Shown here: positions 1-64,000 of the stretch, piece after piece | How the letters are laid out: each line of letters begins with the position of its first letter | How positions within the stretch are numbered: the first letter of the stretch is position 1 | NCBI GenBank assembly: GCA_964436385.1 | Contig: CAYTCO010000002.1 | Span: 12,720-76,719 of the forward strand | Direction of reading: 5' to 3' | Origin: an uncultured Gammaproteobacteria bacterium | GTDB lineage: Bacteria; Patescibacteriota; Microgenomatia; Levybacterales; GWA1-39-11 | Length of the DNA stretch: 64,000 bases | Notes under the pieces: model-generated | The model's input: only the letters and a program-made list of their open reading frames with translations | What the model was told of the DNA's origin: nothing | Databases searched by the model: none | Made by a program: the position numbers and the translations under genes

Positions 1-44
1 CCCGCCAGATAATAAAAAATCTAGATTTGATTTGCAGCCTTCAA

Positions 45-1166
45 TCAAGACTCTTTCGCATTGTCCCGTATTCTGTAATACATATTTGATCTTGATTGGT
101 ATTCTCGTGTTCTACCATTTCCATCGTCAAATTTCCAAGAGTATTCATTGGCATTTAAATCCAAATCCTTTTCGGGAATAGCTTTAATGTATGGTTTTGG
201 TTTTCCATCTGTTCCGCTTTCTGGATTTGTAGTATCAAGCAAGTACCATTTTCCATCTATTTCGACCGCATTGTTAGCATGGGCTCCGGGCGTCCTCCCG
301 TCAAAAGAAGCATTTGATTTCATAAGCCTAGATGTAATTCCAAGACTCTGAAGAAGCACCTGTGTCACAAGTGCATGGTGCCGACATACAGCTAGTTTTT
401 GATCCGCAATATCGGAGAGCATTACCGTGCCATACATCACTGATTCGGCATTTTCAGAAACCCCGAAATTATAAGGCATTGAAGTGTAGACAAAATCCAT
501 TACTTCAGAAACAACATCACTTTCCCACTCATCTGTGTCTTTACCTTCAGTTTCTTGTATCGTAAGCACCTTTTTGAATAGTGGTTGAGCCTGCTTAAAA
601 AGCTCCTTCTTGTTAATCCTAATTCTTTCACGGCTTCTTAGCTCATTATCCGTATTTCCGTCGCCGCCCATATCAGATAACCCATCGGGGATATAAGCTG
701 GGACTGCTTGCCTTACTATATCGTCAGGAGGAAACGCCGCTCTATCAAGCTTTATATTCAAATCTAGGTATGTATCCGTGTAGCGGCTCGCACGTCTTTC
801 TCGTTCTCTGGGTGCTTCTTTTTCGTCTCCTAATATGGCCAAAAGGTTGTTGCGTCCGTTTTCTAACTTTGAGAATGGGTCAATGTGAAATTCAGCAACC
901 AACCCATCAAACTCATTATCTGACAGATGTGAATTGCGATGGAATCTTTTGTTTCCAAACACATCGTACTCAACTACTGGTGTTGTACCGTAAAGCATTC
1001 CCAATGCAAGAGCTTGCTCTTGAGGCGGGCGTTTTGTAGAACGAGGACTAGATCCATCCAATCCCTCAACGTTATCCATACATAATTTATAACAGAAAGT
1101 AATGTGTCTGATATAATTACCCTCAATGAATATTTCAGTTGGAATAGTCAGGACGCAACCCAACAT
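45..1166 (-). CDS. transglutaminase-like cysteine protease domain protein (hypothetical)
   Basis: 373-aa ORF. The C-terminal part has an ordered Cys/His/Asp context (AVCRHHA ... GAHANNAVEIDGKWYLLDTT) like transglutaminase-core proteases. AAGGA lies about 6 nt upstream of the ATG. Confidence 0.5.
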   Translation of the reverse strand: MLGCVLTIPTEIFIEGNYIRHITFCYKLCMDNVEGLDGSSPRSTKRPPQEQALALGMLYGTTPVVEYDVFGNKRFHRNSHLSDNEFDGLVAEFHIDPFSKLENGRNNLLAILGDEKEAPRERERRASRYTDTYLDLNIKLDRAAFPPDDIVRQAVPAYIPDGLSDMGGDGNTDNELRSRERIRINKKELFKQAQPLFKKVLTIQETEGKDTDEWESDVVSEVMDFVYTSMPYNFGVSENAESVMYGTVMLSDIADQKLAVCRHHALVTQVLLQSLGITSRLMKSNASFDGRTPGAHANNAVEIDGKWYLLDTTNPESGTDGKPKPYIKAIPEKDLDLNANEYSWKFDDGNGRTREYQSRSNMYYRIRDNAKES

Positions 1167-1368
1167 TCAATTCCTTTTCAATTAAAAATAAAACTACCAA
1201 CGCCACGAAAATTCAGAGAAATAATTGCATTAGATAGTAGGGGAAAAAGTGTAGCATATCTATGAGCCTGACTTAGGGACAGGTTGAGTTTCCAGACCAT
1301 TAGGTAATTCAAAAAAAGGATGTTACTATAAAATAGACTGACTTGGAAGGATTTCTGCATTAACCAAT

Positions 1369-2505
1369 ATGGACAGTTCAATTACTATTGCGGAAGAGAA
1401 AACGTCTATGGAGCAACAAAACCAAAGTCCCGTAAAAGCGAGCGGTAATCAAGAGATAGAATCTGCCTATAAATTTACCTGGAGAAAGCTAATTTTGCTT
1501 GCTGTTCCTTTTCCTTTATTTAATTTACTTTCAGGAGTATATAAATTTTATCTAGTATTTTTGATTAATCCTGAGCCAATCAGTTTTCAGAAAACTTTAG
1601 TTGAAGTATTCGTTTCCTTCTTAATATCTCTAGTTATAGCTTTACTGGTTATTTTTTTGACAAGTAAAATTTTAAAAAAAGTAGGTTTTGGTAAAAAGTT
1701 AATCAAATGGACTGTTATAGCACTCGTAATTTCAGTAGCAATCCACTTAGTTCCTGGAATGCGCTTGTTCTTGGCATACGCAAACTCAATTCTTTTTGTA
1801 TTTGCAATTGGAGTTTTCTTTACAGTTTTTATTGTCCCAATCGTTATATTAAGGAAGAAGATACTGCAAGGGAGTAAGGTTGTATACCTAATTCTAATAG
1901 CAGTTTATAGTATTTTTTCGTTTAGCATATTCATGAATTCTCAAAGCATGGAATCTAAAAAAGAAGAATTGAAGCAAGAAGCAAAAACGGATCAACAAAA
2001 AGAAAACAATGAATCACTCAAGTTAAAATATCCAAATATAGTACACATGAAGCCTTCATATATTCCTAAAGAAGTTCAGAATTTAAAAGCAGAAGGATAC
2101 GAGGAGTATTATTCTGGTCTAATTTATACAAGAACTTATTGGTGTTCCAAAACAACCATCTTTTATTCAAGAACCACATTGGCAAATATTGAGAATAAGA
2201 AGCAGTTTGAAGAACTCAGAAGGTTTGCTAGCAATGAACCTCTTCAACTGAGTTCGGGTGGCCGTTCGAGAATAGCCGATTTTGATAACACCAAAGCCGT
2301 ACTACACCTTATGCCGAATCCACAGGTTAATGAAAGCAGTCTAACACTATATTGGTATTCAGAAGATGAAAAATTTGAGCACTCGGTATCCGGCGCACTG
2401 GACTGTCTAGTAACAGGTATTAAATCGAAAGCGCAACAATATATGGATGAAGCGGTGCTTACACGGGCAATTTCTGAACTTAAAAAAGTGGCAAAATCAT
2501 ACTAG
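1369..2505 (+). CDS. hypothetical membrane protein
   Basis: 378-aa ORF. The N-terminal half has several long hydrophobic helices and the C-terminal half looks soluble. No family recognised. Confidence 0.5.
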   Translation: MDSSITIAEEKTSMEQQNQSPVKASGNQEIESAYKFTWRKLILLAVPFPLFNLLSGVYKFYLVFLINPEPISFQKTLVEVFVSFLISLVIALLVIFLTSKILKKVGFGKKLIKWTVIALVISVAIHLVPGMRLFLAYANSILFVFAIGVFFTVFIVPIVILRKKILQGSKVVYLILIAVYSIFSFSIFMNSQSMESKKEELKQEAKTDQQKENNESLKLKYPNIVHMKPSYIPKEVQNLKAEGYEEYYSGLIYTRTYWCSKTTIFYSRTTLANIENKKQFEELRRFASNEPLQLSSGGRSRIADFDNTKAVLHLMPNPQVNESSLTLYWYSEDEKFEHSVSGALDCLVTGIKSKAQQYMDEAVLTRAISELKKVAKSY

Positions 2506-2539
2506 GGAATTCTGGTACTATATTCACTTCTTGAGTCTT

Positions 2540-2569
2540 TTCGATAATTAGCCTCAAATGTGTTAAAAT
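2540..2569 (+). promoter_or_regulatory. putative promoter of the ychF 5' stub (TTCGAT-18 nt-TAAAAT with TGT extended -10)
   Basis: TTCGAT at 2540-2545 and TGTTAAAAT at 2561-2569, 7 nt upstream of the stub ATG at 2577. Confidence 0.35.
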
Positions 2570-2576
2570 ATTAAAT

Positions 2577-2669
2577 ATGAATTTAAGTGTTGGTATTGTT
2601 GGGTTGCCGAATGTAGGAAAGTCTACATTGTTCAATGCTTTACTCAAAAAGCAGGCGGCTTTGGCTTAG
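2577..2669 (+). pseudogene. ychF: 5' remnant of a second ychF allele (30 codons then TAG)
   Basis: It translates to MNLSVGIVGLPNVGKSTLFNALLKKQAALA, identical to residues 1-30 of the intact YchF at 6938. There are 18 differences in 90 nt and all are synonymous. Similarity ends at 2667. Confidence 0.85.
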
Positions 2670-2710
2670 ATACGATATTTGTTCTTGACACGTGATGGTA
2701 TCATATAGTT

Positions 2711-3718
2711 ATGCGAAAGGAGGGTGGTTTTGATTCGGTGGCACTCGGAGAGTCTTTTCGGGAAAGGATAATTCGTCCTGAATCAAGAGAAATTTTCATA
2801 TCAAAAATTCCGCAAGAAGAGCTGGTTGATAGTACTCATGCATACATTAACTGTGACGGATTCGGAATAGTGAGGCGGGCCGTTACGCAAAGACCTGACT
2901 GGCCAGATATTGATATACTTCCGGAATTAGTTCCTGCAAAGCTAGGAATATCGGAAGAGGATGCATCACTTACGCAAATATTCAGAGTTGGAGCCTGTAA
3001 TTTTAGATGTTGGTATTGTTTTGTCGACTTTAGATATTTAAAGGCTGACTCTTCACGGGGTGATTTTAAGTCTCCAAGTGATTTAATAGATTTATATGAA
3101 CAAGAAGAGGTCCAAGCTCCTACATTTTACCTGACGGGTGGTCAACCTGATCTTGTGCCAGAATGGACGCTTTGGATGATGGATGAACTTGAAAAAAGAG
3201 GCATGGATAAGACTCATTTTTTATGGCAGGATGATAATCTAAGTTCGCTCTTTCTCTTTGAGAAGTTAACCCCTGAGCAACTCGATCGAATTGCGAAATA
3301 CCCCAATTATGCCCGAGCCACATGCATAAAGGGAATAAGCCCTCAGTCTTTTTCAAGAAATACGGGTGCAGCACCGGAATATTTCGATCTGCAAATAGAA
3401 GCATTGCGAAGGTTGGTGGAAGCAGGTATAGATACCTATACTTATATTACCTTGCTTGGAGAATCGGTCGCGGAAGCTAGAGAAGCGATTCCCTCTCTGA
3501 TGGATAAAATTCAAGAGGAGGTCCATCCAAATATGCTTCTTCGGGTATTTCCCTCGAAGGTAATTGATTTTCCTCAGACCGTACAAAGGGAAAAAGAGTA
3601 TCACATTCAGTTGATGGACAATCAGCAAGCAATGAGGGATATTTGGACAGAAGAGTTGGGAAAAAGATATACTCAGGAGTTATTAAGTCTACCAAAATCA
3701 GAAGTACCACTCACTTAG
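2711..3718 (+). CDS. radical SAM enzyme, subfamily unresolved
   Basis: 335-aa ORF with CNFRCWYC (CxxxCxxC) about 96 aa from the N-terminus, followed by YLTGGQPDL (a GGE-like SAM motif). There is no C-terminal Cys cluster, so no SPASM domain. TTGACA sits at 2685-2690. The exact start is uncertain: AAGGAGGG lies just inside the ORF. Confidence 0.8.
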   Translation: MRKEGGFDSVALGESFRERIIRPESREIFISKIPQEELVDSTHAYINCDGFGIVRRAVTQRPDWPDIDILPELVPAKLGISEEDASLTQIFRVGACNFRCWYCFVDFRYLKADSSRGDFKSPSDLIDLYEQEEVQAPTFYLTGGQPDLVPEWTLWMMDELEKRGMDKTHFLWQDDNLSSLFLFEKLTPEQLDRIAKYPNYARATCIKGISPQSFSRNTGAAPEYFDLQIEALRRLVEAGIDTYTYITLLGESVAEAREAIPSLMDKIQEEVHPNMLLRVFPSKVIDFPQTVQREKEYHIQLMDNQQAMRDIWTEELGKRYTQELLSLPKSEVPLT

Positions 3719-3724
3719 GAAAAT

Positions 3725-4354
3725 ATGCAAATTGAGCGGATACGACCAGTCGAAAATGCTTCTGATAAAAATAGGATTATTACCGTTACGGGAATATCAG
3801 GTGCGGGAAAGGACTATCTAGTTAAAAAGGCAAGCGAGCTCGAACCCGAATTACTAGGTGGCAAAATAGCAATTTTCAATTTTGGATCTGAGTTACTTGC
3901 AAGCATCCGCCAATCACTTGCTGATGCAGATTCCATTACACAAGATGCGTTAAAAGATATGCAGCTTGACGACCTAGATGCATATATTCAGCGAACGCTT
4001 GATAGACTTATAGGTTTTCAACCCAGTCTTCAGATGACTCATGTCGTTTTCAAGCAACGAGGTTCATATGTTATGAACCCTCAAAGCGAATTGCGTACAA
4101 AGGCACTCGAGTATTTGTTTATAGAGTCGGATCCGGATCAAATTAGCCAGTGGAGAATTGAAAATCAGGATAAAAGAAAAAGGGAGATAGAGCTTATGGA
4201 TGACATAAATCTACATCAAACAATTGCTAGATTGGGAACATACGCAATGGCAACAAGATTGGGTGCGGGGATGGTTATTGTGAAAAATGATCCCTCATTT
4301 ACTGATTCCATTGCTTGTGAAATGGTACAGGAATGCCGCGATTTATTATTATGA
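3725..4354 (+). CDS. P-loop nucleoside-monophosphate kinase, archaeal adenylate-kinase (AdkA)-like
   Basis: 209-aa ORF with Walker A GISGAGKD near the N-terminus. The C-terminal layout (LFIESDPDQISQWRIENQDKRKRE ... INLHQ ... VIVKND) resembles archaeal AdkA-type kinases. It starts 6 nt after the radical SAM stop codon. Confidence 0.6.
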   Translation: MQIERIRPVENASDKNRIITVTGISGAGKDYLVKKASELEPELLGGKIAIFNFGSELLASIRQSLADADSITQDALKDMQLDDLDAYIQRTLDRLIGFQPSLQMTHVVFKQRGSYVMNPQSELRTKALEYLFIESDPDQISQWRIENQDKRKREIELMDDINLHQTIARLGTYAMATRLGAGMVIVKNDPSFTDSIACEMVQECRDLLL

Positions 4355-4912
4355 AAATTGATATTCTTTTTTGAGATATTCCAGAAGTTTTTCGTAGTGA
4401 TCTTTATTTCTTTTATATATCTTCAGGTCAAGCATTTCTGCGATGGTTAGTTTTTCGTTCTCAGGTAAGAAAATCTTATCGGCATACCATCCGTCTTTTC
4501 CTTTGGCAGTGTAGGCAATAGATCCTCTTGGGAATGTACTAAATGAAACTGGTTTTGACCCTGGTACGCAGAATGCAACACAATATTCCCAATGTGCTTC
4601 TCGGTTACCTACTCCAGACATAAGATTAAGAAAGCCATCAGTTTCTATCCATTTTTCAATATGAGATAAATATGGTCCCGGAAATCCATGGAGAGCATCG
4701 ATGTAAAGTCCAACATCTTCACATATAACAGGTTTATTGAATGTTTGAGATGCCCATTTTGCTGAAAATTCTGCTACATCTGAATTATTGGTAGACTGTA
4801 TCTCTGGAGTTGTTTCATTGAGCTGAATAAAATTAAACTGAGTCGTCGATAGAGATTCCGAAAACTTTCTGAACTTATAGTTATTGCTAGTTACAAAATA
4901 TATGTCAGTCAT
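4349..4912 (-). CDS. non-canonical NTP pyrophosphatase, HAM1/ITPase family
   Basis: 187-aa ORF. The motifs FVTSNNYKFRKF, TPEIQ, CEDVGLYIDALHGFPGPYL and TIAEM match the ITPA/RdgB pattern. It converges on the kinase gene with a 6-nt overlap. Confidence 0.8.
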   Translation of the reverse strand: MTDIYFVTSNNYKFRKFSESLSTTQFNFIQLNETTPEIQSTNNSDVAEFSAKWASQTFNKPVICEDVGLYIDALHGFPGPYLSHIEKWIETDGFLNLMSGVGNREAHWEYCVAFCVPGSKPVSFSTFPRGSIAYTAKGKDGWYADKIFLPENEKLTIAEMLDLKIYKRNKDHYEKLLEYLKKEYQFS

Positions 4913-4939
4913 GCGAAGAGATTCGATAATTATCTGTTG

Positions 4940-4968
4940 ATTATATATGTGATAGGTTAGGAATTCAA
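4940..4968 (-). promoter_or_regulatory. sigma70-type promoter for the HAM1-like gene (TTGAAT-17-TATAAT)
   Basis: On the minus strand, TTGAAT (4963-4968), a 17-nt spacer and TATAAT (4940-4945) lie about 27 nt upstream of the start at 4912. Confidence 0.55.
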
Positions 4969-4980
4969 ATAATGGTACAT

Positions 4981-5009
4981 TTGACGGCTTAACATTTCTA
5001 TCCTATAAT
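4981..5009 (+). promoter_or_regulatory. near-consensus sigma70-type promoter for the 605-aa ORF (TTGACG-17-TATAAT)
   Basis: TTGACG at 4981-4986, a 17-nt spacer and TATAAT at 5004-5009. Only 11 nt separate the -10 box from the ATG at 5021, so the leader would be very short or absent. Confidence 0.6.
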
Positions 5010-5020
5010 ACCCAAATATT

Positions 5021-6838
5021 ATGAATTCATCAGAAGCTTTAATTAGCAGTCAAGTTGGTGCTGCCTACTTTTCGCTTGATCCTTACATGAAAAGAAGCTT
5101 TCAGCAGAGAATGAATATTGGTATTACATCTTGCGAATCGGAAAGTGGAGCAACACCTGAAATGTTAGCGGGTGCCCGAGATTTGGGCTTTAAAGAGCTC
5201 TCATTAGATTTGTTATTCGGTGCTATCAATTACAAATTGGCTCAGAATGGTATAGAACTACGTGCAGGAAATAATTATAAAAAAGAAAGAGGGCAGATTG
5301 TATCGAATATACTTGATGATATTCAAATTGAGAAAGGTCCTGATAGTTTTCGGATAGCCTTTCGTAGCGATGAGGATAAAGATACGAGCGAGAAAGGAAA
5401 ATCTCAGTTTGATGGAGAAGTAGCTGAAATAACTCGATTGATGAATGATAGGGCAATATATGGAAGGGTGCTTGGATTTGTAAAGAAATATTTGGCAGAA
5501 AATGTCGGCATTGTTGTGTCCCAGTCTGCTCCAGAACAATTGGTCGAAAACGGTTTAGGAATAGTTATATGTGACAAGGAAACAGAAGTAAAGCCTGACA
5601 TTAGAAGAAAAGCAAGCAAAGTATTCTTAGGTGGAAATAGGACAAGTGCAAAGTTTGCTTTGTTAAGAGAGATAGTATTTACCGAGGCAATTTTGGAGCA
5701 ACAGAAAGCATTAAAAAGGAGTATCGAAAATAGAAAAATAAATCTTGAACCGAAGTTTAAACTATCAGATTGGCCAAGAGACCCATTAATGACTTATATT
5801 AGGGAGTGTGTTGCACGGCAGACTGGTGATTTTCTTGGAAAAACAGAGATGTTATGTGATCCCCAAGATTTAAAGTATCAGGTGCTTTTTAGACTGACTA
5901 CATTTCCTGTTAAATCGCTTTTTCACGCGGGTCAGGAACTGGAGCAATATTTACAAGCAAATGGAAATTATCATGATTGGCGTAATATATTAAAAACTGA
6001 TCCCGATATTGTGAGAAGTTATTCCATGAATGATGACCTTGTTGAATTTGTAATTTCTGAACAGGCTGCAGTTATCCAAGAGAGAATGGAGAGAAGTCCA
6101 CTACCTCTTGAAAGCATTCTTACGCCTCGGGGCATTTTTGCTGAACCGGGTTGGGTAATTCAGAGGAAAAATGGTACCGTGAGGGCTGTAAAAGAGGAGG
6201 GGATTACGTCAGTTAGCGACAGTGTAGGTTTGCGTTTTGAGGAAATCGATCCTGCACTGGCTGCTCAAATTCATAACGACTTACACTATATACATACCCC
6301 AAGGGCTGATATCTCATTTGGTTTGTTTGTCGAAGGAGAAGAGCTTCCATTCTCAGCCCTTGCTTTTGAGAAAATAGACAGAGATTATAAGGCAAACACA
6401 TTAATACTTAATGGATACGATCCTCGCAAATGTTACGACCTTACACGACTTTATAGTAGGCCGGGCACACCAGGTAATACGAGTAGTAGCATGTTTTCTC
6501 TTGCATTTGGGTATCTGAAATCTAATTATCCAGAAATTCAGGCAGTTATGTCTTCATTTATGCCTAGTTATGCAACTGGTATATCAATGACTTCAGGGGG
6601 TTTTGATAATCCTGTTCTTATCAAGCCGCTAAAACATGTTTTTCTTCCAAAAGACTTGGGAAAAGTTAAAGCATTCGAACATTTAACAAAAAGGAGAATG
6701 GTCAGCAACGTGGCCAATTCTCTGGTTAGTCAAGTTCCCCTCCTTCCAACAGCAGAGTTGCTGTGCTCATTACATGGTCCAGCATTCTCTCCCGCGGAAG
6801 AAGTAAATAAATTTATGATTGAGGTGGTAAACCCATAA
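5021..6838 (+). CDS. hypothetical 605-aa protein; C-terminal third GNAT-like (tentative)
   Basis: Long uninterrupted ORF behind a strong promoter. The C-terminal segment (YDLTRLYSRPGTPGNTSSSMFSLAFGYLK ... ATGISMTSGGFD) resembles the beta4-alpha3-beta5 core of a GNAT fold. No family is recognised for the N-terminal 400 aa. Confidence 0.55.
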   Translation: MNSSEALISSQVGAAYFSLDPYMKRSFQQRMNIGITSCESESGATPEMLAGARDLGFKELSLDLLFGAINYKLAQNGIELRAGNNYKKERGQIVSNILDDIQIEKGPDSFRIAFRSDEDKDTSEKGKSQFDGEVAEITRLMNDRAIYGRVLGFVKKYLAENVGIVVSQSAPEQLVENGLGIVICDKETEVKPDIRRKASKVFLGGNRTSAKFALLREIVFTEAILEQQKALKRSIENRKINLEPKFKLSDWPRDPLMTYIRECVARQTGDFLGKTEMLCDPQDLKYQVLFRLTTFPVKSLFHAGQELEQYLQANGNYHDWRNILKTDPDIVRSYSMNDDLVEFVISEQAAVIQERMERSPLPLESILTPRGIFAEPGWVIQRKNGTVRAVKEEGITSVSDSVGLRFEEIDPALAAQIHNDLHYIHTPRADISFGLFVEGEELPFSALAFEKIDRDYKANTLILNGYDPRKCYDLTRLYSRPGTPGNTSSSMFSLAFGYLKSNYPEIQAVMSSFMPSYATGISMTSGGFDNPVLIKPLKHVFLPKDLGKVKAFEHLTKRRMVSNVANSLVSQVPLLPTAELLCSLHGPAFSPAEEVNKFMIEVVNP

Positions 6839-6874
6839 TGATTCAAGCTTAGTGAACTAAAATCATATTAGTTT

Positions 6875-6883
6875 TGTTATAAT
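6875..6883 (+). promoter_or_regulatory. extended -10 element (TGTTATAAT) upstream of intact ychF
   Basis: TGTTATAAT lies 54 nt upstream of the ATG at 6938. No good -35 element. Confidence 0.35.
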
Positions 6884-6899
6884 TACCTTCATGAATCTA

Positions 6900-6919
6900 T
6901 CCTGCGGCGTTGCGCAGGA
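6900..6919 (+). other. GC-rich 7-bp hairpin in the ychF leader
   Basis: TCCTGCG-GCGTTG-CGCAGGA: a perfect 7-bp stem with a 6-nt loop. No U-tract follows. Confidence 0.4.
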
Positions 6920-6937
6920 CTGCATTCAAAATAAACT

Positions 6938-8044
6938 ATGAATTTGTCTGTCGGGATAGTTGGGTTGCCAAATGTTGGCAAGTCCACTTTGTTTAATGCT
7001 TTGCTTAAAAAGCAGGCAGCACTTGCTGCAAATTATCCTTTTGCAACTATTGAGCCAAATGTTGGGATCGTTGCAGTTCCTGATGACAGACTTGCGGTTC
7101 TTGCAAACATCACAAAAGAAGAAGAGGGGATGACTGACCTTCCACCAATAAAGCCCGCAATGGTTGAATTCGTTGATATTGCAGGTCTTGTTAAGGGAGC
7201 CTCTGAAGGAGAGGGCCTTGGAAATAAATTTTTATCCCACATAAGAGAGGTAAAAGTAATAGCTCATGTTGTGAGGGTTTTTGAAGACGGAGATGTAATA
7301 AGAGAAGGAAGTGTGTCACCTCTTGATGACTACTTGACGATTCAAACCGAGCTTATCCTCTCCGATTTACAAACAATAGAAAATAGCAAAAAGAAAAAAG
7401 AAAAAAGCAAAGAAGAGCTTCTTGAAAGGATCGATAAAATGTTGAATGAAGGAATTCCTGCAAGAAAAATGGAATTTTCTGAAGAAGAGCTGGAGTTTGT
7501 TGACACCCTCTCTTTATTGAGTCGAAAGCCAGAAATAATAGTTTTGAATGTTTCCGAAAATGATTATTCAGAGTCAAAGTTTGAATCTATTATTAAAGAA
7601 TATTCTTCTCATCTCGTAAATAACCAATCACCAGCCACCAGTCATCAATTCGTTGTCGTTTCTGCAAAGATAGAGTCAGAGCTTGCTTCACTTGGCGAGG
7701 AAGACGCAAAGCATTATCTTTTAGAGTTAGGCGTTGAGAAGTCAGGTCTTGAAAGACTTATCCAAAAGGCTTATGAGAAATTGGGCCTCATGTCATTTTT
7801 AACATGCGGTGAAAAAGAGGTCAGGGCATGGACAGTAAAAATTGGCGCAACAGCCGTTGAGGCTGCTGGAGAGATACACACGGATTTTATGGCGAAATTT
7901 ATAAAAGCGGAAGTAGTTTCGTATGCTGATTTTGTTGGGCTGATTGGATGGAAGGGTGCAAGAGAAAAGGGTAAAGCCGGGCTTCAAGGAAAAGAATACA
8001 TAATGCACGACGGCGACGTAGTCGAATTTAAGATTGGTAGATAA
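6938..8044 (+). CDS. ychF: ribosome-binding ATPase YchF
   Basis: 368 aa. G1 motif GLPNVGKST, the typical YchF N-terminus and the TGS-like C-terminal end (MHDGDVVEFKIGR). Confidence 0.95.
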   Translation: MNLSVGIVGLPNVGKSTLFNALLKKQAALAANYPFATIEPNVGIVAVPDDRLAVLANITKEEEGMTDLPPIKPAMVEFVDIAGLVKGASEGEGLGNKFLSHIREVKVIAHVVRVFEDGDVIREGSVSPLDDYLTIQTELILSDLQTIENSKKKKEKSKEELLERIDKMLNEGIPARKMEFSEEELEFVDTLSLLSRKPEIIVLNVSENDYSESKFESIIKEYSSHLVNNQSPATSHQFVVVSAKIESELASLGEEDAKHYLLELGVEKSGLERLIQKAYEKLGLMSFLTCGEKEVRAWTVKIGATAVEAAGEIHTDFMAKFIKAEVVSYADFVGLIGWKGAREKGKAGLQGKEYIMHDGDVVEFKIGR

Positions 8045-8082
8045 TTTGTATATCTTCTACGCTTTGCGAAGTTTGGCAAACC

Positions 8083-8109
8083 GTTGTCGAATTTAAGATC
8101 GGGCGTTAG
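8083..8109 (+). pseudogene. ychF: 3' remnant of a second ychF allele (VVEFKIGR-stop)
   Basis: GTT GTC GAA TTT AAG ATC GGG CGT TAG encodes the same last 8 residues as the intact ychF (8018-8044). All five codon differences are silent. Confidence 0.6.
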
Positions 8110-8252
8110 TTATCGCTTTCCCCGTTGTGTTCAGGGTGCTTGCGATTATGTCTTGTGGCAACTTCATAAATCCCGACGCCTGCTGCGACAACTCCTACTG
8201 CTGCTACCTCAGCTATTGAGTGTAGGTTTTTGGAGTTAAAGACAGCTTCCAT
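8106..8252 (-). CDS. possible small membrane protein (48 aa)
   Basis: ATG-to-TAA ORF not in the supplied track: MEAVFNSKNLHSIAEVAAVGVVAAGVGIYEVATRHNRKHPEHNGESDN, with one hydrophobic helix. No clear RBS. Confidence 0.3.
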   Translation of the reverse strand: MEAVFNSKNLHSIAEVAAVGVVAAGVGIYEVATRHNRKHPEHNGESDN

Positions 8253-8359
8253 GGTTCTTGCAAAATTTCCCTTTGTGCTGCCTACTTCTGAGAATGCATG
8301 AACACCTTTGACTCATAACGCCTGATTCTAACAGAGGGTGGCCTTAAGTTCAAGGTTTT

Positions 8360-8368
8360 TGGTATAAT
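8360..8368 (+). promoter_or_regulatory. extended -10 promoter element (TGGTATAAT) for the 8377 ORF
   Basis: TG at 8360-8361 and TATAAT at 8363-8368. Only 8 nt separate the -10 box from the ATG at 8377, implying a leaderless or near-leaderless mRNA. Confidence 0.45.
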
Positions 8369-8376
8369 CCGCGAGT

Positions 8377-9159
8377 ATGAATGCAGAAAATACCCCCGAA
8401 ATACCGCAGGAAGATTTATTCCTTTCTAGAAATTACCCTGTAACTTTGAGTGTTTCAGCAGGCAATATGACAACTATAGTGTCATTAATTAAAGAAGCTG
8501 ATCCAACTAATTTTGATTTTGCAAAGAACGAGCATTTTAGAAACTGGAGTTCTTCAAGCATTATTATTGAAAAGGCGGTTGAAAATTCTGAAGGTAACCC
8601 TGGATTTACTGTTTCAATTTTGCCATCAGAAATAGAAGCGCTTGATAGAGTGCGAATCGATACATATTTTGCTGATGAAAGTGAGTCCGATAGCATGGTA
8701 GCCGTAATTGGTGAGCTCAAAGAAGATTACGACACTGTACTATTAAAAGTTAACCCTAAAGCAGAGCCATACTTTGAGAGCACAAAGGAAACCAGATTTC
8801 TGGTGAATGAAAATGTTGGTGAACTTATAAAAAAGACTTACAAAACCTACTTTGAGCTATTGGATGGCATGAATCCAACTGAAGAAGAAAAGAAGATGGT
8901 CGAATCATTTGCTAAAGCGTTGACGCAAATTGAGGGAAGAAAAGATGTTAATATTTGGATAGTTCTAACACAAGGGGACATGGAGAGGATAACGTCAGAA
9001 ATTTTTGAGCAGATGGCAATTTTGTCAAAAGAAAAACCCGACAGTATAGATTTGGAAGATTTTAGAATATCATTTAGGACTTTAGTCAATACATTTGTTA
9101 CGTGGGGTGGGAAAGAAACAAAGTCATACCGCGAATTTAAGCAATTGCAAAAAAAATAA
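8377..9159 (+). CDS. hypothetical acidic protein
   Basis: 260-aa ORF with a promoter-proximal ATG. No recognisable motif. Confidence 0.55.
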   Translation: MNAENTPEIPQEDLFLSRNYPVTLSVSAGNMTTIVSLIKEADPTNFDFAKNEHFRNWSSSSIIIEKAVENSEGNPGFTVSILPSEIEALDRVRIDTYFADESESDSMVAVIGELKEDYDTVLLKVNPKAEPYFESTKETRFLVNENVGELIKKTYKTYFELLDGMNPTEEEKKMVESFAKALTQIEGRKDVNIWIVLTQGDMERITSEIFEQMAILSKEKPDSIDLEDFRISFRTLVNTFVTWGGKETKSYREFKQLQKK

Positions 9160-9180
9160 CTTAAGTAATAATATATTCAT

Positions 9181-9513
9181 ATGGGTGATTGTATTTTTTG
9201 CGAAATTGTAAGAGGGGACATTCCAAAGGACTTTAAATTCAAGGACGAGAACGTACTTGCATTTGATGATATACATCCCGTTGCGAAAGTTCACGTTCTA
9301 TTTATCTCAAAAGAACACGTAAATGCATTTGAAGAGCTTCATGACGATGATGTATTAAGCTCGATAAGAAAAGGTATCCAAAAAGTTGTTGAGCAAAATG
9401 ATTTGGTTGGAAAAGGATATAAGATTATAGCTAATGGAGGCGGCGGACAAGTAATTAATCATCTCCATTTTCATCTAATAGGCCCTACTGGTCTTAATGC
9501 TCCTGTTAAATAA
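9181..9513 (+). CDS. HIT-family (HinT-like) nucleotide hydrolase
   Basis: 110 aa. N-terminal CIFCEI and the histidine triad HLHFHLIG. Confidence 0.9.
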   Translation: MGDCIFCEIVRGDIPKDFKFKDENVLAFDDIHPVAKVHVLFISKEHVNAFEELHDDDVLSSIRKGIQKVVEQNDLVGKGYKIIANGGGGQVINHLHFHLIGPTGLNAPVK

Positions 9514-9645
9514 TATTTAATATTTATTATTTAGTATTTAATATAAATTTAGGTTTTTTGCGGAGGTTTAAATTCAGGTAGAAATGTAATATAATAAATC
9601 CGTCTTAGAGTAAATGAGACATATGAAAGGTGGTGTTTTGTATTT

Positions 9646-9831
9646 ATGGTTTTTGTAAAAAAACAACCGGGCGATAGTCCCGACCAAATGATTAGAAAAT
9701 TTAGTAGAAAAGTGATGTCTGAGGGCATTATCCACGAGATGAAGAAAAGAGAATTTCATCTCAAGCCATCACTTGCTAAGAAATTTAGAAAAGAGCTTGC
9801 CCGAAAGATGAACAAGCATAATAACTATTAG
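9646..9831 (+). CDS. rpsU: 30S ribosomal protein S21
   Basis: 61 aa and basic. The pattern MIRKFSRKV...GI..EMKKREFHLKPS matches the S21 family. GAAAGGTGGTG lies upstream. Confidence 0.8.
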   Translation: MVFVKKQPGDSPDQMIRKFSRKVMSEGIIHEMKKREFHLKPSLAKKFRKELARKMNKHNNY

Positions 9832-9922
9832 TTGGGATCGCTAGGATAAAGAAGTAAGAATAAAGTATAAAGAACCCCTTAATACTTGCTTCTTAATACT
9901 TAATTCTTTTCCCGTTTTGTCT

Positions 9923-10309
9923 ATGAATAGTATTTCAATCCCCATTTACGTGGAGAGTCGGTATAAAGTTAATCGCAAAAAGATTAAGGAGAAAATTATT
10001 ACCGTTCTTCTAAAACAGAATATAAAAAGTGCAGTTGAAGTATCAGTTGCTGTTATTGGGAATCGAAAGATGAAAGCTTTAAATAAGCAGTATAGGCAGA
10101 TTGATAAGCCAACAAACGTTCTTTCATTTTCTCAAAATGAAGGAGATGTAGTTATGCAACCTCCTGACAAGCTTTACCTTGGGGATATTGTAATATGCTA
10201 TCCCGTAATTATCGAAGAGTGTGCAAGAGACAACATGCTAATTGATGAGAAAGTGAATGAGTTAGTCGAGCACAGCCTCATGCATCTTTTAGGATTTCAC
10301 CACAGATAG
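9923..10309 (+). CDS. ybeY: rRNA maturation endoribonuclease YbeY
   Basis: C-terminal zinc motif HSLMHLLGFHH (HxxxHxxGxxH). The track ORF starts at TTG 9917; the ATG at 9923 is more likely. Confidence 0.9.
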   Translation: MNSISIPIYVESRYKVNRKKIKEKIITVLLKQNIKSAVEVSVAVIGNRKMKALNKQYRQIDKPTNVLSFSQNEGDVVMQPPDKLYLGDIVICYPVIIEECARDNMLIDEKVNELVEHSLMHLLGFHHR

Positions 10310-10413
10310 AAGAATAAAGTGCTAAGAATTAAGTATTAAGGGTTTACTCCACAATTTTTATCATTTATACTGCTTGTGCTTTATACTTGCTTCTTTATTC
10401 TTAATTCGAATCT

Positions 10414-11880
10414 ATGGTTTACTACCGCAAATACAGACCTCAAAAAATCTCTGAACTAGATCTTGATACCGTCAGGGAAAAATTAACAGCAATCTTGTCA
10501 TCTAAAGAACTTCCTCATGCATTTCTTTTTACAGGAAGTAAAGGTCTTGGTAAGACATCTGCTGCTAGGATACTGGCAAAAGCAATCAATTGCGAAGCTA
10601 GGGCAGGGGGCACAGGGCAGAGATTGAGTACTCCGACCTCCGAACTAAGCCCTAGTATTGAACCGTGCAACGAATGTGAAGCATGTGCCTCAATTACTAA
10701 TGGATCAAATATTGACGTCTTAGAAATTGATGCTGCTTCAAATGGTGGAGTGGAGGAGATAAGAACTCTGCGTGAAAGAGTAAAATTTGCTTCATCAACA
10801 CTTCGTAAGAAAGTCTACATAATCGACGAAGTGCATATGCTATCAACTGGAGCATTTAACGCACTATTAAAAACGCTTGAAGAACCACCACCACATGTAG
10901 TTTTTATTCTTGCCACGACAGAACTTCATAAATTGCCAGCAACTATTGTATCTCGGGCTTTTCAAGTTCAATTTGAAAAACCAACTACCGAGCAAATAGC
11001 AAGAAGTCTCCAGAGAATAGTTGAGGGGGAAGGTCTTGTGGTAGAGGGCGGAGTCTTAGAAAAAATTTCTGAAATATCCGACAACGCATTTAGGGATGCA
11101 GCTAAAAATCTTGAGGAATTGATGCTGGCATCAAAAAACGAGAAGTTAACTCTAGACCTTTTTGACAGTGTTTTTAGAACGAGTGGATTAGAGGAGGCGG
11201 TGGCAGAGCTTCTGGTAGCTTTATCATTCCGTGATGCAAAAAAAGGGCTTGAGATTATAGTTTCTCTTTCAAATTCAGGTGCAGATTTCAAAATCGTAAC
11301 AAGTAGAATAGTCGATCATTTAAGAGAGCTTTTAATGTTGAGAAATGGGATCGAAAGTAATGCGACTGACATTAAAGATTTAAATCTCACAAATATAAAG
11401 GAATTATTAGAGCTTTCTAGTGAGGCATATGCAGAGCTTAAAATGTCAGTAATCCCCAGTCTGCCACTGGAGCTTATGATTGTGAAGTATTGTATTTTGG
11501 ACAGGGAAGAGGTCGGAGATCGGAGGGCGGAGGAGACAGAAGGCATAAGACATAAGACAGAAGGCAGAAGACAAGAGACAGTAGAGATTAGACAGGAGAA
11601 AAAAAACCAATCACCAATAATCACCAGTCACCAATCACCAACCACGAATTTGCTTCCAAAGCTTATTGCTGAGTTGAATCGAATAAACAAACCTGGGGCG
11701 GCGCTTTTAAGATCTGCAAAAGAGGCAGTACTTTCAGGGGATAGTCTTGCAATTTTAACTCCATTTCCAATACATGCTGATAGATTAAAGTCGGAAAACG
11801 TTCTTTCCGACCTAAAACAAGCTGCAGAGGTAATAGTTGGAAAAAAAGTAGAGGTTGTTATTTCAACTAATGTTGACTAG
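10414..11880 (+). CDS. dnaX: DNA polymerase III subunit gamma/tau
   Basis: 488 aa. YRPQKISEL, Walker A GSKGLGKTS, a Cys-rich zinc module, Walker B IIDEVHML and the TLEEPP and SRA motifs. Confidence 0.9.
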   Translation: MVYYRKYRPQKISELDLDTVREKLTAILSSKELPHAFLFTGSKGLGKTSAARILAKAINCEARAGGTGQRLSTPTSELSPSIEPCNECEACASITNGSNIDVLEIDAASNGGVEEIRTLRERVKFASSTLRKKVYIIDEVHMLSTGAFNALLKTLEEPPPHVVFILATTELHKLPATIVSRAFQVQFEKPTTEQIARSLQRIVEGEGLVVEGGVLEKISEISDNAFRDAAKNLEELMLASKNEKLTLDLFDSVFRTSGLEEAVAELLVALSFRDAKKGLEIIVSLSNSGADFKIVTSRIVDHLRELLMLRNGIESNATDIKDLNLTNIKELLELSSEAYAELKMSVIPSLPLELMIVKYCILDREEVGDRRAEETEGIRHKTEGRRQETVEIRQEKKNQSPIITSHQSPTTNLLPKLIAELNRINKPGAALLRSAKEAVLSGDSLAILTPFPIHADRLKSENVLSDLKQAAEVIVGKKVEVVISTNVD

Positions 11881-11881
11881 C

Positions 11882-11912
11882 AAAACCCCCCTCCGCATAA
11901 AGCTTCGGGGGG
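11882..11912 (-). terminator. stem-loop terminator serving the minus-strand islet genes (possibly bidirectional)
   Basis: CCCC(CC)TCCG-cataaagctt-CGGGGGG. On the minus strand the stem is followed by TTTTG. It lies between the dnaX stop (11880) and the stop of the 104-aa ORF (11947). Confidence 0.5.
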
Positions 11913-11946
11913 CGTTGCACAATGAGAATTTATGGATTTGCTCGGA

Positions 11947-12261
11947 TTACCCGATGCCTGTCTGGACGAGCACAATAAGGGCGATCATCAGGATGGCCGA
12001 AAGGATGAAGAGCAACTCACCGGTTAGCTCCTCCGGATCACCCTTGTTGGCATTCCAGCTCATGACCGCTCCAGCGAATACGCCCCCAATAAGAGAGAGT
12101 GCGATCGGGTAGACGAGAAGATCGAAGTACCCGGCGAACAGGATCACGAGTAAGAAGCAGGCAACATTTACGACGAAATAAATTGCCGATAGAATCTTGC
12201 CCCCAGGATTGCTGTTTCTGCTAGTCCACCAGCCTATGCTGAACATTGGTGTATGATTCAT
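11947..12261 (-). CDS. small membrane protein (104 aa, about 3 TM helices)
   Basis: ORF in the ~50% GC islet. GGGAGGTGAGAAA sits immediately before ATG 12261; the track's upstream start at 12276 would include this RBS. Confidence 0.55.
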   Translation of the reverse strand: MNHTPMFSIGWWTSRNSNPGGKILSAIYFVVNVACFLLVILFAGYFDLLVYPIALSLIGGVFAGAVMSWNANKGDPEELTGELLFILSAILMIALIVLVQTGIG

Positions 12262-12314
12262 TTTCTCACCTCCCATCGGTGAAGACTTGGTGCCCCGTGT
12301 TACCGGGACTTTTT

Positions 12315-12527
12315 CTAGAACTCTTCGAGCTCGTTTTCTTTAAGGCTCAGTCCAGACATGAAAGCGATCAGTATCAGGACGCAAGCCACAACGGCTAAGG
12401 CTAGTGCCAAGGTTTTGTTCCAGTCATTTTGGTAGGTTGCAACAATTACCCCTCCCGCAATTGCGGCAAAAGCAAGCGCAACCACAACAAGTGTCCAGGT
12501 GACTTTAGCATTTGTGTGCGAAAACAT
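12315..12527 (-). CDS. small membrane protein (70 aa, 2 TM helices)
   Basis: AGGAGGTGAGAAA sits immediately before the ATG, so the 15 nt GGAGGTGAGAAAATG are identical to the neighbouring ORF. Two hydrophobic helices. Confidence 0.55.
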   Translation of the reverse strand: MFSHTNAKVTWTLVVVALAFAAIAGGVIVATYQNDWNKTLALALAVVACVLILIAFMSGLSLKENELEEF

Positions 12528-12588
12528 TTTCTCACCTCCTTTCAGAAGTAAGCTTGGTATTCTGCCGTGCTCCGTTTGACGGGGATGC

Positions 12589-12774
12589 TCAGGAAATGAT
12601 GTAAAGGATACAACAGCCAGGATGACGGTCGTTTAATGGGCTTTTGCAGGATTGCTCGTGCCCAATGTCGGTAAAAGTCCTACAGTCCATGCAGTAAACT
12701 GAACAAACTGTAAGGTCACAGACGCTGCAAGTTCTAGGCTTGCCTTCAAGAACGGGTTCTTTCGTAACTGCCAT
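12589..12774 (-). CDS. small cysteine-rich protein (61 aa, 8 Cys)
   Basis: GGAGGGAGAAC precedes ATG 12774. Sequence MAVTKEPVLEGKPRTCSVCDLTVCSVYCMDCRTF...GCCILYIIS. The track start at 12801 would include the RBS. Confidence 0.45.
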   Translation of the reverse strand: MAVTKEPVLEGKPRTCSVCDLTVCSVYCMDCRTFTDIGHEQSCKSPLNDRHPGCCILYIIS

Positions 12775-12977
12775 GTTCTCCCTCCATGGTTTCCACCTCA
12801 TACACAGATATGTACAAAGCGGAAACCACGTGGGGTTTATCCATAAATTTCAAAGTGCCAGCCTCGCAAAGACTCGTGCGAGTCTAGGCGGGCAATAAAA
12901 ATCTTTGAGGCAAATCATAGAAAGCTTGTTCTTTGGTAACCTCAAAAATACTTGGATATTATACACCACGCGTCACC

Positions 12978-13493
12978 CTATAGGAGTTTTTCCTTAATCA
13001 TTGCTTGCACCCAAGGAGCGAGTTGGGAATAGAGTCTTGATTTTTTGTCATACAATTCTTTTTTTGAAACTACTGAATACCCATAGGCAACATCCGTAAC
13101 AATCGTTGGAAGTTTTTTTATCTCACAAACAACCACGTTGCACACTTCGTGCTCTGTATAAATACTAAATTTATCCCTAGCTTTGTAGTATATCGTTCCT
13201 AGGTCATTAGGCTTTCTTAAAAGACTTTTTTTATCCAAATTCCACTCCCTTTTTAAAGTCAAAAGAGTTGCTTCAATCGTGTCTTGTAGTTTTTCTCCGT
13301 CATAGACTTGATGAGAGGAAGAGGTAACATCCAATACTCCATCAAATACAGGATGTTTTCTGTGCTGGACAATAAGATCTCCTTTGTAAAAAATCGCAAC
13401 GGTAAAAGCACGATGCAAAACCGCTTTTTCGTGGGCCTCCCAGCGTTCAATTGCTCCCAATATGTTGCCGCGTTTGTCGCATTTGGCAATCAT
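12978..13493 (-). CDS. idi: isopentenyl-diphosphate delta-isomerase, type 1 (Nudix-like)
   Basis: HEKAVLHRAFTVAIFYKGDLIVQHRK ... SSSH ... YTEHEV matches the IDI-1 pattern. Start chosen at MIAKCDKRGN; the longest ORF extends to 13556. Confidence 0.75.
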   Translation of the reverse strand: MIAKCDKRGNILGAIERWEAHEKAVLHRAFTVAIFYKGDLIVQHRKHPVFDGVLDVTSSSHQVYDGEKLQDTIEATLLTLKREWNLDKKSLLRKPNDLGTIYYKARDKFSIYTEHEVCNVVVCEIKKLPTIVTDVAYGYSVVSKKELYDKKSRLYSQLAPWVQAMIKEKLL

Positions 13494-13574
13494 GATTTTT
13501 TGTTTGTAATAAGCACTCTTTGAGTTTTTCATAAAAGGATTATATAACATCCCCATTATGTTATACTATGCCGC

Positions 13575-14696
13575 GTGAGCTTACGAGATTATTTAACTGC
13601 AAAAAAAAGACGGGAATTTCTGGAACTTGAAAATAAGATAGATCTATCTCCAATGGCATCTCAACTCGAGGAAAATCCTGACGTTCATTGTGAAAATCTA
13701 ATTGGAAGTATCCAAGTGCCAATTGGCGTTGCCGGGCCGCTTCTTATTAACAAAAAGCATGTTTATATTCCTCTTGCAACAACTGAAGGAGCACTTGTTG
13801 CATCTGTAAGTAGGGGCGCAAAAGCTCTATCTCTAAGTCACGGAGTCATTTCAAAATCTTTATATCACGGGACTACCAGAGGTCCCGTTTTTGAAACTAA
13901 TAGTGTTGAAAAAGGTTTGATGCTTAAGGAATGGATAAATACAAATAAAACTTTGATTGCAAAGGAAGCCGCAAAAACTTCAGGCCACATTCTTTACAAA
14001 AGCGCGAAAGTAAAAATTATAGGAGGCAACACTTTTATTCGTTTTGTTTTTGACACAGATAACGCAATGGGCATGAATATGGTAACTATTGCCACTGAGT
14101 CGATCGTAAAGCTTATCGAGAAAAAAACTAAAATAATATGTCTTGCTGTAGCTGGCAATTTTGATTTGGATAAGAAGCCTTCGTGGCTCAATCAGATTGA
14201 GGGACGAGGATTTGAAGTCTGGGCGGAGGGTACAATCAGCAAAGATGTTCTTCACGAAGTCCTACATACAAATGCTAAGGATTTTTACAAAACATGGTTT
14301 TCAAAGTGCATGTTAGGGTCTCACGCATCGGGATCCATGGGGTTTAACTCACATTTTGCAAATGTTGTAGCTGGAATTTTTATTGCAACAGGACAAGATC
14401 CGGCACATGTTGTTGAAGCAAGTCAGGGCATAACCACATGTGAAGTACGCGGAGAAAATCTTTTCATATCTATCAATATGCCGTCACTCATGGTTGGAAC
14501 AGTTGGTGGTGGAACGGTTTTGCCAACTCAAAAAGCGTCCCTTGGGATTATGGGGATTACACCAAAAACTTCATCAAGAGTTCTTGCGGAGTATATAGGA
14601 GGAGCCGTTTTGGCAGGCGAGCTTTCTTTGATTGCCGCTTTATGTACGAGAACTCTAGGTGCTGCTCATAAGAGACTAGGAAGGAGAAAAAAATGA
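13575..14696 (+). CDS. mvaA: HMG-CoA reductase, class I (archaeal/eukaryotic type)
   Basis: 373 aa. The motifs EGALVASVSRGAK, DAMGMNMV and VGTVGGGT. GTG start 7 nt after TATACT (13562-13567). Confidence 0.95.
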   Translation: MSLRDYLTAKKRREFLELENKIDLSPMASQLEENPDVHCENLIGSIQVPIGVAGPLLINKKHVYIPLATTEGALVASVSRGAKALSLSHGVISKSLYHGTTRGPVFETNSVEKGLMLKEWINTNKTLIAKEAAKTSGHILYKSAKVKIIGGNTFIRFVFDTDNAMGMNMVTIATESIVKLIEKKTKIICLAVAGNFDLDKKPSWLNQIEGRGFEVWAEGTISKDVLHEVLHTNAKDFYKTWFSKCMLGSHASGSMGFNSHFANVVAGIFIATGQDPAHVVEASQGITTCEVRGENLFISINMPSLMVGTVGGGTVLPTQKASLGIMGITPKTSSRVLAEYIGGAVLAGELSLIAALCTRTLGAAHKRLGRRKK

Positions 14697-15736
14697 GTGG
14701 AATTGTCGGATACGGAGTCTATATTCCAAAATACAGAATAAAAGTTGAAGAAATTGCAGCAACTTGGAAAAAGGATGCTAGCGAAATCATATCTGGTCTG
14801 AAGGTGCACCAGAAATCTGTTCCTTCAGAAGACGAGGACGCAGTAACAATGGGTATTGAAGCCTCTAGAAATGCATTAAGTTATGCAGGACTAAGCGCCA
14901 ATAAGATACAAGCCGTTTTTGTTGGTTCTGAGAGTCATCCATATGTTGTTAATCCAACGTCAACTACAATTGCAGATCTACTAGGCTTTGGTCATAATTT
15001 ATTTGCAGCCGATTTTGAATTTGCTTGTAAGGCGGCAACAGCAGCGCTTCAGCTAACTGCTTCTTTCGTAAAAAGTAAATCTATTGACTACGGACTTATT
15101 ATTGGAAGTGACACTGCTCAGGCAAAACCTCATGATGCTCTTGAGTACACTGCTGGTTCTGCAGCTGCTGCATACTTAGTCGGAGGATTACAGTCTGAGA
15201 TAATAGCAAAAATTATAGATACTGTTTCATATTCCTCCGACACACCCGATTTTTGGAGAAGAGAGGGAATAAAATTCCCATCACACGCAGGACGATTTAC
15301 AGGAGAGCCTGCTTATTTTGCTCATATCTTTGGTGCATCAAAAATAATTTTTAAGAAAAACAAAGTGAAGCCCGAGGATTTTACTTACTGTGTTTTCCAC
15401 ATGCCCAACGGAAAATTTCCAAGAGTCGCTGCCCGTGAGTTAGGATTTTCAGATCATCAGTTAGCACCTTCTCTAATTGTTGACCATATAGGAAATCCAT
15501 ATTCTGCTTCGGCTCTTACTGGCCTTGCAGCAGTATTGGATATTGCAAAACCGCATGAGAAGATTTTTGTTGCGTCCTACGGTTCAGGGGCCGGCTCTGA
15601 CGCTTTCATCTTGGAAGTAACACAAAATATATCAAAAAAGGATCGGAGTAAAATTACTGTTTCATCATATCTTGAGCAATCGGAATATATATCATATATA
15701 GAATTTTTAAGAAAAACATATCTTCATCTTTTATGA
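14693..15736 (+). CDS. mvaS: HMG-CoA synthase (archaeal-type, short form)
   Basis: 347 aa. GYGVYIPKYRI, SEDEDAVTMG, a thiolase-fold Cys region and SYGSGAGSDAF. ATGA overlap with the HMGR stop. Confidence 0.9.
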   Translation: MSGIVGYGVYIPKYRIKVEEIAATWKKDASEIISGLKVHQKSVPSEDEDAVTMGIEASRNALSYAGLSANKIQAVFVGSESHPYVVNPTSTTIADLLGFGHNLFAADFEFACKAATAALQLTASFVKSKSIDYGLIIGSDTAQAKPHDALEYTAGSAAAAYLVGGLQSEIIAKIIDTVSYSSDTPDFWRREGIKFPSHAGRFTGEPAYFAHIFGASKIIFKKNKVKPEDFTYCVFHMPNGKFPRVAARELGFSDHQLAPSLIVDHIGNPYSASALTGLAAVLDIAKPHEKIFVASYGSGAGSDAFILEVTQNISKKDRSKITVSSYLEQSEYISYIEFLRKTYLHLL

Positions 15737-16878
15737 AAATAGGAATAATCGGTTACTCAACAAGCGAATTTGGTGAACTTTGGGAAAGATCTCCAAGAGA
15801 TCTGGCGTCTGAAGTTATGAGAAGCGCGCTTTCTTCTTTTCACATTGATAAGAAAAATATTGACGCACTTTATGTTGGTAATATGCTTTCCGGAATTTTG
15901 GGAAATCAGGCAAATCTTTCAAGCCTTTACGCCGAGGAACTGGGAGTAGGGGTGGCTTCAGTTAGAGTTGAAGCTGCTTGCGCATCTGGAAGCGTTGCCT
16001 TGCATAACGCAATTCAAGGGGTAAAGAGCGGAACCTACAAGACTGTTATGGTTCTTGGGATCGAGAAAATGACAGATCATCCTCAAGACGAAGTAGTAGC
16101 AGGTCTTATGGCAGCTGGAAGCGACGAGGAAAGAGGAAGCGGTATAACATTTGCTGGTCTTTATGCTCTCATGGCTGTTTCTTATATGGAGAAATATAAA
16201 ATTACTGAAGAAGAACTTGCTTCAATACCTGTTAAGAATCATTTTCATGGGAGCTTTAATCCAAAGGCTCAATTTCAAAATATTATAACAATTGACCAGG
16301 TGATGAGAAGTGCAAAAGTAGCCGATCCCTTAAAGCTTCTGGATTGCTCTCCGATATCTGATGGTGCATCCTGTGTTGTTATATCCTCAGATCCAAAGCT
16401 TCTTAAGAAGGGTTCTGTGCAAATTGTTGCAAGCCAAATTGGAACCTCAAGCGTAGGACTTTGCGGGCGAGAAGATCTCACTTCATTGTCATCTGCAGTT
16501 ATGGCAAGTAAAAAAGCTTATGCGCAAGCACGCGTTAAGCCAGATCAGATAAGTGTTGCGGAAGTCCATGACTGTTTTTCAATAGCTGAGGCAATAGCTC
16601 TTGAGGACTTAGCATTTTCAAAAAGGGGAATGGGTGTTATTGATGTTATGGAGGGAAAAGTCACACTTGGTACTGGCAAGTTGATTGTTAATCCATCTGG
16701 CGGACTTAAAGCATGCGGTCATCCTGTTGGCGCAACAGGTATAAAGCAAATAATAGAGATCACCCAACAGCTTGAAGGAAAAGCGGGAAAAAGACAAGTT
16801 AAAAATGCTTCAATTGGACTTACGCACAACGTTGGTGGGTCAGGAGCTGTTGCTGCTGTCCACATTTTAAGAATATGA
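15733..16878 (+). CDS. acetyl-CoA acetyltransferase (thiolase), archaeal-type
   Basis: 381 aa. VEAACASGS (active-site Cys), GHPVGATG and NVGGSGA. ATGA overlap with the upstream gene. Confidence 0.9.
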   Translation: MKIGIIGYSTSEFGELWERSPRDLASEVMRSALSSFHIDKKNIDALYVGNMLSGILGNQANLSSLYAEELGVGVASVRVEAACASGSVALHNAIQGVKSGTYKTVMVLGIEKMTDHPQDEVVAGLMAAGSDEERGSGITFAGLYALMAVSYMEKYKITEEELASIPVKNHFHGSFNPKAQFQNIITIDQVMRSAKVADPLKLLDCSPISDGASCVVISSDPKLLKKGSVQIVASQIGTSSVGLCGREDLTSLSSAVMASKKAYAQARVKPDQISVAEVHDCFSIAEAIALEDLAFSKRGMGVIDVMEGKVTLGTGKLIVNPSGGLKACGHPVGATGIKQIIEITQQLEGKAGKRQVKNASIGLTHNVGGSGAVAAVHILRI

Positions 16879-17177
16879 GTATTGTTACAACACCAGTAAA
16901 AATTTGGCGAAGAAAGAAAAAATTGTCGGAACTTATTGGCAAAAAAGGGACTGTTGTAAGCTTTACAACTGTGAGAGTTGCCCCAAAAGGATTTGGTAAA
17001 TACGCACCTTATATTGTGGCGATTGTTGCTCTTTCTTCAGGCCAAAAAATGATAGGGCAGGTTGTTGAATGTGAGAATGTAACAATCGGTCAGAAAGTCG
17101 TTGCAATTTTAAGAAGATCTTTGACGGAGGACAGGAAAGAAACCATTTCTTACGTAATTAAATTTAGACCCATATGA
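16875..17177 (+). CDS. DUF35-like OB-fold protein (thiolase/HMGCS scaffold)
   Basis: 100 aa directly following the thiolase with an ATGA overlap. OB-fold-like GTVVSFTTVRV...YIVAIVAL..G. No zinc-ribbon Cys residues. Confidence 0.7.
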   Translation: MSIVTTPVKIWRRKKKLSELIGKKGTVVSFTTVRVAPKGFGKYAPYIVAIVALSSGQKMIGQVVECENVTIGQKVVAILRRSLTEDRKETISYVIKFRPI

Positions 17178-18106
17178 CTCACTTCGCCAAAGCCTCTGCT
17201 CCCGGAAAAATTCACCTGATCGGAGAGCACTCGTCTGTATATGGAAAGCCAGCAATTTTATGTGCGATCAACAAGCGAGTAGTTGTTGTGTTAAAAAGAA
17301 CAGCAAAAGACAACTTTTTTAAAGATGATAAGATTGCGCGCGAAGCAGTTATTTCCATAAGATCTTACATCAAAGAAAAATACAAAGTAAAAAACATTCC
17401 TGTTTGGATAGACGTAACTTCTACTATCCCGGTTGGCAGGGGGTTAGGCTCTTCAGCATCGCTTAGTGCGGCAATTTCCCAGGCATTTTTTAGTCTTTAC
17501 AGGATAAATGCAGGTCCAGATGAAGTATTTAACGCAGCTTACGCAGGTGAAAAAATCTTTCATGGCAATCCTTCTGGAGGAGATTTGGCTGTCTGTGTGT
17601 ATGGCGGGGTTATATGGTTTCGTAAAGAAACAGAGAACATAAAACTCATTAAGAAGATTAAAGTTGATCCATCAACATTTAAAAATGTACTTCTTGTCGA
17701 TTCTGGAAAGCCAGTCGAAAGTACGCGCGAAATGGTTGTTGATATAGTAGGTAAAAAAGAAGTTGGAAAGTTTTTAATTGACCAAGAAAAATTGACAAAG
17801 GAGGTTTCGGATTCATTAATTAATAACAAACAAAAACTTCTACGAGAATCAATAGTGTCTTCAGGTAATAATTTAGAGAAGCTTGGGGTTGTTGGAAAAC
17901 AGGCTCAAAAAATAATTTTTGATCTTAGTAATTTGGGTGACAGTGCAAAGGTGTCAGGCGCTGGAGGATTTAAAGAAGGATCGGGTATAATTCTTGTTTT
18001 TTGTAAAAATATTTCAAGAACAAAAAAGTATTGTAAGGAGCCAGAAAATCCATTAGAATTCATGGAATTCAAGCTTGAAAGCAAGGGGGTAATAATTGAA
18101 AAATAA
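17174..18106 (+). CDS. mvk: mevalonate kinase (GHMP family)
   Basis: APGKIHLIGEHSSVYG, GRGLGSSASLSAA and HGNPSGGD, the MVK-type motifs. Confidence 0.8.
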   Translation: MTHFAKASAPGKIHLIGEHSSVYGKPAILCAINKRVVVVLKRTAKDNFFKDDKIAREAVISIRSYIKEKYKVKNIPVWIDVTSTIPVGRGLGSSASLSAAISQAFFSLYRINAGPDEVFNAAYAGEKIFHGNPSGGDLAVCVYGGVIWFRKETENIKLIKKIKVDPSTFKNVLLVDSGKPVESTREMVVDIVGKKEVGKFLIDQEKLTKEVSDSLINNKQKLLRESIVSSGNNLEKLGVVGKQAQKIIFDLSNLGDSAKVSGAGGFKEGSGIILVFCKNISRTKKYCKEPENPLEFMEFKLESKGVIIEK

Positions 18107-19073
18107 AATCACCATATCAGCGCCGGGGAAACTAATGTTATTTGGAGAACACGCTGTAGTGTATGGTTATCCATGTATTGTGACTGCGGTTGACCAACGA
18201 ATATTTGTGACTGTTGAACAAACCAATACTGGAAATTTTGAATTGGAAGCGCCAGATGTTCAAGTTGAAGGCTATAAGAAACCAATTGATAAGTTGGGAG
18301 AAGGAGAGATCCCAAAAGGAACGCAATTTATCGAAGTTGCAGTCAAAAATGTTTTCAAAAAGTACAAACCAAAAACTCCTGGTTTAAAAATCAAGACCCG
18401 TTCTGAATTTTCTTCAAAATTTGGATTTGGATCATCCTCTGCTTCAACAGTCTGTGCAGTTAAAGCCATCTCAGAATTATTATCACTAAAGTTAACATCA
18501 AAACAAATTTTTGATTTGTCATTCAAAACGGTTCTGGATATTCAGAAAAAGGGATCAGGGTTTGATGTTGCAGCAGCAGTATATGGTGGGACATTATATT
18601 TTGTAATCGGTGGCAAAAAAATCGAACCACTAAAAATTAAGTTACTTCCATTGATTGTCGGTTATTCCGGAATGAAAGCAGATACTGTCGAACTTATCAA
18701 TAAAGTATCAAAAAAAGCAGATCTATACCCAGCGGAAATTAAAGGTATTTATAATTTGATTGGTGGAATCGTTGAAAAAGCTAGGGTTTTAATTGAAAAA
18801 AATAAATGGGAAGAAGTAGGACAGCTTATGGATGTCAACCAGGGCTTGTTGGAAAGCCTGGGTGTAAGTATAGACAAGCTTTCTAAGATGATCTACGGTG
18901 CACGCGATAATGGAGCATATGGCGCGAAGCTTTCTGGAGCTGGAGGAGGAGACTGCATGATCACTCTTTCAAGTGATAAAAATCTATTTGCAGTTGAAAA
19001 GGGTATTAAAAAAGCAGGGGGACTTGTGCTTAATGTTAAAACCAATGTACAGGGAGTAAGAATCGAAAAATGA
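18096..19073 (+). CDS. second GHMP kinase, putative phosphomevalonate kinase
   Basis: APGKLMLFGEHAVVYG (MVK-like N-terminus), FGFGSSSAS and KKGSGFDVAAAVYGG. Sits between mvk and mvaD with an 11-nt overlap. Confidence 0.6.
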   Translation: MKNKITISAPGKLMLFGEHAVVYGYPCIVTAVDQRIFVTVEQTNTGNFELEAPDVQVEGYKKPIDKLGEGEIPKGTQFIEVAVKNVFKKYKPKTPGLKIKTRSEFSSKFGFGSSSASTVCAVKAISELLSLKLTSKQIFDLSFKTVLDIQKKGSGFDVAAAVYGGTLYFVIGGKKIEPLKIKLLPLIVGYSGMKADTVELINKVSKKADLYPAEIKGIYNLIGGIVEKARVLIEKNKWEEVGQLMDVNQGLLESLGVSIDKLSKMIYGARDNGAYGAKLSGAGGGDCMITLSSDKNLFAVEKGIKKAGGLVLNVKTNVQGVRIEK

Positions 19074-20053
19074 ATACGAAAGCAACAGCCATAGCCCCAT
19101 CAAATATTGCATTCATTAAGTATTGGGGTAAGAAAGACGAGATTCTTCGACTTCCTGAAAATGGAAGTATTTCGATGAACTTATCCAATCTTACAACGAC
19201 AACGACCGTCGAGTTTTCTTCAAAATTTTCAAAAGACAGTATTCGCTACAATGGAGCTTTTCAAAAAACCGAAAATAATAGGGCGATTGAGCATATCAAC
19301 AGGATTCGAAAAATTGCGAAGGTAAAAACGAAGGTCAAGATAGTAACGGAGAATAATTTCCCAGGTGGAACTGGTCTTTCATCATCTGCTTCGGGGTTTG
19401 CTGCTTTAACACTTGCTGGTGTTGAGGCATTGGGATTAAAACTTTCAGAGAAAGAGCTTTCAATTTTAGCCCGTCAAGGATCTGGATCGTCATGCAGATC
19501 AATTCCTGATGGGATTTCTGAATGGCTCGATGGAAACGATAGTCAGAGTTCCTATGCTCGCTCTATTTTCCCGAAAGACTATTGGGATATCGTAGACGTT
19601 GTTGCAATCGTTAGTACAGAAGTTAAAGACGTAGCAACATCTGAGGGACAAAAAGGAGCACGTCAAAGTCAATTTTTTAAAGTAAGGTTAGAAAGTATGG
19701 CCAAAAAAATAAAAGAATGTAAAAAACTTCTTGCAAAAAAAGATTTTGTATCATTTGGAGAACTGTTAGAGTCAGAGGCCCTAGAGCTTCATTCCATTAT
19801 GCTTACGTCTCATCCGTCACTAATATATTTATTGCCTGAAACATTAAAAATTATGAAACTTGTTAAGAAGTGGAGAAGTGAGGGGCTTGAAGTTTACTTT
19901 ACTTTAAATACTGGGCAAAATATTCATCTTATTGCACAAAAAAAAGATGAAGAAAAAGTCATTAACAAACTAAAAAAGTTGCCATTTGTTCTTAAGATAA
20001 TTCCAAACGATCCCGCAGACGGAGCAAGAATAGTTGATAGGCATTTATTTTAG
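19070..20053 (+). CDS. mvaD: diphosphomevalonate decarboxylase
   Basis: APSNIAFIKYWGKKD, GTGLSSSASGFAAL and GSGSSCRS. Confidence 0.9.
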   Translation: MNTKATAIAPSNIAFIKYWGKKDEILRLPENGSISMNLSNLTTTTTVEFSSKFSKDSIRYNGAFQKTENNRAIEHINRIRKIAKVKTKVKIVTENNFPGGTGLSSSASGFAALTLAGVEALGLKLSEKELSILARQGSGSSCRSIPDGISEWLDGNDSQSSYARSIFPKDYWDIVDVVAIVSTEVKDVATSEGQKGARQSQFFKVRLESMAKKIKECKKLLAKKDFVSFGELLESEALELHSIMLTSHPSLIYLLPETLKIMKLVKKWRSEGLEVYFTLNTGQNIHLIAQKKDEEKVINKLKKLPFVLKIIPNDPADGARIVDRHLF

Positions 20054-20121
20054 CTTGAGTTATTATCCTTTATTTTGTAAGATTAACGAAGTATTTTAAT
20101 TAAAGGAGGTGTTAGATTTTT

Positions 20122-20409
20122 ATGATGAATCCATTCAAACAAGCAGCAGAGATTAAAAAACTCAGAGATCAAGCAAAGAAAATCCAGGACGAACTTTCTC
20201 AGATTGAGGTAGAAGCAGAAAAAGGAAGAGTAAGAGTAGTTATGTCTGGGGATATGAAAGTAAAATCCGTTGAGATTAATGGAGAAGAAATGAAGGATGC
20301 TCGTGAAGCATTCAATGAAGCAGTAGACAGGGCACAAAAGAAGAGTGCTCAAAAAATGCAGCAAATGGGAGCAGGACTTCAAGATTTACTTGGAGGACTT
20401 GGACAATAA
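20122..20409 (+). CDS. ybaB: nucleoid-associated protein YbaB/EbfC
   Basis: 95 aa. Q-rich N-terminus with the pattern ...EVEAEKGRVRVVMSGDMKVKSVEI. AAAGGAGGTG upstream. Confidence 0.8.
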   Translation: MMNPFKQAAEIKKLRDQAKKIQDELSQIEVEAEKGRVRVVMSGDMKVKSVEINGEEMKDAREAFNEAVDRAQKKSAQKMQQMGAGLQDLLGGLGQ

Positions 20410-21308
20410 TGATATTTTTTGGTGACGAGCAAAATAAATCACTGTCTGAGGGAATTGCATCTCATTTAAAAACGGACCCTATTTACCCTGATGTAGTTGT
20501 TTTTTCTGATGGTGAAAGGCGTGTGGCATTGACCGAAAAGGTCTTGAGCCAGGATGTTGTATTTCTTAAAACCGCCTCTATTACTCCAAATATTGACTCT
20601 CAAGTAATCGAAACAGCGTTTCTCATCGATGCCATGAAAAGGAATGGTGCCAAGTCAATTACTGGCATCATGCCTCATTTTCCTTATGGACGAGGAGATC
20701 ATCTATTTGGAGATGGAGAATCAGTGCCCCTTGAAGTTGTGATTCATACTTACGAATCAGCAGGGCTTACCAAAATAATTTTTGTTGACCCTCATACAAT
20801 CAGAATGGGGGATATGTTTAAGGTTCAAGTGGAACATGTAAGCGCCCTTCCGGTTTTGGCTCTTAAAATTAAAGAATTGGGATTTAATCCATCAGATTCA
20901 GTGCTTGTCAGCCCAGACATGGGTGGGTTAAGACGGGTAAAGGCTCTATCAGAGTACTTGGACAACGCGCCATTTATTTCACTTGAAAAAGAGCGGGATC
21001 ACGAGACAGGAAAAGTGCAAGTAGAAGGACTAGACGAGCGAGTGGCCCCGAATTGTTATGTAATTGATGATGAGATAGCAAGCGGAGGTACAATAATTAC
21101 TGCATTAAATGAGCTTGAGAAGCAAGGGGCAGAGAAAGTCTATGTTTTGGCGACGCACGCTGTTTTTTCTGGTAAAGCACCCGAGGTTTTGCAAAATTCA
21201 AAAGCATCAAAAGTGATTGTTACTGACAGTATTCCTGTTCCAGTTGCAAAACAATTTGAAAAGCTTGAGATATTAGGTCTGGGAAGTTTGATTTCGGAGA
21301 AGATTTAA
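20409..21308 (+). CDS. prs: ribose-phosphate pyrophosphokinase
   Basis: 299 aa. FSDGERRV, the MPHFPYGRGDH region and the PRPP-binding YVIDDEIASGGT. Confidence 0.85.
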   Translation: MIFFGDEQNKSLSEGIASHLKTDPIYPDVVVFSDGERRVALTEKVLSQDVVFLKTASITPNIDSQVIETAFLIDAMKRNGAKSITGIMPHFPYGRGDHLFGDGESVPLEVVIHTYESAGLTKIIFVDPHTIRMGDMFKVQVEHVSALPVLALKIKELGFNPSDSVLVSPDMGGLRRVKALSEYLDNAPFISLEKERDHETGKVQVEGLDERVAPNCYVIDDEIASGGTIITALNELEKQGAEKVYVLATHAVFSGKAPEVLQNSKASKVIVTDSIPVPVAKQFEKLEILGLGSLISEKI

Positions 21309-22055
21309 AACCTCCTCGTGCAGAATAGAGTTAGAGGCCACAATATTTTGTGAAATCCTTTGAAGATCACGTCCTTCCATATCCGTTACTCTTCCACCTG
21401 CTTCGCGAATAATTACAACTCCAGCAGCAATATCCCAATAATTAAATTTAGTCTTAAAGTAAAAATCTATATGTCCTTCGGCAAGTGCTGCCAAGTGAAG
21501 CGCACCGCTTCCAAATATTCTAACCCCTCTTACTTTTTGACAGATATCCAAGAGTTTTTGAAAATCTCCCAGTCTTACATCAAGCTTGGAAGAGTTCTCA
21601 GTTGAAAAGAGGGTGTTTATTAAATCATTTTGCGGGGAAACAGAAATCTTTTCTCCATTTAGGGTTGCACCTTCGCCCTTTACGGCAACAAATAATTTGT
21701 CATAGACGGGTTGGTAAATAACTCCCAACACTAATTCACCATCATGCTCAAGAGCTATTGAGACGCAGTATTCATTTATTCTTCTCTCATAATTTATAGT
21801 TCCATCAACAGGGTCAATAACCCACATATAGGATGAGGAATTTTCTACGTCTCCATTTTCTTCAGATAAGATACTGTGGTCGGGGAATGAGGCCCTTATT
21901 TTTTCAACTATTAGTTTTTCTGAAGCAGTATCTGCTTCTGCCAAGATGTCATAGGTTCCTTTCATCGTGAATTCTATTTTCTTTTTTGAGAGAGATAGGG
22001 CGAGTGCTCCCGCTTCTTTTGCTGCTTCAATTGCTATATTTTTAAACTCGTCCAT
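21273..22055 (-). CDS. inositol monophosphatase family protein
   Basis: WVIDPVDGTINY and the GSGALHLA/WDIAAG motifs. Start set at MDEFKNIAIEAA; the track ORF extends to 22097. Confidence 0.85.
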   Translation of the reverse strand: MDEFKNIAIEAAKEAGALALSLSKKKIEFTMKGTYDILAEADTASEKLIVEKIRASFPDHSILSEENGDVENSSSYMWVIDPVDGTINYERRINEYCVSIALEHDGELVLGVIYQPVYDKLFVAVKGEGATLNGEKISVSPQNDLINTLFSTENSSKLDVRLGDFQKLLDICQKVRGVRIFGSGALHLAALAEGHIDFYFKTKFNYWDIAAGVVIIREAGGRVTDMEGRDLQRISQNIVASNSILHEEVLNLLRNQTSQT

Positions 22056-22119
22056 GTGATAATAATAGCACTTGCAAATATTCTTGCAATTGGCCAAACG
22101 TACATGTTAGTCTATTTAT

Positions 22120-22464
22120 ATGGATCCGAATTCTGTTCCTTCAGTTGTCGAAAACGTAGAGAAAGACTTGCTAGCGGAAATTGTCGCCAACCTTAAAAGA
22201 AACAAGCTTGATCAGGAAAAAGCACATCTTTTAGCTAAAGAATTTCTTTCCTATTTGCCACCTAAAGATTTTGAGGGCATGATCGCGATACTCCAAAAAA
22301 TGTCAGGACAATATGATGAAGCGCGAGGGGTTCTTATCAAATATCAAGCAATAGCTCAAAAGAATGAGGATTTGGAGAAGGCAAGTCAAATGGCACAGCA
22401 CATAAATCAAGGAAATATTGAAAAAGCGATAGAGATAGCGAAAGGAGGTCGAAATGCCGGGTGA
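22120..22464 (+). CDS. hypothetical small helical protein (module copy 1, gene A)
   Basis: 114 aa. The N-terminal motif DLLAEIVANLKRNKLD...LAKEF is shared with the ORF at 24034. Confidence 0.5.
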   Translation: MDPNSVPSVVENVEKDLLAEIVANLKRNKLDQEKAHLLAKEFLSYLPPKDFEGMIAILQKMSGQYDEARGVLIKYQAIAQKNEDLEKASQMAQHINQGNIEKAIEIAKGGRNAG

Positions 22465-23662
22465 GGGAGGAATGGAAGGCGGAGCTCCTGCTGCTATTGA
22501 AGGAGCCGCTGGGGCTACAGGTAAGGCCGTTAAAACAGCATCAGAAAGTCTTGGTGGAGCACTTGAAAATCTTGGCGAAGCACAAGGAGCAGCTGCCGCT
22601 CTAGGTAGTCTTGCCGAGACTGGTGCTGGAGAAATACCTGGTCAAGATATAGACAAGTGGATAGGCGATCCTCTAAAAGAGACCGGTGCAGGGGAAATTC
22701 CTGGACAAGACATCGACAAGTGGGTAGTAGAACAGCCCTCAACGGCTCAAGAAGCAGTGCCAGCTCAGATACCAAGTATTGGAAAAGCTCCTGCGGTAGC
22801 TACCCAAGCAGAAGCAGTTCCAAACTCCACACAAGCAGGCGTAGGTGAGATTTCACCAGGTGATGTTGCAAGAGCGCTTGAGAAACCTGCCGCCGGACAA
22901 CCTGCAAAACCTGAAGCAACTCCAAATAAAGTTATTCCTGGAGCTTCCGAGGCAACAACTCCTGCCGTATTAGCCCCAGAACAAACAATTGATGATCCAG
23001 TCGACAGAGTTGCTGCACAGGCGACAGAACGACCTGCTGTTACTCAACCAACAGAAACTGTCCAAGCGGCTGCTGAGGCTCCAAACCCAGCAGTTGAAAC
23101 AGCGGCGGAAGATGTTGCAAGCCCTGGCACTATAGAGGCGGAACAAAACAGCGGCGAAACAGAGGAAGCAACAGAAATAACACCTGAAGATATAGCTAAG
23201 GCAGACGCAGAAGGAGCAGAAAATGATGCAGCTGCAGCTCAGGAAGCAGAAGCCGTTACCGAAACAGCAGTCGAGGCAAGAAGTATAGAACAGCAAACAG
23301 AAGAAATGGTTACCCTTACAGAGCAATTAAAAGGTCTTCGAGAACAACAGACTGAGATAGCAAATAAAATTGATGAGGCCATGGCCAAGATAGACTCTCT
23401 TCGAGATGCAATTAGGCAAGCTATGGAAAAAGCTCCGCCTGAGCAAAAACAACAATTCAGCCTATTGCTAAGATTAATTCAAGCCTTCTTTGACATGTTT
23501 TATATAGACGCCAGAGTAGAGGGTGGCGGAATACGTCAAGCGAGGAACAGAGAAATTCAAGAGAAAAGAGCAAATACACAACAAAAACCTGCTGACACCA
23601 AAACCCCACCACCTCCACCTCCTCCAGCTCCAGCACCAGCATCCGCACCTCTAATTTTCTAG
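22454..23662 (+). CDS. hypothetical Ala/Glu/Pro-rich protein with coiled-coil and poly-Pro tail (module copy 1, gene B)
   Basis: 402 aa. AAAGGAGG lies 5 nt upstream, and the gene overlaps its upstream neighbour by 11 nt. Internal duplicate ETGAGEIPGQDIDKW occurs twice. C-terminal PPPPPPPAPAPA. Confidence 0.5.
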   Translation: MPGEGGMEGGAPAAIEGAAGATGKAVKTASESLGGALENLGEAQGAAAALGSLAETGAGEIPGQDIDKWIGDPLKETGAGEIPGQDIDKWVVEQPSTAQEAVPAQIPSIGKAPAVATQAEAVPNSTQAGVGEISPGDVARALEKPAAGQPAKPEATPNKVIPGASEATTPAVLAPEQTIDDPVDRVAAQATERPAVTQPTETVQAAAEAPNPAVETAAEDVASPGTIEAEQNSGETEEATEITPEDIAKADAEGAENDAAAAQEAEAVTETAVEARSIEQQTEEMVTLTEQLKGLREQQTEIANKIDEAMAKIDSLRDAIRQAMEKAPPEQKQQFSLLLRLIQAFFDMFYIDARVEGGGIRQARNREIQEKRANTQQKPADTKTPPPPPPPAPAPASAPLIF

Positions 23663-23755
23663 TTTTTTCATAAAAAACCCAATTGTTACCTTCCTGTTAG
23701 GAAGTTATGACGTTGATGTCAAGATTTAACCTCATTTCGAGCGTAAACTGCCAGT

Positions 23756-23998
23756 ATGAAACAGAATAACGCTGAGATTCTAAAAACAAACGCGACTGAG
23801 ACACACGACATGAAAGAAATGCTTTCAACTGCCAGAGAAAACGTAAGACAAGAAGAATTAAGAGCAAGTGAGGCAGAAGAGGAGGCAAGAAGTCTTGAGC
23901 TTGAGTTAATGCAAGCAGAAGCTGCTCACGAAGCAAAAGAAGAAGCTGAGAAAAAAGGCAAAGAAACAAGCGAAAAGACATCAGAACTAACAGGATAA
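23756..23998 (+). CDS. hypothetical Glu/Ala-rich coiled-coil peptide
   Basis: 80-aa ORF with low-complexity composition. An antisense ORF of similar size exists, so coding status is uncertain. Confidence 0.35.
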   Translation: MKQNNAEILKTNATETHDMKEMLSTARENVRQEELRASEAEEEARSLELELMQAEAAHEAKEEAEKKGKETSEKTSELTG

Positions 23999-24033
23999 CT
24001 GAAAACCGATAACTGAAAACTGATAGCTAACAT

Positions 24034-24459
24034 ATGGATTACAAAAAATTACAAATAAATTTTGAAAGAGAGTTGCTTTTGCAGATTGTAATAAGTATGC
24101 GAGAAAAGAAACTTGATAAGAAAGGAGCCAAAAAAGTTGCAAAAGCATTTATGCCTGCAATGGCAAGCATTGATGAGGCAGCTTTTATAGAAAAAACTGC
24201 TAGACTTTGCGAATTCTATCCAGAAATTCTTGAAGCATTTTTAAAAACAATAAAAGAGTATGACGAAGAACTAAAAACTAAAAACCTAAAACTAACAAGA
24301 GAAGGTATAAGGAAGTCCTCCGAATTTTCCCGCGAGGCTCCGGGCATTGTTCATGCACGCCTCGAGGAGCAATTTTTGGAGGACGTAAATGGTTCTAAGA
24401 CTCAAAAATTTCGTCAAGAACCATTAACGGAGGGAGGTGAAGAATATGGAAGCAATTGA
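24034..24459 (+). CDS. hypothetical small helical protein (module copy 2, gene A)
   Basis: 141 aa. ELLLQIVISMREKKLD...VAKAF parallels the ORF at 22120. Confidence 0.5.
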   Translation: MDYKKLQINFERELLLQIVISMREKKLDKKGAKKVAKAFMPAMASIDEAAFIEKTARLCEFYPEILEAFLKTIKEYDEELKTKNLKLTREGIRKSSEFSREAPGIVHARLEEQFLEDVNGSKTQKFRQEPLTEGGEEYGSN

Positions 24460-25138
24460 AACACCTTTGGCACAAGGAGTTGCAGCACCAATTACCCCCA
24501 CGGCACATACCGTTGAGGCACCGCGTAGAACAAGTGAAGACGTTTCTGATACGGCAAACGCTGAAAGTGTAGAAAGTAATGAGGGTCGAGATTTTGATTC
24601 GGACTCAATTCTTGAATCTGTAAAAGACGAAGGGGTTGAAAAAACGCTTCAGGACTTAGCATCAGATGAGCCCGAACAAGAAAAAAACGGGGACGAAAAG
24701 GAAATTAACGATGATCAAGATGAGACAAAAGAGGAAGAAAAGACTCCTCTAGAGTTAAAATTTGAAAATCTTAGCAAGAAATTTGAGGAGCAGAACAATG
24801 AGCTAAAAGAGGTTCAAAAGAAAGTGTCTCGCTTAGAGGAAACTTCGCTTTCTAAAGAAGATTTCTTGGAGGCACTCTTAATTCTTGCAGAGCTAAAAAA
24901 GGCAGAAGAGGAAGAGGACAAGTTGAGTCTTTTGGAGCTTTTCATCAAAGCCATGACCAGGATCTTAGTTGAGGTAGCACCAAAAGAAGACGGAGAGTAT
25001 GAAGACGCAGAGCCAGTAGATATTAAGCAGGGACACGAAAAGAGGGAAAAGAAGAAAAAGAACGTTAATGATATAAGAGCAGAGTTAATGGCAAAGGGCT
25101 TGATAAGACGCCCCGCCGTTGAAAACCAGGCTGCCTGA
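24437..25138 (+). CDS. hypothetical acidic coiled-coil protein (module copy 2, gene B)
   Basis: 233 aa. GGAGGGAGGTG upstream and a 23-nt overlap with the upstream gene. The C-terminal SLLELFIKAMTRIL parallels SLLLRLIQAFFDMF of the 22454 product. Confidence 0.5.
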   Translation: MKNMEAIETPLAQGVAAPITPTAHTVEAPRRTSEDVSDTANAESVESNEGRDFDSDSILESVKDEGVEKTLQDLASDEPEQEKNGDEKEINDDQDETKEEEKTPLELKFENLSKKFEEQNNELKEVQKKVSRLEETSLSKEDFLEALLILAELKKAEEEEDKLSLLELFIKAMTRILVEVAPKEDGEYEDAEPVDIKQGHEKREKKKKNVNDIRAELMAKGLIRRPAVENQAA

Positions 25139-25152
25139 CGGTATACTGAGGT

Positions 25153-26376
25153 ATGCGATACACAAAATTGTTTACCTCAACCCTCAGGCAGCCTCCCCGT
25201 GAAGCAGAAACCACAAACCACAAGTTATTAACCCAAGCAGGATATGTCGATCAGCTTATGGCTGGTGTATATAGTTATCTTCCACTTGGTCTTTCCGTTC
25301 TTCGAAATATAGAACAAATTGTAAGAGAAGAAATGAATGAAATCGGTGGTCAGGAAATTCTAATGCCCGTTTTGCATCCAAAAGAAAATTGGGTAACAAC
25401 CGGTGGATGGGACAGTATAGACGTGCTTTTTAAGATCAAATCTAGGACTGAAAAAGATTATGCTCTGGGTCAGTCTGAGGAGGAGGTCGTAACGCCTCTT
25501 GTTATGGGAAAGGTAAATACACACAAAGATTTGCCTGTAGCAGTCTATCAGATCCATTGGAAATATAGAGATGAGTTGAGGGCAAAATCCGGGATTTTAA
25601 GAGGGCGTGAATTTTTTATGAAGGATATGTATTCTTTCCATGAATCCCAAGAAGATTTTGATTCTTATTACAGAACCGTTAAAGATGCTTATATGAAAGT
25701 ATTTGAAAGGCTGGGCTTAACTTCCAAAGTAACAGAAGCCTCAGGTGGTGCATTTAGTAAGAAAATTTCTTATGAATTTATGGTCCTGACTGATGCTGGT
25801 GAGGACGACATTTTGTACTGTGAAGCCTGCGATTTCTGTGTGAACGTTGAAGTTAATCAAGGCAAAAATGAGGGTGATACATGTCCACGATGTTCTAATT
25901 CAAATCTTAAAAAGGCTCGTGCTTCTGAGGTTGGAAATGTATTTGATTTGGGTCAAAAATATGGGAAAGATTTTGATATGTCTTTTCAGGGGCGGGATGG
26001 ATCAAAGCAATATCCTATTATGGGGTGCTATGGAATAGGAATATCTCGGATTATGGGAGTTATAGTTGAGAAGAGTAATGACGAGCGAGGTATTATATGG
26101 CCAGCAAGCGTTGCTCCTTTTAGCGCTTATCTAGTCTCGATTGGTCGGGACGAGGAAGCAAATGTACTTTACGAAGAGCTTTCTAAGAAGGGAATTAAAG
26201 TCTTGTATGACGATAGAGATAAAAATCCTGGAGAAAAATTTGCAGATTGTGACCTAATGGGAATTCCAAATAGGCTTGTCCTTTCATCAAAGCTTGAGGA
26301 GGGAAAAGTAGAGCTTAAAAAAAGAGCAGAATCAGAGGTTTCGATAGTTTCAAAAGAGGAATTATCTTTTATTTAA
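25153..26376 (+). CDS. proS: prolyl-tRNA synthetase (short bacterial type, no INS editing domain)
   Basis: 407 aa. Class II motifs (FRDE-like RDELRAKSGILRGREF; GCYGIGISR) and a C-terminal anticodon-binding domain. A short 4-Cys insert sits where the INS domain normally lies. Confidence 0.9.
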   Translation: MRYTKLFTSTLRQPPREAETTNHKLLTQAGYVDQLMAGVYSYLPLGLSVLRNIEQIVREEMNEIGGQEILMPVLHPKENWVTTGGWDSIDVLFKIKSRTEKDYALGQSEEEVVTPLVMGKVNTHKDLPVAVYQIHWKYRDELRAKSGILRGREFFMKDMYSFHESQEDFDSYYRTVKDAYMKVFERLGLTSKVTEASGGAFSKKISYEFMVLTDAGEDDILYCEACDFCVNVEVNQGKNEGDTCPRCSNSNLKKARASEVGNVFDLGQKYGKDFDMSFQGRDGSKQYPIMGCYGIGISRIMGVIVEKSNDERGIIWPASVAPFSAYLVSIGRDEEANVLYEELSKKGIKVLYDDRDKNPGEKFADCDLMGIPNRLVLSSKLEEGKVELKKRAESEVSIVSKEELSFI

Positions 26377-26782
26377 TAGGAGTAAGATGTGGATGTTTTC
26401 TGCTTGCTAGATCAGCTACATCTAAGCATATATTCAAAGAATAAGTTATCCAGTCTATTGATGCGTCAGCTTCAATCTTTGTATGAAGTCCTTCAGCATC
26501 TTGGCTGGTTAATTCACGACTTATTGAGTTTTGGGACGGATCAAAATAGATTAAAGTAACCTCTTCATCGGACGAAATCTGATCAATTATAATAGTGCCT
26601 GCTAATGGCGGACATTTTGATAGCAAAACTCCAACGTGGGACCTTATTCTTTGGGCGGTTTTGTCATATTCTTTTTGCAGTGCAGTAATTTCATCTTCAA
26701 TTACGTTTCTTGCTTGAAGAGACTCTGCTCCAATATTTGCTTTGAGTTTTCCCGATTCAATTCCTGGACCCATAAAGAACAA
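26369..26782 (-). CDS. hypothetical protein
   Basis: 137-aa ORF downstream of the repeat protein on the same strand. No motif recognised. Confidence 0.45.
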   Translation of the reverse strand: MFFMGPGIESGKLKANIGAESLQARNVIEDEITALQKEYDKTAQRIRSHVGVLLSKCPPLAGTIIIDQISSDEEVTLIYFDPSQNSISRELTSQDAEGLHTKIEADASIDWITYSLNICLDVADLASRKHPHLTPIK

Positions 26783-26827
26783 TTATAGCATGAAAATTGA
26801 TTGTGAAAAATGAAACTAGCGTCGCAT

Positions 26828-27439
26828 TTATCTTTGTATAAGACCTAATACAATTGCCCAGAAGATTCCCCAAACGACAATAAATACAACTCCAAGAACG
26901 ACAAGTACAGGAAGTGAAATCTTAGCTTTCTTCTTTGCCTCACCTGCTGCAGGGGCTGCACCTGGAACTGGCTTTATGGTACCGCCATTAAAAGAGAAAG
27001 TATTCCCTTCACTAATTGGTCTTGCTGGAGTACTTGTTAAAGCTTGTTCTGCATTTGTTCCAAGGGGTGCGCCTAGACTCGGAGAGGCTGGCCCGCCTAG
27101 ACTCGGAGAGGCTGGCATTTCGGGTACACTGGCCATCGTGGGTTGTGTGGGAGCTGGCTCTGGCCCGCCTAGACTCGGAGAGGCTGGCATTGGTTGTTGG
27201 GGTTGTACCCCTAAAGATGGCATTTGTGGAGACATATCAGCTGGTGGCCCGCCTAGACTCGGCGAGGCTGGTGGCGGAACGGTTGTGGATTGCGCTGGGC
27301 TTTGAACAGATGTTGGCCCGCCTAGACTCGGCGAGGCTGGAAGAGCTCCATTGCCTGATACTGGTACCCCCTTGGTATTCATTACTCTGTCATAAATTTC
27401 TTTTAGCTCTGGCGTGAGGTTGGTTTTCTTTACATCCAT
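26828..27439 (-). CDS. Pro-rich repeat protein with C-terminal transmembrane anchor
   Basis: 203 aa with five ASPSLG(G/A)P motifs and a C-terminal hydrophobic helix, LPVLVVLGVVFIVVWGIFWAIVLGLI. Confidence 0.6.
   Translation of the reverse strand: MDVKKTNLTPELKEIYDRVMNTKGVPVSGNGALPASPSLGGPTSVQSPAQSTTVPPPASPSLGGPPADMSPQMPSLGVQPQQPMPASPSLGGPEPAPTQPTMASVPEMPASPSLGGPASPSLGAPLGTNAEQALTSTPARPISEGNTFSFNGGTIKPVPGAAPAAGEAKKKAKISLPVLVVLGVVFIVVWGIFWAIVLGLIQR
27071..27340. repeat. five dispersed copies of a 21-nt unit GCCTAGACTCGG(A/C)GAGGCTGG
   Basis: Copies at 27071-27091, 27095-27115, 27167-27187, 27251-27271 and 27320-27340. Four are extended to GGCCCGCC.... They encode the ASPSLGG motif on the minus strand. 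Confidence 0.85.
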
Positions 27440-27470
27440 ACATATTAAGTTTAGCTACGTTTGAACTTAC

Positions 27471-27499
27471 TTGTCAAGAGACTTGGCGTAGGGTATACT
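27471..27499 (+). promoter_or_regulatory. sigma70-type promoter (TTGTCA-17-TATACT) for the DHH gene
   Basis: TTGTCA at 27471-27476, a 17-nt spacer and TATACT at 27494-27499, 24 nt upstream of ATG 27524. Confidence 0.55.
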
Positions 27500-27523
27500 A
27501 CTCAACTTTGCTACAATAACACT

Positions 27524-28474
27524 ATGCGAAAAATTATTACACATAAAAGTTGCGACATAGACGCGATTTCAAGCGTTTGGCTTTTGAAACGCTTTTATCC
27601 TAATTGGGATGGGGCAGTAGTGGAATTTGTGAATGCAGGAGAAGGTCTACCTGGTCATTTGGAGGTTAATGCTGGAGATTTTGAAAAGGCCATAGAGACC
27701 ATTGATGGTATTGAGACTATTCACGTTGACACCGGAATGGGCGCTTTAGATCATCACCAAACAGCAGACAACAATACTTGCGGAGCAAGCCTAACACTGC
27801 AGTTTGTTTTAACTAATCACGAATCAAATCTTCACAAGCATGAAATAAAGCTTGAAGCTGTTAAAAGAATTGTCGAGCTTGTTATTGACGATGATCATTT
27901 CCAAGAAGTGTATTATCCGGACTCAAATCACGATATATATGAATTTGGAATTATATCAATAATTCAAGGGTTTAAGCTTATGCACCAAAAGGATGACAGT
28001 GCACTTGTTGAATTTATTTTCCAAACACTTGATGCAGTTTTGCAAAATTTAGAAAAGAAGATTTGGGCAGAGCGTGAAATAAAAGAAAAAGGAATTGAAT
28101 TTGAATCCAAATGGGGAAAAGCAATGGCCGTTGAGACCATAAATGACGAAGTCTTAAAATCAGCGCAAATGATGGGGTATGTAGTTGCTTTACGAAAAGA
28201 TCCTGAAAATGGAGTAGTGAGAATTAAGGCAATGCCGGACAAAAGACAGAAGACAGAAGACGGGAGTCAGAGGGTAGAGGAATTGGGAATTGATTTTACA
28301 CAGGCTTACGAAAAATTGAAGGAAATGGATCCTGAGGCTTCTTGGTTTTTGCACGCATCCAAAAGAATGCTTTTAAACGGATCCTCCAAAAATCCTGAAA
28401 TGAAGGGTAGTTCTCTCACCCTGCAGGAGGTAGTTGGTGTTCTTGTCCAACGAAGAATTGATCTTCTTGGATAG
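27524..28474 (+). CDS. DHH-family phosphoesterase-like protein
   Basis: ITHKSCDIDAISS (DHH motif I/II-like) and HVDTGMGALDHHQ (DHH motif III). Start moved from 27461 because the promoter lies inside the longer ORF. Confidence 0.6.
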   Translation: MRKIITHKSCDIDAISSVWLLKRFYPNWDGAVVEFVNAGEGLPGHLEVNAGDFEKAIETIDGIETIHVDTGMGALDHHQTADNNTCGASLTLQFVLTNHESNLHKHEIKLEAVKRIVELVIDDDHFQEVYYPDSNHDIYEFGIISIIQGFKLMHQKDDSALVEFIFQTLDAVLQNLEKKIWAEREIKEKGIEFESKWGKAMAVETINDEVLKSAQMMGYVVALRKDPENGVVRIKAMPDKRQKTEDGSQRVEELGIDFTQAYEKLKEMDPEASWFLHASKRMLLNGSSKNPEMKGSSLTLQEVVGVLVQRRIDLLG

Positions 28475-28630
28475 GCTCTTTCAGGCATATGCCATTACGC
28501 ATATTATAGACATATAGTTCCTTACAACCTGTTGCAGGAGAAGCTCTTGCTAATACGAAGTTATCCAAGTGCATTAATCATTCTTTTAGGATCAGTTCCA
28601 AATTGTGGGATGTTGTTAGCAATGCTTCAC

Positions 28631-28654
28631 CTTCGTTTATTCGAATAAACGAAG
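28631..28654. repeat. perfect 24-bp palindrome CTTCGTTTATTC/GAATAAACGAAG
   Basis: Self-complementary over all 24 nt. It lies 19 nt beyond the stop of the TrpR/YerC-like gene. Confidence 0.8.
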
Positions 28655-28672
28655 ATGGATAGTTCGAAACAA

Positions 28673-29128
28673 TCAAATTTTTAGCTGACGTTCTTTTTTC
28701 CGAAGATTTTTCCCTTTTTGACTTTTCTTTCTCCAACTTTCAGACTCATATTGCTTGGGTAAGGAAAATTCTAGTGATATTAATTCTAATTTGTTCCACG
28801 TCCTTTCCAGTTTTTCATCCTTCAATATTTTGCTTACGGCCTTTCTATATCCAGTTGCTCCAGATTGTAATTCTTTATCAACACCTGAAACTGTTGACTT
28901 GGATACTTTCAAGGTGTCATCTATCTCTTCGTAATTAAATCCTTTGGTTAAAAGTAGTGCTATGGCAAGTCTTTTTGAAATCATAACCTGTTCGGTTTGG
29001 GTTAATAGACTTTGAAGAAACTCAACTATTGCAGGTCTTGTAGAAAGAACGGCAATATAATTCACAAATATTTCGTTGACGCGTTGTTCGATTTCAGGGT
29101 CTATTTTTCTTCTAGATATCCTTCCCAT
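28673..29128 (-). CDS. TrpR/YerC-YecD-like DNA-binding protein
   Basis: 151 aa. LLTQTEQVMISKRLAIALLLTKGFNYEEIDDTLKVSKSTVSGV fits the TrpR-like helix-turn-helix family, with a basic tail. Confidence 0.65.
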   Translation of the reverse strand: MGRISRRKIDPEIEQRVNEIFVNYIAVLSTRPAIVEFLQSLLTQTEQVMISKRLAIALLLTKGFNYEEIDDTLKVSKSTVSGVDKELQSGATGYRKAVSKILKDEKLERTWNKLELISLEFSLPKQYESESWRKKSQKGKNLRKKERQLKI

Positions 29129-29135
29129 ACTGTTG

Positions 29136-29149
29136 TTCGAATATTCGAA
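29136..29149. promoter_or_regulatory. perfect 14-bp palindrome TTCGAATATTCGAA directly upstream of the TrpR-like gene (candidate operator)
   Basis: Located 8 nt upstream of the start codon at 29128 and followed by TAATCGAAG. Confidence 0.4.
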
Positions 29150-29198
29150 TAATCGAAGTAGTAATCTTGTAATACAAGAAAATTAAATTATTATTAAA

Positions 29199-29717
29199 TT
29201 ATTCGCGTTTGGGGGTTTGGGGTCCTGTGACAAGATTGACAATTTGACTTAGCACAACGCTCGTAAACCTTTTCATTGATTGAGTTCGGTTAAGTTCAAG
29301 GATGCCTAGTACATTCTCGCTTGGAATTGGTGCAGAACTTTTTGAAGTCATAGGATAAGGAGTCAATTTAACCGCCAAGGACGATCTGGCAAATTTTTCA
29401 ATTGGCTTAAATACTACTAATGCAGGAGTTCTGCTCTCGGGGCTTCCACCGAAGCTATAATTTGGATTTGTTGCCGCGTATGCATGTTGTATTGCTTCGA
29501 CTACAAGACTATCGATTTCACGTCGTATATCATGGTAAAGAGTTCGATTTAGATTTGGAGGCTGGACGTTGTACCACACATCAGAATCCAAACCAACTAG
29601 ACTATCGGGCAATAATCCTGTTTCTTTTATGGATTTAGCACGGGCCAAATTAGTGCCGTGAACAGCAATTCCCTCGTCAGGAAGTGATTGGAAAAAATTG
29701 ACGACTTGCTCTCTCAT
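29199..29717 (-). CDS. hypothetical protein
   Basis: 172-aa ORF that starts immediately after the prfA stop. No motif recognised. Confidence 0.5.
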   Translation of the reverse strand: MREQVVNFFQSLPDEGIAVHGTNLARAKSIKETGLLPDSLVGLDSDVWYNVQPPNLNRTLYHDIRREIDSLVVEAIQHAYAATNPNYSFGGSPESRTPALVVFKPIEKFARSSLAVKLTPYPMTSKSSAPIPSENVLGILELNRTQSMKRFTSVVLSQIVNLVTGPQTPKRE

Positions 29718-30647
29718 TTATTCAGCACCAATTTCTTCCTTTTCGGCGGTTTTTAAATCATTTAGCATTTCATCAATTTCTCCGTCCATGAAAGTTGGGA
29801 GATTGTGGTAAGACTTTCCAATTCTGTGATCTGTAACTCTATCTTGCGGAAAATTATATGTACGTATTTTCTCATTTCTCATGCCGGATCCAACCTGAGT
29901 AGACTTAAGTTCAGAAACTTCCAAGTGCTGTTTCTCAACTTCTGCTTCCCACAATTTAGAACGGAGTAGTTCCATTGCGTTTTCTCGATTCTGGTTCTGT
30001 GAGCGTTCACGGGATGCCGTAACAATAATTCCTGATGGGACATGTTTGACTCTTACCGCTGTACTGACCTTGTTAACATTTTGACCTCCGTGCCCTCCAG
30101 CTCTGAAAGCCTCAAATTCTATGTCATCAGGTCTGATATGTAGATCAATGTCTTTTAACTCAGGTAGGATGCTAACAACAGCAGTTGAGGTATGCACGCG
30201 TCCTCTTTTTTCGGTGAGAGGGACTCTTTGGACTCTGTGAACCCCAGATTCAAATTTAAAAAGTCCGAAAGCATTCTTGGAGATAATCTTAATACTGTCC
30301 TCATCAATCATTTCTTTCTGAATATTGTGCCTTTCACAATAACGCAAGTACATTCTCAAAAGCTCTCGGGCAAAAATAGATGCTTCATCTCCTCCAGCAG
30401 CACCTTTCACCTCAATAATTGCATTCCGCCTGTCTAAAGAAGCACTTGGATCAGGCTTTTCATCGTAACTTTGGGCTTCAAATTGAGAGGTGTCGACATG
30501 TTTTTCTAGTTCTTCTTTTTGCTTTTTAAGACTTTGAATCTCCTCATGAGCAAGAACACTCATCTCAGAATCGCCCAATAGCTTTTCAGCTTCGGTGATT
30601 TTGAAATCAATTTCGTAAATTTGTGCAAGGATGTTGTCAGTGTTCAT
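29718..30647 (-). CDS. prfA: peptide chain release factor 1 (short form)
   Basis: GGQ motif (GGHGGQNVNKV) and an RF1-type PxT tripeptide context (RVPLTEKRGRVHTS). Confidence 0.85.
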   Translation of the reverse strand: MNTDNILAQIYEIDFKITEAEKLLGDSEMSVLAHEEIQSLKKQKEELEKHVDTSQFEAQSYDEKPDPSASLDRRNAIIEVKGAAGGDEASIFARELLRMYLRYCERHNIQKEMIDEDSIKIISKNAFGLFKFESGVHRVQRVPLTEKRGRVHTSTAVVSILPELKDIDLHIRPDDIEFEAFRAGGHGGQNVNKVSTAVRVKHVPSGIIVTASRERSQNQNRENAMELLRSKLWEAEVEKQHLEVSELKSTQVGSGMRNEKIRTYNFPQDRVTDHRIGKSYHNLPTFMDGEIDEMLNDLKTAEKEEIGAE

Positions 30648-30720
30648 AATTGGAATTTGTAGAATTGAAACATTGGAGTTTGTTTCGGATTTCGAATTTA
30701 GGATTTCGAATTTAAGGGTG

Positions 30721-31011
30721 TTAACCCTTTTTTAGTGCTTCAAGCATCTCTCGGAGAGTTTTTGGAGAGTTATCTCTATCGTCTTCTTTTTGTGCTTTTT
30801 TAATTAAAGGACGAGCCTGTTCCATTTTCTTTTGGAACTTCTCAATTCTAGATGCTGTGTCAACGAATTTTTGCTGTCCAGTGTAGAATGGGTGGCAATT
30901 GTAACAAAGCTCAATTGTGATTCTTTCGCTTGTTGAGCCCACGTTAAAGGTATTTCCGCAGGAGCAGATTACATTTGCGTCAAAATATTTTGGATGTATC
31001 GCAGCTTTCAT
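30721..31011 (-). CDS. rpmE: 50S ribosomal protein L31
   Basis: MKAAIHPKY, the CSCG...CYNCHPFYTG zinc motif, and a C-terminal basic/acidic extension. Confidence 0.9.
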   Translation of the reverse strand: MKAAIHPKYFDANVICSCGNTFNVGSTSERITIELCYNCHPFYTGQQKFVDTASRIEKFQKKMEQARPLIKKAQKEDDRDNSPKTLREMLEALKKG

Positions 31012-31080
31012 AAGTTCCTATTATAGCCTATTTTTATACTTAAATCAATAAATGTGTACTTAATTCTTAATTCTTGCTTC

Positions 31081-31989
31081 TCACTTCTTTAAAAATAGGT
31101 GGAAGGGGTGCCAGTGAAATCTGCCCTCTGATTGAAAAATTCCCCATATAACCAGCACTGAGCCGATAACAAAAGCAGTGTCAGGGAATTCCCCCAGAAG
31201 AGGGGCTGCAATTAGTATAGTTACTACCGGATCCATGTAAGCAAAGACACTAACGTCGGCAGCCGTGAGGTACTTCAGTGCATAAGTCTGCATAAGATAT
31301 GCAACAAGCGTTGATAGAAAAACTCCGAATAGGAGCCCGATCAAGCCTTGAAAAGAGAGGTCATTCAAAAACCCAAAGTGTTCAACCTCCTTTGCAAACA
31401 TAGGAATGAATCCGACGCTTCCAATTACAAATGACCAGAATGTTATTGTTGCTGCGTTATTTCTCTTCATAACCTGCCTAACAAGAACTATAGAAATAGC
31501 AGCAGCAAGCATTGCAAAGACATAATAAAGATTTCCAATCGCAGCAATGTTCCCATTTTTAAAGAAGGGAAATATAAGAACCAATATCACTCCTAAGAGA
31601 CCTACCACTGATCCAATTACTAAATTTTTTCTTGGTTTTTCTTGCAAGAATAGAAGGGAGTAGAAGACAATAAATATTGGAGCCGAGCTCCCTATCAGAG
31701 CAGCATTTATGCTGGGGGACTGCATCAGACCCAGGAAAAAGAACGTTATATTGACAGTTATTCCCAAAAAACCAAGGACAACAAGCTTAAGTCTGTCTTT
31801 TGGGTGCACCCAAAGCTTAGTTCTAACGAAAGGGAACATTATGAGGGCGGGGAGTGCAAACCGCAGAAAAGCAAGAGTGAAAGGATGGATATCATCAAGT
31901 GCCCATTTGAAAATTGGAGGAGCAGCACCCCAAATCATATTGGCTGCAATAAGTGCAAGAACAGCAAGCTGGGATTTAGATAATTTCAT
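31081..31989 (-). CDS. EamA/DMT-family transporter
   Basis: 302 aa with about 10 hydrophobic helices and the duplicated EamA-like architecture. Confidence 0.8.
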   Translation of the reverse strand: MKLSKSQLAVLALIAANMIWGAAPPIFKWALDDIHPFTLAFLRFALPALIMFPFVRTKLWVHPKDRLKLVVLGFLGITVNITFFFLGLMQSPSINAALIGSSAPIFIVFYSLLFLQEKPRKNLVIGSVVGLLGVILVLIFPFFKNGNIAAIGNLYYVFAMLAAAISIVLVRQVMKRNNAATITFWSFVIGSVGFIPMFAKEVEHFGFLNDLSFQGLIGLLFGVFLSTLVAYLMQTYALKYLTAADVSVFAYMDPVVTILIAAPLLGEFPDTAFVIGSVLVIWGIFQSEGRFHWHPFHLFLKK

Positions 31990-32003
31990 TCCGTTAAAGA
32001 TAA
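31988..32003. repeat. left copy of a perfect 16-bp inverted repeat (ATTCCGTTAAAGATAA)
   Basis: Reverse complement of 32254-32269. It overlaps the EamA start codon and the GIY-YIG pseudogene stop. Confidence 0.8.
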
Positions 32004-32253
32004 AAAACGTTTCAGTCTGTTTGCGAGATATCTCCTGCCCATGCCACTTTTTAAGTATTTTTCTCGTGCTGTGGCATCTTATTTAGTGAGGCAGGCCTCA
32101 TAATATATTAGTTCATATGGTCCTTTATTGCGAGTATAAGTTGATTTGTTGTTTTGGTGTTCGGAGAAACGTTTTCGTAAATCGCTAGTGTAGCCTGTGT
32201 ACCATTTTTTTGTTGCTAAACTTCGTAGCAAGTAAATATAGTAGAATTTGTGG

Positions 32254-32269
32254 TTATCTTTAACGGAAT
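32254..32269. repeat. right copy of the perfect 16-bp inverted repeat (TTATCTTTAACGGAAT)
   Basis: Reverse complement of 31988-32003. It overlaps the hisS stop codon and GIY-YIG codons 2-6. Confidence 0.8.
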
Positions 32270-33432
32270 TCATTCGGCAGGTCTTCTAAAGATACGGTTT
32301 TTTTAACGATTTCGCCTGCCTGTGATTTCGTTCTTATCTCGACTTGGTTGTTTTCAAGAGGAATTGCAATGAATTTTATATTTTTTTTCTCTGCAAATTT
32401 AAATTGTTTGTCAATCTTCGAATTAAAGTCTAGATATAATTCTGCGTTAACTCCTTTTGCGCGAAGAACATTTACAATATTTGAAACCGTTTCTTGATTT
32501 TCGTTTTGATTGATAACAAGAAATCTCGAAGTTGTAAGATCCTTCGGAAACAAGTTATTTGCCTCCATTGCTTCAAGTAATCTATCAAATCCGAAAGCAA
32601 ATCCTACTGCGGGAATATCTTGCCCTGAGAACATACCAATTAATCCGTCATATCGACCGCCTCCACCAACCGAGCCAGCATCAAATCCTTCAATTTCGAC
32701 CTCAACTATAAGCCCAGTGTAATAATCCAATCCTCGAGCAAGTGTCGGTTCAAAGAAAACATAATTTTTTTGTGATCCAAGTATCTTTTCTAAATTTTCA
32801 GTAGGTTTTGAATTTCTGACTTTCTCAAGTAATCCCTCGTCAAGCCCTGCATTTCGAAGTTCAGACTTCACTCCCTCTTCGCCAATCTTTTTTAACTTAT
32901 CAATAATAATAATTGCCCGATTATCCATTCCCTCAAAGACATGTCTATCGTTAACCAAAACTTTAAAGTTTTGGAAGCCCAAAGTCGTCAGACACGAAAT
33001 TACTGTATATAGGACTTCATTGTCAGAAAGGTAGGAGTTGGTTCCTGCGATGTCTATATCGCATTGTAAAAATTCACGATATCGGCCTTTCTGAGTGTTC
33101 TCAGCTCTCCAAACATTTTGAATTTGGTATCTCTTGAATGGCATAGGGAGATCATTTGTGTATTGCGCTATGACACGAGATAGAGGGACGGTCTGGTCGT
33201 ATCTCATGGCAACATTTCGATCCCCGTTATCTTTGAAACGGTACATCAATTTGTCACCTTCTTCACCGTATTTACCCATTAGAATTTCCTCTAGCTCAAG
33301 AGCTGGTGTTTCTAGGGGTTCAAAACCATAAGATTCGAATACCTTTTTCAGGGTTTCTATTACATACTGGCGTTTTCGTGCTTCTTTTGGTAAGAAATCA
33401 CGAAACCCTTTTAATGTTTTTGGTTCAATCAT
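32260..33432 (-). CDS. hisS: histidyl-tRNA synthetase
   Basis: 390 aa. GFRDFLP, RYREFLQCDID, GGGRYDGL and a C-terminal anticodon-binding domain. Confidence 0.9.
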   Translation of the reverse strand: MIEPKTLKGFRDFLPKEARKRQYVIETLKKVFESYGFEPLETPALELEEILMGKYGEEGDKLMYRFKDNGDRNVAMRYDQTVPLSRVIAQYTNDLPMPFKRYQIQNVWRAENTQKGRYREFLQCDIDIAGTNSYLSDNEVLYTVISCLTTLGFQNFKVLVNDRHVFEGMDNRAIIIIDKLKKIGEEGVKSELRNAGLDEGLLEKVRNSKPTENLEKILGSQKNYVFFEPTLARGLDYYTGLIVEVEIEGFDAGSVGGGGRYDGLIGMFSGQDIPAVGFAFGFDRLLEAMEANNLFPKDLTTSRFLVINQNENQETVSNIVNVLRAKGVNAELYLDFNSKIDKQFKFAEKKNIKFIAIPLENNQVEIRTKSQAGEIVKKTVSLEDLPNEFR

Positions 33433-33449
33433 GGTTCAATTATACAGGC

Positions 33450-33641
33450 TTACTGACTTCTTTCAATGTTTTCCTCAATGTATTTTCTAGTGCTAATTTC
33501 GGCAGCACGATCAATAGTTCGAAGTAGTTGTGCTAAGGAGGGGGGATAAGCTCTTCGCATGCCCTCAACTTGCTGTTCAACTTCTGCATCCAATTCATAA
33601 AGATTTGGAGTTGGTTTTTGTTGTATATTTTCTTTTTCCAT
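33450..33641 (-). CDS. hypothetical small protein (63 aa)
   Basis: AAAGGGGG lies about 7 nt upstream of ATG 33641. The ORF overlaps the hisD 3' end by 47 nt. No motif recognised. Confidence 0.35.
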   Translation of the reverse strand: MEKENIQQKPTPNLYELDAEVEQQVEGMRRAYPPSLAQLLRTIDRAAEISTRKYIEENIERSQ

Positions 33642-34932
33642 ACTGACCCCCTTTCCCGAAGCGGATTGACGTAGCATTTGCATGGGCTGGAAGTTGCTCT
33701 ACAGTGGCTACAGTTTCAATTGACTTTTTGATTGTGAAAAGACCTTTTTTTGTGCATTTTTGGACCTGCATCCATTTTCCAAAGGAATCAACTCCAAGTG
33801 GGGGGTACATTTTCGCAAAGCCCCCGGTTGGTAAAACGTGATTTGCACCTGTTGCATAGTCTCCACTTGATTTAGTAGACCAATCTCCAAGGAATACAGA
33901 ACCTGCATTTGTGATCTTTTTGAGGACTGATTCGGGATTTTTGGTCATCAATTCTAAATGCTCTGGTGCATACTCATTGCAAAAATTAATTGCCTCATCT
34001 ATTGAATTAACTACGCTAACAAGCCCATATCTCTTCAAAGATTCTAAAATGCGGTCTTTGGTGTAGAGCTTTTTTGTTTGGATTTTAATTTCACGAATCG
34101 TTTGTTCTGCAATGGATTGTGAAGTGGTCAAAAGGACACATGCAGAATCTTCGCCATGTTCGCCATCGGCAAGTAGGTCTGCGGCAATATATGCAGGATT
34201 TGCTGTCTCATCTGCAATAATAAAAACTTCAGAAGGTCCTGCAGGCATGTCGATGCTAACTGTCTGCATTGCAAGGATTTTTGCTGCTGTGACTGATGCA
34301 TTTCCGGCACCAAATATTTTGTATACTTGCGGGATTGTTGTTGTGCCGTATGCCATCGCTGCAATTGCCTCAGCACCTCCAATTTTGTAAATTTTCTTTA
34401 TTCCTACCTCATTTGCAGCAACCAAAGTAGGAGCTGGTATTTTTCTGTTTCTTGCTGGTGAACACATAATAATTTCTTGACATCCTGCAATCTGGGCTGG
34501 AATAGCGCTCATAAGAACAGAGGATGGGTAGATAGCCTTGCCACCAGGGATGTATAGGCCGACCTTATCAATTGGACGCCAAACCCGATATACTTTTATT
34601 CCTGTTTCGGGATAAACAGTTGTATCAACTTTTCTCGGAAGCTGTGCCTTGTGGACCGAGGCAATATTTTTCTTCATTTGACGTATTCCTGATATAAAAT
34701 CGGCATCAACAGTCCCATACGCTTCATCTATTTCCTCTGTAGTTATTTGGAGTGGTAGTGGAGCACCAAATCTTTTTACGATCATTTCAAGGAGTGCTAG
34801 GTCTCCTTTCTCGCGTACTTCATTCATTATTGACTGAACGTTTGGCAGTATTTCTGTATTTTGACCTACAGACCGTTGCATAATGCGTTTATAGTCTTTT
34901 GCCTTTATATTATTAAGTTTTGTAATGTTCAT
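33595..34932 (-). CDS. hisD: histidinol dehydrogenase
   Basis: YIPGGKAIYPSSVLM, GGAEAIAAMAYGT, IDMPAGPSEV, YAPEHLEL and GDYATGANHVLPTGG. Start moved to ATG 34932 because the longer track ORF runs through a terminator hairpin. Confidence 0.85.
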   Translation of the reverse strand: MNITKLNNIKAKDYKRIMQRSVGQNTEILPNVQSIMNEVREKGDLALLEMIVKRFGAPLPLQITTEEIDEAYGTVDADFISGIRQMKKNIASVHKAQLPRKVDTTVYPETGIKVYRVWRPIDKVGLYIPGGKAIYPSSVLMSAIPAQIAGCQEIIMCSPARNRKIPAPTLVAANEVGIKKIYKIGGAEAIAAMAYGTTTIPQVYKIFGAGNASVTAAKILAMQTVSIDMPAGPSEVFIIADETANPAYIAADLLADGEHGEDSACVLLTTSQSIAEQTIREIKIQTKKLYTKDRILESLKRYGLVSVVNSIDEAINFCNEYAPEHLELMTKNPESVLKKITNAGSVFLGDWSTKSSGDYATGANHVLPTGGFAKMYPPLGVDSFGKWMQVQKCTKKGLFTIKKSIETVATVEQLPAHANATSIRFGKGGQYGKRKYTTKTNSKSL

Positions 34933-34950
34933 ATTTTTTGTTATAGTCAC

Positions 34951-34978
34951 AAAAAAACCGCCTATTGGGCGGTTTTTT
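34951..34978 (-). terminator. rho-independent terminator (bidirectional A/T-flanked hairpin)
   Basis: AAAAAAACCGCC-TATTG-GGCGGTTTTTT. On the minus strand it follows the TrpR-like gene that ends at 35047. Confidence 0.7.
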
Positions 34979-35046
34979 AGTGGTTTTTCCACTAAATTAC
35001 ACCGCTTTAGAAGCGATGTAGTGGTGTGTATAACTTAATTTATTAT

Positions 35047-35325
35047 TCATATTCTTTTTAGGACTATTTTGTATCCTCCCATTCCATTTGTTAGCCATTT
35101 TTGAATTCTGGCAATCGTAGTGCTACTCATCCCTGTTAATTTTGCAATTTCCAAGTATGGTTTTTTCTCTTGTAAGAGTTTGGCAACCTCAAGACGATTT
35201 GAAAATTCTTTAATTTCCGCCTCGGTTAGTAAATCTCTTAAAAGCTTTTTGCACTCCTCTTCTGTTTTGAGAGAGAGTAGTGCTTTATAAAGCTGCTTTG
35301 ATTTATGGTCGGATAGTAAATCCAC
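35047..35325 (-). CDS. TrpR/YerC-YecD-like DNA-binding protein
   Basis: 92 aa. LLRDLLTEAEIKEFSNRLEVAKLL...YLEIAKLTGMSSTTIARI. Confidence 0.65.
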   Translation of the reverse strand: MDLLSDHKSKQLYKALLSLKTEEECKKLLRDLLTEAEIKEFSNRLEVAKLLQEKKPYLEIAKLTGMSSTTIARIQKWLTNGMGGYKIVLKRI

Positions 35326-35375
35326 TTTATTAAGATAAAGTATAATACTTTATTTAACTAAAGTCAAGCTTTAGT

Positions 35376-35738
35376 CTAGCCTTTGAAGTTTCGGCCTTGT
35401 TCTGCGCGGCCGATTGCTTGACGGCTTGCTTCATCTAGTTTTTTCTTAGGCTTTCCGTTTTGCATTTCATCCATTTTCTCATGAGGAGCTATCACTTCAG
35501 GACCTTTCTTCTGTTCATTTTGGGCTCTAATAGCTTGGATTTCAGCTTCAAGCTCTTTAATTCTGGCGTGGGTTGCTGCTTTTTCTATTCTCTTTTCTTT
35601 TTCACGCTCCTCAGTATCATGCTTTAATACTTGGCCGGCAGCACTGGCCACTATGCCTTTCGGAACAGAGGCAATTTGCTTTACGGTTTCGCGACCCAAA
35701 TCCTGCAGGCCTCCTTTTATTGAATCACCATCACCCAT
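35376..35738 (-). CDS. hypothetical Lys/Glu-rich coiled-coil protein
   Basis: 120-aa ORF. No motif recognised. Confidence 0.45.
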   Translation of the reverse strand: MGDGDSIKGGLQDLGRETVKQIASVPKGIVASAAGQVLKHDTEEREKEKRIEKAATHARIKELEAEIQAIRAQNEQKKGPEVIAPHEKMDEMQNGKPKKKLDEASRQAIGRAEQGRNFKG

Positions 35739-35822
35739 AAGTTATTATTTATTATCTAATATTTAACATATATTAGAAAGACCGGATAATAAATAGTAAA
35801 TATTAAATGTTAAATATTGTAA

Positions 35823-36950
35823 TCACTGCGTTGGGGCTTCTTTAAGTACCACCTTAATGTCTTTTGTCTCCCCATTTGTGTAAAGAGAAATTGCAAGACT
35901 GTCGCCGACCTTTTTCTTTGAAATGAGGATTGCAAGAGTGCTGTCAGTTGCATTTATTTGTTTGCCATCAATTTTTGTGATGATATCTCCAACTACAATT
36001 CCCGCTTCTTCAGCAGATGAGTCTTCAATTACTTGCTGGACAAGTGCTCCTTGAGGAATTTCATTAAGCAAAGCTGCTCTTTGTGAAATTATGCTATATG
36101 AAATACCTAAAAATGGTCTTGAGAATTGGCCGGTATTATTGAAGTTGTCGAGTGATTCTTTGACGATATCAATTGGTATTGCAAAACCTATATTTTGTCC
36201 TTGGCCAGAGACAGCAGTATTGACTCCAATCACTTGCCCGCCGGCATTGAGAAGAGGTCCACCTGAGTTACCTGGATTTATCGCAGCATCTGTTTGTATA
36301 ACGTTATCAAGCCTCTCAGTAAATCCTCTAAATGAACTGCCTGCAGTTATTCCTCGTCCAAGTCCAGAGACAACACCAGTCGTAACAGTGTTTCTAAATT
36401 CACCAAGAGCTGTTCCAATTGCAATTACTGATTGGCCAACTTGAAGATTCGAAGATGATCCAAGTGAAATCTCAGGGAAACCTGTTGTAGGTGGATTTTT
36501 TACAGAAATGATGCTTATATCATTTGACGGATCTCTATAAATTTTATCAACATCATACTTTTTCCCTTTTTCATCAACTACGAAATATTGTCCCTGAGCA
36601 CTAACAACATGCTTGTTTGTAACAATAATTCCTTCTTTTTTAATTACAAATCCTGTTCCTATATATTGTTCTTGCTCTTTTTCACTTTCTTCCTCAACCT
36701 CCCCAAAATATTGAGAGAAGGGATCGAAAGTGCTTGTAGCATTGTCTTTAATGCCGATGGTCACAACTGTAGGGCTCACTTTTTTTACAACATCAATAAC
36801 GTTTGATTCTTCATTGACGATCTTTACTTTTTCCTCTGAAATGACGTTTTTAAGACTTAGAAGATTTGGAAGACTTTTGGACTTTAAGATAATGTCCCAG
36901 GAAAAAGCTATGACAATAAGAATGATCAGTAAAGCCAACAGTTTTTTCAT
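35823..36950 (-). CDS. htrA: HtrA/DegP-family serine protease with PDZ domain
   Basis: N-terminal TM helix, TNKHV (His), a DISII Asp region, GNSGGPLLN (Ser) and a C-terminal PDZ domain. Confidence 0.9.
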   Translation of the reverse strand: MKKLLALLIILIVIAFSWDIILKSKSLPNLLSLKNVISEEKVKIVNEESNVIDVVKKVSPTVVTIGIKDNATSTFDPFSQYFGEVEEESEKEQEQYIGTGFVIKKEGIIVTNKHVVSAQGQYFVVDEKGKKYDVDKIYRDPSNDISIISVKNPPTTGFPEISLGSSSNLQVGQSVIAIGTALGEFRNTVTTGVVSGLGRGITAGSSFRGFTERLDNVIQTDAAINPGNSGGPLLNAGGQVIGVNTAVSGQGQNIGFAIPIDIVKESLDNFNNTGQFSRPFLGISYSIISQRAALLNEIPQGALVQQVIEDSSAEEAGIVVGDIITKIDGKQINATDSTLAILISKKKVGDSLAISLYTNGETKDIKVVLKEAPTQ

Positions 36951-37090
36951 AATAATGATTAGATCACATCAACTTTAAATTATCCTTAAAAAAGTAAAGT
37001 TGTCAAGAATGTACTTGTTGTACTTGTAATTTAAGTTCGCATACGGTATTATATGTTGAATCTTTGACCGTGTGGTTGGAGATTTTTTAC

Positions 37091-37366
37091 ATGTCAAGAA
37101 AATACAGATTAGTTCTAATATTTAAAAGCGAAATCAAAAAAGAAGCTAAAGAAAAGCTCATAACTCAAATTAAGGGTTGGGGAGGGAAAATTTCTGCTGA
37201 AAAAGTAACCGAACTCGGCGAGAAGAAATTTGCTTACCCAATAAAAGGGGCGTTAAAAGGAGACTATGTATTGGTTGAATTTGAAAGCGACTCAGTTTCA
37301 AGTGAATTAGACAGCAAGGTAAGAATTCATGAAGACATATTAAGACATCTATTGGTTAGAGACTAG
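37091..37366 (+). CDS. rpsF: 30S ribosomal protein S6
   Basis: MSRKYRLVLIFKS...FAYPIKG...GDYVLVEFE, in an rpsF-ssb-rpsR arrangement. The track ORF starts earlier, at 37064. Confidence 0.8.
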   Translation: MSRKYRLVLIFKSEIKKEAKEKLITQIKGWGGKISAEKVTELGEKKFAYPIKGALKGDYVLVEFESDSVSSELDSKVRIHEDILRHLLVRD

Positions 37367-37368
37367 GT

Positions 37369-37869
37369 ATGGCACGAAGCTTAAACAGAGTACAATTGAT
37401 CGGAAACTTAACGCGAGATCCGGAGTTGAGGTACACACCTCAGGGAACAGGAGTTTGCACATTTGGGTTGGCGACTAACAGAAGCTGGACTACTGACAAC
37501 GGAGACAAAAAGGATGAAGCAGAGTACCATAAGATTGTTGCTTGGAATAAGTTGGGAGAACTTTGTTCACAACTTCTTTCAAAGGGAAGAAAGGTTTATG
37601 TTGAGGGGAGACTCGCAACGCGAAGCTGGACGGGTCAGGATGGAGTACAAAAAACAACCACAGAAATTGTGATTGACGACATGATTATCCTAGATTCGAG
37701 AAAAGAAGGAGTTGAGCAGACCGCTCCGCAAGACATGTCATACGGCGAAGGGGTAGAGGATCAAGATTCGGAAGAGTCAAAACCGAAGGCAAATAAAGCT
37801 GAAAAAAAAGAAGAGAAGGTAGAAAAAGTTGAATCAGACGAAGTAAACCCTGATGATATACCTTTTTAG
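37369..37869 (+). CDS. ssb: single-stranded DNA-binding protein
   Basis: OB-fold N-terminus (LNRVQLIGNLTRDPELRYT), an acidic tail and the terminal DDIPF. Confidence 0.9.
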   Translation: MARSLNRVQLIGNLTRDPELRYTPQGTGVCTFGLATNRSWTTDNGDKKDEAEYHKIVAWNKLGELCSQLLSKGRKVYVEGRLATRSWTGQDGVQKTTTEIVIDDMIILDSRKEGVEQTAPQDMSYGEGVEDQDSEESKPKANKAEKKEEKVEKVESDEVNPDDIPF

Positions 37870-37908
37870 GAAATAGACAAAAGACATTAGACAGTAGACA
37901 AATAAATT

Positions 37909-38160
37909 ATGAAGAAAAACAAGATAGTTAAAAAGAGAAGGAATATGAGAGAAGTTGCAAAAGAGTGCTTCTTTTGTAAAGAGAAAAGAAATCCAGACTT
38001 TTTGGATAGTGAGAACTTGAAGAAATTCATCTCAGAACGCGGTAAAATTCAAAGTCGTCAAAGAACTGGTGTGTGCAGCAAGCATCAAAGAAAATTAACA
38101 GTTGCAGTTAAGCGTGCAAGACTTCTTGCGCTTCTACCATTCATAGTAAGGGCCGAATAA
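37909..38160 (+). CDS. rpsR: 30S ribosomal protein S18
   Basis: CFFCKEK...[36 protein letters not shown]. Confidence 0.9.
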
Positions 38161-38314
38161 TTATTCCGCTGTCTTTATCTACTTGTTTCATAACGTTTAG
38201 AAATAGTATTATTAGTACTACGTTTCTTGTTTTGATTTCAGTTGATTTTAAGTTACCTAGAATATTCTTGTTTCTGACTGATCACCAAACACTAAAAACT
38301 AATCACTAATTTTA

Positions 38315-39607
38315 ATGAGATCACAAATAAAACTTCGAGTTTTTCAACTTATTGTCATAGTCCTTCTCTCTCTAGGAATCGGGTTTATCATAGGAAATTA
38401 CAAAATTACAGCTTCCTGGAACAAATACAAACCAATAATAGGAATAACAAATCAAAATCCACCCGACTCAAAAAATCTTGACATGAAGCTTTTCTATGAC
38501 GTTGTTGAAAAGCTTAACCTCATGTATTTTGATAAATCAAAAATTGATGCCAACAAAATGGTAGGTGGTGCAATAAGCGGCATGGTCTCAAGTCTTGGAG
38601 ACCCATATACATCTTATTTCCCACCAAAAAAACATGAAGAATTCAAAACCCAAATGGCAGGAGAATTTTCAGGCATTGGGGCCGAGCTTTCTGTAAACGA
38701 GCAAGGCATAATAATTGTTGTTTCTCCTCTTGATGGTTCTCCTGCACAAAAAGCTGGAGTTAGAAGCGGCGATAGTATTATAAGAGTTGAGGGAAAGTCG
38801 ACTGGTGGTTGGGATTTAGCAAAAGCTGTTGAAAATATACGCGGCCCCAAAGGGTCGAAAGTTAAAATAACAATTGTTCATGCGACAGAAAAAACTCCAA
38901 TAGACCTGACCATAACACGAGACACAATCCAAGTTAAAAGCGTTTCTAGCTGGATAAAGCAATTTGATTGCAGTAAAAATGATACCTGTGTTCCAACAAC
39001 CAACTGTGCGTCTTGCGCAACAATTGCTTATGTTAGGATTTCTCAGTTTGGAGACAAGACAAATGACGAATGGCTTCAAGCTGTAAATAAGATATTGCCT
39101 GAGGTAAAGAAGATCGTAAATTTCAAGGGAATTGTTTTGGATGTTAGAAATAATCCAGGAGGATATATGCATGATGCTGTTTATATAGCATCAGAATTTG
39201 TAAAGAGCGGACCGATTGTTAAGCAAAGAGATGGTAATAACAACACGGAATCGATGGATGTTAATAGGACCGGGGTTCTACTTGAAACACCTCTCACCGT
39301 TCTTATAAATAAGGGTTCTGCTTCTGCTTCAGAAATAGTTTCTGGAGCCCTTCAAGATTATGGTCGCGCAAAATTGGTCGGTGAACAATCTTTTGGAAAA
39401 GGGACAGTGCAGCAAGCAGTTGACGTTGAAGGGGGGGGTAGTGTGCATATATCAATCGCAAAGTGGTTAACACCAAAAGAACGTTGGGTTCACGATAAGG
39501 GACTTACCCCAGATATTTTAATCGCTTATGATGCTTCAGAATCTGCAAAAATGAAAGATGAGACCGATAATCAAATACGACGAGCAGTCTACGAACTCGC
39601 AAAGTAA
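38315..39607 (+). CDS. ctpA: carboxy-terminal processing (S41) peptidase with PDZ domain
   Basis: N-terminal TM helix, a PDZ domain (GDSIIRVEG), LDVRNNPGG and GSASASEIV...GTVQ. Confidence 0.85.
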   Translation: MRSQIKLRVFQLIVIVLLSLGIGFIIGNYKITASWNKYKPIIGITNQNPPDSKNLDMKLFYDVVEKLNLMYFDKSKIDANKMVGGAISGMVSSLGDPYTSYFPPKKHEEFKTQMAGEFSGIGAELSVNEQGIIIVVSPLDGSPAQKAGVRSGDSIIRVEGKSTGGWDLAKAVENIRGPKGSKVKITIVHATEKTPIDLTITRDTIQVKSVSSWIKQFDCSKNDTCVPTTNCASCATIAYVRISQFGDKTNDEWLQAVNKILPEVKKIVNFKGIVLDVRNNPGGYMHDAVYIASEFVKSGPIVKQRDGNNNTESMDVNRTGVLLETPLTVLINKGSASASEIVSGALQDYGRAKLVGEQSFGKGTVQQAVDVEGGGSVHISIAKWLTPKERWVHDKGLTPDILIAYDASESAKMKDETDNQIRRAVYELAK

Positions 39608-39681
39608 GCCGGGCTTGCTTTGCTAATGAAACTCGCAAAGTAAGCCGGGCTTGCTTTGCTAATGAAACTCGCAAAGTAAGC
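39595..39681 (+). repeat. 36-bp tandem repeat, about 2.4 copies, duplicating the ctpA 3' end plus a hairpin
   Basis: The unit ACTCGCAAAGTAAGCCGGGCTTGCTTTGCTAATGAA starts at 39595, 39631 and 39667 (partial copy). Each full unit contains the hairpin GCAAAGTAAGC-CGG-GCTTGCTTTGC. Confidence 0.85.
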
Positions 39682-39717
39682 TTGACTCCTGTTTTTTAAA
39701 TGTAAAATTCAATTAAT

Positions 39718-39966
39718 ATGACACATGAACTGCGTCCTTATTCTGAGCGAAATCCTATGGTAGTATCTGCTTTTCGTAGTATGCTTTCAATCGAACAAAG
39801 ACATGCTTCTAAGCTATCTCAGGCAATTGAAGTCGTTCTGGAAAATAGAAGTGGAAGAGAGAATCCTGCATCAGGTGGTGTTTATGATGGACTACAGCAA
39901 GAACTGAGCAGTGCAAATGAAAACGTCGTGATGTACGCAGCGGAAATAGCAATAGCACGAAAGTAA
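39718..39966 (+). CDS. hypothetical protein
   Basis: 82-aa ORF. No motif recognised. Confidence 0.4.
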   Translation: MTHELRPYSERNPMVVSAFRSMLSIEQRHASKLSQAIEVVLENRSGRENPASGGVYDGLQQELSSANENVVMYAAEIAIARK

Positions 39967-40021
39967 TTCCACTTACTTTACCACCTCAAATCAGGTATAA
40001 TTAACCTCATAGCAAATAAAT

Positions 40022-41413
40022 ATGCAACTATACAATACATTTACCAGGGAACTTGAGGAATTCAAGCCAATTGCGGGCAAAAAAGTTACCATTTACACTT
40101 GTGGACCAACCGTCTATCGGGATGTTCACATCGGAAATCTCAGAACCTACTTAACAACTGATATCTTAAGAAGAGTTTTGAGGGCAAACGAGTATGAGGT
40201 TACATCAGTTATGAATATAACTGACGTTGGTCACTTTAGGTTTTCAAATGACAGCAACAAAGTTATCGATCCCGTGATTGAGGAAGCAAATAAAATGGGA
40301 GTAACGCCACTTGAACTTTCAAAGACCTATACAGACAAATTCCTAAAAGACGCAGACAAACTAAATATAATGCATCACGATGAGTTGCCAAAAGCCTCTG
40401 ACCACATTGAGGAAATGATAGAGGTAATAAAGGTTCTAATTGAGCGTAGTTTTGCATACGAGACAGGTGGTAACGTTTATTTTAAAGTCGAGAAATTTGC
40501 TGATTACGGAAAGTTATCCGGTAACACATTGGATAAGATGGACCAGCTTTTAGAAGCTGTAAGAGTAAGCGTTGAAACAGACAAGAAGGATAGTGCTGAT
40601 TTTGCTTTGTGGAAAAAGGCGGAGGATAGAGTTATGACTTGGGAGAGCCCCTGGGGAATGGGAGTGCCAGGATGGCACATTGAGTGTAGTGTTATGTCAA
40701 TGAAATATTTGGGCGTGTCGATTGACATTCATGCAGGCGGTGAAGATTTGGTCTTCCCTCATCATGAAGATGAAATAGCTCAATCAGAGGCTTTTTCAGG
40801 TGAGAAATTTGTCAATAATTGGGTGCATACAAGCTTCTTGTCTGTTGATGAAGAGAAAATGTCCAGGTCAAAGGGAAATGTTTTTATCCTTTCGGATCTT
40901 ATAAAAAAAGGATTTAACCCTTTAGCATTTAGATACTTAACATACCAGACGCATTATAGAGCAAAGATGAATTTTACATGGGAGGGCTTAGAAGCAGCAT
41001 CCACTGCTCTTAAAAAACTTTATGATATTGCAGGTAAACTTCCTGAAGGTGAAGGGTATGCCGATAAATATGAAGTAGAGTTTCTGCATGTTCTAAATCA
41101 GGATTTAAATATGCCAAAAGCTTTGGCAATTCTATGGGCGATGTTAAGGTCTGATATTCCAGATGAAAAAAAAGCAGCTGCGCTTTCTCGGATGGATGAA
41201 GTATTAGGTCTTAACATACTTGAAACTTCAAAGATAATGAATGATGTGCCCGAAAGCGTATTGACTCTTTCTCGCGAGAGGGAAAAGCTAAGATACGAAG
41301 GTAGATTTATGCTAGCTGATCAGCTTAGGCATAAGATAGAAGCAATGGGATTTGAGGTTTTGGATAGTCGTGAAGGGAAAAAAGAAATTACAAAAATTAC
41401 CCGCAAGATTTAG
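40022..41413 (+). CDS. cysS: cysteinyl-tRNA synthetase
   Basis: CGPTVYRDVHIGNLR (HIGH region), WHIECS and KMSRSKGN (KMSKS). Confidence 0.95.
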   Translation: MQLYNTFTRELEEFKPIAGKKVTIYTCGPTVYRDVHIGNLRTYLTTDILRRVLRANEYEVTSVMNITDVGHFRFSNDSNKVIDPVIEEANKMGVTPLELSKTYTDKFLKDADKLNIMHHDELPKASDHIEEMIEVIKVLIERSFAYETGGNVYFKVEKFADYGKLSGNTLDKMDQLLEAVRVSVETDKKDSADFALWKKAEDRVMTWESPWGMGVPGWHIECSVMSMKYLGVSIDIHAGGEDLVFPHHEDEIAQSEAFSGEKFVNNWVHTSFLSVDEEKMSRSKGNVFILSDLIKKGFNPLAFRYLTYQTHYRAKMNFTWEGLEAASTALKKLYDIAGKLPEGEGYADKYEVEFLHVLNQDLNMPKALAILWAMLRSDIPDEKKAAALSRMDEVLGLNILETSKIMNDVPESVLTLSREREKLRYEGRFMLADQLRHKIEAMGFEVLDSREGKKEITKITRKI

Positions 41414-42180
41414 TCTAGCTTCACATGTGACTGCATCTCTTTGGATGGAGGAACGTCCTCAAAATGAATTATTCTAATTGCCGAAAGCATATTCTTGTCA
41501 GTTTTGCCTAAGAATCCAATAGCAAGGACTCTTGCATTCTCCTCAAGCTTTGAGAAGCCTGATTTAACAAGGTTGCCGTCGATATCAGCAAGGCTGGTTT
41601 TGGTTGAGCTTTGAATATCGACAGTTTTCTTCTCTCCTTTGGCATTTACGATCACTATCTGGAACTCATCCTCATCAACGGATTGAATTGCTCCCTCAAA
41701 GTAAAAAGGAATCGTGTTTATGGTATTAACACTCCTTGCAAGCAGCCGCTGGGTTTCTTTATTAAATATTCCAACGAAAGAATAAGTACTGCCTTTTTTA
41801 AGATCTGAAATTCCGGCATCATCATCTGATATGTCGAATTTAGTGAGCTCATCAACGTCAACCTGTCTGATATTTTCCTTTATGTCTTTGACGGTTATTT
41901 TCATGCCAGACACTTCAGTAATAGTTGCAACAATTCCTCTTTTCTCAACAAGGTTAAGTTCGGCAACTTTACTTGCAACAATATCTTTAATCTTTTGAAC
42001 CTTTTCAAGTTCTTCGTCATTTTCAGGTACAGGATTTGAAGGTTTTGCAGAAGGAGTAGGGGAAGCTTTTGTGCTCTGCGCAAGAATAGGAGCTGGTAGC
42101 TGGTAGCTAGTAGCTAGGGCAAGGACTAATAGTATTAATAATATTTTTTTAAAGTTTTTCATTTTTGTTCTAACTCCCAA
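41410..42180 (-). CDS. hypothetical secreted protein
   Basis: 256 aa with an N-terminal signal-like helix (KKILLILLVLALATS). No motif recognised. Confidence 0.5.
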   Translation of the reverse strand: MGVRTKMKNFKKILLILLVLALATSYQLPAPILAQSTKASPTPSAKPSNPVPENDEELEKVQKIKDIVASKVAELNLVEKRGIVATITEVSGMKITVKDIKENIRQVDVDELTKFDISDDDAGISDLKKGSTYSFVGIFNKETQRLLARSVNTINTIPFYFEGAIQSVDEDEFQIVIVNAKGEKKTVDIQSSTKTSLADIDGNLVKSGFSKLEENARVLAIGFLGKTDKNMLSAIRIIHFEDVPPSKEMQSHVKLD

Positions 42181-42202
42181 CTTCTAATCCCAAACTCCCA
42201 AT

Positions 42203-42631
42203 CTAGAATTCCTCTGTCGAGTATGTTACTGTTCTTATGTCTTCCGCAGAGTTTCCAGATGGTGCTATCGCTCTTGTTCTTATTTCATTTGCTCCGGCAT
42301 CAATATCTATTGTAGCCGAGAAATCACCGTCTCGCGATGGCTTAATCTGTATATCTTCAAGGTTTGTTGAGATAACAATCAAATTCTCAGGATTTGAAGA
42401 TCCCTTTATGGATAATGTTCTTTTGTTGGTAAGGGACTCATCTTTTGGTTCTGAAATCGTTATAAAAAGTCCGCTTTCGTCCTTATTTTGCTGAGGAGTA
42501 ACTGTAACTGTTTGGGTCGTTGTTGGTGTATCGTTGATCTTTTTTGTCGACTGGTAAATAAAGAACCCGGCTGAAGTTATGAATAGACCTGCAACTATTG
42601 CAACAAAAATTATTATTAAGCGTTCCTTCAT
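42203..42631 (-). CDS. hypothetical membrane-anchored protein
   Basis: 142 aa with an N-terminal TM helix and a beta-rich C-terminal domain. Confidence 0.5.
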   Translation of the reverse strand: MKERLIIIFVAIVAGLFITSAGFFIYQSTKKINDTPTTTQTVTVTPQQNKDESGLFITISEPKDESLTNKRTLSIKGSSNPENLIVISTNLEDIQIKPSRDGDFSATIDIDAGANEIRTRAIAPSGNSAEDIRTVTYSTEEF

Positions 42632-42770
42632 ATGTTTATTATAAACGGCAGGAAATAAAATGGTCGAATAAATTCGAGGTACGGGCTAGGAGATATTAGT
42701 AGATTCTATACATCTTGTCAAGGCAGAGTAGTTAGTGTTAAGATATATAACTTCTGACAGGAAACCTAAT

Positions 42771-43268
42771 ATGGAGCTTTCACAACCAGCAAATTCAACA
42801 TTAAAAATAAATACAAAAAAAGGTTATATTCTTGTTGACCCTGACACCTCTGAGGAAGCGAAGATTGTTATTCTTAGTGATGATTCCGAAAAAGACATTG
42901 TGCAGACATCAGATAATTTAGTAATTTATGGACCAGGGGATTATGAAGCAAGTGGAATACTTATAAAAGGAACTAGAAACGATTTTGAGACAATGTACTC
43001 AGTCGATACAGGTGAGGGTAGGGTATTAGTTGTTCAGTCGGGTTCAATTTCAAAGCTAGCGGATGAAGAGGACTATGATGCAGTGGTTGTAAGATCTGTT
43101 TCTGAAGTGGATGAGGCGGCATTATCCGCAATCACCTCAAAGCTAGTCGTTGTATATGGGGATCCGTCCTTTATTCCCGAGGCAGTCAAAGCAAATATGG
43201 TAAATAAAATTAATTTAAAGAAATTGGACGAGTTGACAACCAACGTAGTGTACCTGGAAAAGAAATAA
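42771..43268 (+). CDS. hypothetical protein
   Basis: ORF upstream of dnaB. Start set at MELSQP; the track start is 42735. No catalytic motif recognised, and it is not L9. Confidence 0.45.
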   Translation: MELSQPANSTLKINTKKGYILVDPDTSEEAKIVILSDDSEKDIVQTSDNLVIYGPGDYEASGILIKGTRNDFETMYSVDTGEGRVLVVQSGSISKLADEEDYDAVVVRSVSEVDEAALSAITSKLVVVYGDPSFIPEAVKANMVNKINLKKLDELTTNVVYLEKK

Positions 43269-43382
43269 GCACGAAGCACGAATTTCGAAGCACGAGACAA
43301 ATTCCAATAATAAAATCTCAAAAACACAAAGTTTCGAATTTCATATTTTTAATTTCGAATTTCTTTTTCAAAAAAAAGAAAT

Positions 43383-44705
43383 ATGGCAGTAGTAAGAATT
43401 CCCCCTCACGACGAAGAAGCGGAGCAGGCTGTACTGGGTGCAATCCTAATTGATAAAGATGCAATAATTGCAGTTAGTCAATTAATCTCTCCCGAGAATT
43501 TTTATGATGACAGACATAAGGAAATTTATGCTGCCATGATGTCTTTGTATGAGGAGAGAAAACCTATCGATCTACTTACCTTAACTGACGTTTTAAAAAA
43601 GAAAAAGAGATACGATAAGATCGGTGGTAGCGGTTATCTTTCTTCGTTAACAAATATCGTCCCAACAGCTGCAAATAGCGAATATTACGCCGGAATTATT
43701 AGAGAAAAATACGTCAGACGAAGTCTTATACAAATAAGTTCTGTGATTACCGAAGATGCTTTTACTGATGATATGGAAGCAAATGAAATTCTTTCAACTT
43801 CGGAGCAGCAAATATTTAAGATCTCGCAAGAACATGTTAAGCAAGGATTCATTCACATAAAAGAAACACTAGCTGAAAGTTTTGATAGGCTTGAAGAGCT
43901 GCAAAAGACTGGTGCTGGACTTCGAGGTGTAGAAACCGGTTTTACAGATCTTGATAATTTACTTTCAGGTTTACAGGCATCAAATCTTATAATTCTGGCA
44001 GCACGTCCTGGACAAGGAAAAACAGCATTTGTTATCAATATAGCGCAACATGTGGCAATCGCAAACAAACTTCCAGTAGGTGTATTTTCTTTGGAAATGA
44101 GCAAAGAAGAGTTGGTTGATAGACTTTTAGTAAGTCAAAGCGACATAGATGCTTGGAAACTAAAGACTGGAAGACTACAGGAAGAAGACTATGACAAGCT
44201 GTCTGTTGCTATGGGTGCTCTTGCTGAAGCACCAATTTTTATAGACGACACACCAGGGCTTTCAATACCTGAGATGAGAACCAAAGCTCGTCGTTTGCAA
44301 AGTGAACACAATCTCAAGCTTCTAATCGTTGATTACTTACAACTTGCAAACCCAGGCAAAAAGTTTGAGAACAGAGTGAATGAGGTAAGTTACATTTCTC
44401 AAAGTCTTAAGAATATGGCAAGGGAACTAAAGATCCCTGTTATCGGAGTCTCGCAGTTGTCTCGTGCAGTCGAGCAGAGGGGTGGAGGGAAGCCTCAGCT
44501 TGCAGACCTTCGTGAATCAGGGGCTATTGAGCAGGACGCTGACGTTGTAATGTTTTTGTATTCTGGAGACGAAGAGTTTACGTCTCAGCGCATTGTTAAT
44601 GTTTTGGTCGCAAAGCACAGAAACGGTCCGGTAGGAGAGAAGGAACTTCTTTTCAGAGGTGACCGCATACGCTTTTATAATGTAGAACACTCGACAAAAG
44701 TCTAA
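43383..44705 (+). CDS. dnaB: replicative DNA helicase DnaB
   Basis: PPHDEEAEQAVLGAIL, Walker A ARPGQGKTAF, Walker B LLIVDYLQL and SQLSRAVEQR. Confidence 0.95.
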   Translation: MAVVRIPPHDEEAEQAVLGAILIDKDAIIAVSQLISPENFYDDRHKEIYAAMMSLYEERKPIDLLTLTDVLKKKKRYDKIGGSGYLSSLTNIVPTAANSEYYAGIIREKYVRRSLIQISSVITEDAFTDDMEANEILSTSEQQIFKISQEHVKQGFIHIKETLAESFDRLEELQKTGAGLRGVETGFTDLDNLLSGLQASNLIILAARPGQGKTAFVINIAQHVAIANKLPVGVFSLEMSKEELVDRLLVSQSDIDAWKLKTGRLQEEDYDKLSVAMGALAEAPIFIDDTPGLSIPEMRTKARRLQSEHNLKLLIVDYLQLANPGKKFENRVNEVSYISQSLKNMARELKIPVIGVSQLSRAVEQRGGGKPQLADLRESGAIEQDADVVMFLYSGDEEFTSQRIVNVLVAKHRNGPVGEKELLFRGDRIRFYNVEHSTKV

Positions 44706-44750
44706 ATCTCCCCATTGACTCCTTCGTTCAATTTCTGTTCAATTAGTGTA

Positions 44751-46742
44751 ATGCCTAAGTCGAATTCATCTAAATCTACCGAAGGTCATCCAAGGATTTT
44801 AATAATTCTCGTTATTCTCGTTGCAATAATTGGAGCGTTGTCTATTGCTTACGTTCTTTTCTCAAAGAACGGATACCTTACACAGAAAGTTGCAAGTATT
44901 CCAAAGATTACAAAGCCCTCACCTGATATGTCTCGTGCCCGTACGATGACAGTTGATCCTTCATCAGAAAATGTTATGCAGGTAACAACAAGAGAAAAAG
45001 TTGTCATCACTCTTACTATTCCAAAGGGAGCCATTGATAAAAAGCAAAACATAAAGATGATTCCATACTATTACAACGATAAAAGTGAGGACCCAAGCGC
45101 TGGTGTTATTTTAAGTCCCGGCAATCTTTCATTTAAGCAGCCAGTCACACTATTCTTTGATCTTTCCGATAGCAAGCTTAGAACAGATGGGCCTGAAAAT
45201 GTAGGAAAAATGGAAACCGTTAGGACAACAGGTACTTCACAAGTCCTGATGATAGATCAAAACGCATCTGAGCTGATACCTACTCTTGTTGCTCGAGAAG
45301 TTGAGACAAGTACTCAGCTTAGGGCTCGTATTTTAACCGGGGGTGGATACCTTTTTTCAGTAAATGGACGTGATCAGAAGAGATGGGCTGAGAATGCTAT
45401 GAAAAAGGAAAAGGTAAATTCACTCAGTATTCTTGAGGCGTCAAGGGTTCTTTTGTCTTCAGGTGTAAGTCTGGACAAGAAAGATCGAAGCAAGGCAAAC
45501 GCTGCAGCTGACAAAATTTTAGGTAAAAAACTTCCACCTCCGCATGAAATGGTTGCTGCATTATCTGTAAAAAAGCTTTTGTCAGACACAAAAACAAGTT
45601 TTAATTTGGTTCCCAAGGCATTAGCCCAAGAGGGTTACATTCCTGCAGCTTCATCAACACCTCGCCAAGTTATTGAATTGATGTGCAAGTCAAAGGGTTA
45701 TATGGTCGAAGACTATGTTGGGTTTGCTGCTGCTGCCGCAACTTATGGATACGGTGACCTTCGAGATAGATGCATGACGGTCGCGCTCAATAAAGCAGCG
45801 GATGATGCTCGCAAGCTTCTGGCGGATAAAAATGCAAGCATAAAGTCCATGCTTATTGGACTTAAGAACCTTCAATTCTTGGGGATTGATGAAGCCGATG
45901 CTCTTGGAGAAAAGCTTATGGAGAAGATTAAATGGAAGGCTGAGGATGAGGCAAAGAGGGTAGCATATGATATAGATTCAAAACCTGTGGAATTAGCAAC
46001 AGAGCTTCAGAAGTTGCAAACACTGGGAGTTGAAGGTGCAACTGCCGAAATATTGACTGAAAGGTTGGTTGAGATACTAGATGAGCAGGAGGCAAATATG
46101 CCAACTCCACCACCTGAAGATTACGAAGAGGAATCGGATTACAGCGAGGAGCAAATTCTTGTCGATCAGGCATGGACAATTATTGGAATTGAACTCCTCA
46201 AAGTTATGGGGATTACCGATATTAGCGAAGAGGGTCTTAAGGAGAAGTTCAAGGAAATGTCAGACAACACAACGTTGTTAAATGAAGCGGCATATGAGAT
46301 GTGCAAAGAGCTGGGCGGAGAGGATTGTGACAGTAATTACAATAAGGCAAAAAGTGATCTCGAGGATGCATTGGAAGAAGGGTACAGAGTTGCTGAAGAG
46401 ATAGGATCAGTTCAGAACAGCGAATATGAGGAGCCAGACTATGATGATGCTGGTGGGAATTATTATTTTGAGGAGGATTTGACTCCGACACCGGGAGATG
46501 GAGATTCTGAATCAATGGAGTGGGAATATGAAGATCCTTCAGATCAGTATGAGGATGATCATGTGCAGGAGGAGGAGAGCGAAGAAATATACATGATGGA
46601 ATCTCAAAGCACAGAAGAAGAGAGTGGATCGGAAGATGAAAGCGAGACAGAAAGCTCTGCCGAGGAAGAAGTTGAAGGTGCAAGTACATCAAATCCTATA
46701 CAAATCCTCATTCAGTACATTTCAAAAGTATTTAGCAACTAA
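44751..46742 (+). CDS. hypothetical membrane-anchored protein with a highly acidic C-terminus
   Basis: About 663 aa starting at MPKSNSS. One N-terminal TM helix and an E/D/S-rich tail. Confidence 0.5.
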   Translation: MPKSNSSKSTEGHPRILIILVILVAIIGALSIAYVLFSKNGYLTQKVASIPKITKPSPDMSRARTMTVDPSSENVMQVTTREKVVITLTIPKGAIDKKQNIKMIPYYYNDKSEDPSAGVILSPGNLSFKQPVTLFFDLSDSKLRTDGPENVGKMETVRTTGTSQVLMIDQNASELIPTLVAREVETSTQLRARILTGGGYLFSVNGRDQKRWAENAMKKEKVNSLSILEASRVLLSSGVSLDKKDRSKANAAADKILGKKLPPPHEMVAALSVKKLLSDTKTSFNLVPKALAQEGYIPAASSTPRQVIELMCKSKGYMVEDYVGFAAAAATYGYGDLRDRCMTVALNKAADDARKLLADKNASIKSMLIGLKNLQFLGIDEADALGEKLMEKIKWKAEDEAKRVAYDIDSKPVELATELQKLQTLGVEGATAEILTERLVEILDEQEANMPTPPPEDYEEESDYSEEQILVDQAWTIIGIELLKVMGITDISEEGLKEKFKEMSDNTTLLNEAAYEMCKELGGEDCDSNYNKAKSDLEDALEEGYRVAEEIGSVQNSEYEEPDYDDAGGNYYFEEDLTPTPGDGDSESMEWEYEDPSDQYEDDHVQEEESEEIYMMESQSTEEESGSEDESETESSAEEEVEGASTSNPIQILIQYISKVFSN

Positions 46743-46765
46743 TGCGGGAGTGAGTTTGATTCCTG

Positions 46766-47158
46766 CTAAACTTTAACCCCGCGTCTTTTTAGCTGCTTTG
46801 ACTTTTTCAATGAATGTTTTTCGCACCGGAATTCAGGATATCTATCTTTAGATTTGTCATAATTTGATGCTTGAACAAGTCTGTAGCCTCTACATAACTT
46901 TCCACAATCGACACATCTCACATTTTCTCGTACTTCCCACTGAGAGGAAAGACTTTTTGAGGTAAAGATAAAACTATCTACCCAGAAGAATATAAGTCCA
47001 CCGATGAAATTGGCAATAGTTGCAGCAACCCAGTCTTCAGTTGTCCCAAAAATTGAAGGGGAGTGCTTGAACCAAGCGACTATTGGTGCTAGTAGTGGGG
47101 TAGACAATTGCCAGCGGATTAGATAAAGAGCGTAGCGTTTGTAATTTACCTTTATCAT
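46766..47158 (-). CDS. hypothetical membrane protein with C-terminal Cys4 motif
   Basis: 130 aa with 2-3 TM helices followed by CVDCGKLC...CEKH. Confidence 0.45.
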   Translation of the reverse strand: MIKVNYKRYALYLIRWQLSTPLLAPIVAWFKHSPSIFGTTEDWVAATIANFIGGLIFFWVDSFIFTSKSLSSQWEVRENVRCVDCGKLCRGYRLVQASNYDKSKDRYPEFRCEKHSLKKSKQLKRRGVKV

Positions 47159-47205
47159 CTATTGGCTAATAACTATTGTCTAATAACTATCGACTAATTT
47201 AGATG

Positions 47206-47290
47206 TGCCGCGGGAGGGACTCGAACCCTCATGACCAAAAAAGATCATTAGTTTTTGAGACTAACCTGTATACCATTCCAGCACCGCGGC
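47206..47290 (-). tRNA. tRNA-Leu (anticodon CAA), class II with long variable arm
   Basis: Manual cloverleaf: acceptor GCCGCGG/CCGCGGC, D stem CTG/CAG with a GG loop, anticodon stem TTAGT/ACTAA with loop CTCAAAA, a 17-nt variable arm (TGATC-TTTTTT-GGTCA), T arm GAGGG-TTCGAGT-CCCTC and discriminator A. CCA is not encoded. Confidence 0.9.
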
Positions 47291-47292
47291 TT

Positions 47293-47541
47293 CTATTTTC
47301 CAAACAGATTCTTCTTCATCCAGCGGCGTCCTGCCGCAGATTTGAGATATCTTTCTCTTAACACGGATTCTTCTCTGGTTTCGAATAACTCTTTGTGAAT
47401 CAAAACCCAAGGTTTAAACTTCTTTGTAAACGAACTTTCACCTCGATTATGTTCCCATAAACTATTTTCCAAATTACTTGTATATCCAACATATGTTTTA
47501 TCTTTAAGTTTGCTTAATAAAATATACGTTATATATTTCAC
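47293..47541 (-). CDS. GIY-YIG nuclease-family protein (UPF0213-like), intact
   Basis: 82 aa with a GTG start. YILLSK...TYVGYTSNLENSLWEHN and RERYLKSAAGRRW. It starts inside the duplicated tRNA D-arm sequence. Confidence 0.75.
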   Translation of the reverse strand: MKYITYILLSKLKDKTYVGYTSNLENSLWEHNRGESSFTKKFKPWVLIHKELFETREESVLRERYLKSAAGRRWMKKNLFGK

Positions 47542-47603
47542 CTGTATACCATTTCCGCCTCGGCTCGTTTCACTCGCCTTGCGAGACGGGCCAGCACCGT
47601 GGC
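47541..47603 (-). pseudogene. decayed duplicate of the tRNA-Leu 5' half (acceptor 5' strand plus D arm) with a 37-nt insertion
   Basis: On the minus strand, GCCACGGTGCTGG, a 37-nt GC-rich insert and AATGGTATACAGG match tRNA positions 1-26 (GCCGCGGTGCTGGAATGGTATACAGG) with one mismatch. Confidence 0.75.
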
Positions 47604-47663
47604 GTTTGTCTTTTGAACTTATTTATTATAATATACTCAAGTCCTTTTCGCTAAGGTATTCAA

Positions 47664-50231
47664 ATGATTAAAAAGCAATCCTCATCAGTATTTCTGCCCA
47701 ACCATATTTTACCTAGCCATTACGATATTTTTCTAAGCCCAGATCTTGATAATTTTGTTTTCGAAGGCGAAGAGTCGATAAGTATTGAAGTTAAAAAACC
47801 TGAGTCATTAGTCCTTTTACATTGTGCTGAGATTGAGGTTCTGGAAGCGCTAGTTTTAGTTGGGAAGAGATTAATTTCTTCTAAGAAAATTTCTTACAGC
47901 AAAAAATCCGAAACGGTATCGATCACATTTTCATCAGTTATTCCAAAAGGAAAAGCAAAAATAAAACTTAAATTTGCAGGTATTCTTAACGACAAAATGA
48001 GAGGATTTTACAGAAGCCGCTACGAGCACGAAGGTAAGACGTATCATATGGGTGTTACTCAATTTGAATCAACAGATGCCAGAAGGGCTTTCCCATGCTT
48101 TGACGAACCGGCAAAAAAAGCTACGTTTGACGTTTCATTAAGAGTGCCATTTGATAGAACTGTTATTTCAAACACATTGGAAGAAGAGGTTGTCGAGCAT
48201 GAAGGTGGTTATAAAGTGGTCAAATTTGAACGTTCACCAAAAATGTCTAGCTATTTACTCGCCTTCATAATTGGTCATTTTGAATACGTTGAGAAGACAA
48301 CAAAAGAAGGGGTTAAAGTCAGGGTGTACGTTACTCCCGGAAAGAAGCACCAGGCTAAATTTGCATTAGAGGTGGCGGTTAAGGTAATGAGTTTTTACCA
48401 CAATTACTTTGGAATTGCTTATCCACTTCCGACAATGGATCTGATAGCAATTCCAGATTTTGCTAATGGAGCGATGGAAAATTGGGGAGCCGTAACATAC
48501 AGGGAATCGGCATTACTTTTTGACGAGGATCATTCATCCCTTCACACGAAGCAGTGGGTTGCAATAATTATTGCGCATGAACTTGCTCATCAGTGGTTTG
48601 GCAATTTAGTAACGATGAAGTGGTGGACTCATCTTTGGTTGAATGAGGGATTTGCATCGTTCATGGAGTATGTTGCGGTTGACAAGCTTTTTCCAGAATG
48701 GAATATTTGGACACAATTTGCCTTTACAGAACAAGCAAAGGCTTTATCTTTGGATGGTATGACGAATACTCATGCAATTGAGATTCCCGTACATCATCCT
48801 GGTGAGATAAGTGAAATCTTTGATGCGGTTTCGTATTCAAAAGGAGCCTCGGTTATTAAAATGCTTCAGGACTATATAGGTGAGGAAAATTTTCAAAAAG
48901 GCCTTCAGGTGTATCTTAAAAAGCACCAATATGACAATGCCGAAACTGAGGATTTATGGCGTGCATTGCAGAAGACTTCAAAAAAGCCAGTCGAGAAAAT
49001 TATGAAGAATTGGACATCAAACCCTGGATACCCATTGTTAACCTTAAGTAAAAAGAAGGATAAGCTAATGATTTCTCAGGAAAGATTCTATTCAAGTATT
49101 TCAAAGAAGAATAGGAAGGGTGAAAAATGGTTGGTTCCCATATCAATTATTTCAGATGATACTAAAAAGGAGATTAGTTTGCTTGTTGATCATGAAGCAA
49201 AAACAATTGATGGATTTTCAAAAAGTTCATGGATTAAGGTTAACTCAAATGACACAAGTTTTGTTAGGGTTAAGTATCCATTAGAACTTGCTGTTACCTT
49301 AGAAAAACCAATCAGGGAACTAGATCAGAAGTTGGGAGAAGTGGGGAGATTTGCTTTGGTGAGAGATGCTTTTGCTTTAGTTGAAGGTGGCTATGGCCGT
49401 TCAGATGAAGCCTTAAGATTGTTGTCCTATTACAATGATGAAAATAGTTACATTATTTGGGCAGAAATTGTAACTCACCTCTTGGAATATAAGAATTTAC
49501 TTTCAAATCAGAACACAAGTAAGATGTTTGATAATTTTTCCTTAAAACTGCTTTCTGGTATTGCCGAAAGAGTGGGAAGTGCAAAGAGCAAAGGCGAAAC
49601 TCATGAACAGACTTTACTTAGAAGCACTGTATTATTTGCTTTTGGTGCCTTTGGTGATAAAAAAACAATTGATTTTGCAAAGAAATTGTTTGTTGCTGCG
49701 ATGGCGGGTAGGAAAATTGATTCTGATTTAAAGTCGGCCTCATATGCATTAGTGGCTTTGTATGGTGGAAAAGTCGAGTTTGAGAAGTTATTGGATATTT
49801 ACTTAAAGATTGGATCTGAAGAGGAGAAAGACAGGGCTCTTCGCGCCATGTGCTCATTTTCAGACAGAAAGTTTTTGAAGAGAGTCTTGATGATAGGTTT
49901 TTCAAAAGATGTTAGGGCTCAGGATGCATTTAAGGTTGTGTATCTTATGTCAGGTAATCCGAAAGCTATAGATTTGGTTTGGGAGTATTTGAAGGAACAT
50001 TGGGAGGAGGTAGTCGAGAGATTTGCAGGTGGACACCTTTTCTCAAGGTTTATCTCACCTTTTTCAAAATTTACGAGTTACGAAAAAGCTGATGAGGTGG
50101 AGCAATTTTTCAAGAAACACAAACAAGAAGGTGTGGAAAGAACTTTAGCACAAACACTTGAAAAAATTCGATCAAATGCAGCACTTCTTGAAAGAGATGG
50201 GAAGTTGATCGAGAATTTGCTAAAAGGCTAA
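47664..50231 (+). CDS. pepN: M1-family aminopeptidase N
   Basis: 855 aa. GAMENWG, HELAHQWFGNLVT...WLNEG (HExxH+E) and a C-terminal ERAP1-like helical domain. Confidence 0.9.
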   Translation: MIKKQSSSVFLPNHILPSHYDIFLSPDLDNFVFEGEESISIEVKKPESLVLLHCAEIEVLEALVLVGKRLISSKKISYSKKSETVSITFSSVIPKGKAKIKLKFAGILNDKMRGFYRSRYEHEGKTYHMGVTQFESTDARRAFPCFDEPAKKATFDVSLRVPFDRTVISNTLEEEVVEHEGGYKVVKFERSPKMSSYLLAFIIGHFEYVEKTTKEGVKVRVYVTPGKKHQAKFALEVAVKVMSFYHNYFGIAYPLPTMDLIAIPDFANGAMENWGAVTYRESALLFDEDHSSLHTKQWVAIIIAHELAHQWFGNLVTMKWWTHLWLNEGFASFMEYVAVDKLFPEWNIWTQFAFTEQAKALSLDGMTNTHAIEIPVHHPGEISEIFDAVSYSKGASVIKMLQDYIGEENFQKGLQVYLKKHQYDNAETEDLWRALQKTSKKPVEKIMKNWTSNPGYPLLTLSKKKDKLMISQERFYSSISKKNRKGEKWLVPISIISDDTKKEISLLVDHEAKTIDGFSKSSWIKVNSNDTSFVRVKYPLELAVTLEKPIRELDQKLGEVGRFALVRDAFALVEGGYGRSDEALRLLSYYNDENSYIIWAEIVTHLLEYKNLLSNQNTSKMFDNFSLKLLSGIAERVGSAKSKGETHEQTLLRSTVLFAFGAFGDKKTIDFAKKLFVAAMAGRKIDSDLKSASYALVALYGGKVEFEKLLDIYLKIGSEEEKDRALRAMCSFSDRKFLKRVLMIGFSKDVRAQDAFKVVYLMSGNPKAIDLVWEYLKEHWEEVVERFAGGHLFSRFISPFSKFTSYEKADEVEQFFKKHKQEGVERTLAQTLEKIRSNAALLERDGKLIENLLKG

Positions 50232-50259
50232 TTCCCAGGTAGAATAGTAGCTTCAGAGT

Positions 50260-50814
50260 ATGATTTCAGTAACGGATCTAAAATCAGGGGTTGCGTATCA
50301 AGAAGATGGCCAAATTCTTCAGGTAATCTCATACGAACACATAAAAATGGGTAGGGGAAGTGCCAACATTAAGGTTAAGGTTAGAAACTTAATGAATGGC
50401 TCAACTCTTGAAAAAAGTTATATTAACGGAGCAAACGTTGATGATATTTATCTTGAAAGCAGACAACTGCAATTTCTCTATAAGGATACTCAAACAGCAA
50501 ATTTCATGGATCCTAAGACATACGAGCAGTTAGAGGTTCCTTTGCAGAGTTTGGCTGGACACGAGTTTCTTATCGAGGGTGAGAACGCAATAGTGCAGAT
50601 GCATAATGGTCATGCCTTGTCTTTGCAATTGCCTCCAAAAGTAGCTCTAAAGGTAGCAGATACCGCACCTGGGGTAAAGGGAAATAGTGCCTCTAACGTT
50701 TACAAAGATGCAACTCTTGAGAATGGCATGAATGTTAGGGTTCCTCTTTTTATAAATCAGGGTGACAGTATTGTTGTAGATACCAGGGATGGAAGTTATA
50801 CTAAGAGAGCTTAA
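50260..50814 (+). CDS. efp: elongation factor P
   Basis: 184 aa. The KMGRGSANIKVKVRNL region and the three-domain length typical of EF-P. Confidence 0.95.
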   Translation: MISVTDLKSGVAYQEDGQILQVISYEHIKMGRGSANIKVKVRNLMNGSTLEKSYINGANVDDIYLESRQLQFLYKDTQTANFMDPKTYEQLEVPLQSLAGHEFLIEGENAIVQMHNGHALSLQLPPKVALKVADTAPGVKGNSASNVYKDATLENGMNVRVPLFINQGDSIVVDTRDGSYTKRA

Positions 50815-50825
50815 AATTCCTTAGT

Positions 50826-52100
50826 ATGCGGTTCAAAAAATTTTCTGACAACAATCTTTTAGCTCTTCTTCTTAGACCCCAATTTGTTGTATTTGCTCTC
50901 TCCGTAGTTTTTTCACAGATTGCTAGTAACATGCTCAATTTGGTTCTCATTGTGCTTACATATAACATTACGCAATCCAGTTTTGCTGTCTCAGTGCTAG
51001 TTCTTGCTTTCTTACTGCCTCAAGTACTGTTTAGTTTTTTGGGTGGGATTATTGCGGATGCTAAAAACAAAAGAAAAATACTTATCTTTGGAAATTTAGC
51101 ACGAGCCTTGATTCTTGTTGTCTTCTTTTTTGTGAAAGATACGCTTGCATTCATATACATATTTATGCTGGTTGTTGCTGTTGTCACACAGTTTTATATT
51201 CCGGCGGAAGCTCCATTCATTCCTCACTTGGTTAAGAAAAAGCAACTACTGGCTGCAAATGCTATATTTGGTGTCTGTCTTTTTGGATCTATATTAATTG
51301 GCTATGTTGCTGCAGGGCCTGCTATGAGAATTTTTGGAAGCAACGGTGTATTCATTTTTATGGCAGCTCTTTTTGTGTTGTCATATGTTTGCGTACAATT
51401 TATTCCGAACGTGTCGCTCTCAAATAGAAAACTTAGAACAGAAAAAACTGTAATAGGGAATGCGATACGCTTATACAAGCTTGTTCTGGCAGAATTTATT
51501 GAAGTTCTTCATCTTTTACGTGAGAAGAGAAGCGTTGCTAGCTCGTTTTTATTCCTGGCACTTTCGCAGGTAATCATTCTAGTTCTTGCAACAATTATTC
51601 CTGACTATGCTAGAAAAACATTACAAATTCCAGCTGAGGATATATCACTAGTAATTTTTGCTCCCGCAGCTTTTGGTATGCTTGTTGCATCATTTGTGAT
51701 CGGTAGTAAGTTTGTGAAATTTAGTCATGAGCGGACAATTGATATTGGTATATTTCTTTCAAGTTTTATTTTAGTTCTTTTTGGGATTATCGATCAACAA
51801 AAACAAGTAAATTTAGTCTATTTTGCCCTTGCTGTAACGTTTTTGGCAGGGGTTGCAAACGCATGTATTTTTGTACCCGCACAGACAATAATTCAAACAA
51901 ATGTAAGCCATAAATCTTTGTCGAAGGTTTTTGGGCTGTTGTTTTTAGTCGTTGGAATCGTAGCATTTGTGCCTTTAATAATAACGGGTGTTTTTGCTGA
52001 TGTTTTAGGTGTTAGGGTTGTCCTTAGTGGCATTGGTTTTTCGTTGTTGGTTTTGGGACTTATTAAGTTAGTCGTTCTTAAAGACAAGATATCTATATGA
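50826..52100 (+). CDS. MFS-type transporter
   Basis: 424 aa with about 12 TM helices and a G..AD....RK-like loop (GGIIADAKNKRK). Confidence 0.7.
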   Translation: MRFKKFSDNNLLALLLRPQFVVFALSVVFSQIASNMLNLVLIVLTYNITQSSFAVSVLVLAFLLPQVLFSFLGGIIADAKNKRKILIFGNLARALILVVFFFVKDTLAFIYIFMLVVAVVTQFYIPAEAPFIPHLVKKKQLLAANAIFGVCLFGSILIGYVAAGPAMRIFGSNGVFIFMAALFVLSYVCVQFIPNVSLSNRKLRTEKTVIGNAIRLYKLVLAEFIEVLHLLREKRSVASSFLFLALSQVIILVLATIIPDYARKTLQIPAEDISLVIFAPAAFGMLVASFVIGSKFVKFSHERTIDIGIFLSSFILVLFGIIDQQKQVNLVYFALAVTFLAGVANACIFVPAQTIIQTNVSHKSLSKVFGLLFLVVGIVAFVPLIITGVFADVLGVRVVLSGIGFSLLVLGLIKLVVLKDKISI

Positions 52101-52753
52101 TCTTACTTTATCTTTTTGCCATTTTTCTTTCTCTTTTTATTTTATATGCCGTTTCTAGGCATGATTTTGTCCTTCTTAGACAGAGTATCTCCTTAAGACA
52201 AGTCTTTGATAATGTTTTCATAAGCCTTTTTGTTTTTTTTATCACATCGCGTTTTTTTCACATCATTTACTCGCAATCATATGAGTTAATTAATCCTTTA
52301 AAATTTTTCTATCTAACCAAGCATTGGGGTATTTTGCCATATGCAGGTTTTGTTGGCGTAGTTATTGCGATTTTATGTCTCTACAGAAAAAAGAAAAATA
52401 AGCTTCGCGTTCTGGATATTTATTTCATTTCGTTTACTCCAATTATTATTCTCGATATTTTACTTAAAGAGAATAGTTTTATTATGTTGTCTATAAAAGT
52501 AGTTTCGGTAATTGTTCTTGTTCTTTTTTATGGCTGGTTTATTAAGATTCATAACAAATTTACAACGAAAGATGGATTCATAACCTTAATGACGGCAATT
52601 ACATACTCTCTGGTTTCACTTGCTTTCTCGTTTGCATCAAGTGGTATTTTTTCGCAGAAATACTTATGGTTTAATATCAGTCTTGTATTGGCAACTATTA
52701 CTTCAAGCATTTTTCTAGTACTCGTACAGAAAGATTTTTTCAATAAACAATGA
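52097..52753 (+). CDS. hypothetical polytopic membrane protein
   Basis: 218 aa with about 6 TM helices. ATGA overlap with the MFS gene. No catalytic motif recognised. Confidence 0.5.
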   Translation: MILLYLFAIFLSLFILYAVSRHDFVLLRQSISLRQVFDNVFISLFVFFITSRFFHIIYSQSYELINPLKFFYLTKHWGILPYAGFVGVVIAILCLYRKKKNKLRVLDIYFISFTPIIILDILLKENSFIMLSIKVVSVIVLVLFYGWFIKIHNKFTTKDGFITLMTAITYSLVSLAFSFASSGIFSQKYLWFNISLVLATITSSIFLVLVQKDFFNKQ

Positions 52754-53490
52754 ATCCTCAAATAATATTTTCCGATGCTAATCTTGTTGTAATAAACAAA
52801 CCAAGCGGAATGATTGTGAATAAGGCCGATACCAATCGGGATCTTTTTACTATTCAGGATTGGATACTGCAAAACTTTAAACTTAAAACCGAAAGCTTAA
52901 AAGATGCCGCTGATTCTGAGTTTATAAAACGCGGTGGAATTGTACATAGGTTAGATAAGGAGACAAGTGGTGTTCTCATTATCGCTTTGAATGAGGATGC
53001 TTTTGTTTTTTTGCAACAGCAATTCAAAGAAAGAGAAGTTAAGAAAGAGTACGTTGCGCTTTGTCATGGGAAGATGATAGAAGAAGGGGAAATAAATGTT
53101 CCCATAGGGCGCCTCCCCTGGAATAGAACAAGATTTGGCGTAATTCCTCGGGGACGGGAGTCCTATACAAAGTTCAAAACTTTAAGTCATTATGTCTTCA
53201 AGGAGGGAAGGGTGAGTGAAGAGTTGAGTTTAGTGAGGGTGTTGCCACTAACCGGTAGAACGCATCAAATAAGAGTTCACATGCAATACGCTGGACATCC
53301 AATTTTTGCTGACTCATTGTATGGTGGAAGGAAAGCTTATGCTAGGGACAAGAGATACTTAAACAGACACTTTCTCCATGCACAAAAATTGACAATAAAG
53401 AACCCAGAAACAAAAAAATTAACCACTTTCGAAGCCCCGCTGTCCCAAGAGCTTGTTTCTTTTTTGAAATTGTTGACTGTCGTGCGGTAG
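52750..53490 (+). CDS. RluA-family pseudouridine synthase
   Basis: HRLDKETSGVLIIA (catalytic Asp motif) and GRTHQIRVH. Confidence 0.85.
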   Translation: MNPQIIFSDANLVVINKPSGMIVNKADTNRDLFTIQDWILQNFKLKTESLKDAADSEFIKRGGIVHRLDKETSGVLIIALNEDAFVFLQQQFKEREVKKEYVALCHGKMIEEGEINVPIGRLPWNRTRFGVIPRGRESYTKFKTLSHYVFKEGRVSEELSLVRVLPLTGRTHQIRVHMQYAGHPIFADSLYGGRKAYARDKRYLNRHFLHAQKLTIKNPETKKLTTFEAPLSQELVSFLKLLTVVR

Positions 53491-53505
53491 TATAATATTG
53501 TTCAT

Positions 53506-55212
53506 ATGGTTCACATAAGCTTCATAAACGAAATAATAATTCTTATTATTGCTGCATTTATCGGTGGATTTATTGCTCGCTCAATAAAGCTTCCTCCTGT
53601 CGTTGGATATATAATTAGCGGAATTATTTTTGGAATGGTTGGCAAAGCCTTCGTACCTTCCTACGATAATTTATTTGCACTTTCTCAAATGGGTATTTCA
53701 CTTCTCTTGTTTACGTTGGGATTTGAGATATCGCTCAAAACATTTAGAAGATTAAACAGGAAAATATTTTATATTGGATTACTACAAATAGTTTTGACAA
53801 GCCTTTTTGTTCTACCGGTGTTACTGCTTTTTAACTTCGGGTTCCAAATTTCAGTTCTCTTCGCTTTGCTTTTTTCCTTTTCATCAACTGCAGTTGTACT
53901 TAAAATTCTTGAGGAGAAGGGTATGGTTACAAATTTCCCTGGCAATAACGTATTCGTGGTACTTCTTATTCAAGACCTTTTTATTGTGCCGATTATATTT
54001 CTTATGCCATTGGTATTTAGTTCCCAATTTGAATTTCCGGCGAGTCTGGTAAATTTTGTTATTTCCGCAGCAAAACCACTTATAGCATTTGCTCTTATTT
54101 ATATATTTGGAAGGGTTCTTTTCTCAAAAATTTTCACTATTTTATTTCGTTATCCTCAGCAAGAACTTACTATACTTGCAACTCTTTTTACGGCGGTATT
54201 ATCTATTGGAGTTCTAACATACGCCGGACTTCCCGAGGCAATTGCAGCATTCTTTGCTGGGGTCTTAATATCAGAAGAAGGTAAAAATCTAGCACCTTTA
54301 TCTGCGATCAAACCTTTAAGGGATATACTTCTTGTTCTATTTTTTGTAATGGTTGGAATGATGATTGATGGGAATTCATTAATTTCCAACCTACCTGTTA
54401 TTGTCGTTACAACGACACTTATTCTGTTAATAAAATTCTTTGTTACATTTTTCATTTTAAGGGCTTTCAAATTTATTCCAAGTGCTAATATTTTTATATC
54501 CTCTTATATTGCCAACATTGGAGAGTTTGCCCTCGTTATTGCACAAATTGCTTTAGTTGCAAACTTCATAAATGTACGAGACTACGAAAGCTTGCTTGGT
54601 ATATTCATTATGTCTCTTATTATGATACCTGTCGTTACAAAGAGCACTAGGTATATCCACGAAAGATATAAAAATACTGCAATGGTCAAGAAATTTATGG
54701 GAGATTCGCATTTTTTCATGCGTTCGGCGTATGACAAAGTTGAAAACCATGTGATAATTCTTGGGCATGGAAGAGTAGGGCAAGAAGTTAGAAATCTGCT
54801 CGACATGAGTGAAACTCCATATGTTGTAGTAGATTTTGACAGGCGGGCTATAGATAGCTTGTTGAAAAATATGAAAAATGCACTCTACGGAGACCCTACG
54901 GATAGCGATGTATTGAAGGGAGCAGGAATCAAAAGGGCCAGAATATTAGTTGTAGCTCTTCCTGATGGGTTTACTCAAAAGCTTATTGTTAAAAAGGCTC
55001 TTGATATCAATCCCAAGCTTGTAATATTGTGTAGATCTCACGTGGATGAAGATAAGTATGAGCTAGTTAATCTTGGGGTGAACACAATTGTAATCCCCGA
55101 ATTTGAAGCAGGTCTTCGTATTGGGAAAAAAGTACTCGAACTACTTGGATTTTCCGACAAGAATACAGTTGAATTGCTCCGAAAACTTCGCAAGTTTCAT
55201 TACATACGCTAA
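53506..55212 (+). CDS. CPA2-family cation:proton antiporter with C-terminal RCK/TrkA-N domain
   Basis: 568 aa with about 12 TM helices, followed by a Rossmann motif, ILGHGRVGQEV. Confidence 0.8.
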   Translation: MVHISFINEIIILIIAAFIGGFIARSIKLPPVVGYIISGIIFGMVGKAFVPSYDNLFALSQMGISLLLFTLGFEISLKTFRRLNRKIFYIGLLQIVLTSLFVLPVLLLFNFGFQISVLFALLFSFSSTAVVLKILEEKGMVTNFPGNNVFVVLLIQDLFIVPIIFLMPLVFSSQFEFPASLVNFVISAAKPLIAFALIYIFGRVLFSKIFTILFRYPQQELTILATLFTAVLSIGVLTYAGLPEAIAAFFAGVLISEEGKNLAPLSAIKPLRDILLVLFFVMVGMMIDGNSLISNLPVIVVTTTLILLIKFFVTFFILRAFKFIPSANIFISSYIANIGEFALVIAQIALVANFINVRDYESLLGIFIMSLIMIPVVTKSTRYIHERYKNTAMVKKFMGDSHFFMRSAYDKVENHVIILGHGRVGQEVRNLLDMSETPYVVVDFDRRAIDSLLKNMKNALYGDPTDSDVLKGAGIKRARILVVALPDGFTQKLIVKKALDINPKLVILCRSHVDEDKYELVNLGVNTIVIPEFEAGLRIGKKVLELLGFSDKNTVELLRKLRKFHYIR

Positions 55213-55257
55213 ATATGGAAAAGAATTCATTTCCGATTTTTTTTACGTCCATTAATT

Positions 55258-56067
55258 ATGTTGCCTGAACGAATAGCTAGCTTTCTTTACCTTAAGATAT
55301 TTTTTCTGATTGTAGTGCTTGTTGTTATTGGGGCTGTTATATTTAAGTTGACAAGTGAAGTAACGGGGTCCTCATTTAGGAATAATTCCTTTTCTCTACT
55401 CATAGTCTCCAAGGAGTCAAAGTTGATTTACGTTGACAAGGAGGCAAAAAATGTCATGTTCTTAGCTTTAGGGGATATTGAGCGTTATGTTAAGGGAAAA
55501 AATCCACTTGAGGCTTCATTTGCGTTGGGGATTCCGATTAACGCCATTTTAGTCGATAAAAATCCACCTTTAAATTTAGGTGAATTTATCGATCCGGGAA
55601 ATGAAGTAAGGTTGATTTTTGGACAAAACGTAACATTTAAAGGCTTAAATAGATACGATATCTATCGAATTGCAAACGCAATTCGTGGTGCTGGAAAGGA
55701 TAGCAGGCTTGAGTTAAGAGTTAATCTTTTTGATCAGGACCAGGTGAAGGAGAAGGTTGGAGATTTATTTACTGATTCAACAATAAGAAATCAGGATATT
55801 TCAATACAAATTGATAATGGGACGACCATTAATGGGCTTGGAAGTATATTGGCTGTAATTTTAGGACGTGAAGGTTATAATGTTATCGCTGTTAGAACTG
55901 CACGTCCAGAAATTTCTTCATACATTGCTTTTGACGGAGAGCATAACTCCTATGTTGATTCTTTGAGGGGATTGACAAAATTTGACATAAAAAAAGAAAA
56001 AAGATCTCCAGCCGCAGATGTTACAATATTTCTAGGTGATGATATTGATGCAATGTTATCTCCGTAA
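55258..56067 (+). CDS. membrane-anchored protein with LytR_C-like C-terminal domain (tentative)
   Basis: N-terminal TM helix. The C-terminal segment IQIDNGTTINGLGSILAVILGREGYNV resembles LytR C-terminal domains. Confidence 0.4.
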   Translation: MLPERIASFLYLKIFFLIVVLVVIGAVIFKLTSEVTGSSFRNNSFSLLIVSKESKLIYVDKEAKNVMFLALGDIERYVKGKNPLEASFALGIPINAILVDKNPPLNLGEFIDPGNEVRLIFGQNVTFKGLNRYDIYRIANAIRGAGKDSRLELRVNLFDQDQVKEKVGDLFTDSTIRNQDISIQIDNGTTINGLGSILAVILGREGYNVIAVRTARPEISSYIAFDGEHNSYVDSLRGLTKFDIKKEKRSPAADVTIFLGDDIDAMLSP

Positions 56068-56070
56068 CGC

Positions 56071-56223
56071 ATGATTATTACTGTTTCTTTGATTCTTCTT
56101 GTTATTTCATTTCTTCTTGCTCTAAGGAGTCTCTCTTCAGAACTTACAAAATCCCCCCATTCAAGTCAATTACAACGGGAGCTTACTAAGGGAAAGCCAG
56201 TCTATTTAATTGATAAAGTCTAA
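56071..56223 (+). CDS. possible small membrane protein (50 aa)
   Basis: ATG 3 nt after the upstream stop. MIITVSLILLVISFLLAL forms a TM helix. Not in the supplied track because it is under 60 aa. Confidence 0.3.
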   Translation: MIITVSLILLVISFLLALRSLSSELTKSPHSSQLQRELTKGKPVYLIDKV

Positions 56224-56828
56224 AAAGAGGATTGGTTAAAGAATTTCTTGGATCTCTTTACTTCTTTTATGAATATGCTGACATTTTTTTCATCAACGCT
56301 CTTAATGCATGCTTGATACTCGTTACCACCCTTAATAAACGAAATAAGACGTATCCCTACGCTGTCTGGAAGCATTCCAATAAAGGTTTTGTCAGTTGTC
56401 AAAGCAAAAATCTTTGATCGCTTAATTGTAAGCTGAATTTCGTCTCCATGCTGAAGGCTCATAAGAGTTCTTTTGTCCGTAATGTTTGTTAAATCGACAG
56501 TTTTTGTTTTGCCAGCTTCTTGGATGAACACATTGTCCATATGATTGGTGTGTACCACAGCTGAAACGCCATTTTTCTGAGATGCAAGAGCGCTCAGTTT
56601 CTTGAGATTCTTGGTTGCAATAGGGTTGGTTCTGTCGATTTCGATAATACTTGTGTAAATTCTATGAGCGTCCTCAAATTTACCAGCCTGCATATATGCG
56701 TATGCCAACCGTTTCATTGTATCGATATCTTTTATCGAAGTTTCCAATAGCTCCTTGTTAATTAGGATTGCATCTTCCCAATTATTATCCAGAGCTAATT
56801 TAATTGCTTGATCTTTGAGGGATGTCAT
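56220..56828 (-). CDS. TPR-repeat-containing hypothetical protein
   Basis: 202 aa. The N-terminal 90 aa have a TPR-like A/Y/G pattern (AYAYMQAGKFEDAHRIY). Confidence 0.45.
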   Translation of the reverse strand: MTSLKDQAIKLALDNNWEDAILINKELLETSIKDIDTMKRLAYAYMQAGKFEDAHRIYTSIIEIDRTNPIATKNLKKLSALASQKNGVSAVVHTNHMDNVFIQEAGKTKTVDLTNITDKRTLMSLQHGDEIQLTIKRSKIFALTTDKTFIGMLPDSVGIRLISFIKGGNEYQACIKSVDEKNVSIFIKEVKRSKKFFNQSSF

Positions 56829-57012
56829 GGGGTAATTTTTGATTGTCCCATTGTAGATAAAACAAAAAAAAATGTCAAGAAAGAGTAAGCGAAACTGTGA
56901 TTAATGGTTGGTGATTAGTGGTTATTTATGGTCAATTTGACTATTATGCTGTATACTATCTCCTGTTCGAGAGTATATCTTAATCACCAATCTTCGAACA
57001 CCAATCACTAAC

Positions 57013-57732
57013 ATGTCAGGTCATTCTAAGTGGGCAACGATCAAACGCGCAAAAGGAATAACGGATGCGAAGAGAGGTCAAGCTTTTACAAAATTATCAA
57101 ACGCACTAACCATTGCAGTTAAGCAGGGTGGTGGGAATACGGATCCAAATTTTAACGCGTCACTGCGGATTGCCATAGATAAAGCAAAAGCTGCAAATAT
57201 GCCAAAAGACGGCATTGAGCGGGCAATAATGAAGGGTTCTGGAGCTGGCGGTGGTTCTGAGCTCTTTGAAGTGCTTTATGAAGGCTTTGCTCATGGAGGA
57301 GTAGGGCTTTTGGTAGAAGCAGTAACTGATAAAAAACAAAGAACTGTTGCTGAAGTTAAATCAACTTTGGAAAAAAATGGAGCAACTATGGCTGGACAAG
57401 GTGCCGTAAGCTACCTTTTCCAAAGAGTAGGTGAAATAATCATAACGACAAAAGGTAATGTGGATGAAATTCTTACCATTGCTATGGATTGCAACATAAC
57501 TGACTATGAAGAGGTTGACAACGTGATTGTCCTTTATACAGATCCAACCAATCTCTCAACTTCAAAAAAACACTTAGAAGAGGCAGGACTTAATATAGAC
57601 GATGCAGGGCTAATTTATAGACCTAACTCAACAATGAGTGTTGACGATGCGACTTCTGAGAAGATATTGTCTCTTATAGAAAAACTTGAAGATATGGACG
57701 ACGTACAAAAGGTTTATACTAACCTACTATGA
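57013..57732 (+). CDS. yebC: YebC/PmpR-family transcriptional regulator
   Basis: MSGHSKWATIKRAKG and GKAFTKL-like motifs, with the family-typical length. Confidence 0.9.
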   Translation: MSGHSKWATIKRAKGITDAKRGQAFTKLSNALTIAVKQGGGNTDPNFNASLRIAIDKAKAANMPKDGIERAIMKGSGAGGGSELFEVLYEGFAHGGVGLLVEAVTDKKQRTVAEVKSTLEKNGATMAGQGAVSYLFQRVGEIIITTKGNVDEILTIAMDCNITDYEEVDNVIVLYTDPTNLSTSKKHLEEAGLNIDDAGLIYRPNSTMSVDDATSEKILSLIEKLEDMDDVQKVYTNLL

Positions 57733-58244
57733 TTATTTTGGGAATCGATCCAGGCACTAACCGAACGGGGTGGGGTGTAATTACTAAGAAGGTAACAGAG
57801 AAAAAGGATACAAAAATTACTTACGTAGGTCACGGCTGCATAATAACAGAGAAAATAAACACAATGCCCGAGAGACTGTTATTGCTTCATGTAACATTAA
57901 ATGAATTGGTTAAAAAACATAATCCTGACTGCTTGATTGTCGAGAATATCTTTTTTGGGCGCAATGTTAAGACAGCCATTTCAGTAAGTCAGGCCAGGGG
58001 AGTGATAATGCTTTCTGCAGCCCTTTTTGATTTACCTGTTTTTGAATATGGTCCAAGCACAGTAAAGTTAACTCTAACAGGTAGTGGTAAAACAGACAAA
58101 AAAGGAGTCCAAGAGACAGTGAGAACATTTCTCAATTCCAACGATACAGTGCTCTCATTCAATGGTAAGAAAGATAAAAAAGATTTCGATGATAGCGCAG
58201 ATGCTCTGGCAATTGCTATCCATCACGCTATAAAATTAGTCTAA
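57729..58244 (+). CDS. ruvC: Holliday junction resolvase RuvC
   Basis: ILGIDPGTNRTGWGVI, VENIFFG and C-terminal DSADALAIAIHH. ATGA overlap with yebC. Confidence 0.9.
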   Translation: MIILGIDPGTNRTGWGVITKKVTEKKDTKITYVGHGCIITEKINTMPERLLLLHVTLNELVKKHNPDCLIVENIFFGRNVKTAISVSQARGVIMLSAALFDLPVFEYGPSTVKLTLTGSGKTDKKGVQETVRTFLNSNDTVLSFNGKKDKKDFDDSADALAIAIHHAIKLV

Positions 58245-59041
58245 TGGATCGCGTACTTCGTCTATTTCAACTCAATAAACGCCAAAAATTCGTCGTTGCA
58301 GTGCTGATTTTGTCTTGTGGCGTTTTCTTAAGTGAATATTTTACCGGCCTTAAATTGGCATTGAGTGCTTTGACTCTTGCCATAGCAACAGACTTGATGC
58401 TTCTTTTTGTGTTGAGAAAAGACATAAAAAACACATTCTTCGGTCCCATCCTGGTGTTGCCCTTTTTCTTTAGTCTTGCTTTCCCTTTTTTCTACACATT
58501 GGTTCCTGAAAGATTACTAAGTAGACTTATTATTACCCTAATTTATGCTTTTGGACTCTATTCACTTTTTCTAACGCAAAATATATTTGCGGTATCGGGA
58601 ATAAGAACGATCAATCTTTTAAGAAGTGCTCGAATTGTAGCATTTGTTATAACTCTTTTAGTATTCTATTTCTTAGTAAATTTCATATTTTCGTTGAGAT
58701 TTCCGCCTCTCTTAACACCTCTTGTTCTGTTGCCGATCGCTTTTTTTATGAACATACAATCACTTTGGACCTATTCTCTTGATACATCTCAAGTTAAGGC
58801 TATAGCAATTTTTTCAGGAGTTATTGCCATATGCATCCTTCAACTGTCTTATGTCCTGGTGTTGTGGCCTGTTAACGCTTCTGTTTATTCTCTTTTTCTG
58901 ACAGGCATTTTCTATACATATTCTGGCCTTTGTCACGCGTGGCTTGAGAGGCGGCTGTTTAAAGGAATACTGTGGGAGTATATTTGGGTAGGATTTATAT
59001 CAGTTCTATTTCTGGTTATCTTTTCTAAGTGGGGAGTTTAA
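58244..59041 (+). CDS. hypothetical polytopic membrane protein
   Basis: 265 aa with about 7 TM helices. Its start overlaps the ruvC stop. Confidence 0.55.
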   Translation: MDRVLRLFQLNKRQKFVVAVLILSCGVFLSEYFTGLKLALSALTLAIATDLMLLFVLRKDIKNTFFGPILVLPFFFSLAFPFFYTLVPERLLSRLIITLIYAFGLYSLFLTQNIFAVSGIRTINLLRSARIVAFVITLLVFYFLVNFIFSLRFPPLLTPLVLLPIAFFMNIQSLWTYSLDTSQVKAIAIFSGVIAICILQLSYVLVLWPVNASVYSLFLTGIFYTYSGLCHAWLERRLFKGILWEYIWVGFISVLFLVIFSKWGV

Positions 59042-59223
59042 GTGATGCAAAAAACTACCATTAACATCCCATAGTATATTAATCTAGTTAAAATTACTCC
59101 TTAATTTCTCCTACAAAATTGTCTTCTTCATACTAAATATTAAATAATAAATATTAAATATTTAACAACAAAAGCGGTGTGGTGAAGTAGAGGAATAGAG
59201 TGTTCTAAGTTCAAATGATATAG

Positions 59224-59252
59224 TTAGATATAGTGGTGTAGCGTCCTATAAT
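59224..59252 (+). promoter_or_regulatory. candidate promoter (TTAGAT-17-TATAAT) firing into the ORF-poor region
   Basis: TTAGAT at 59224-59229, a 17-nt spacer and TATAAT at 59247-59252. The -10 block GCGTCCTATAATA is duplicated at 59265-59277. Confidence 0.4.
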
Positions 59253-59541
59253 AATTAATCATGCGCGTCCTATAATACGAAAAAAGTTCGAAAGTTTCTT
59301 AGTGTTGAGATCATAATTGGGAAGTATGATCTAAACTTTAACAAATGCCTGCATTGATGTTTAGGCTTAGTAGGAGAGCCCCTCCTTACATGGTAAGCAA
59401 ACCGCACACATTCTATTCTAAAACGTGTACAAACAACCTCAAAAGTATCAAAATAGATCGATTTATCAATATAAATTGCGACAAAGACACGAAGAAGAAT
59501 AGAAGGGTTTCACGGAAAATGTGGATATCTTTTCACGGTTT

Positions 59542-60171
59542 TGAGGCTAGAGAATGTTTTTTGGCATGTTCTGAGGGAGCAGAAGCGGACGGAGAATGAC
59601 AAAGATAGCCTCGTTTTGAGGCTAAAAACGCTTCTTTTTGAGGCTAAAGTACTCATATAACAGCACCTCTGGCCCGAGAGTGAGAACAGAACACCCAAAG
59701 AATAGTAAAATTTAAGCTCAAAATGCGAGACGGAAAAGCTACATAAAATCAAGAATTCAAGTCTCTTGAGCGTAGTAAGTACTTCCCCGAGGGAGTGGTC
59801 GTTGTAGAGCTATACTATATGTCGCACAATAATACTTTTACGACATGATATGCACTTCTGAGGCTAAGGCCTTTTCGACCTCTTATGGTTTTAAATGCAT
59901 GAATTTCAACCCGAATTTCGTGTGCTGTGCAAAGGGTACAAATAGGGTTTTATAGCCTACTTTTCCCACTCGTAATGCATTGTTTTTACCCTCTTACTAT
60001 AGGTTTTTAATTGAGCATGGCCAGATTATGCTTTCTGCGGAGCTTTTTTGTTAGTTTTTCTATATTAAATAGTAAATATTTAATATTTGTTATTTAAGAA
60101 GAGGTAACTTTATTGCACCTTACTATTTCAAGGGCCTTAAATCGCATCCTGGAGGGTCTGGCGTGAGGCTA
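59542..60171 (+). repeat. five same-strand copies of TGAGGCTA(A/G)
   Basis: Exact 8-mers at 59542, 59617, 59639, 59859 and 60164, plus the inverted TAGCCTC at 59606 and the near-copy TGAGCCTAA at 60591. Confidence 0.8.
59581..59640 (+). terminator. two-tier hairpin followed by a T-tract (candidate terminator/attenuator)
   Basis: Outer stem AGAAGCG (59581-59587) / CGCTTCT (59629-59635). Inner stem TAGCCTC (59606-59612) / GAGGCTA (59618-59624) with loop GTTTT. TTTTG follows. Confidence 0.4.
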
Positions 60172-60182
60172 AAATAAAGATC

Positions 60183-60518
60183 TTACTCAATTCCAAATTC
60201 GGCTTTTTCTTTGTCTGAAAAGTACCAAAGTGGTTGCTGGGAATCGTCTGGAGCGACGTTTTTAAAAAATTGTTCCCAGTAAGAAATTTCCATAAAAGGA
60301 GAATCTAAATTTACATTGTTATAAGACAATTTTCCAGGCGCATAATACCTAGGCACAATAATTTCGACAACATTAGGTTTAAGCTCTTTTATAAAGGCAG
60401 TATTTTCAGCTTCGATTGCTTCAATTCTTTTAGACCTTGCTGAAGCTATAAATGGTAACTGTTCAAGTAATTTTATGAGAATATTGTACCACTTAGTTGC
60501 ATGACTTATGTCGCACAA
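60183..60518 (-). CDS. hypothetical protein (111 aa, TTG start)
   Basis: Protein-like composition, but a non-ATG start and no RBS. Its start sits inside the repeated 12-mer ATGTCGCACAAT. Confidence 0.35.
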   Translation of the reverse strand: MCDISHATKWYNILIKLLEQLPFIASARSKRIEAIEAENTAFIKELKPNVVEIIVPRYYAPGKLSYNNVNLDSPFMEISYWEQFFKNVAPDDSQQPLWYFSDKEKAEFGIE

Positions 60519-60601
60519 TGAGAGTAGGGTGCTTAATGTGCGACGCCTATTATCCTCAAGTTGACTACTTTCTTGTTCGGGTGCACAATTTGAGCCTAAT
60601 T

Positions 60602-60904
60602 ATGTCTGTAGAAGTAAGGATTGGTGTAGAGCCACAACAACTATCGATTGATTGCCCTCCTCCGCAATCTCCAGCCTTCATCGCTCTTGCTCCAGGCGAG
60701 CGACTTACGATTATTGCAAGTCCAGACGGCAATGGTTTTGAGCTTGAAAGACAACAAAGGCAAGTACATACAGAGTTTAATCTAAATAGAGAAATAAGTA
60801 CTGTGAATTATGACAGCGTTACTAAGCACTTGGCACCAAAAGAAAGAATTGTTCTGGCTACTCTTGAGGATAACATGCATTCAGTTTGCATAGAGGATTG
60901 CTAA
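60602..60904 (+). CDS. hypothetical protein (100 aa)
   Basis: Start set at MSVEVRIG; the track ORF extends to 60497 across the divergent region. No motif recognised. Confidence 0.4.
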   Translation: MSVEVRIGVEPQQLSIDCPPPQSPAFIALAPGERLTIIASPDGNGFELERQQRQVHTEFNLNREISTVNYDSVTKHLAPKERIVLATLEDNMHSVCIEDC

Positions 60905-60975
60905 GTGTTTCTAGTGGCTCTTCTCTTATGTCGTAAAACGTTGAATGATTCAGACTTGTAGTTTATAGTTTATCT

Positions 60976-61932
60976 GTGGAAGATAAAAAGACCCTACCCT
61001 CAAAGCTAGATAAACACATTCACACATACCTTGAGTATTTGGAAATTGAGAAAAACGCCTCAAAGCTTACAATCCGTAACTACAAATTCTACCTGAGTCG
61101 CTTTACTGGTTGGTTTGAGGCTAATCACGCTCAAAAAAACATAAATGACATAAATATTGAGTTAATTAGAAGATATAGAATATGGTTATCTGACTATGTT
61201 GATGACAAAGGAATAACTCTAATGCGTGTTACCCAGAGTTATCACATAATAGCACTTCGCTCTTTCTTACGATTTTTAATCAGAAACGATCACGATACTT
61301 TATCTCCTGAAAAAATAGATCTGCCAAAAGGTGAAAGCAAAAGCCTAAAATTTTTGGGGCGTGATCATTTGCGTGAGCTTATGAATTCAGTTGACACCTC
61401 AACGGAAAGAGGTCTTCGTGACCGCTCAATACTTGAATTGCTATTCTCAACTGGTCTTCGGGTATCTGAGTTATGTAGGCTTAACAGGGACCAAATGAAC
61501 TTCAAAACTCAGGAATTTGGAGTAATTGGGAAAGGTGGGAGAGCAAGAATAGTCTTCCTGTCAGACACCGCTATTTTTTGGTTACAAAAGTATTTTGAAG
61601 TTCGGGAAGACAATTTTCAACCTGTATTTATTAGGTACGCAAAAGGAATAGATCCGATAAATCAGGGAGAGCGGATGAGGCTTACTCCCCGCTCTGTTGA
61701 GCGAATTGTCAGTAAATATGTAAGGCGTGCAAAGCTCCCGGTTGATGCGACACCCCACACCCTTCGTCATAGTTTTGCAACTGATCTTCTATATAATGGG
61801 GCTGATTTGCGCTCAGTTCAGGAAATGCTTGGTCACAAAAATATAAGCACAACGCAAATTTATACTCATGTAACTAACCCACAACTTAAAAATGTCCACC
61901 GCAAGTTTCATCAAGGGAATAAAAGACAATAA
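60976..61932 (+). CDS. tyrosine recombinase, XerC/XerD-like
   Basis: 318 aa with a GTG start. The N-terminal SAM-like domain (YLEYLEIEKNAS..T), then GLRVSEL, HTLRHSFATDLL and LGHKNISTTQIYTHV (catalytic R-H-R-Y context). Confidence 0.85.
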   Translation: MEDKKTLPSKLDKHIHTYLEYLEIEKNASKLTIRNYKFYLSRFTGWFEANHAQKNINDINIELIRRYRIWLSDYVDDKGITLMRVTQSYHIIALRSFLRFLIRNDHDTLSPEKIDLPKGESKSLKFLGRDHLRELMNSVDTSTERGLRDRSILELLFSTGLRVSELCRLNRDQMNFKTQEFGVIGKGGRARIVFLSDTAIFWLQKYFEVREDNFQPVFIRYAKGIDPINQGERMRLTPRSVERIVSKYVRRAKLPVDATPHTLRHSFATDLLYNGADLRSVQEMLGHKNISTTQIYTHVTNPQLKNVHRKFHQGNKRQ

Positions 61933-61938
61933 TTTAAA

Positions 61939-63090
61939 ATGGAAATAGCAGAAAAACCATCGTTTATGAAAAAGTTAGCCAATACATCACGGGCTGTTGT
62001 AGCTGCTACTGCATTTACTTTTGGAAATACCCCAGTACATGAATTACAAAATCCGAGTATCATGGTTGATGCAAGTAGCTATCAAGCACATGAACTACCC
62101 GAGCTAAAATACAAGCTGTATGTAGGAGGTCTTGCAAGCTCAAACGAAAACTACCCAGCCACGGAATTTGGATTCAACACTCATGTCTACGCCAATAAAA
62201 ACACAGTTAGTCCGAACCTTTTAGATCTTGATAGATTCAAGGGTACAGTTAACGATTTAAGTGAAAATAATCAATCATGGATACGTTTTAATATTCCTAG
62301 ATGGGAAGGTGCGAGACTAGTTGATGGAAATCTAGCTTGGGACGAATCAGAAATGAAAGTTTTTGATGAAGCGGTTGGATATGCAAAAGATAAAAAACTT
62401 CAAGTGTTTTTAGTTGCAACCCCACCACCAGTTGAGCCCACGACAGATAAGGATGAATATGCAAGAATAACCCATGACTACTTTTCTTACATGGCCGATA
62501 GATATAAAAACTCTGTCGACGTTTGGCAAATTAATAATGAAATAGATGTTCATCACCCCGCTGATTATTCCTATAACGAGTTTGAAAAACGAGATAAAGA
62601 GTTTATTGAGGCACACGTTAAGGCTGCAAGCGATGCTATTAGATCAAAAGACCCGAGAGCAAATATTGCAGTAAATGTTACTGGCTGGCCTGTAACGGAT
62701 GAGGTACAAGACAATTGGGAGGAATTTATTGAGCCTCTTCTCCCTTACGTAAATGCAATTTCTCTTGATTTATATCCTGATGGAAATACTGCTCAAATTG
62801 AAAGTTTGTCAGATCGGGTTGAGGATATGCGCAAAAAATATAAATTACCAATATATGTTTCAGAAACGGGAATATGTACAGTCGGATGTTATTTGAATGG
62901 CATGAGTCAAAAGGAGATATTAATTCGTATTCTTGAGGATCTAAAGGAGGCAAAGCCGAAAGCAATCATTCTTTATCAATATACAGATGAAGATCTTAAT
63001 AATAAAGTGGAGGGAAGTTTTGGAGTGACTGATGTCGATGGTAATAAGAAAAAAGGATACGAAGAGATTCTTTCGAAAATGCAGAAATGA
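61939..63090 (+). CDS. putative clan GH-A (TIM-barrel) glycoside hydrolase
   Basis: 383 aa. WQINNEID (an NE acid/base-like motif) and YVSETG (a nucleophile-like motif), spaced about 120 aa apart, with a hydrophobic N-terminal segment. Confidence 0.5.
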   Translation: MEIAEKPSFMKKLANTSRAVVAATAFTFGNTPVHELQNPSIMVDASSYQAHELPELKYKLYVGGLASSNENYPATEFGFNTHVYANKNTVSPNLLDLDRFKGTVNDLSENNQSWIRFNIPRWEGARLVDGNLAWDESEMKVFDEAVGYAKDKKLQVFLVATPPPVEPTTDKDEYARITHDYFSYMADRYKNSVDVWQINNEIDVHHPADYSYNEFEKRDKEFIEAHVKAASDAIRSKDPRANIAVNVTGWPVTDEVQDNWEEFIEPLLPYVNAISLDLYPDGNTAQIESLSDRVEDMRKKYKLPIYVSETGICTVGCYLNGMSQKEILIRILEDLKEAKPKAIILYQYTDEDLNNKVEGSFGVTDVDGNKKKGYEEILSKMQK

Positions 63091-63102
63091 TATAATTTTG
63101 AT

Positions 63103-63783
63103 ATGAACAATGATGCAAGAGGACTACTTATTCAGGCCGAACAAGCACGTGAAAGAGGTGATTTTAAACGCTCCTTGGAGCTTCTAGCTACTGCTATTGT
63201 AGCTATTCAAGAGGAGCAAAAAGAGGCAAATATGGTAGACGCACTCTCCTCTCAAGCGCTAGCTTACAGACATTTATTTAACAAAACAGGTTCAAGACAA
63301 TTTATAATTCTTGCAATGTATGCAGCGCTGGCAGCAGTTAAGTTGGCGGAAGATCTTAATGACCCTACCCCACTTGCTATTGCCTATTACAATTTAGGAA
63401 AAACACAAGAAAGCATGAATTTGCTTGATGAAGCACTGACCTCTTACAAAGAGGCGGTAGGTAGGAAAGTTGATCGACCTGCGATGGTCTCTGAAATGAG
63501 AACCAGACTGGCAGTTTTGGAATACAAAATGGGAGACAAGAAAGCCATGGATAGATTTGAAACTGCGCTTGCAGAGCTTAAGAATTCCGGGGATCGTGAC
63601 AATTATGCCAAAAGTGTCTGGATATCAGGTGCTTATATGCATATGTCAGAAGCTTTGATTGGAAAAGAAAACGATAAAGCAATTGGACTATTAGACGAGG
63701 CTAAAAAGGTAATAAACACTGATATGCGTCTAAAACTTCGAAAAATTCAAATAGAAAGATTGTTTCAAAAACTAAACGCTTGA
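63103..63783 (+). CDS. TPR-like helical-repeat hypothetical protein
   Basis: 226 aa with repeated A/L/Y-rich helical pairs (AIAYYNLGKTQESMNLLDEALTSYKEA). Confidence 0.45.
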   Translation: MNNDARGLLIQAEQARERGDFKRSLELLATAIVAIQEEQKEANMVDALSSQALAYRHLFNKTGSRQFIILAMYAALAAVKLAEDLNDPTPLAIAYYNLGKTQESMNLLDEALTSYKEAVGRKVDRPAMVSEMRTRLAVLEYKMGDKKAMDRFETALAELKNSGDRDNYAKSVWISGAYMHMSEALIGKENDKAIGLLDEAKKVINTDMRLKLRKIQIERLFQKLNA

Positions 63784-63802
63784 GCTTCACTCTGTTTTTG
63801 AC

Positions 63803-64000
63803 CTATCTCTTCCCTTTCCCAAAATTAACGTTAACCGCGTTTCCATTTACCCCGACACCAATATGAGTCCAATTATCTAGTTGATTACTGTCATGAGAAG
63901 GATCTGCCCCAAATAGACTTTTTACTATTTTATCTCCATTCATGGGCCCTGATACGTATGCAGAATTTTCGCCTAACGAGTTAAATCCTGATCTTTCAAA
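63803..64000 (-). CDS. 3' end of a CDS that continues beyond the window
   Basis: Open frame from the window edge to TAG (63803-63805). It encodes ...NWTHIGVGVNGNAVNVNFGKGKR. The family is unknown. Confidence 0.35.
   Translation of the reverse strand, partial: FERSGFNSLGENSAYVSGPMNGDKIVKSLFGADPSHDSNQLDNWTHIGVGVNGNAVNVNFGKGKR

Follow-up and report, generated by a model that had tools for sequence, protein, structure and literature searches.

Genomic islands and other integrative elements insert at the ends of conserved genes, among them the 3' ends of tRNA and tmRNA genes and the 5' end of dusA. The housekeeping gene ychF is targeted by pipolins carrying a serine recombinase in Actinomycetota (PMC11551731). 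Foreign DNA without extended homology can be joined by homology-facilitated illegitimate recombination in natural transformation, for which PMC5361080 cites de Vries & Wackernagel 2002 and Prudhomme et al. 2002. The same paper describes effector arrays of Rhs, CDI and T6SS loci as products of 'C-terminal displacement' that leaves orphan modules (Jackson et al. 2009, cited there), and displacement arrays comparable to the one analysed here, at T6SS and Rhs loci, are ascribed to homology-facilitated illegitimate recombination (PMC5361080). Here we analyse a 64-kb stretch of DNA (the window) from a Levybacteria lineage of the candidate phyla radiation, in which pieces of ychF ends lie on both sides of an intact ychF and, upstream of it, border accessory genes.

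Results

The window holds four fragments of ychF ends (Table 1) and not two, as the original prediction had it. Three of the four retain a ychF-type extended -10 element placed 7-8 nt 5' of the ATG, comparable to the native genes of loci L008, L024 and L025. Searched as degenerate codon patterns, YchF residues 1-8 match three sites in the 64-kb window and the YchF C-terminus two, with 0 expected from shuffles in either case; the pattern TGTTAWAAT-N7-ATGAAT is found at 2561 and 6875 only (0.05 expected).

Table 1. Features of the ychF locus, in coordinates of the window
Feature	Position	Strand	Description
Stub C	1109-1149	+	Extended -10 TGATATAAT (1109-1117), 8 nt, ychF codons 1-8 (MNISVGIV, 1126-1149; pattern match, 0 expected by chance); left limit of strain-shared block
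Z	1150-1211	+	Conserved non-coding junction sequence, 62 nt, directly 3' of stub C codon 8
Cargo 1	1369-2505	+	378-aa ORFan between stubs C and A; no Pfam family
Stub A	2541-2669	+	5' stub of the original prediction: promoter-like TCGATA-17-TAAAAT with TG (2541-2569), ychF codons 1-30 (2577-2666), TAG (2667-2669)
Cargo 2, gene 1	2711-3718	+	Radical SAM enzyme (CxxxCxxC), uncharacterised family; Pfam PF04055
Cargo 2, gene 2	3725-4354	+	P-loop adenylate-kinase-like protein; AAA_17
Cargo 2, gene 3	4349-4912	-	Ham1/RdgB-like non-canonical NTP pyrophosphatase; PF01725, 9e-26
Cargo 2, gene 4	5021-6838	+	605-aa protein with Mom-like C-terminal region; PF25680, 1e-6, residues 404-511
Stub B	6875-6941	+	Degenerate 5' copy, now ychF leader: extended -10 TGTTATAAT (6875-6883), 7 nt, then ATGAATCTATCC... 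(MNLS, scrambled after)
Intact ychF	6938-8044	+	368 aa; MMR_HSR1 and YchF-GTPase_C; only full-length copy in window
Spacer	8045-8082	+	38 nt; arrived with intact ychF 3' end
Stub S	8083-8109	+	3' stub of the original prediction: last 8 codons and TAG (VVEFKIGR*)
fabD-like remnant	8106-8316	-	Convergent; start codon and 2 codons fused to last ~70 codons; 48-aa ORF 8106-8252 is its tail

The identity of the two predicted stubs is borne out by translation and alignment. Stub A encodes MNLSVGIVGLPNVGKSTLFNALLKKQAALA before its TAG, the same as residues 1-30 of the intact YchF; 18 of 90 nucleotides differ, all synonymously and including AGT/TCT (Ser) and TTG/CTT (Leu), and tblastn with YchF recovers the stub at E=4e-12, which is not chance. 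Stub S differs from 8018-8044 at 6 of 27 nucleotides. Recomputation of the longest identical runs between copies returned the predicted 11 nt (5' stub) and 14 nt (3' stub), and the limits of similarity are as abrupt as claimed, stopping at ~2667 and starting at ~8082/8083. The stubs are real pieces of a diverged ychF allele, as had been proposed; their homology sets in practically with the start codon, in keeping with diverged alleles and not with a segmental duplication. The stretch in front of stub A is promoter-like as predicted, but its type is that of L025/L008 (z=3.9-4.3) and not the native one.

The promoter of stub C belongs to the same family as that of the native L024 ychF (z=5.6-6.0), and the promoter of stub B to the family of stub C (z=3.0-3.4). 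Z is ~80% identical to the sequence 3' of an 8-codon stub in another species, represented by L010, L011 and L012 (alignment z=16.9); it resembles L024 weakly (z=2.5) and L039 not at all. Z matches no Rfam family, contains no tRNA and yielded no consensus RNA structure, and searches of genome collections, metagenomes and viral sequences with a 21-mer from it gave no other occurrence. Stub B comprises a 16-codon uORF (6891-6941) whose TGA overlaps the ychF ATG, a GC-rich hairpin (6901-6918) folding at -17 kcal/mol and remnants of Z (CAGGAC, CATTCAA and AATAAACTA), with weak overall resemblance to Z (z=2.7).

Among 5.8 billion proteins, the sole homolog of the 378-aa ORFan is the sister-strain copy, at 99% identity. 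The AlphaFold model of the radical SAM enzyme (pLDDT 94) has top PDB matches with a TM of only ~0.47, and its matches to viperin and QueE span the cluster motif alone and fall far under the cut-off. The kinase-like protein scores 54.7 bits against the NCBIfam adenylate kinase PRK04040 (cut-off 155), and the Ham1-like protein 136 bits against XTP/dITP diphosphatase of NCBIfam, also under cut-off. The 605-aa protein has no sequence match in the PDB and belongs to a small family (222 representatives among 1.84 billion). Pfam detects no recombinase in the four genes of cargo 2, in agreement with the predicted lack of an integrase or transposase in the insert. These four genes occur elsewhere as a cassette without ychF, one of the points on which the original prediction is unsupported or needs revision.

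Downstream of the intact ychF, whose product is 77% identical to that of the nearest other species, the window has a 38-nt spacer that the sister strain lacks; its homolog is spacer 3 in the L025 array of tandem 3' ends (z=6.3). Stub S matches the native ychF end of the sister strain at 24 of 27 positions and the window's own intact end at 21 of 27. In the sister, ychF is contiguous at its 3' end with a convergent fabD-like gene, the one that adjoins stub S and, as a remnant in the window, overlaps it stop to stop. On this alignment, stub S is a ychF end of native type. The sister's fabD-like gene is full-length but frameshifted into pieces of 206 and 167 aa, both TIGR00128 fabD, and identity between the strains changes from 78% to 98.8% at 8307/8308. 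The functional ychF of the window strain is found inside foreign-looking DNA, preceded by a scar of its own, stub B, and followed by a spacer of its own.

Comparison with the sister strain, pieced together from two metagenome contigs that do not overlap (L013 and L007), reveals a sharp discontinuity. Across 3.6 kb of upstream core genes the strains diverge by 9.2%, whereas a block of 5.9 kb (~1141-7035), reaching from stub C into ychF as far as nucleotide 98, is ~99.9% identical, with just 4 differences besides one cluster of 37 nt. Judged by sequence, the block shows recent exchange between strains ~9% apart elsewhere. Differences near stub C, whose sister counterpart encodes MNLSVGIV, bunch at 1112-1140 and then end; to the left of it the genes are unrelated (a transglutaminase-like gene in the window, a 146-aa gene in the sister). 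Stubs A and B and the cassette between them are present in the sister, the 3' stub is not. The cluster consists of 8 changes in the sister's stub A (2609-2645), and as all 8 match the intact allele, it indicates gene conversion of this tract with the intact gene as donor. The ychF gene itself is a mosaic between the strains: mismatches number 0 up to 7035, 31 in 7036-7324 (10.7%), 0 in the 344 nt of 7325-7668 and 51 in 7669-8046 (13.5%), and 75 of these 82 differences are synonymous, 7 non-synonymous.

That such a structure might be an assembly chimera or a collapsed strain mixture is suggested by the metagenomic origin of every source and by the co-occurrence of related strains in one sample (L012 and L001, both ERR8482638). 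We consider it extremely improbable, given that the same structure emerges from independent samples and assemblers. Both junctions are present at 100% identity on one Logan contig of ERR8482638, each is covered separately by contigs of SRR12762303, and NCBI GCA_020049755.1 spans the 3' junction; a variant strain (ENA ERZ27275549, Logan SRR5278607) has the 5' junction together with sequence differences of its own, and the copies share runs of at most 14 nt. The junctions at ~2667 and 8083 accordingly hold as originally described.

At least seven lineages have short ychF stubs beside different cargo (MazEF, AbiTii, hydrolase). In L010-12, the codon-8 junction and homologous Z flank a cassette of Fic and a 110-aa gene, for which L008 looks like the empty site; the junction ...ATAGTC/AGRAC... 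is exactly alike in the two species, each with its homologous 62-nt Z. L024 has a hydrolase as cargo, L039 has MazEF and L099 has AbiTii with a kinase; L025 has four tandem ychF 3' ends. Stubs of the 5' end only or the 3' end only are the rule in other lineages. Lengths are 6-8, 7, 8, 8 and 30 codons for 5' stubs and 8, 8 (three copies), ~11 and ~13 codons for 3' stubs, and about 95 loci contained no longer ychF fragment. In a control scan of 691 ORFs, 3'-end copies were found for ychF alone, and none of the cargos examined contains a recombinase.

Discussion

Based on the collective evidence, of which the stubs with their junctions, the block exchange, the stub A conversion tract, the mosaic ychF and the recurrence elsewhere are directly shown, we lean towards understanding ychF in this lineage as a recombination hotspot, the stubs being ends of older ychF alleles that were displaced. 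Pieces of another chromosome, bringing accessory genes together with ychF or one of its ends, would pair with the resident locus via ychF homology. The joining would leave the incoming ychF whole and displace the resident promoter with the first 8-30 codons, or the resident last 8 codons, as a dead stub. Repeated rounds could have produced the nested array of the window: stub C, Z with the 378-aa gene, stub A, the radical SAM-kinase-Ham1-Mom-like cassette, stub B, ychF with its spacer, and stub S. The composite would then possess its own targeting arms, the left one a stub and the right one ychF, enabling ordinary homologous recombination to copy it into the ychF of a related genome without inactivating the gene, while stub and gene may keep swapping sequence through gene conversion. 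We infer that the primary joins arose from homology-facilitated illegitimate recombination following DNA uptake, and the displaced putative promoters may now drive cargo genes.

In favour of the hotspot count the four end fragments, three with a ychF-type extended -10; the near-identity of the shared block in strains otherwise diverged; the match of stub S to the sister's native end, contiguous with the fabD-like gene; the same architecture around other cargo in L010-12, L024, L039, L099 and L025; and the restriction of 3'-end copies to ychF together with cargos free of recombinases. Against it, all stubs are short, as would not be expected of random illegitimate joins unless longer repeats are quickly lost; the exact junction and Z shared by two species look more like a defined element end; and the classical reaction usually deletes recipient DNA without duplicating the anchor end. 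These organisms are not known to transform naturally, which also weighs against it, as does the assembly of the sister strain from two separate contigs.

The original prediction envisaged a single event, in which 5.4 kb (cassette, stub B, complete ychF and 38 nt) entered between codons 30 and -8 of the resident ychF, making stubs A and S the two ends of one gene. Such an event is rather unlikely, though conceivable: 2670-8082 does resemble an uninterrupted piece of the ychF region of some other genome, in which variable genes upstream are followed by the scar of a native-type promoter and, past ychF, by a terminator-like spacer, and the junctions are abrupt on both sides with little or no microhomology. 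However, the sister strain has the identical junction of stub A and cassette with a normal 3' end, for which an extra repair event would be needed; the non-native promoter of stub A and the native type of stub S, shared with the sister, point to different alleles; and stubs elsewhere usually represent one end only. Nor is stub A a simple resident remnant, for it sits within the ~99.9% shared block, and the promoter of clade-native type is that of stub C. What stands of interior replacement is a ychF lying inside foreign-looking DNA; the single 5.4-kb event is possible, not required. More doubtful is a reading of the stubs as attL/attR-type scars, left by small, non-autonomous cassettes that would integrate site-specifically after ychF codon 8 (or in the last 8-13 codons) through a recombinase encoded elsewhere and bring a replacement promoter and first codons. 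The identical junction and homologous Z (z=16.9) beside differing cargo in two species, the uniformly small cargos (0.9-1.7 kb), the crowding of stubs at the very ends of ychF, the reported use of ychF as attachment site by the pipolins (PMC11551731) and a Xer-like tyrosine recombinase at 60976-61932 agree with it. Yet the cassettes neither contain nor adjoin any recombinase; their right ends are unconserved, being merely differing native-type ychF promoters (the L010 right end scores z<=1.6 against all others); Z has only a weak counterpart in L024 and none in L039, and its 21-mer is absent elsewhere in the collections searched; the putative core copies are 20-30% diverged; and no one site is shared by the 30-codon stub A and the 3' stubs of 8-13 codons.

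Compatible with either origin, but in our estimate unlikely, is a retention of the stubs as functional leaderless mini-ORFs whose promoters would drive or regulate cargo and ychF, stub A possibly driving the radical SAM operon and the stub B uORF being coupled to ychF via the ATGA overlap. Every 5' stub has an intact extended -10 and ATG, the GC-rich hairpin of stub B accompanies that overlap despite an AT-rich genome, and codons 1-8 remain synonymous between stubs of different lineages. The synonymous pattern is equally expected from pieces of a selected gene or from gene conversion, however, and a generic promoter scan scores no better than shuffles.

Lastly, we take the ychF scars as marks of where foreign accessory DNA recombined in and left the gene undestroyed, a pattern recurring in other lineages. 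Unlike integrons, the locus involves no IntI, Z is without an attC-like hairpin and the cassettes bring their own promoters; as in integron arrays, a single site accumulates small cassettes of one or two genes, the newest of them beside a fixed point. With gene-end integrative elements it shares a short displaced gene-end copy beyond the cargo, a target gene that still functions, cargo of defence, toxin-antitoxin and accessory genes, and ychF as a documented target. It differs from them in cassettes without integrase, in repeats diverged by 20-30% with no identical core, in junctions at several positions (codons 8, 30 and -8) and in the apparent import, in the window strain, of a whole foreign ychF and not the end alone. 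The resemblance to homology-facilitated illegitimate recombination lies in a conserved, mosaic anchor gene adjoining non-homologous cargo at abrupt junctions with little or no homology; in the classical form, recipient DNA is replaced or deleted, but the ychF locus has its anchor end duplicated, and different species have junctions at the same codon. Compared to Rhs, CDI and T6SS arrays, ychF is a single-copy housekeeping GTPase and no polymorphic toxin, it is displaced at both its 5' and 3' ends, and its cargo is unrelated to gene function. In both cases, incoming modules successively displace older gene ends, each orphan retains a small part of the conserved gene that is usable later for homologous recombination, and complex arrays travel between strains by that route.

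Results

The displaced ends of ychF in the window are genuine. As the original prediction had it, stub A, a second 5′ end of the gene, encodes the first 30 residues of the intact YchF unchanged and then a TAG codon (18 of 90 nt up to position 2666 differ, all synonymously), and the last 8 codons with the stop recur in stub S at the 3′ side, where 6 of 27 nt are different; the longest identical runs between the copies are indeed 11 nt and 14 nt. Stub A was recovered by tblastn at E=4e-12, and for the degenerate codon patterns of both gene ends zero matches are expected in shuffled sequence. Misassembly is refuted because the identical arrangement occurs in independent assemblies: both junctions lie on one Logan contig from ERR8482638, SRR12762303 provides two contigs with one junction apiece, and the 3′ junction is present also in NCBI GCA_020049755.1. 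The intact gene encodes a full-length YchF with P-loop GTPase and YchF C-terminal domains (Pfam MMR_HSR1, 1e-23; YchF-GTPase_C, 6e-32), whose closest named relatives are annotated as Levybacteria, the nearest other species being 77% identical. Stub A is ~80% identical to every ychF 5′ end available and therefore points to no nameable donor.

The locus contains more stubs than the two predicted. In order, it comprises stub C, the non-coding sequence Z with a 378-aa ORFan, stub A, the four-gene cassette, stub B, the intact ychF, a 38-nt spacer, stub S and a convergent fabD-like remnant. Stub C, found by the pattern for YchF codons 1-8, has an extended -10 element 8 nt 5′ of its ATG; in relatives, the native gene has such an element too, 6-7 nt before ATG. 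Stub B is a degenerate copy directly 5′ of the intact gene (TGTTATAAT, 7 nt, then ATGAATCTATCC) and yields a uORF of 16 codons. The TGA of this uORF overlaps the ychF start (ATGA), and a GC-rich hairpin with a perfect 6-bp GC stem lies within it; overlap and stem suggest a possible coupling of translation or regulation of ychF. The promoters fall into two families, one of stub C, stub B and the compared locus L024, the other of stub A and the compared loci L025 and L008. Beyond the stubs, at 2666/2667 and 8082/8083, at most 1-2 nt are shared with the intact copy.

Features of the ychF locus and of compared loci (window positions unless preceded by a contig or locus handle, L)
Feature	Position (strand)	Description
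Transglutaminase-like gene	45-1166 (-)	listed as 373-aa ORF
Gene in the same slot, sister strain	L013:3658-4098 (-)	146 aa, unrelated
Stub C	1126-1149	encodes MNISVGIV
Z	1150-1211	62 nt, non-coding
Stub A	2577-2669	codons 1-30, then TAG
Four-gene module	2711-6838; L015:10001-14109; L018:6675-11563	rSAM, adenylate-kinase-like, Ham1, Mom-like
Stub B	6875-6941	degenerate 5′ copy
uORF in stub B	6891-6941	16 codons
GC stem	6901-6918	6 bp
Intact ychF	6938-8044; sister strain L007:2560-3666	
Spacer	8045-8082	38 nt
Stub S	8083-8109	last 8 codons and stop
fabD-like remnant	8106-8316 (-)	48-aa ORF
fabD-like gene, sister strain	L007:3663-4758 (-)	206-aa and 167-aa pieces
Tyrosine recombinase gene	60976-61932 (+)	318 aa
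TfoX_N gene	L008:110-430; L010:163-483; L011:5662-5994	just 5′ of ychF hotspot
Fic cassette	L010:1072-2853; L011:6583-8364; L012:92-1873	compare L008:1019
Tandem ychF 3′ ends	L025:11076-11289	GCA_964409875.1
Stub-enclosed cargo	L099:1324-6821; L039:6401-8000; L037:1389-3083	YchF 48-59% identical

Outside this locus, the window is chromosome of ordinary housekeeping content. Relatives keep the gene order downstream (260-aa gene, HIT, S21, YbeY, DnaX), and the regions immediately beside ychF vary. The sole recombinase found in the window lies 53 kb off, a tyrosine recombinase (Phage_integrase and N-terminal SAM-like domain) that is probably the housekeeping Xer. The ychF promoter (TTATGTTAAAAT) was considered as a dif-like Xer site and rejected by eye, the counterpart of the XerC arm being missing.

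The sister strain (contigs L013 and L007 of ENA ERZ27275549, and L014 of Logan SRR5278607) makes part of the history visible. Over 3.6 kb of upstream core genes, the strains are 90.8% identical; between a point within stub C (after 1140) and ychF nt 98 (7035), they differ by 4 scattered mismatches and one 8-mismatch cluster in stub A. Near-identity despite core divergence shows that a 5.9-kb composite was exchanged recently between diverged genomes, with one crossover in stub C and one in ychF. The clustered changes of stub A occupy 2609-2645 and all 8 match the intact allele, the signature of gene conversion between stub and gene. Strain-specific differences in stub C (1112-1140) span the promoter and codons 1-5, and by direct sequence comparison the sister-strain stub C agrees with the native L024 5′ end at 23/24 positions. 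Left of stub C, the genes of the two strains are unrelated. The slot between the SLT gene and stub C is variable, holding the transglutaminase-like gene in the window and the 146-aa gene in the sister strain; on the right it is bounded by the stub C promoter (1107). The transglutaminase-like ORF as listed runs over stub C with its first ~30 codons, which are probably untranslated. Past nt 98, successive segments of ychF are 10.7%, 0% and 13.5% diverged between the strains (75 synonymous and 7 non-synonymous changes). The gene is thus a mosaic in which the segment least conserved between species (7325-7668) is 100% identical and the conserved flanks differ by 11-13%; by outgroup distances the strains are equidistant, which singles out no segment as foreign in either.

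At the 3′ side, the sister-strain ychF ends GTTGTCGAGTTTAAAATCGGTCGTTAG, directly abutting a full-length but frameshifted convergent fabD-like gene. Relative to it, the window has an extra 38-nt spacer and an internal deletion in the fabD-like gene, and the deletion joint is exactly where identity to the sister strain rises from 78% to 98.8%. Stub S matches the native end of the sister strain at 24/27 positions as compared to 21/27 for the window's own intact end, which resembles the L024/L025 type. We conclude that the native 3′ end survives as stub S, pushed aside by an incoming 3′ end with spacer. In the sister strain, stub A is present and stub S absent, the promoter on stub A is of the non-native type and stub S is native-type; displacement of stub S could have occurred in the same event as the stub A junction or separately. 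The 48-aa ORF is the tail of the fabD-like acyltransferase gene after a ~900-bp internal deletion, the sister copy is split by a frameshift, and the gene therefore seems to be decaying in both strains.

The arrangement recurs in other lineages. Three contigs of another species, with a YchF 76% identical (L010-L012), carry an 8-codon stub with the resident promoter, a cassette of Fic and 110-aa genes, and then ychF with a different promoter. The Fic and 110-aa genes are likely a toxin-antitoxin pair. Contig L008 has the same upstream genes (TfoX_N, 86-aa, 45-aa) and lacks the insert, as expected of the empty site for this cassette, though in a different species. The L010-group junction is that of stub C (…GGNATAGTC, then AGRAC…), and the next 62 nt, Z, are ~80% identical between the window species and the L010 group (z=16.9). 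One contig of the group, CAZEEU010000011.1 (L023/L010), is titled 'uncultured Gammaproteobacteria bacterium', yet its YchF and gene order are those of Levybacteria relatives, and the label is likely a taxonomic error. The TfoX_N gene, encoding a competence-regulator domain, has its location beside ychF in one Levybacteria species group; it provides circumstantial support for DNA uptake in these organisms.

Locus L024 shows a similar stub, weak Z and hydrolase cargo; in L039 a 7-codon stub goes with MazEF cargo and Z is absent. In L025, four ychF 3′ ends stand in tandem, one spacer being homologous to that of the window; the array repeats the last 8 codons and stop with spacers of 31, 31 and 48 nt, its first two 57-nt units are near-identical, and the homologous spacer is the third. 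Stubs of the 3′ end also lie downstream of ychF at 1.7 kb in L037 and at 5.5 kb in the GC-rich L099, the cargo in between including an AbiTii gene and a protein kinase gene in L099 and a 526-aa ORF without Pfam family in L037. Stub-enclosed cargo thus occurs in more distant bacteria; L099 is 58% GC, and its cargo also has a response-regulator-like gene. A control scan of 691 ORFs gave extra 3′-end copies for ychF alone, and the few additional 5′-end matches on other ORFs seem to stem from a paralogous N-terminus, from low-complexity repeats or from an overlapping frame. No ychF fragment longer than 30 codons was present in ~95 loci. An empty site for the window itself was sought as originally proposed: the upstream 378-aa protein proved to be an ORFan whose sole homolog is the sister-strain copy with the same stub A junction, and the downstream 260-aa protein had no relatives in GTDB genomes.

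The four cargo genes constitute a module conserved in other Levybacteria. The original suggestion to look for the same cassette upstream of ychF elsewhere gave a negative answer in these: the module sits in other contexts, never beside ychF. Several contigs of Levybacteria or related CPR carry it, L018 with the genes in another order, and in L015-L017 it adjoins nucleotide-metabolism genes (dCTP deaminase, dNK, dUTPase, ThyA, DHFR). The family of the rSAM protein is widespread and uncharacterised, and among solved structures its confident model (pLDDT 94) finds no close relative. Viperin and QueE were ruled out as its identity by model cut-offs: NCBIfam viperin scored 22.6 bits vs a cut-off of 180, and the PADLOC pVip match (E=4e-6) covers residues 94-166 only, where pVip assignment calls for a full-length viperin match above cut-off. 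Fold matches to viperin-like enzymes (TM ~0.43-0.46) were no better than to other rSAM enzymes. The family of the 605-aa Mom-like protein is small (222 representatives), and viral contigs held no cassette relatives. Judging by its domains, one might guess at a role of the module in nucleotide or DNA modification, or in defence.

Discussion

The evidence shows recombination scars that were later spread by homologous recombination. Part of the original interpretation stands, in that two diverged alleles met, the functional copy arrived with the incoming DNA and the native 3′ end is the stub; a single 5.4-kb insert replacing the resident interior is one possible history only, leaving out of account the nested stubs and the fact that the larger block is mobile. 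For the primary joins, we lean towards recombination that uses ychF as its anchor and closes the other end by an illegitimate join or one over very short homology, because the cassettes examined contain no recombinase, the repeats have diverged from one another, foreign ychF genes with native-type promoters make up the right ends, and the junctions fall at several positions. The configuration is that of homology-facilitated illegitimate recombination (HFIR), a homologous anchor (ychF) on one side and a join with 0-10 nt of microhomology on the other; such a route would call for DNA uptake and RecA. The predicted lack of a recombinase in the insert was confirmed by Pfam for the window cargo genes; none was found among the scanned cargo ORFs of L099, L037, L039 and L024, and the precomputed annotation of L010 lists no integrase or recombinase. 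That the stubs are short could reflect survival bias, since recombination between long repeats would remove the cargo they flank.

The main rival, site-specific integration of non-autonomous cassettes, appears unlikely to us, even as it accommodates the same junction and Z in two species, the clustering of stubs at gene ends and the known use of ychF as attachment site by pipolins (PMC11551731). An att island would have an integrase in or adjacent to the element, and none is there. Cargo is flanked by ychF codons 1-8 or 1-30, or by the last 8 codons, in copies only ~70-80% identical and with no exact shared core; the window species and L010 have the left junction with Z in common, in L024 the resemblance is weak, and L039 lacks it. 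No conservation is seen at the right ends of the cassettes, and the idea of a common end sequence there was dismissed, these ends being simply ychF promoters of two different families. Z has no Rfam match, tRNA or consensus fold, which excludes an RNA gene, a tRNA fragment or a structured element; a minus-strand gene end is likewise out, as in L010 no open frame contains the shared peptide FRGVGS. Exact Z 21-mer and 24-mer scans of genome, metagenome and viral collections returned L010's own contig only, plus three chance matches. An integron cassette, which would need an attC imperfect inverted repeat and an IntI close by, was discarded on the missing consensus structure of Z and the failure to find an integron integrase.

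A bolder proposal, which we advance as speculation with the odds against it, is that Levybacteria and possibly other bacteria host integrase-less cassettes of 0.9-1.7 kb homing to the first 8 codons of ychF and recognisable by the conserved left end of ~62 nt (Z). Each would bring a replacement ychF promoter and start, so that the essential gene is never interrupted, and would be moved by a host recombinase or by its own gene-end stub as minimal homology arm, the latter making the cassettes self-targeting. The window would then be a stacked array with a captured four-gene radical-SAM module.

Lastly, our analysis has importance for the CPR bacteria, whose genomes are tiny and whose gain of accessory and defence genes is poorly understood. 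The ychF locus offers a concrete, repeatable footprint of such gain: short displaced ends of one housekeeping gene mark the sites where toxin-antitoxin, abortive-infection and nucleotide-modifying cassettes were added, and the two-strain comparison catches a composite moving between genomes that are ~9% different elsewhere. If the stubs are portable homology arms or sites for a recombinase, they would explain how cargo can target a conserved gene across species without an integrase; extra copies of the 8 codons at either end of a core gene would then be a simple signature for hotspots in metagenomes. We place the locus with two known phenomena, gene-end displacement and integration hotspots, and comparable displacement arrays have been described for T6SS and Rhs loci (PMC5361080).

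Follow-up and report, generated by a model that had tools for sequence, protein, structure and literature searches.

A GC-rich accessory islet with three small open reading frames between dnaX and an idi-like gene in a Microgenomatia genome

Type I toxins are usually shorter than 60 amino acids and have one transmembrane (TM) helix. Small Cys-rich products include SCIFF/ranthipeptide RiPP precursors and small zinc-ribbon proteins, and genomic islands of the integrase/tRNA type are recognized by an integrase, an attachment site, and direct repeats. Phage morons are add-on units of phage and prophage genomes that are transcribed autonomously (PMC3594210).

We analysed a 64,000-nucleotide stretch of DNA (the window) and, within it, the exact convergent intergenic gap at 11881–12977, which separates the stop codon of dnaX (11878–11880) from that of an idi-like gene (12978–12980) by 1097 bp. 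This islet resembles a moron in layout and likely behaviour, although we do not claim membership in that class. It adds DNA between two genes that lie side by side in the related lineage L087 (2 bp apart versus 1097 bp), and it departs from its host in GC (0.483 versus 0.387) and in GC at third codon positions (GC3; 0.56 versus 0.32 ± 0.03). It also has its own candidate TATAAT (12963–12958), which has no recognizable −35 box and is not reported by a consensus promoter scan, and a hairpin followed by UUUUG at 11881–11914. The cargo is small and, as is often the case in morons, includes membrane proteins. Unlike a moron, the islet lies between the chromosomal housekeeping genes dnaX and idi, with no phage genes nearby and no match in phage records, PHROGs, or IMG/VR. 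Its features are as follows.

12958–12963, minus strand: candidate −10 box TATAAT, read from the sequence, with GTGGTG before the box, lying 14 nt beyond the end of the idi-like gene's stop codon in the downstream direction
12775–12951, minus strand: structured 5′ leader of ~177 nt with three hairpins, from folding
12858–12893, minus strand: second leader hairpin, containing GCCCGCCTAGACTCG[cacgagtcttt]GCGAGGCTGGCA
12780–12835, minus strand: long hairpin with a 21-bp stem directly upstream of C61, from a repeat pair and the fold
12774–12589, minus strand: ORF C61, 61 aa with 8 Cys; Shine-Dalgarno (SD) context GGAGGGAGAACATG
12527–12315, minus strand: ORF B70, 70 aa with two hydrophobic helices; SD context GGAGGTGAGAAAATG
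12261–11947, minus strand: ORF A104, 104 aa with hydrophobic windows that fit three TM helices; SD context GGAGGTGAGAAAATG
11927–11937 and 12839–12849, no strand assigned: 11-nt perfect inverted repeat, AATTTATGGAT and ATCCATAAATT, bracketing the three ORFs
11881–11914, minus strand: predicted intrinsic terminator, in which UUUUG comes after a G/C stem (−24.7 kcal/mol, z −2.6)

The dnaX assignment is confirmed by matches to DNA_pol3_delta2, AAA, and gamma domain III (E 2e-36, 5e-11, and 4e-4, respectively). The idi-like gene has no Pfam match; it matches NCBIfam PRK03759 at E 9e-12 (45 bits, below the 127-bit cut-off) and human IDI2 in the PDB at E 4.4e-8 over residues 22–187, and its sequence marks it as a distant relative of IDI-1, the type 1 IPP isomerase. 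The neighbourhood comprises idi, HMG-CoA reductase and synthase, thiolase, kinases, dnaX, and ybeY. The full bacterial-type mevalonate gene set, which is known in CPR/Microgenomates (PMC6107057), makes it probable that this uncultivated bacterium is a CPR organism of Microgenomates type.

The initial annotation had described a GC-rich islet of about 1 kb between dnaX and idi, and this composition shift is real. The GC content is 48.3%, whereas 1.1-kb stretches of the window average 0.387 (sd 0.028), which puts the islet at z 3.5; the change is sharp, falling exactly at both stop codons. Only one other 1.1-kb stretch of the window is richer in GC (22431–23527, 0.491), and the tetranucleotide distance of the islet has a z of about 2.4. 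GC3 reaches 0.65 in A104, 0.51 in B70, and 0.47 in C61 (pooled, 0.559), compared to a mean of 0.319 ± 0.034 in 51 host genes, and the non-coding parts of the islet have a GC of 0.43–0.53, compared to mostly 0.30–0.38 in host intergenic DNA. Codon choice leans toward C- and G-ending codons, with TTC at 9/12 (19% in the host) and ATC at 9/19 (12% in the host). Three of the 60-nt counts first offered for this shift are exact (32/60 at 12001–12060, 30/60 at 12421–12480, and 20/60 at 14701–14760); the fourth, at 1501–1560, is 14/60 rather than 17/60, which leaves its direction unchanged. A strong SD does not account for the high GC3 because host genes with a strong SD show ordinary values (0.26–0.38), apart from rpsU, in which GC3 is also raised (0.42).

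Coordinates and hydropathy bear out the three minus-strand mini-ORFs of the initial annotation, with about three TM helices in the 104-aa product, two in the 70-aa product, and eight Cys in the 61-aa product. As had also been claimed, a GGAGG-type SD precedes each ORF (3/3), with near-optimal spacing for A104 and B70, and the two membrane ORFs share an identical 15-mer, GGAGGTGAGAAAATG, at 12259–12273 and 12525–12539. The expected count of this 15-mer is 0.18, and two matches were reached in 2/100 shuffles. The host is indeed poor in such sites: among 51 genes of at least 150 aa, only 7 match the SD over 5 nt or more and 20 show no match at all. The helices of B70 are predicted at about residues 12–32 and 40–60 and are followed by an acidic C-terminal tail, and the small hydrophobic products have a GRAVY of about 1.0.

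The three ORFs are not equally secure. Length alone falls within chance at the GC of the islet: an ORF of 104 aa or longer arises in 18% of shuffles, and three ORFs of 61 aa or longer on one strand arise in 6.5%. The GC of A104 by codon position (0.50/0.38/0.65) follows the pattern typical of coding sequence, whereas that of C61 is flat (0.44/0.48/0.47). Gene callers predict the A104 product (P0001) and call the exact B70 product on 17 contigs; the C61 product has no record in the protein collection, indicating that gene callers skip it. In the variant L003, both B70 SNPs lie at third codon positions and are synonymous, and no non-synonymous B70 SNP was found; the single population SNP in C61 is non-synonymous. 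The Cys residues of C61 follow the pattern CxxC-x4-C-x3-CxxC, then C, then CC, and an alternative ATG at 12801 would lengthen the product to 70 aa. An AlphaFold model of C61 built without an alignment has a pLDDT of 46. The argument that the ORFs are coding draws on the SD sites with their spacing and on hydropathy, and it is weakest for C61, which is probably coding but not securely so.

The islet has candidate parts of a self-contained transcription unit. Transcription is predicted to start near 12951, and the leader that follows is unusually stable, with a fold of 12760–12945 (minus strand) at −70.5 kcal/mol (z −5.85) that 0/200 shuffles equalled. The basal CCC of the long hairpin at 12780–12835 pairs with the GGG of the C61 SD, GGAGGG. 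Rfam assigned no family to the leader or the islet at the gathering score and returned only microRNA-like hairpin matches far below threshold. We also considered the whole islet as a structured RNA and set this aside, as only the leader stands out; the C61 region has ordinary structure (z −0.8). At the other end, the GC-rich hairpin with a U-tract that had been noted is present at 11881–11914 on the minus strand, and no U-tract exists on the dnaX strand. The 11-nt inverted repeat continues imperfectly outward (GCAC..GA), and its arms pair in the minimum free energy fold of the whole transcript; we estimate ~0.4 such pairs by chance, making it weak evidence. We also set aside the idea that the long hairpin and the 11-nt repeat form an attC- or MITE-like element, as core-site motifs are lacking and the repeat is within chance.

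Comparison with relatives indicates that the segment is accessory rather than core. The slot is empty in L087, where the idi-like gene (287..820, plus strand) and dnaX (823..2262, minus strand) are 2 bp apart with no remnant of the islet locus. In L089 and L092 it holds a different three-gene small-protein cassette, on the same strand, downstream of the idi-like gene and convergent with dnaX. The three products of that cassette are a TM protein bearing a WWSQDH motif, a zinc finger of the form CxxCxGxG, and a zinc ribbon of the form CPxC...CxxC. The cassette has a GC3 of 0.55–0.64 compared to 0.32–0.39 in the hosts, and the two copies are only 65% identical in DNA. The idi stop codon is soon followed by CGTGGTGGTATAAT in L089 and TGGTATAAT in L092, at a position equivalent to that of TATAAT in the window, and both cassettes end in a GCCCTCC...GGAGGGC+TTTC hairpin analogous to the islet terminator. 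The islet and these cassettes share position, strand, a TATAAT soon after idi, a structured leader, three SD-led ORFs, a GC hairpin terminator, and a GC3 above that of the host. They differ in cargo, which has no detectable protein or DNA homology, and in gene order and TM count. BLASTP, hhalign, blastn, and tblastx between the cargo of the window and that of L089/L092 gave nothing significant (BLASTP E 0.29; hhalign probability <1%). About equal distances separate the lineages of the window, L087, and L089, which makes gain indistinguishable from loss. A DnaX-based search of genome contigs was dominated by the conserved AAA+ motif and gave, among the matches listed, only distant relatives (at most 51% identity) and no usable synteny.

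Database searches returned no relatives of the three products. Pfam, PHROGs, NCBIfam, and PADLOC have no match for A104, B70, or C61, and neither does a word-indexed database of 5.8 billion protein clusters. When A104 was compared exhaustively with 1.84 billion representatives using HMMER, no real homologue emerged; two extra matches were tandem-repeat proteins with 8–11 repeats of a weak 22-residue match and were judged spurious. C61 and A104 have no match among PDB sequences or in IMG/VR, and the islet DNA has none in phage and plasmid records. Because no homologue of A104, B70, or C61 exists in the databases searched, the islet has neither a donor nor a functional anchor. We found no integrase, tRNA, direct repeat, or mobility gene at the islet; the sole tRNA of the window is at 47206–47290 and the sole tyrosine recombinase at 60976–61932, 48 kb away. 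The islet thus falls outside the integrase/tRNA-type class of genomic island, having no integrase, attachment site, or direct repeats.

With moderate confidence, we favour the interpretation that the islet is an accessory, self-contained operon of three small-protein cistrons occupying a variable slot in the convergent idi/dnaX gap. The unit would be transcribed independently of idi from its own candidate −10 box after the idi stop codon. The last leader hairpin, which pairs with half of the first SD, could gate translation of the first cistron, C61. The two hydrophobic products may sit in the membrane and make up an accessory module of the envelope, perhaps joined by a Cys-rich partner with metal- or redox-binding properties. 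As to function, our best guess, a tentative one, is a small pair with a membrane-active or protective role, such as phage morons and other accessory islets carry. Since the slot is empty in one lineage and holds another cassette in a second, the cargo likely reached the slot, or was exchanged there, through horizontal transfer or recombination rather than by ordinary vertical descent of a core gene. The earlier description of a foreign micro-island holds in that the segment is accessory and deviant at every class of site. It is not supported as to origin, since neither a donor nor a mobility feature was found. High GC is, moreover, an unreliable mark of recent import: GC3 has stayed high in L089/L092 over a long divergence, and a high value therefore does not date an arrival. 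In this clade it can be a trait that such cassettes retain.

A possible, though doubtful, alternative is that the islet is an old resident locus. An operon downstream of idi would have been present in the ancestor of the window and L089/L092 and lost in L087, and its proteins would have diverged beyond recognition while selection preserved GC, GC3, and the SD sites, for example for mRNA structure or stability, or for efficient translation. Consistent with this proposal, the window and L089/L092 agree in slot and strand, in how the parts are ordered, in combining Cys-rich with TM products, and in their raised GC3, and L089/L092 have retained a GC3 of 0.55–0.64 at 65% mutual DNA identity. The promoter-proximal blocks are alike (CGTGGTG(G)TATAAT, then GCTTTCT(T)ATGATT about 30 nt on), and A104 and the L089 TM protein both have an I-x-WW-[ST]...IL motif before the first helix. 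The raised GC3 of rpsU and an islet SNP density equal to that of the flanks point the same way. However, the leader similarity between the window and L089/L092 is marginal (z 2.1; equalled by 5% of shuffles), and the protein comparisons are non-significant. The order is Cys-TM-TM in the window but TM-ZnF-ZnF in L089/L092, and L087 retains no remnant.

The leader also carries a patch of sequence found elsewhere in the window, in a gene ~14 kb from the islet.

27064–27344, plus strand: five copies of a 25–32-nt unit, GGCCCGCCTAGACTCGG(A/C)GAGGCTGG, inside the minus-strand gene 26828–27439

These units encode PASPSLGGP repeats, and the leader hairpin at 12858–12893 (minus strand) carries one 27-nt copy. 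An exact 15-mer plus GCGAGGCTGG of the leader recurs 4–5 times at 27064–27344 (plus strand), giving 6 matches where 0.36 are expected. At least this part of the leader, a patch of a repeat of the resident genome, was shaped inside this genome. The leader is perfectly complementary to the mRNA of the repeat gene over 15 + 12 nt at 4–5 sites, with a single computed duplex energy of −53.7 kcal/mol. A bolder proposal, which we regard as improbable, is that the idi/dnaX gap is a dedicated slot for GC3-rich, SD-driven three-gene modules that are kept and occasionally swapped, and that the leader acts in trans on this mRNA.

It is quite unlikely that A104, B70, or both constitute a type-I-like membrane toxin curbed by a plus-strand cis-antisense RNA across the A104 start. 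Like type I toxins and holin-like proteins with 2–3 TM helices, the products combine very small size with strong hydrophobicity, and the C-terminal tail of B70 is charged. On the plus strand, a promoter-like site at 12167–12195 and a hairpin-plus-T site at 12286–12316 would delimit a ~110-nt antisense RNA that spans the SD and start codon of A104. However, such sites are no more frequent than in shuffles (promoter-like, 2 versus 2.0 expected; terminator-like, 2 versus 1.6 expected). At 70 and 104 aa with two and three TM helices, the products are larger than typical type I toxins. Profile matches to TsaA, SLATT, and PycTM (E 0.015–0.1) lie far below their cut-offs, and the islet has no family match and no endolysin or lysis genes nearby.

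We give equally little credence to C61 as a Cys-rich bacteriocin or RiPP precursor with B70 and A104 serving in immunity or export. The arrangement suits it, with a Cys-rich 61-aa ORF first and two small membrane proteins after it in one operon, and C61 resembles SCIFF/ranthipeptide precursors and small zinc-ribbon proteins at the level of motif only (8 Cys in 61 residues; CxxC and CxxxCxxC spacings). However, no double-glycine or other recognizable leader is seen in the C61 sequence, and no maturation enzyme or ABC exporter is encoded in the operon or among its neighbours; the nearest radical-SAM gene (2711–3718) is about 9 kb off. C61 has no Pfam, NCBIfam, or PDB match, its structural model is of low confidence, and it is the least secure of the three ORFs. 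The initial suggestion of a peptide with an immunity or export partner, or of a small membrane toxin, is not supported in that no homologue or family ties the ORFs to any of these.

Slightly less probable still is that the structured leader or transcript is itself the product, for example a trans-antisense regulator of the repeat gene, with some or all of the ORFs incidental. Structured RNAs typically stand out by high GC where the genome is AT-rich, and the leader stability and its complementarity to the repeat-gene mRNA fit such a role. Against this, the RNA belongs to no Rfam family, the structure of the C61 region is ordinary, and the motif common to the leader and the repeat gene could be a captured DNA patch. 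The near-optimal SD spacing, TM-type hydropathy, and coding-like GC periodicity of A104/B70, together with the exclusively synonymous SNPs of B70, also count against it.

Finally, an assembly artefact, in the form of a chimeric join with DNA of a higher-GC organism, has the sharp composition change at both stop codons as its sole support and can be dismissed: of the 17 contigs with exact B70, the six compared come from six sequencing runs (ERR8482633, ERR8482638, ERR8482639, SRR12762303, SRR12762304, and ERR14146630) under three accession prefixes and are 99.8–100% identical to the window, four of the six span both junctions, and DNA of this genome is present in NCBI assembly GCA_020049755.1 as well. 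The same joins thus occur in independent assemblies from several runs, which answers the concern about a chimera raised at the outset, and the islet is stable across the sampled population.

The islet does not overturn current understanding, makes no long-standing question testable, and looks like an ordinary accessory islet. It does counsel caution, since the analogous L089/L092 cassette kept its raised GC3 across deep divergence: in this clade, a GC/GC3 anomaly and strong SD sites alone are no proof of recent foreign origin. Were the leader to act in trans, it would couple expression of orphan membrane proteins to that of a membrane-anchored PASPSLGGP repeat (surface) protein. If expressed, the operon of the idi/dnaX slot would enlarge the poorly known small proteome of CPR bacteria by three proteins that belong to no family, including two membrane proteins, and it would mark a variable slot beside the mevalonate genes that can be surveyed across Microgenomates.

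The islet at 11881-12977 is exactly the interval between the convergent stop codons of dnaX and the idi-like gene. Its minus strand carries three ORFs of 61, 70 and 104 aa (C61, B70 and A104), with a candidate promoter upstream and a terminator downstream:

10414-11880, plus strand: dnaX, with DNA_pol3_delta2, AAA and gamma domain III matches
11881-11914, minus strand: terminator, a G/C hairpin then UUUUG, with the U-tract on the minus strand only
12261-11947, minus strand: A104, three hydrophobic helices; Shine-Dalgarno (SD) context GGAGGTGAGAAAATG
12527-12315, minus strand: B70, two hydrophobic helices; SD context GGAGGTGAGAAAATG, identical to that of A104
12774-12589, minus strand: C61, 8 Cys; SD context GGAGGGAGAACATG
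12963-12958, minus strand: candidate -10 (GTGGTG-TATAAT), 14 nt past the idi stop codon
13556-12978, minus strand: idi-like gene, 192 aa, type-1 IPP isomerase matches below curated thresholds

The initial annotation had singled out this segment by its base composition and by a terminator hairpin with a U-tract, and both features were recovered; the observation holds up and exceeds chance. Islet GC is 48.3% against 38.7% for the window (z 3.5 among 1.1-kb stretches), second only to 22431-23527. Three of the four 60-nt G+C counts reported earlier are exact; 1501-1560 holds 14, not 17. GC at third codon positions (GC3) is 0.65 in A104, 0.51 in B70 and 0.47 in C61 (pooled, 0.56), compared with an average of 0.319 ± 0.034 across 51 host genes (150 aa or longer), indicating that the anomaly is more than amino-acid composition. 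Synonymous codon usage is moved toward C/G-ending codons, and the untranslated parts are likewise GC-rich (0.43-0.53). The window's other GC-rich spots differ in kind: the genes at 22454-23662 and 26828-27439 (GC3 0.26 and 0.34) owe their high GC to the Ala/Gly/Pro-rich make-up of their products. The former, on the plus strand, is the window's most GC-rich and most tetranucleotide-deviant stretch; it encodes a 402-aa Ala/Gly/Glu-rich low-complexity protein with weak Pfam matches only, and combines ordinary GC3 with the strongest SD in the window (AAGGAGGT).

ORF length alone is no proof of genes at 48% GC, since an ORF of 104 aa or more arises in 18% of shuffles at islet GC, and three ORFs on one strand, each 61 aa or longer, in 6.5%. 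Combined signals nevertheless make a good case for A104 and B70 as genes: both have an SD at near-optimal distance to the start codon, GRAVY of about 1.0 with clear hydrophobic windows of transmembrane (TM) length, and GC periodicity of coding type, and both were predicted independently by gene callers. The two population SNPs in B70 are third-position and synonymous. The case for C61 is weaker. The protein collection lacks it, GC is flat across its codon positions, its single population SNP is non-synonymous, and its structure model is uninformative (pLDDT 46); counted in favor of coding are a good SD and the lack of unusual RNA structure in its region (z -0.8).

The strong SD sites that the initial annotation contrasted with an SD-poor host also hold up. 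SD matches of at least 5 nt occur in only 7 of the 51 host genes, so the islet's dependence on such sites is unusual; 20 of the 51 show no match at all. Strong sites are also present at a few other window genes (22454, 24446 and 35376). In many window genes the SD is missing and a TATAAT-like box lies just 6-10 nt ahead of the start codon (examples precede 8377, 13575, 32260 on the minus strand, 53506 and 63103), which suggests that leaderless mRNAs are widespread in this organism.

The islet leader (~177 nt) folds at -70.5 kcal/mol into three hairpins (z -5.85; 0 of 200 shuffles as stable). The last has a 21-bp stem, and its basal CCC pairs with the GGG of the first SD sequence; we would guess, and hold the guess weakly, that this hairpin gates translation of the first cistron, C61. 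On the plus strand, promoter-like (12167-12195) and terminator-like (12286-12316) sites, in counts not above shuffles, would bound a ~110-nt antisense RNA over the A104 SD and start codon.

We scanned metagenomes with the idi-like protein and obtained 32 loci (42-70% identity), three of which keep the convergent idi-dnaX arrangement. In L087 (idi-like 70% identical) the two stop codons lie 2 bp apart, an empty site. In L089 and L092 (57-60% identical) a gap of 0.77-0.89 kb holds different cargo. In this gap, TGGTATAAT lies 26-36 nt past the idi stop codon, the leader includes a long hairpin, and AGGAGG precedes each of three small ORFs, which encode a TM protein with WWSQDH, a zinc finger (CxxCxGxG) and a zinc ribbon (CPxC...CxxC). 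The gap ends in a terminator (GCCCTCC...GGAGGGC+TTTC) and has 46-47% GC versus 38-41% in the hosts. As read from sequence, this design is strikingly similar to that of the islet. The two cargoes are homologous to each other, with no homology detectable to the window cargo; close to the promoter, the window and L089 resemble each other only marginally (z 2.1).

We favor, with modest confidence, a variable slot occupied by an accessory operon of small-protein genes. An ancient resident, fast-evolving locus is possible, if doubtful. The three lineages are about equidistant (three-way identities: idi 70/60/61%, DnaX 49/50/47%, YbeY 56/62/58%), so these values do not tell gain from loss of the islet. 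Between L089 and L092, identity is only 65% for islet DNA and 73% for idi, yet their cassettes keep GC3 at 0.55-0.64 against 0.32-0.39 in the hosts, indicating a long-maintained feature of such cassettes in this clade and not a fading import mark.

Searches for homologues of the three products gave no relatives. None matched Pfam, PHROGs, NCBIfam or PADLOC significantly; in a search of 5.8 billion clusters, A104 and B70 retrieved only themselves and C61 had no match; and neither C61 nor A104 matched PDB sequences or IMG/VR. Exhaustive HMMER with A104 over 1.84 billion representatives found itself and two tandem-repeat proteins, rejected as spurious. The islet matched no phage or plasmid DNA. 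A type-I-like toxin is improbable, and a bacteriocin/immunity pair no more credible; an RNA-only locus, which would suit the stable leader, is similarly remote given the coding signals of A104 and B70. An assembly chimera, which the initial annotation wished to see checked, is negligible: the exact B70 product occurs on 17 contigs, and the six fetched (runs ERR8482633, ERR8482638, ERR8482639, SRR12762303, SRR12762304 and ERR14146630) are all 99.8-100% identical to the window, four span both junctions, and SNP density is alike in islet and flanks in L003, the most divergent. NCBI assembly GCA_020049755.1 also includes, on one of its contigs, another gene of this genome.

The second leader hairpin (12858-12893, minus strand), GCCCGCCTAGACTCG[cacgagtcttt]GCGAGGCTGGCA, recurs elsewhere in the window. 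Minus its 11-nt insert, the unit (GGCCCGCCTAGACTCGG(A/C)GAGGCTGG, 25-32 nt) is found in five plus-strand copies at 27064-27344 (spacings 24, 72, 84 and 69 nt), inside the minus-strand gene 26828-27439. There it encodes PASPSLGGP repeats upstream of the C-terminal TM anchor of a 203-aa product without a Pfam match. The window holds six matches versus 0.36 expected; none occurs in the related loci, 13 kb of extra flanking genome or IMG/VR. The leader copy is antisense relative to the gene, and leader RNA would match 4-5 sites of its mRNA as a perfect complement (15 + 12 nt; duplex -53.7 kcal/mol), making a trans-antisense link possible. It is also possible that the repeat is a short palindromic element that spreads, or a captured patch of resident DNA, in which case the leader would have been shaped within this genome.

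The flanking idi-like protein matches the NCBIfam IDI-1 model (E 9e-12, under the curated threshold) and human IDI2 in the PDB (E 4.4e-8, residues 22-187), with no match in Pfam; the label appears acceptable in the sense of a divergent IDI-1 relative. Gene callers choose later start codons, for products of 184 or 171 aa, and alignments to relatives begin at about residue 16. Canonical IDI-1 enzymes carry a catalytic Cys in a motif such as CCSHP of eukaryotic IDI1; this family (window 12978-13556, minus strand, and L087-L118) has ...DV[TS]SSSHQ... in its place, and its active site may be non-canonical. The start codons of the idi-like and HMG-CoA reductase genes are divergent and just 18 bp apart (13557-13574), so the promoter of each must sit within the other gene. 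HMGR, HMGS, thiolase, two kinases, decarboxylase and IDI-1 adjoin the islet, a mevalonate set reported for CPR, especially Microgenomates (PMC6107057); it fits such an organism as a pointer, not proof. Directly upstream of idi-like in L089 (4926-5990) and L092 (428-1483) lies instead a full-length LytB/IspH gene of the MEP pathway (Pfam E 2e-67 for the L089 copy, the only one scanned).

On the other flank, three 21-nt tandem repeats lie in the dnaX C-terminal linker (11533-11641), where ACCAATCACCAA is also duplicated. The A8 run (11599-11606, codon 396 of 488) forms a slippery heptamer, A AAA AAC, right after AGGAG; the reading frame would continue for another 22 residues after a -1 shift, and for 4 after a +1 shift, until it meets a stop. 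Short gamma-like dnaX products arise by frameshifting or slippage in E. coli and Thermus, and the run is a candidate site for such a product by frameshifting or transcriptional slippage. A tyrosine recombinase, probably Xer-type (60976-61932, plus strand; Phage_integrase and SAM-like N-terminal domains), adjoins a cellulase-family gene 48 kb from the islet, without evident link to it.

Phage morons are extra DNA of differing GC, equipped with a promoter and a terminator of their own, and their cargo is small, often membrane proteins (PMC3594210). The islet's anatomy agrees, with its predicted promoter and terminator; its context, however, is chromosomal housekeeping with no phage signal, which places it outside that class. 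The foreign micro-island first proposed, with a peptide and its immunity or export partner or a membrane toxin, stands in part, as an accessory, compositionally odd segment with small membrane ORFs, but "foreign" and the functional claims go too far. A small membrane-active or protective module would be our weakly held guess. We regard the islet as a new, family-less case of a common feature type, the lineage-specific small-protein islet, of mild interest for the recurrence of the cassette slot, with its high GC3 maintained, and for the leader copy of a coding repeat.

Follow-up and report, generated by a model that had tools for sequence, protein, structure and literature searches.

The window analysed here, a 64,000-nt stretch of patescibacterial DNA, carries between hisS and an EamA-family transporter gene a small GIY-YIG reading frame that is broken by one in-frame stop codon and bounded by inverted repeats. 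This raises the question of what such a unit is, how it came to lie flush between two genes, and whether it belongs to a wider family. Positions 31985-32268 are probably one copy of a very small mobile element whose nuclease gene has just been knocked out. The element is approximately 280 bp long and holds a single gene, encoding a 95-aa one-domain GIY-YIG nuclease, between inverted ends. The features of the locus are listed below.

31081-31989, minus strand: EamA-family transporter gene; its start codon is the insertion target
31985-31988, minus strand: downstream copy of the duplicated target TGAA; its TGA is the GIY-YIG stop and overlaps the EamA ATG (ATGA)
31985-32268, minus strand: net inserted DNA, 284 nt, from comparison of the window with the empty junctions of L082 and L083
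31986-32273, minus strand: GIY-YIG nuclease ORF, 95 codons; inactivated by TAA here, intact (GAA) in L003/L004 as protein P0001
31988-32003, minus strand: 3' arm, TTATCTTTAACGGAAT; encodes the C-terminal LSLTE
31989-32268, minus strand: element core TTCCG...CGGAA, 280 nt, from anchored comparison with 42 family members and 79 metagenome copies
32061-32063, minus strand: codon GAA of catalytic Glu71, downstream of the nonsense codon
32079-32081, minus strand: nonsense codon TAA, Glu65 to stop (G to T), from alignment with intact alleles and residue alignment with the SsnA ortholog
32254-32269, minus strand: 5' arm (gene orientation), ATTCCGTTAAAGATAA; encodes GIY-YIG residues 2-7 and covaries with the 3' arm
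32260-32262, minus strand: new hisS stop codon TAA, inside the 5' arm
32260-33432, minus strand: hisS (histidine-tRNA ligase); the last two codons and the stop are element-derived
32269-32272, minus strand: upstream copy of the duplicated target TGAA, from empty-site comparison and flank statistics

Inverted ends in the window

The first-pass annotation had described perfect inverted repeats at the two ends of the reading frame, and these were recovered: ATTCCGTTAAAGATAA at 31988-32003 and its reverse complement at 32254-32269 match at 16/16 positions, 250 nt apart. Because control placements of the same geometry at related loci (n = 726) reached only about 10 matched bases at their 99th percentile, the repeat is not attributable to chance. 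The 16-mer is also not a common genomic word; no further occurrence was found in the window when as many as three mismatches were allowed. In a single-strand DNA fold, the 16-bp long-range stem was present in both the minimum-energy and the centroid structures (z = -3.4). No local hairpins adjoin the window gene, and a search of positions 31700-32600 against Rfam (E <= 1) returned no family.

The right repeat holds the hisS stop codon, as had been noted. The left repeat had been said to contain the EamA ATG, which is correct for the A and T, but the G (31987) lies outside it. The last A of the 3' arm (31989) and the following TG form the rebuilt EamA ATG, which the TGA of the nuclease frame overlaps as ATGA, again as first described.

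The nonsense codon

Translation of 31986-32273 gave 64 codons, a TAA, 30 further codons and a TGA. Reading through the TAA had been proposed to restore a full-length GIY-YIG protein; with Glu at the stop, the product matched the Pfam GIY-YIG family with E = 2e-16, and the paralog at 47293-47541 (40% identical) has Glu opposite the stop. The inferred single change from GAA to TAA could be seen directly, as contigs L003 and L004, from two other metagenome samples and otherwise near-identical, have GAA at this codon and an intact gene. The TAA allele was found in the window, L001, L002, L005 and L007, and the codon is polymorphic between samples, a possibility that the first-pass annotation had suggested checking. 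Recoding of TAA was ruled out by the GAA in the intact allele of other samples and by the absence of any hint of an altered code.

The stop falls at residue 65, six codons upstream of catalytic Glu71, and the truncated product of the window therefore lacks this residue. Apart from the nonsense change, the window differs from the intact allele by one synonymous change, and its arms are still perfect, in keeping with the earlier view of a cassette that has begun to decay. The window copy cannot make active nuclease, though its ends remain intact. Internal stops were present in approximately 5% of the metagenome copies of the GIY-YIG element.

Empty sites and target duplication

An empty hisS-EamA junction, which the first-pass annotation had proposed to look for, was found in L082 and L083 (hisS 82% and 77% identical, respectively). 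Both share the neighbourhood of the window (trypsin/PDZ, hypothetical, hisS, EamA, L31, RF1), lack the GIY-YIG gene, and have hisS followed directly by EamA, with hisS overlapping the EamA ATG by 14 nt. They carry a single CCCAATGAAATTATC / CCAAATGAGATTGTC junction, and the L082 junction, CTGCCCAATGAAATTATCTAAA, is the sequence predicted before retrieval. The element was also absent from L084 and L085. Since these relatives lack the GIY-YIG gene and have overlapping hisS and EamA genes, the window holds a 284-nt insertion consisting of the 280-nt core and the duplicated TGAA. The proposed insertion of a nuclease cassette with inverted ends between the two genes is borne out, and its size, given earlier as 282 bp, is corrected to 284 nt. 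An intact ORF without inverted ends in relatives would have spoken against this proposal; relatives with an intact ORF do have inverted ends.

The comparison demonstrates entry of the element at the initial ATGAA of the EamA gene, with duplication of TGAA. A32273 and the upstream TGAA form the ATGAA of the original EamA start, which is now the GIY-YIG start, so that the nuclease ORF uses the EamA gene's own start codon and presumably also its ribosome-binding site. The ATGA overlap at the other end is a classic arrangement for translational coupling. The C-terminus of hisS changed from ...NEII* in the relatives to ...NEFR* in the window (II to FR).

A second, independent pair of filled and empty sites was found between atpI and atpB, with L039, L091 and L092 filled and L090, L093 and L094 empty. 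At the filled atpB sites the 10-nt TGGCCGCTGA is duplicated, as checked against the empty sites. At both hisS-EamA and atpI-atpB, the inverted arms abut the insertion boundaries set by the empty sites.

A family of elements with covarying ends

The first-pass annotation had suggested searching for GIY-YIG ORFs with similar ends. End-to-end inverted repeats above the 99th percentile of the 726 controls were found in 55 of 80 homologous copies, in the same register despite differing sequences. The arms vary among loci while complementarity is kept, with double-sided compensatory changes at 10 of 15 pairs. The 15-pair helix was 97.6% paired, a value reached by 0 of 500 shuffles, and slid controls gave 32-42%. 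The 42 arm pairs used for covariation had been preselected at >=10/12 complementarity, which inflates the percentage paired but not the compensatory changes. At arm positions 1-13, no G:T wobble occurred in 546 cells. The arm mismatches (2 A:C vs 2 G:T) were too few to orient a strand in an attempt to tell an RNA stem from a DNA stem by mismatch type; only the complete absence of wobble is informative.

The consensus ends of the family are TCCCG...CGGGA, the reverse-complementary ends comprise the first and last 13-16 nt, and the length is 271-295 nt. The same anatomy was found in well over a hundred copies in Patescibacteria, before many unrelated genes, and the family is common in these ultra-small (CPR) bacteria. 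In every full copy, the GIY-YIG ORF is the sole gene between the ends, and its protein is conserved at 51-77% identity across Saccharibacteria, Microgenomates and Parcubacteria. Relatives are located within an RNase P RNA gene and at the ends of tRNA genes. The window holds a single copy and no gene-less short derivative. JGI metagenomes yielded no second site with the arm sequence of the window copy, no viral carrier was matched by exact arm patterns in IMG/VR, and we found no published description of this element family.

Start codon capture, short derivatives and recent copies

Approximately 90% of copies lie exactly on a host start codon, with a junction that rebuilds an ATG overlapping the nuclease stop (ATGA). 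The junction ATG was present in 41/42 family copies and 73/79 metagenome copies, and the downstream ORF had at least 60 codons or ran off the contig in 39/42 and 70/79, respectively. The window has 265 ATGAA sites, of which no more than 7.5% coincide with possible gene starts. The insertion targets share only ATGAA, or A|TG. A 4-nt flank repeat was present in 27 of the 42 family copies and an exact flank repeat was absent in 10; a fixed-length target duplication was ruled out by these absences and by duplications of 3, 4, 5 and 10 nt. Such variation in length is unusual for a fixed staggered cut. Matched TGGA, TGAG, TGCAA and TGGCCGCTGA flanks ruled out that TGAA travels with the element instead of being duplicated.

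Gene-less derivatives of 73-127 nt, found in 17 or more related loci, share their ends and type of junction with full copies. The 17 short hairpin copies compared have in common the arms and ATGAA/TGAA, TGGA or TGAG flanks, and 14 are on a start codon. Their arm type (GTTAGAG vs GTACGAA) was that of the resident gene-bearing copy at all 13 loci where both could be typed. In L019, two copies that are 99.3% nucleotide-identical precede different genes.

Relation of the protein to SsnA and UPF0213

The Pfam GIY-YIG domain spans residues 11-76 of the 95-aa protein, with no other domain; NCBIfam gave only a sub-threshold match to group I intron endonucleases (TIGR01453, weak), and a Pfam DUF1363 match was below the cut-off. 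No transposase of a recognised class (DDE, HUH, serine/tyrosine recombinase, Cas1) is encoded in the element, the only ORF being the nuclease. P0001 is 34% identical to the NTS-flanked SsnA ortholog of Aeromonas, and Y14, Y25 and E71 of P0001 pair with Y6, Y17 and E64 of the ortholog, corresponding to SsnA catalytic Tyr6, Tyr17 and Glu64. The best solved-structure matches were the UPF0213 proteins 1zg2 (E = 9e-10, 38% identity) and 1ywl (E = 3e-4). The bit scores of family members ranged from 27 to 56 with the Aeromonas ortholog and from 22 to 61 with UPF0213 BH0048. Judged by sequence, the protein is thus as close to the UPF0213/YazA type as to SsnA. A tblastn search of PLSDB, which includes Neisseria chromosomes, gave only YazA-type matches at E <= 1e-3. 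The CPR family has a C-terminal motif of its own, LKSGxGKRYLKNRLKRFLSLTG, part of which is dictated by the arm.

Complete 20-50-nt SRM/NTS hairpins flanking the gene were absent, with one half-stem at each end instead. Nor were NTS-type hairpins found beside homologs without bracketing arms, where we saw only a single arm remnant that faced outward (L051) and unrelated hairpins resembling terminators. A canonical NTS-ssnA-NTS locus was recognised in Aeromonas caviae (L087). No GIY-YIG gene was found on a Sphingomonas plasmid with 10 NTS copies or at the Cupriavidus and Azospirillum loci.

Alternative explanations

A chance origin of the window's inverted repeat might be suggested by the AT-rich sequence and the short arms. 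The 16/16 match, set against the controls, and the recurrence of its register among homologs already refute this reading, to which we give practically no weight. It is very improbable that the unit is a vertically inherited host gene, lost in some lineages, whose mRNA ends pair as an RNA stem with a regulatory or stabilising role. Such a gene would fit the strong covariation between its ends and the ATGA coupling to the next gene, which is typical of operons; the reading is already contradicted by the duplicated flanks and the gene-less copies. Moreover, the empty sites consist of a single uninterrupted ATGAA and ATGGCCGCTGA, with overlapping neighbours, the state to be expected before an insertion and not after a deletion. 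The downstream genes are unrelated among copies, near-identical copies occupy different sites of one genome, no Rfam family matched, and zero G:U pairs in 546 cells is unlike RNA helices.

The GIY-YIG domain is a classic homing-endonuclease fold, and the presence/absence polymorphism at two sites is clean, with insertion between genes and little disruption. These observations are compatible with a free-standing homing endonuclease gene, like T4 seg or mob, that cuts the double-stranded empty allele and is copied by recombinational repair, its inverted ends being incidental or regulatory. Homing, however, needs one long conserved target, whereas the copies lie before dozens of unrelated genes sharing only ATGAA, and the 95-aa protein has no DNA-binding domain. 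Homing yields neither target duplications nor terminal inverted repeats, and it does not predict same-ended gene-less derivatives at other start codons. The arms also covary as base pairs, and we regard homing as unlikely. A small but real chance remains that the element is mobile and the nuclease only a passenger or maintenance factor, both kinds of copy being moved through their inverted ends by a transposase or recombinase encoded elsewhere. In favour of this, strand transfer is not a known activity of any GIY-YIG enzyme, the short derivatives show that the ends suffice in cis, and the variable duplication length hints at host repair or a foreign mechanism. Against a passenger role, the strongly conserved nuclease gene is the only one in every full copy, its arm type is tracked by co-resident short copies (13/13 loci), and hairpins of just this type are bound by the related SsnA (PMC11893778). 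No other gene was noticed to recur near the copies, although no systematic search was made.

Proposed mechanism

Our preferred reading remains a mobile element, and its mode of movement is an inference. Whenever replication, repair or uptake leaves a DNA strand unpaired, its two arms would anneal to each other, giving a hairpin whose loop contains the gene. The nuclease may then recognise and nick the hairpin base, a step postulated by analogy with SsnA at NTS hairpins and without cleavage data. Host repair, replication and ligation could complete the transfer to a new A|TGRR site, and the nuclease might also mobilise the short derivatives in trans. Insertions would persist at start codons alone, the one position at which the host gene stays intact. 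By itself, a hydrolytic GIY-YIG enzyme is unable to join DNA. There is no biochemical or genetic evidence that the nuclease acts on its own arms or drives movement. Cleavage by SsnA is confined to a single strand and to one side of its hairpin (PMC11893778), and such a cut by itself does not suffice to explain excision or integration.

We tentatively put forward, as a possibility somewhat short of an even chance, that these ~280-bp units form a class of prokaryotic transposable element that has not been recognised before, in which a GIY-YIG nuclease acts on the hairpin formed by the ends of the element and mobilises gene-less derivatives. The A|TGRR start-codon design would then give the nuclease the translation signals of the host and rebuild an ATG for coupled translation. 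The units would also be much smaller than any other autonomous prokaryotic transposable element known to us; the smallest insertion sequences are roughly 700 bp.

Comparison with known systems

The closest known system is Ssn/NTS (Chenal et al. 2025, Nat Commun 16:2388, PMC11893778), in which small GIY-YIG single-strand nucleases of the family cd10448, such as SsnA of Neisseria meningitidis, are flanked by hairpin repeats. SsnA nicks at NTS hairpins and tolerates a split stem and an enlarged loop (PMC11893778), both needed for a hairpin that carries a gene in its loop. That study already noted the resemblance of NTS-ssnA-NTS to an insertion sequence and asked whether Ssn/NTS is a domesticated mobile element. 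Both systems combine a one-domain GIY-YIG protein of about 94-100 aa, in which Tyr/Tyr/Glu align, with inverted-repeat DNA linked to its gene; the stem of this DNA starts with AT(T)CCCG and finishes with CGGGA(A)T. Gene-less hairpin copies occur elsewhere in the genomes, for the CPR element in related loci and not in the window. They differ in that the CPR gene is inside one hairpin with partly coding arms ~250 nt apart, whereas the Ssn gene is between two complete 20-50-nt hairpins. The CPR element inserts at start codons, where it duplicates the target and rebuilds the ATG, and has filled and empty sites and near-identical copies; the NTS repeats are described as intergenic, without direct evidence of mobility (PMC11893778). 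The sequence identity to SsnA is low and no closer than to UPF0213 proteins, and the Patescibacteria hosting the element are not mentioned in PMC11893778. Mobility, short derivatives and start-codon capture are new relative to Ssn/NTS.

As in REP/RAYT and IS200/IS605, hairpin repeats are linked to the gene of the enzyme acting on them, many copies lack the gene, and action on single-stranded DNA is inferred for the CPR element. Those systems use HUH/Y1 transposases with covalent intermediates, a subterminal hairpin at each end and no target duplication, whereas the CPR element has a hydrolytic GIY-YIG nuclease, ends that pair mutually and duplicated flanks. The 73-127-nt copies resemble bacterial MITEs (Correia elements of Neisseria, Rickettsia palindromic elements) in their terminal inverted repeats, short target duplications and insertion beside or within genes without destroying them. 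Unlike MITEs, the cognate gene-bearing copy is only ~280 bp, the target is the start codon itself with frame and start rebuilt, and the enzyme is not a DDE transposase.

The T4 Seg and I-TevI family shares the GIY-YIG domain, selfish intergenic insertion and a cycle of gain, degeneration and loss; it has a C-terminal DNA-binding domain and one long target, which the CPR element lacks, and it lacks the inverted ends, target duplication and non-autonomous derivatives of the latter. UPF0213 (YhbQ-YazA; PDB 1zg2, 1ywl) proteins are of the same size and include the best structural match, but the CPR family differs in being multi-copy, variable in location and bounded by inverted ends. To our knowledge, UPF0213 genes neither carry inverted ends nor are mobile; in the single genomic context examined, B. 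subtilis yazA adjoins trmNF. GIY-YIG ORFs were reported in rRNA gene insertions of the same bacterial group that are not group I/II introns, occupy poorly conserved scattered sites, and were judged not to have spread by homing (Tsurumaki et al. 2024, J Bacteriol, PMC11270868). The main text of that paper does not contain the term inverted repeat or mention RNase P.

Significance

If the nuclease moves the element, GIY-YIG enzymes would join the short list of enzyme classes for prokaryotic transposition, and the minimum size for autonomous mobile elements would fall to ~280 bp. We further suggest that, if the units are such an unrecognised class, the Ssn/NTS systems of Neisseria, Wolbachia and others would descend from such elements, and the family offers filled and empty sites, recent copies and non-autonomous derivatives with which to test this domestication question. 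Each stem lying beside its own nuclease provides a catalogue of candidate nuclease/hairpin specificity pairs for single-strand DNA tools. Some of the unusual insertions in structural RNAs of CPR bacteria may be accounted for by the relatives that lie in RNase P RNA and tRNA genes. Annotation and the prediction of expression are affected because translation of many CPR genes now takes place downstream of a foreign ORF or hairpin, and the start-codon design amounts to near-harmless parasitism in compact CPR genomes.

Organization of the hisS–EamA locus

The GIY-YIG ORF was located between two host genes, all three on the same strand.

31081–31989, minus strand, EamA-family transporter gene
31986–32273, minus strand, GIY-YIG ORF
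32260–33432, minus strand, hisS

The first-pass annotation had described a GIY-YIG gene with one in-frame TAA, bounded by perfect 16-bp inverted repeats and overlapping the EamA start as ATGA, and had read it as a decaying selfish cassette; the observation was confirmed in the sequence, and the interpretation is supported and extends to a family-level finding. Translation of 31986–32273 gave 64 codons, the TAA (32079–32081), 30 further codons and a TGA. The ORF shares its ATG with the 3' end of hisS and its TGA with the EamA start (ATGA). The inverted repeat consists of ATTCCGTTAAAGATAA (31988–32003, the 3' arm) and its reverse complement (32254–32269, the 5' arm), and no further copy of this 16-mer was found in the window, even allowing three mismatches. 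When Glu was substituted for the stop, the product matched Pfam GIY-YIG (E = 2e-16) and was 40% identical to a paralog at 47293–47541. By its G+C content (~39%) and the named relatives of its hisS (Levybacteria), the window appears to come from a CPR genome of Microgenomates/Levybacteria type. A second perfect inverted repeat of 10 nt (AAAACGTTTC and GAAACGTTTT, at 32004–32013 and 32166–32175) lies directly inside the 3' arm with its partner mid-ORF, and is present in the predicted single-strand fold (window copy only).

Stop and intact alleles

Identical hisS and EamA proteins were found on short contigs from several other samples. Alignment of the junctions placed the TAA allele in the window and in contigs L001, L002, L005 and L007, and a GAA allele with an intact 95-codon gene in L003 (ERR14146630) and L004 (ERZ25038499), so that the suspected single GAA-to-TAA change is seen as a polymorphism between samples. 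Across 361 nt the two groups were otherwise distinguished by just two positions, and all shared the same arms. Because the groups are near-identical and the TAA occurs in several contigs, the nonsense allele is, as judged from these alignments, a real and recent strain-level G-to-T change. Sequencing error and recoding, considered as sources of the TAA, were excluded by the occurrence of TAA and GAA alleles across samples. The TAA lies six codons upstream of the catalytic Glu71 (32061–32063), and the truncated product should therefore be inactive. An ATGA overlap supports termination-reinitiation coupling (PMC6728339). On the TAA allele, ribosomes would halt ~90 nt short of the EamA start codon, which may uncouple EamA translation and leave the 3' arm paired in mRNA; this would be a possible cost of the allele.

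Empty and filled sites

The pre-insertion site was predicted before the loci of relatives were examined; the contigs of the hisS homologs nearest to the window were then inspected. On contigs L082 and L083 (hisS 82% and 77% identical), hisS ran directly into the next gene with a 14-nt overlap, and on L084 and L085 (hisS 72%) it was followed by EamA with short spacers between; a GIY-YIG gene was absent from the hisS–EamA junction in all of these. The L083 neighbourhood is that of the window (trypsin/PDZ protease, hypothetical, hisS, EamA, L31, RF1). The empty site reads CTGCCCAATGAAATTATC, the L082 junction CTCCCTGCCCAATGAAATTATCTAAAACCCAGG (hisS ending in LPNEII and a stop, EamA beginning MKLSK), as predicted, and the window junction GACCTGCCGAATGAA/TTCCGTTAAAGATAA...TTATCTTTAACGGAA/TGAAATTATCTAAATCCCAG. 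L082 and L083 thereby bear out the proposed insertion between the two genes. Of the 284 nt gained, 280 form the core (TTCCG...CGGAA) and the other four are a repeated TGAA. The A...T termini of the arms leave the exact boundary ambiguous, and 282 + GA or 279 + ATGAA are equally valid. On this comparison, the window element is demonstrated to be an insertion with target duplication.

A second filled/empty comparison, at atpI–atpB, revealed a duplication of 10 nt: filled loci (L039, L091, L092) read ATGGCCGCTGA/TCCCG...CGGGA/TGGCCGCTGA between the two genes, and empty loci (L090, L093, L094) contain one ATGGCCGCTGA only. Carrier assemblies, including that of L039 (CAYGGC010000001.1), are partly labelled Gammaproteobacteria, Bdellovibrionales or Limnocylindria; the label of L039 at least looks wrong, since the named relatives of its AtpB are in Kerfeldbacteria (CPR).

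Insertion on start codons

Flanks were compared in 42 copies, with the core taken as TCCCG...CGGGA. The 5' flank was ATGAA in ~36 of the 42, and the 3' flank began with TG in 41, in each of which the last A of the core and the flanking TG form an ATG. In 39/42 copies an ORF of 60 codons or more starts at this rebuilt ATG, and the downstream genes, among them EamA and ATP synthase subunit a, are unrelated to one another. Other downstream N-termini, whose first residues were read by eye, we take to resemble glycosyltransferases, sugar-nucleotide epimerases and nucleotidyltransferases. The TGA of the nuclease ORF overlaps the rebuilt ATG. An independent set was collected from JGI metagenomes by DNA pattern alone (ATCCCGTTAGAG, 235–265 nt, CTCTAACGGGAT), yielding at least 120 contigs; among the matches listed, 79 were analysed, with the ATG present in 73 and a downstream ORF in 70. 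By comparison, the window contains 265 ATGAA sites, at most 7.5% of which lie at a possible gene start.

It is clear that insertion puts the host start codon before the nuclease gene and rebuilds a start codon behind it in the ATGA overlap. The flanking repeat was mostly TGAA, with TGGA, TGAG, TGCAA, TGA and ACA also occurring, matched on both sides; as read from these junctions, it is derived from the target. Some copies, that in the window among them, use the host ATG as an in-frame start for the nuclease; in others this ATG begins a short leader (MNPVRD and a stop), the nuclease start being an internal ATG. Going by the leader-type reading frames, the arms are therefore not obliged to code.

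Covariation of the inverted ends

Homologs of the intact protein number more than 3500 (~92–95 aa), essentially all in CPR/Patescibacteria assemblies, with 60–82% identity among the best 120 of these. Ends were compared for every GIY-YIG copy in 73 loci from species-representative genomes (80 copies). Similar inverted ends, which the first-pass annotation had suggested seeking in other GIY-YIG ORFs, were found: 55 of the 80 copies exceeded the 99th percentile of 726 same-geometry control placements, in a constant register (ATGA/ATCCCGTTAGAGATA ... TATCTCTAACGGGAT/GA). Arm sequences vary by locus (e.g. ATCCCGTTAGAGCCAG, ATCCCGTACGAAATA, ATCCCGTTACATCCAG, ATCCTGTTAGAGATA and ACCCCGTTAGAGCT; CCCCTCACCCAGAAAGTTT or ATCCCCACACCTAATGAGTTT in more distant relatives of ~50% identity), yet both arms within one copy remain complementary.

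In 42 anchored copies, the 15-pair helix was 97.6% paired, with double-sided changes at 10 pairs (66 cells). None of 500 shuffles matched the observed covariation, sliding the partner by 1–3 columns reduced pairing to 32–42%, and no G:T occurred in the 546 cells at positions 1–13. The 42 copies were preselected for complementarity of at least 10/12, which inflates the percentage paired and has no effect on the compensatory changes or on the unselected 55/80 result. Because positions vary between copies and match perfectly within a copy, these alignments argue for two ends that pair with each other and against ends read independently by a protein. From the absence of wobble pairs, we infer that the constraint would act on DNA rather than RNA. 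Folded as single-stranded DNA, the window element is predicted to form the 16-bp stem in both minimum-energy and centroid structures (z = -3.4).

Short derivatives, recent copies and decay

The same loci were scanned for two arms close together. Seventeen gene-less copies of 73–127 nt were found, with ends and flanks as in gene-bearing copies (e.g. locus L012, 4098–4214, atgaa/TCCCGTTAGAA...TTCTAACGGGA/tgaaa), and 14 of them coincide with the start codon of an ORF spanning 74 codons or more. Internally they bear no relation to the nuclease gene, and the stem is longer than the arms in some (e.g. L018, L025a, L026). The arm type (GTTAGAG or GTACGAA/GTACAAA) agreed between short and gene-bearing copies in 13/13 loci with both typed, to which shared genome ancestry may contribute; CCCC-type short hairpins go with the distant subfamily (L066, L070, L072). 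One genome carries two full copies 1.4 kb apart, with 99.3% nucleotide identity and different genes downstream, and a third copy on that contig is 89% identical. On contig CAVXAH010000001 (595 kb), at least three full-length and three short copies were observed. Internal stops like that of the window occur in ~5% of metagenome copies among the matches listed. Taken together, such a mix of autonomous, non-autonomous and decaying members is typical of transposable element families.

Two short derivatives in different genomes (L025 5023–5136 and L026 4081–4197) are similar throughout (TCCCGTTAGAAATCGCGGACGCTGTCG...) and both precede a 119-codon ORF, reflecting either shared inheritance of one insertion or recurrent insertion at one gene start. 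In L051 (2966–2987), outward-facing arms (CTAACGGG-gtctat-CCCGTTAG) just upstream of a GIY-YIG copy look like two elements placed end to end, the 3' terminus of one meeting the 5' terminus of its neighbour, as in a tandem or nested insertion into a rebuilt target.

Comparison with known systems

The N. meningitidis nuclease SsnA (CAX49033.1; 94 aa) consists of a single GIY-YIG domain (CDD cd10448); it binds the NTS hairpin repeat (CGTC ATTCCCGCG MAV GCGGGAAT CYRG) as single-stranded DNA only and cuts the same strand a few nucleotides upstream of it; loop identity is irrelevant, the stem can be split over two oligonucleotides, and extensions at the loop position are tolerated (Chenal et al. 2025, PMC11893778). 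The ssnA genes are typically hairpin-flanked, which its authors likened to an insertion sequence, proposing domestication (PMC11893778). For comparison, a canonical NTS-ssnA-NTS arrangement was identified on a chromosome of Aeromonas caviae in the plasmid database PLSDB (L087), whose 102-aa protein has Y6, Y17 and E64 as described for SsnA in PMC11893778. The window family shares 34% identity with this protein, and its Y14, Y25 and E71 align with these residues; UPF0213 proteins (PDB 1zg2, E = 9e-10) are at least as similar to the family. The outer ends of the stems are similar (ATTCCCG / ATCCCG / ATTCCG). In architecture, the main difference is that one hairpin holds the CPR gene in its loop. 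Tsurumaki et al. (2024) reported that non-intron insertions in CPR rRNA genes contain GIY-YIG ORFs, and doubted homing; the term "inverted repeat" does not occur in the main text (PMC11270868). Our literature search found no published GIY-YIG element described as having inverted ends, duplicating its target or inserting on start codons.

A Saccharibacteria assembly (L069, 253–314) contains an NTS-like hairpin (GTCATTCCCGCGGAGG...CCTCCGCGGGAATGAC, 40-nt loop) with an outer sequence almost identical to the Neisseria NTS, a hint that the CPR elements grade into classical Ssn repeats. In PLSDB, NZ_CP119140.1, NZ_CP119142.1 and NZ_AP026896.1 are whole chromosomes (Neisseria gonorrhoeae, 2.17 Mb; Aeromonas caviae, 4.9 Mb) labelled as plasmids, a trap for plasmid statistics.

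Relatives at tRNA and RNase P RNA genes

In the paralog region (47205–47603, minus strand), the 82-aa GIY-YIG paralog (47293–47541) abuts tRNA-Leu(CAA) (47205–47290). The first 27 nt of this tRNA gene (GCCGCGGTGCTGG AATGGTATACAGGT) recur upstream of the paralog (47591–47603 and 47540–47553), split by a 37-nt insert (47554–47590) with a small hairpin (CGTCTCGC-AAG-GCGAG) reminiscent of NTS, and the paralog GTG start lies inside the repeated piece. The paralog has the appearance of another type of element, one that targets a tRNA gene and is bounded by direct repeats.

A distant relative (L072 2949–3751; ~50% identity, arms CCCCCACACCTTTCAGGCG) interrupts an RNase P RNA gene at position P3; the Rfam match begins at the 3' arm, and the complement of the 3' P1 strand precedes the element. 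Another helix of this RNA contains a gene-less hairpin whose arm begins identically (~3437–3488). The relative in L076 also abuts GAGGAAAGTCCG, and one with 19-nt arms (L074 2980–3347) lies directly at a tRNA gene 5' end (Rfam tRNA 3276–3347), with GGGTCCGTAG repeated on both sides.

Mechanism and alternative explanations

The sequence comparisons establish insertion, target duplication of varying length, capture and rebuilding of start codons, a pairing constraint on the arms, decay, recent copies and gene-less short derivatives; most of the uncertainty concerns the mechanism. That the inverted repeat arose by chance can practically be dismissed, and a vertically inherited gene with an RNA stem is very improbable, both being contradicted by the data of this analysis. 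A homing endonuclease is also a poor candidate: the nuclease has no DNA-binding domain, the targets are many and unrelated, and target duplications, paired ends and short derivatives all speak against homing. It is unlikely that the nuclease is merely a passenger, which cannot be excluded without experiments.

With the nuclease as driver, the arms would, by analogy with SsnA, pair within single-stranded DNA, and the nuclease would recognise the stem and nick beside it; short copies may likewise be moved in trans. Host functions would finish copying or joining, although excision or copying and integration by a hydrolytic nuclease remain unexplained. Insertions may persist only where the host gene is left intact, start-codon targeting versus tolerance being undecided. 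The family is known in kind, as an Ssn-like GIY-YIG nuclease with a hairpin repeat (cd10448 membership undecided), and we tentatively propose, with somewhat less than even confidence, that it would represent a novel class of minimal transposon driven by its GIY-YIG nuclease.
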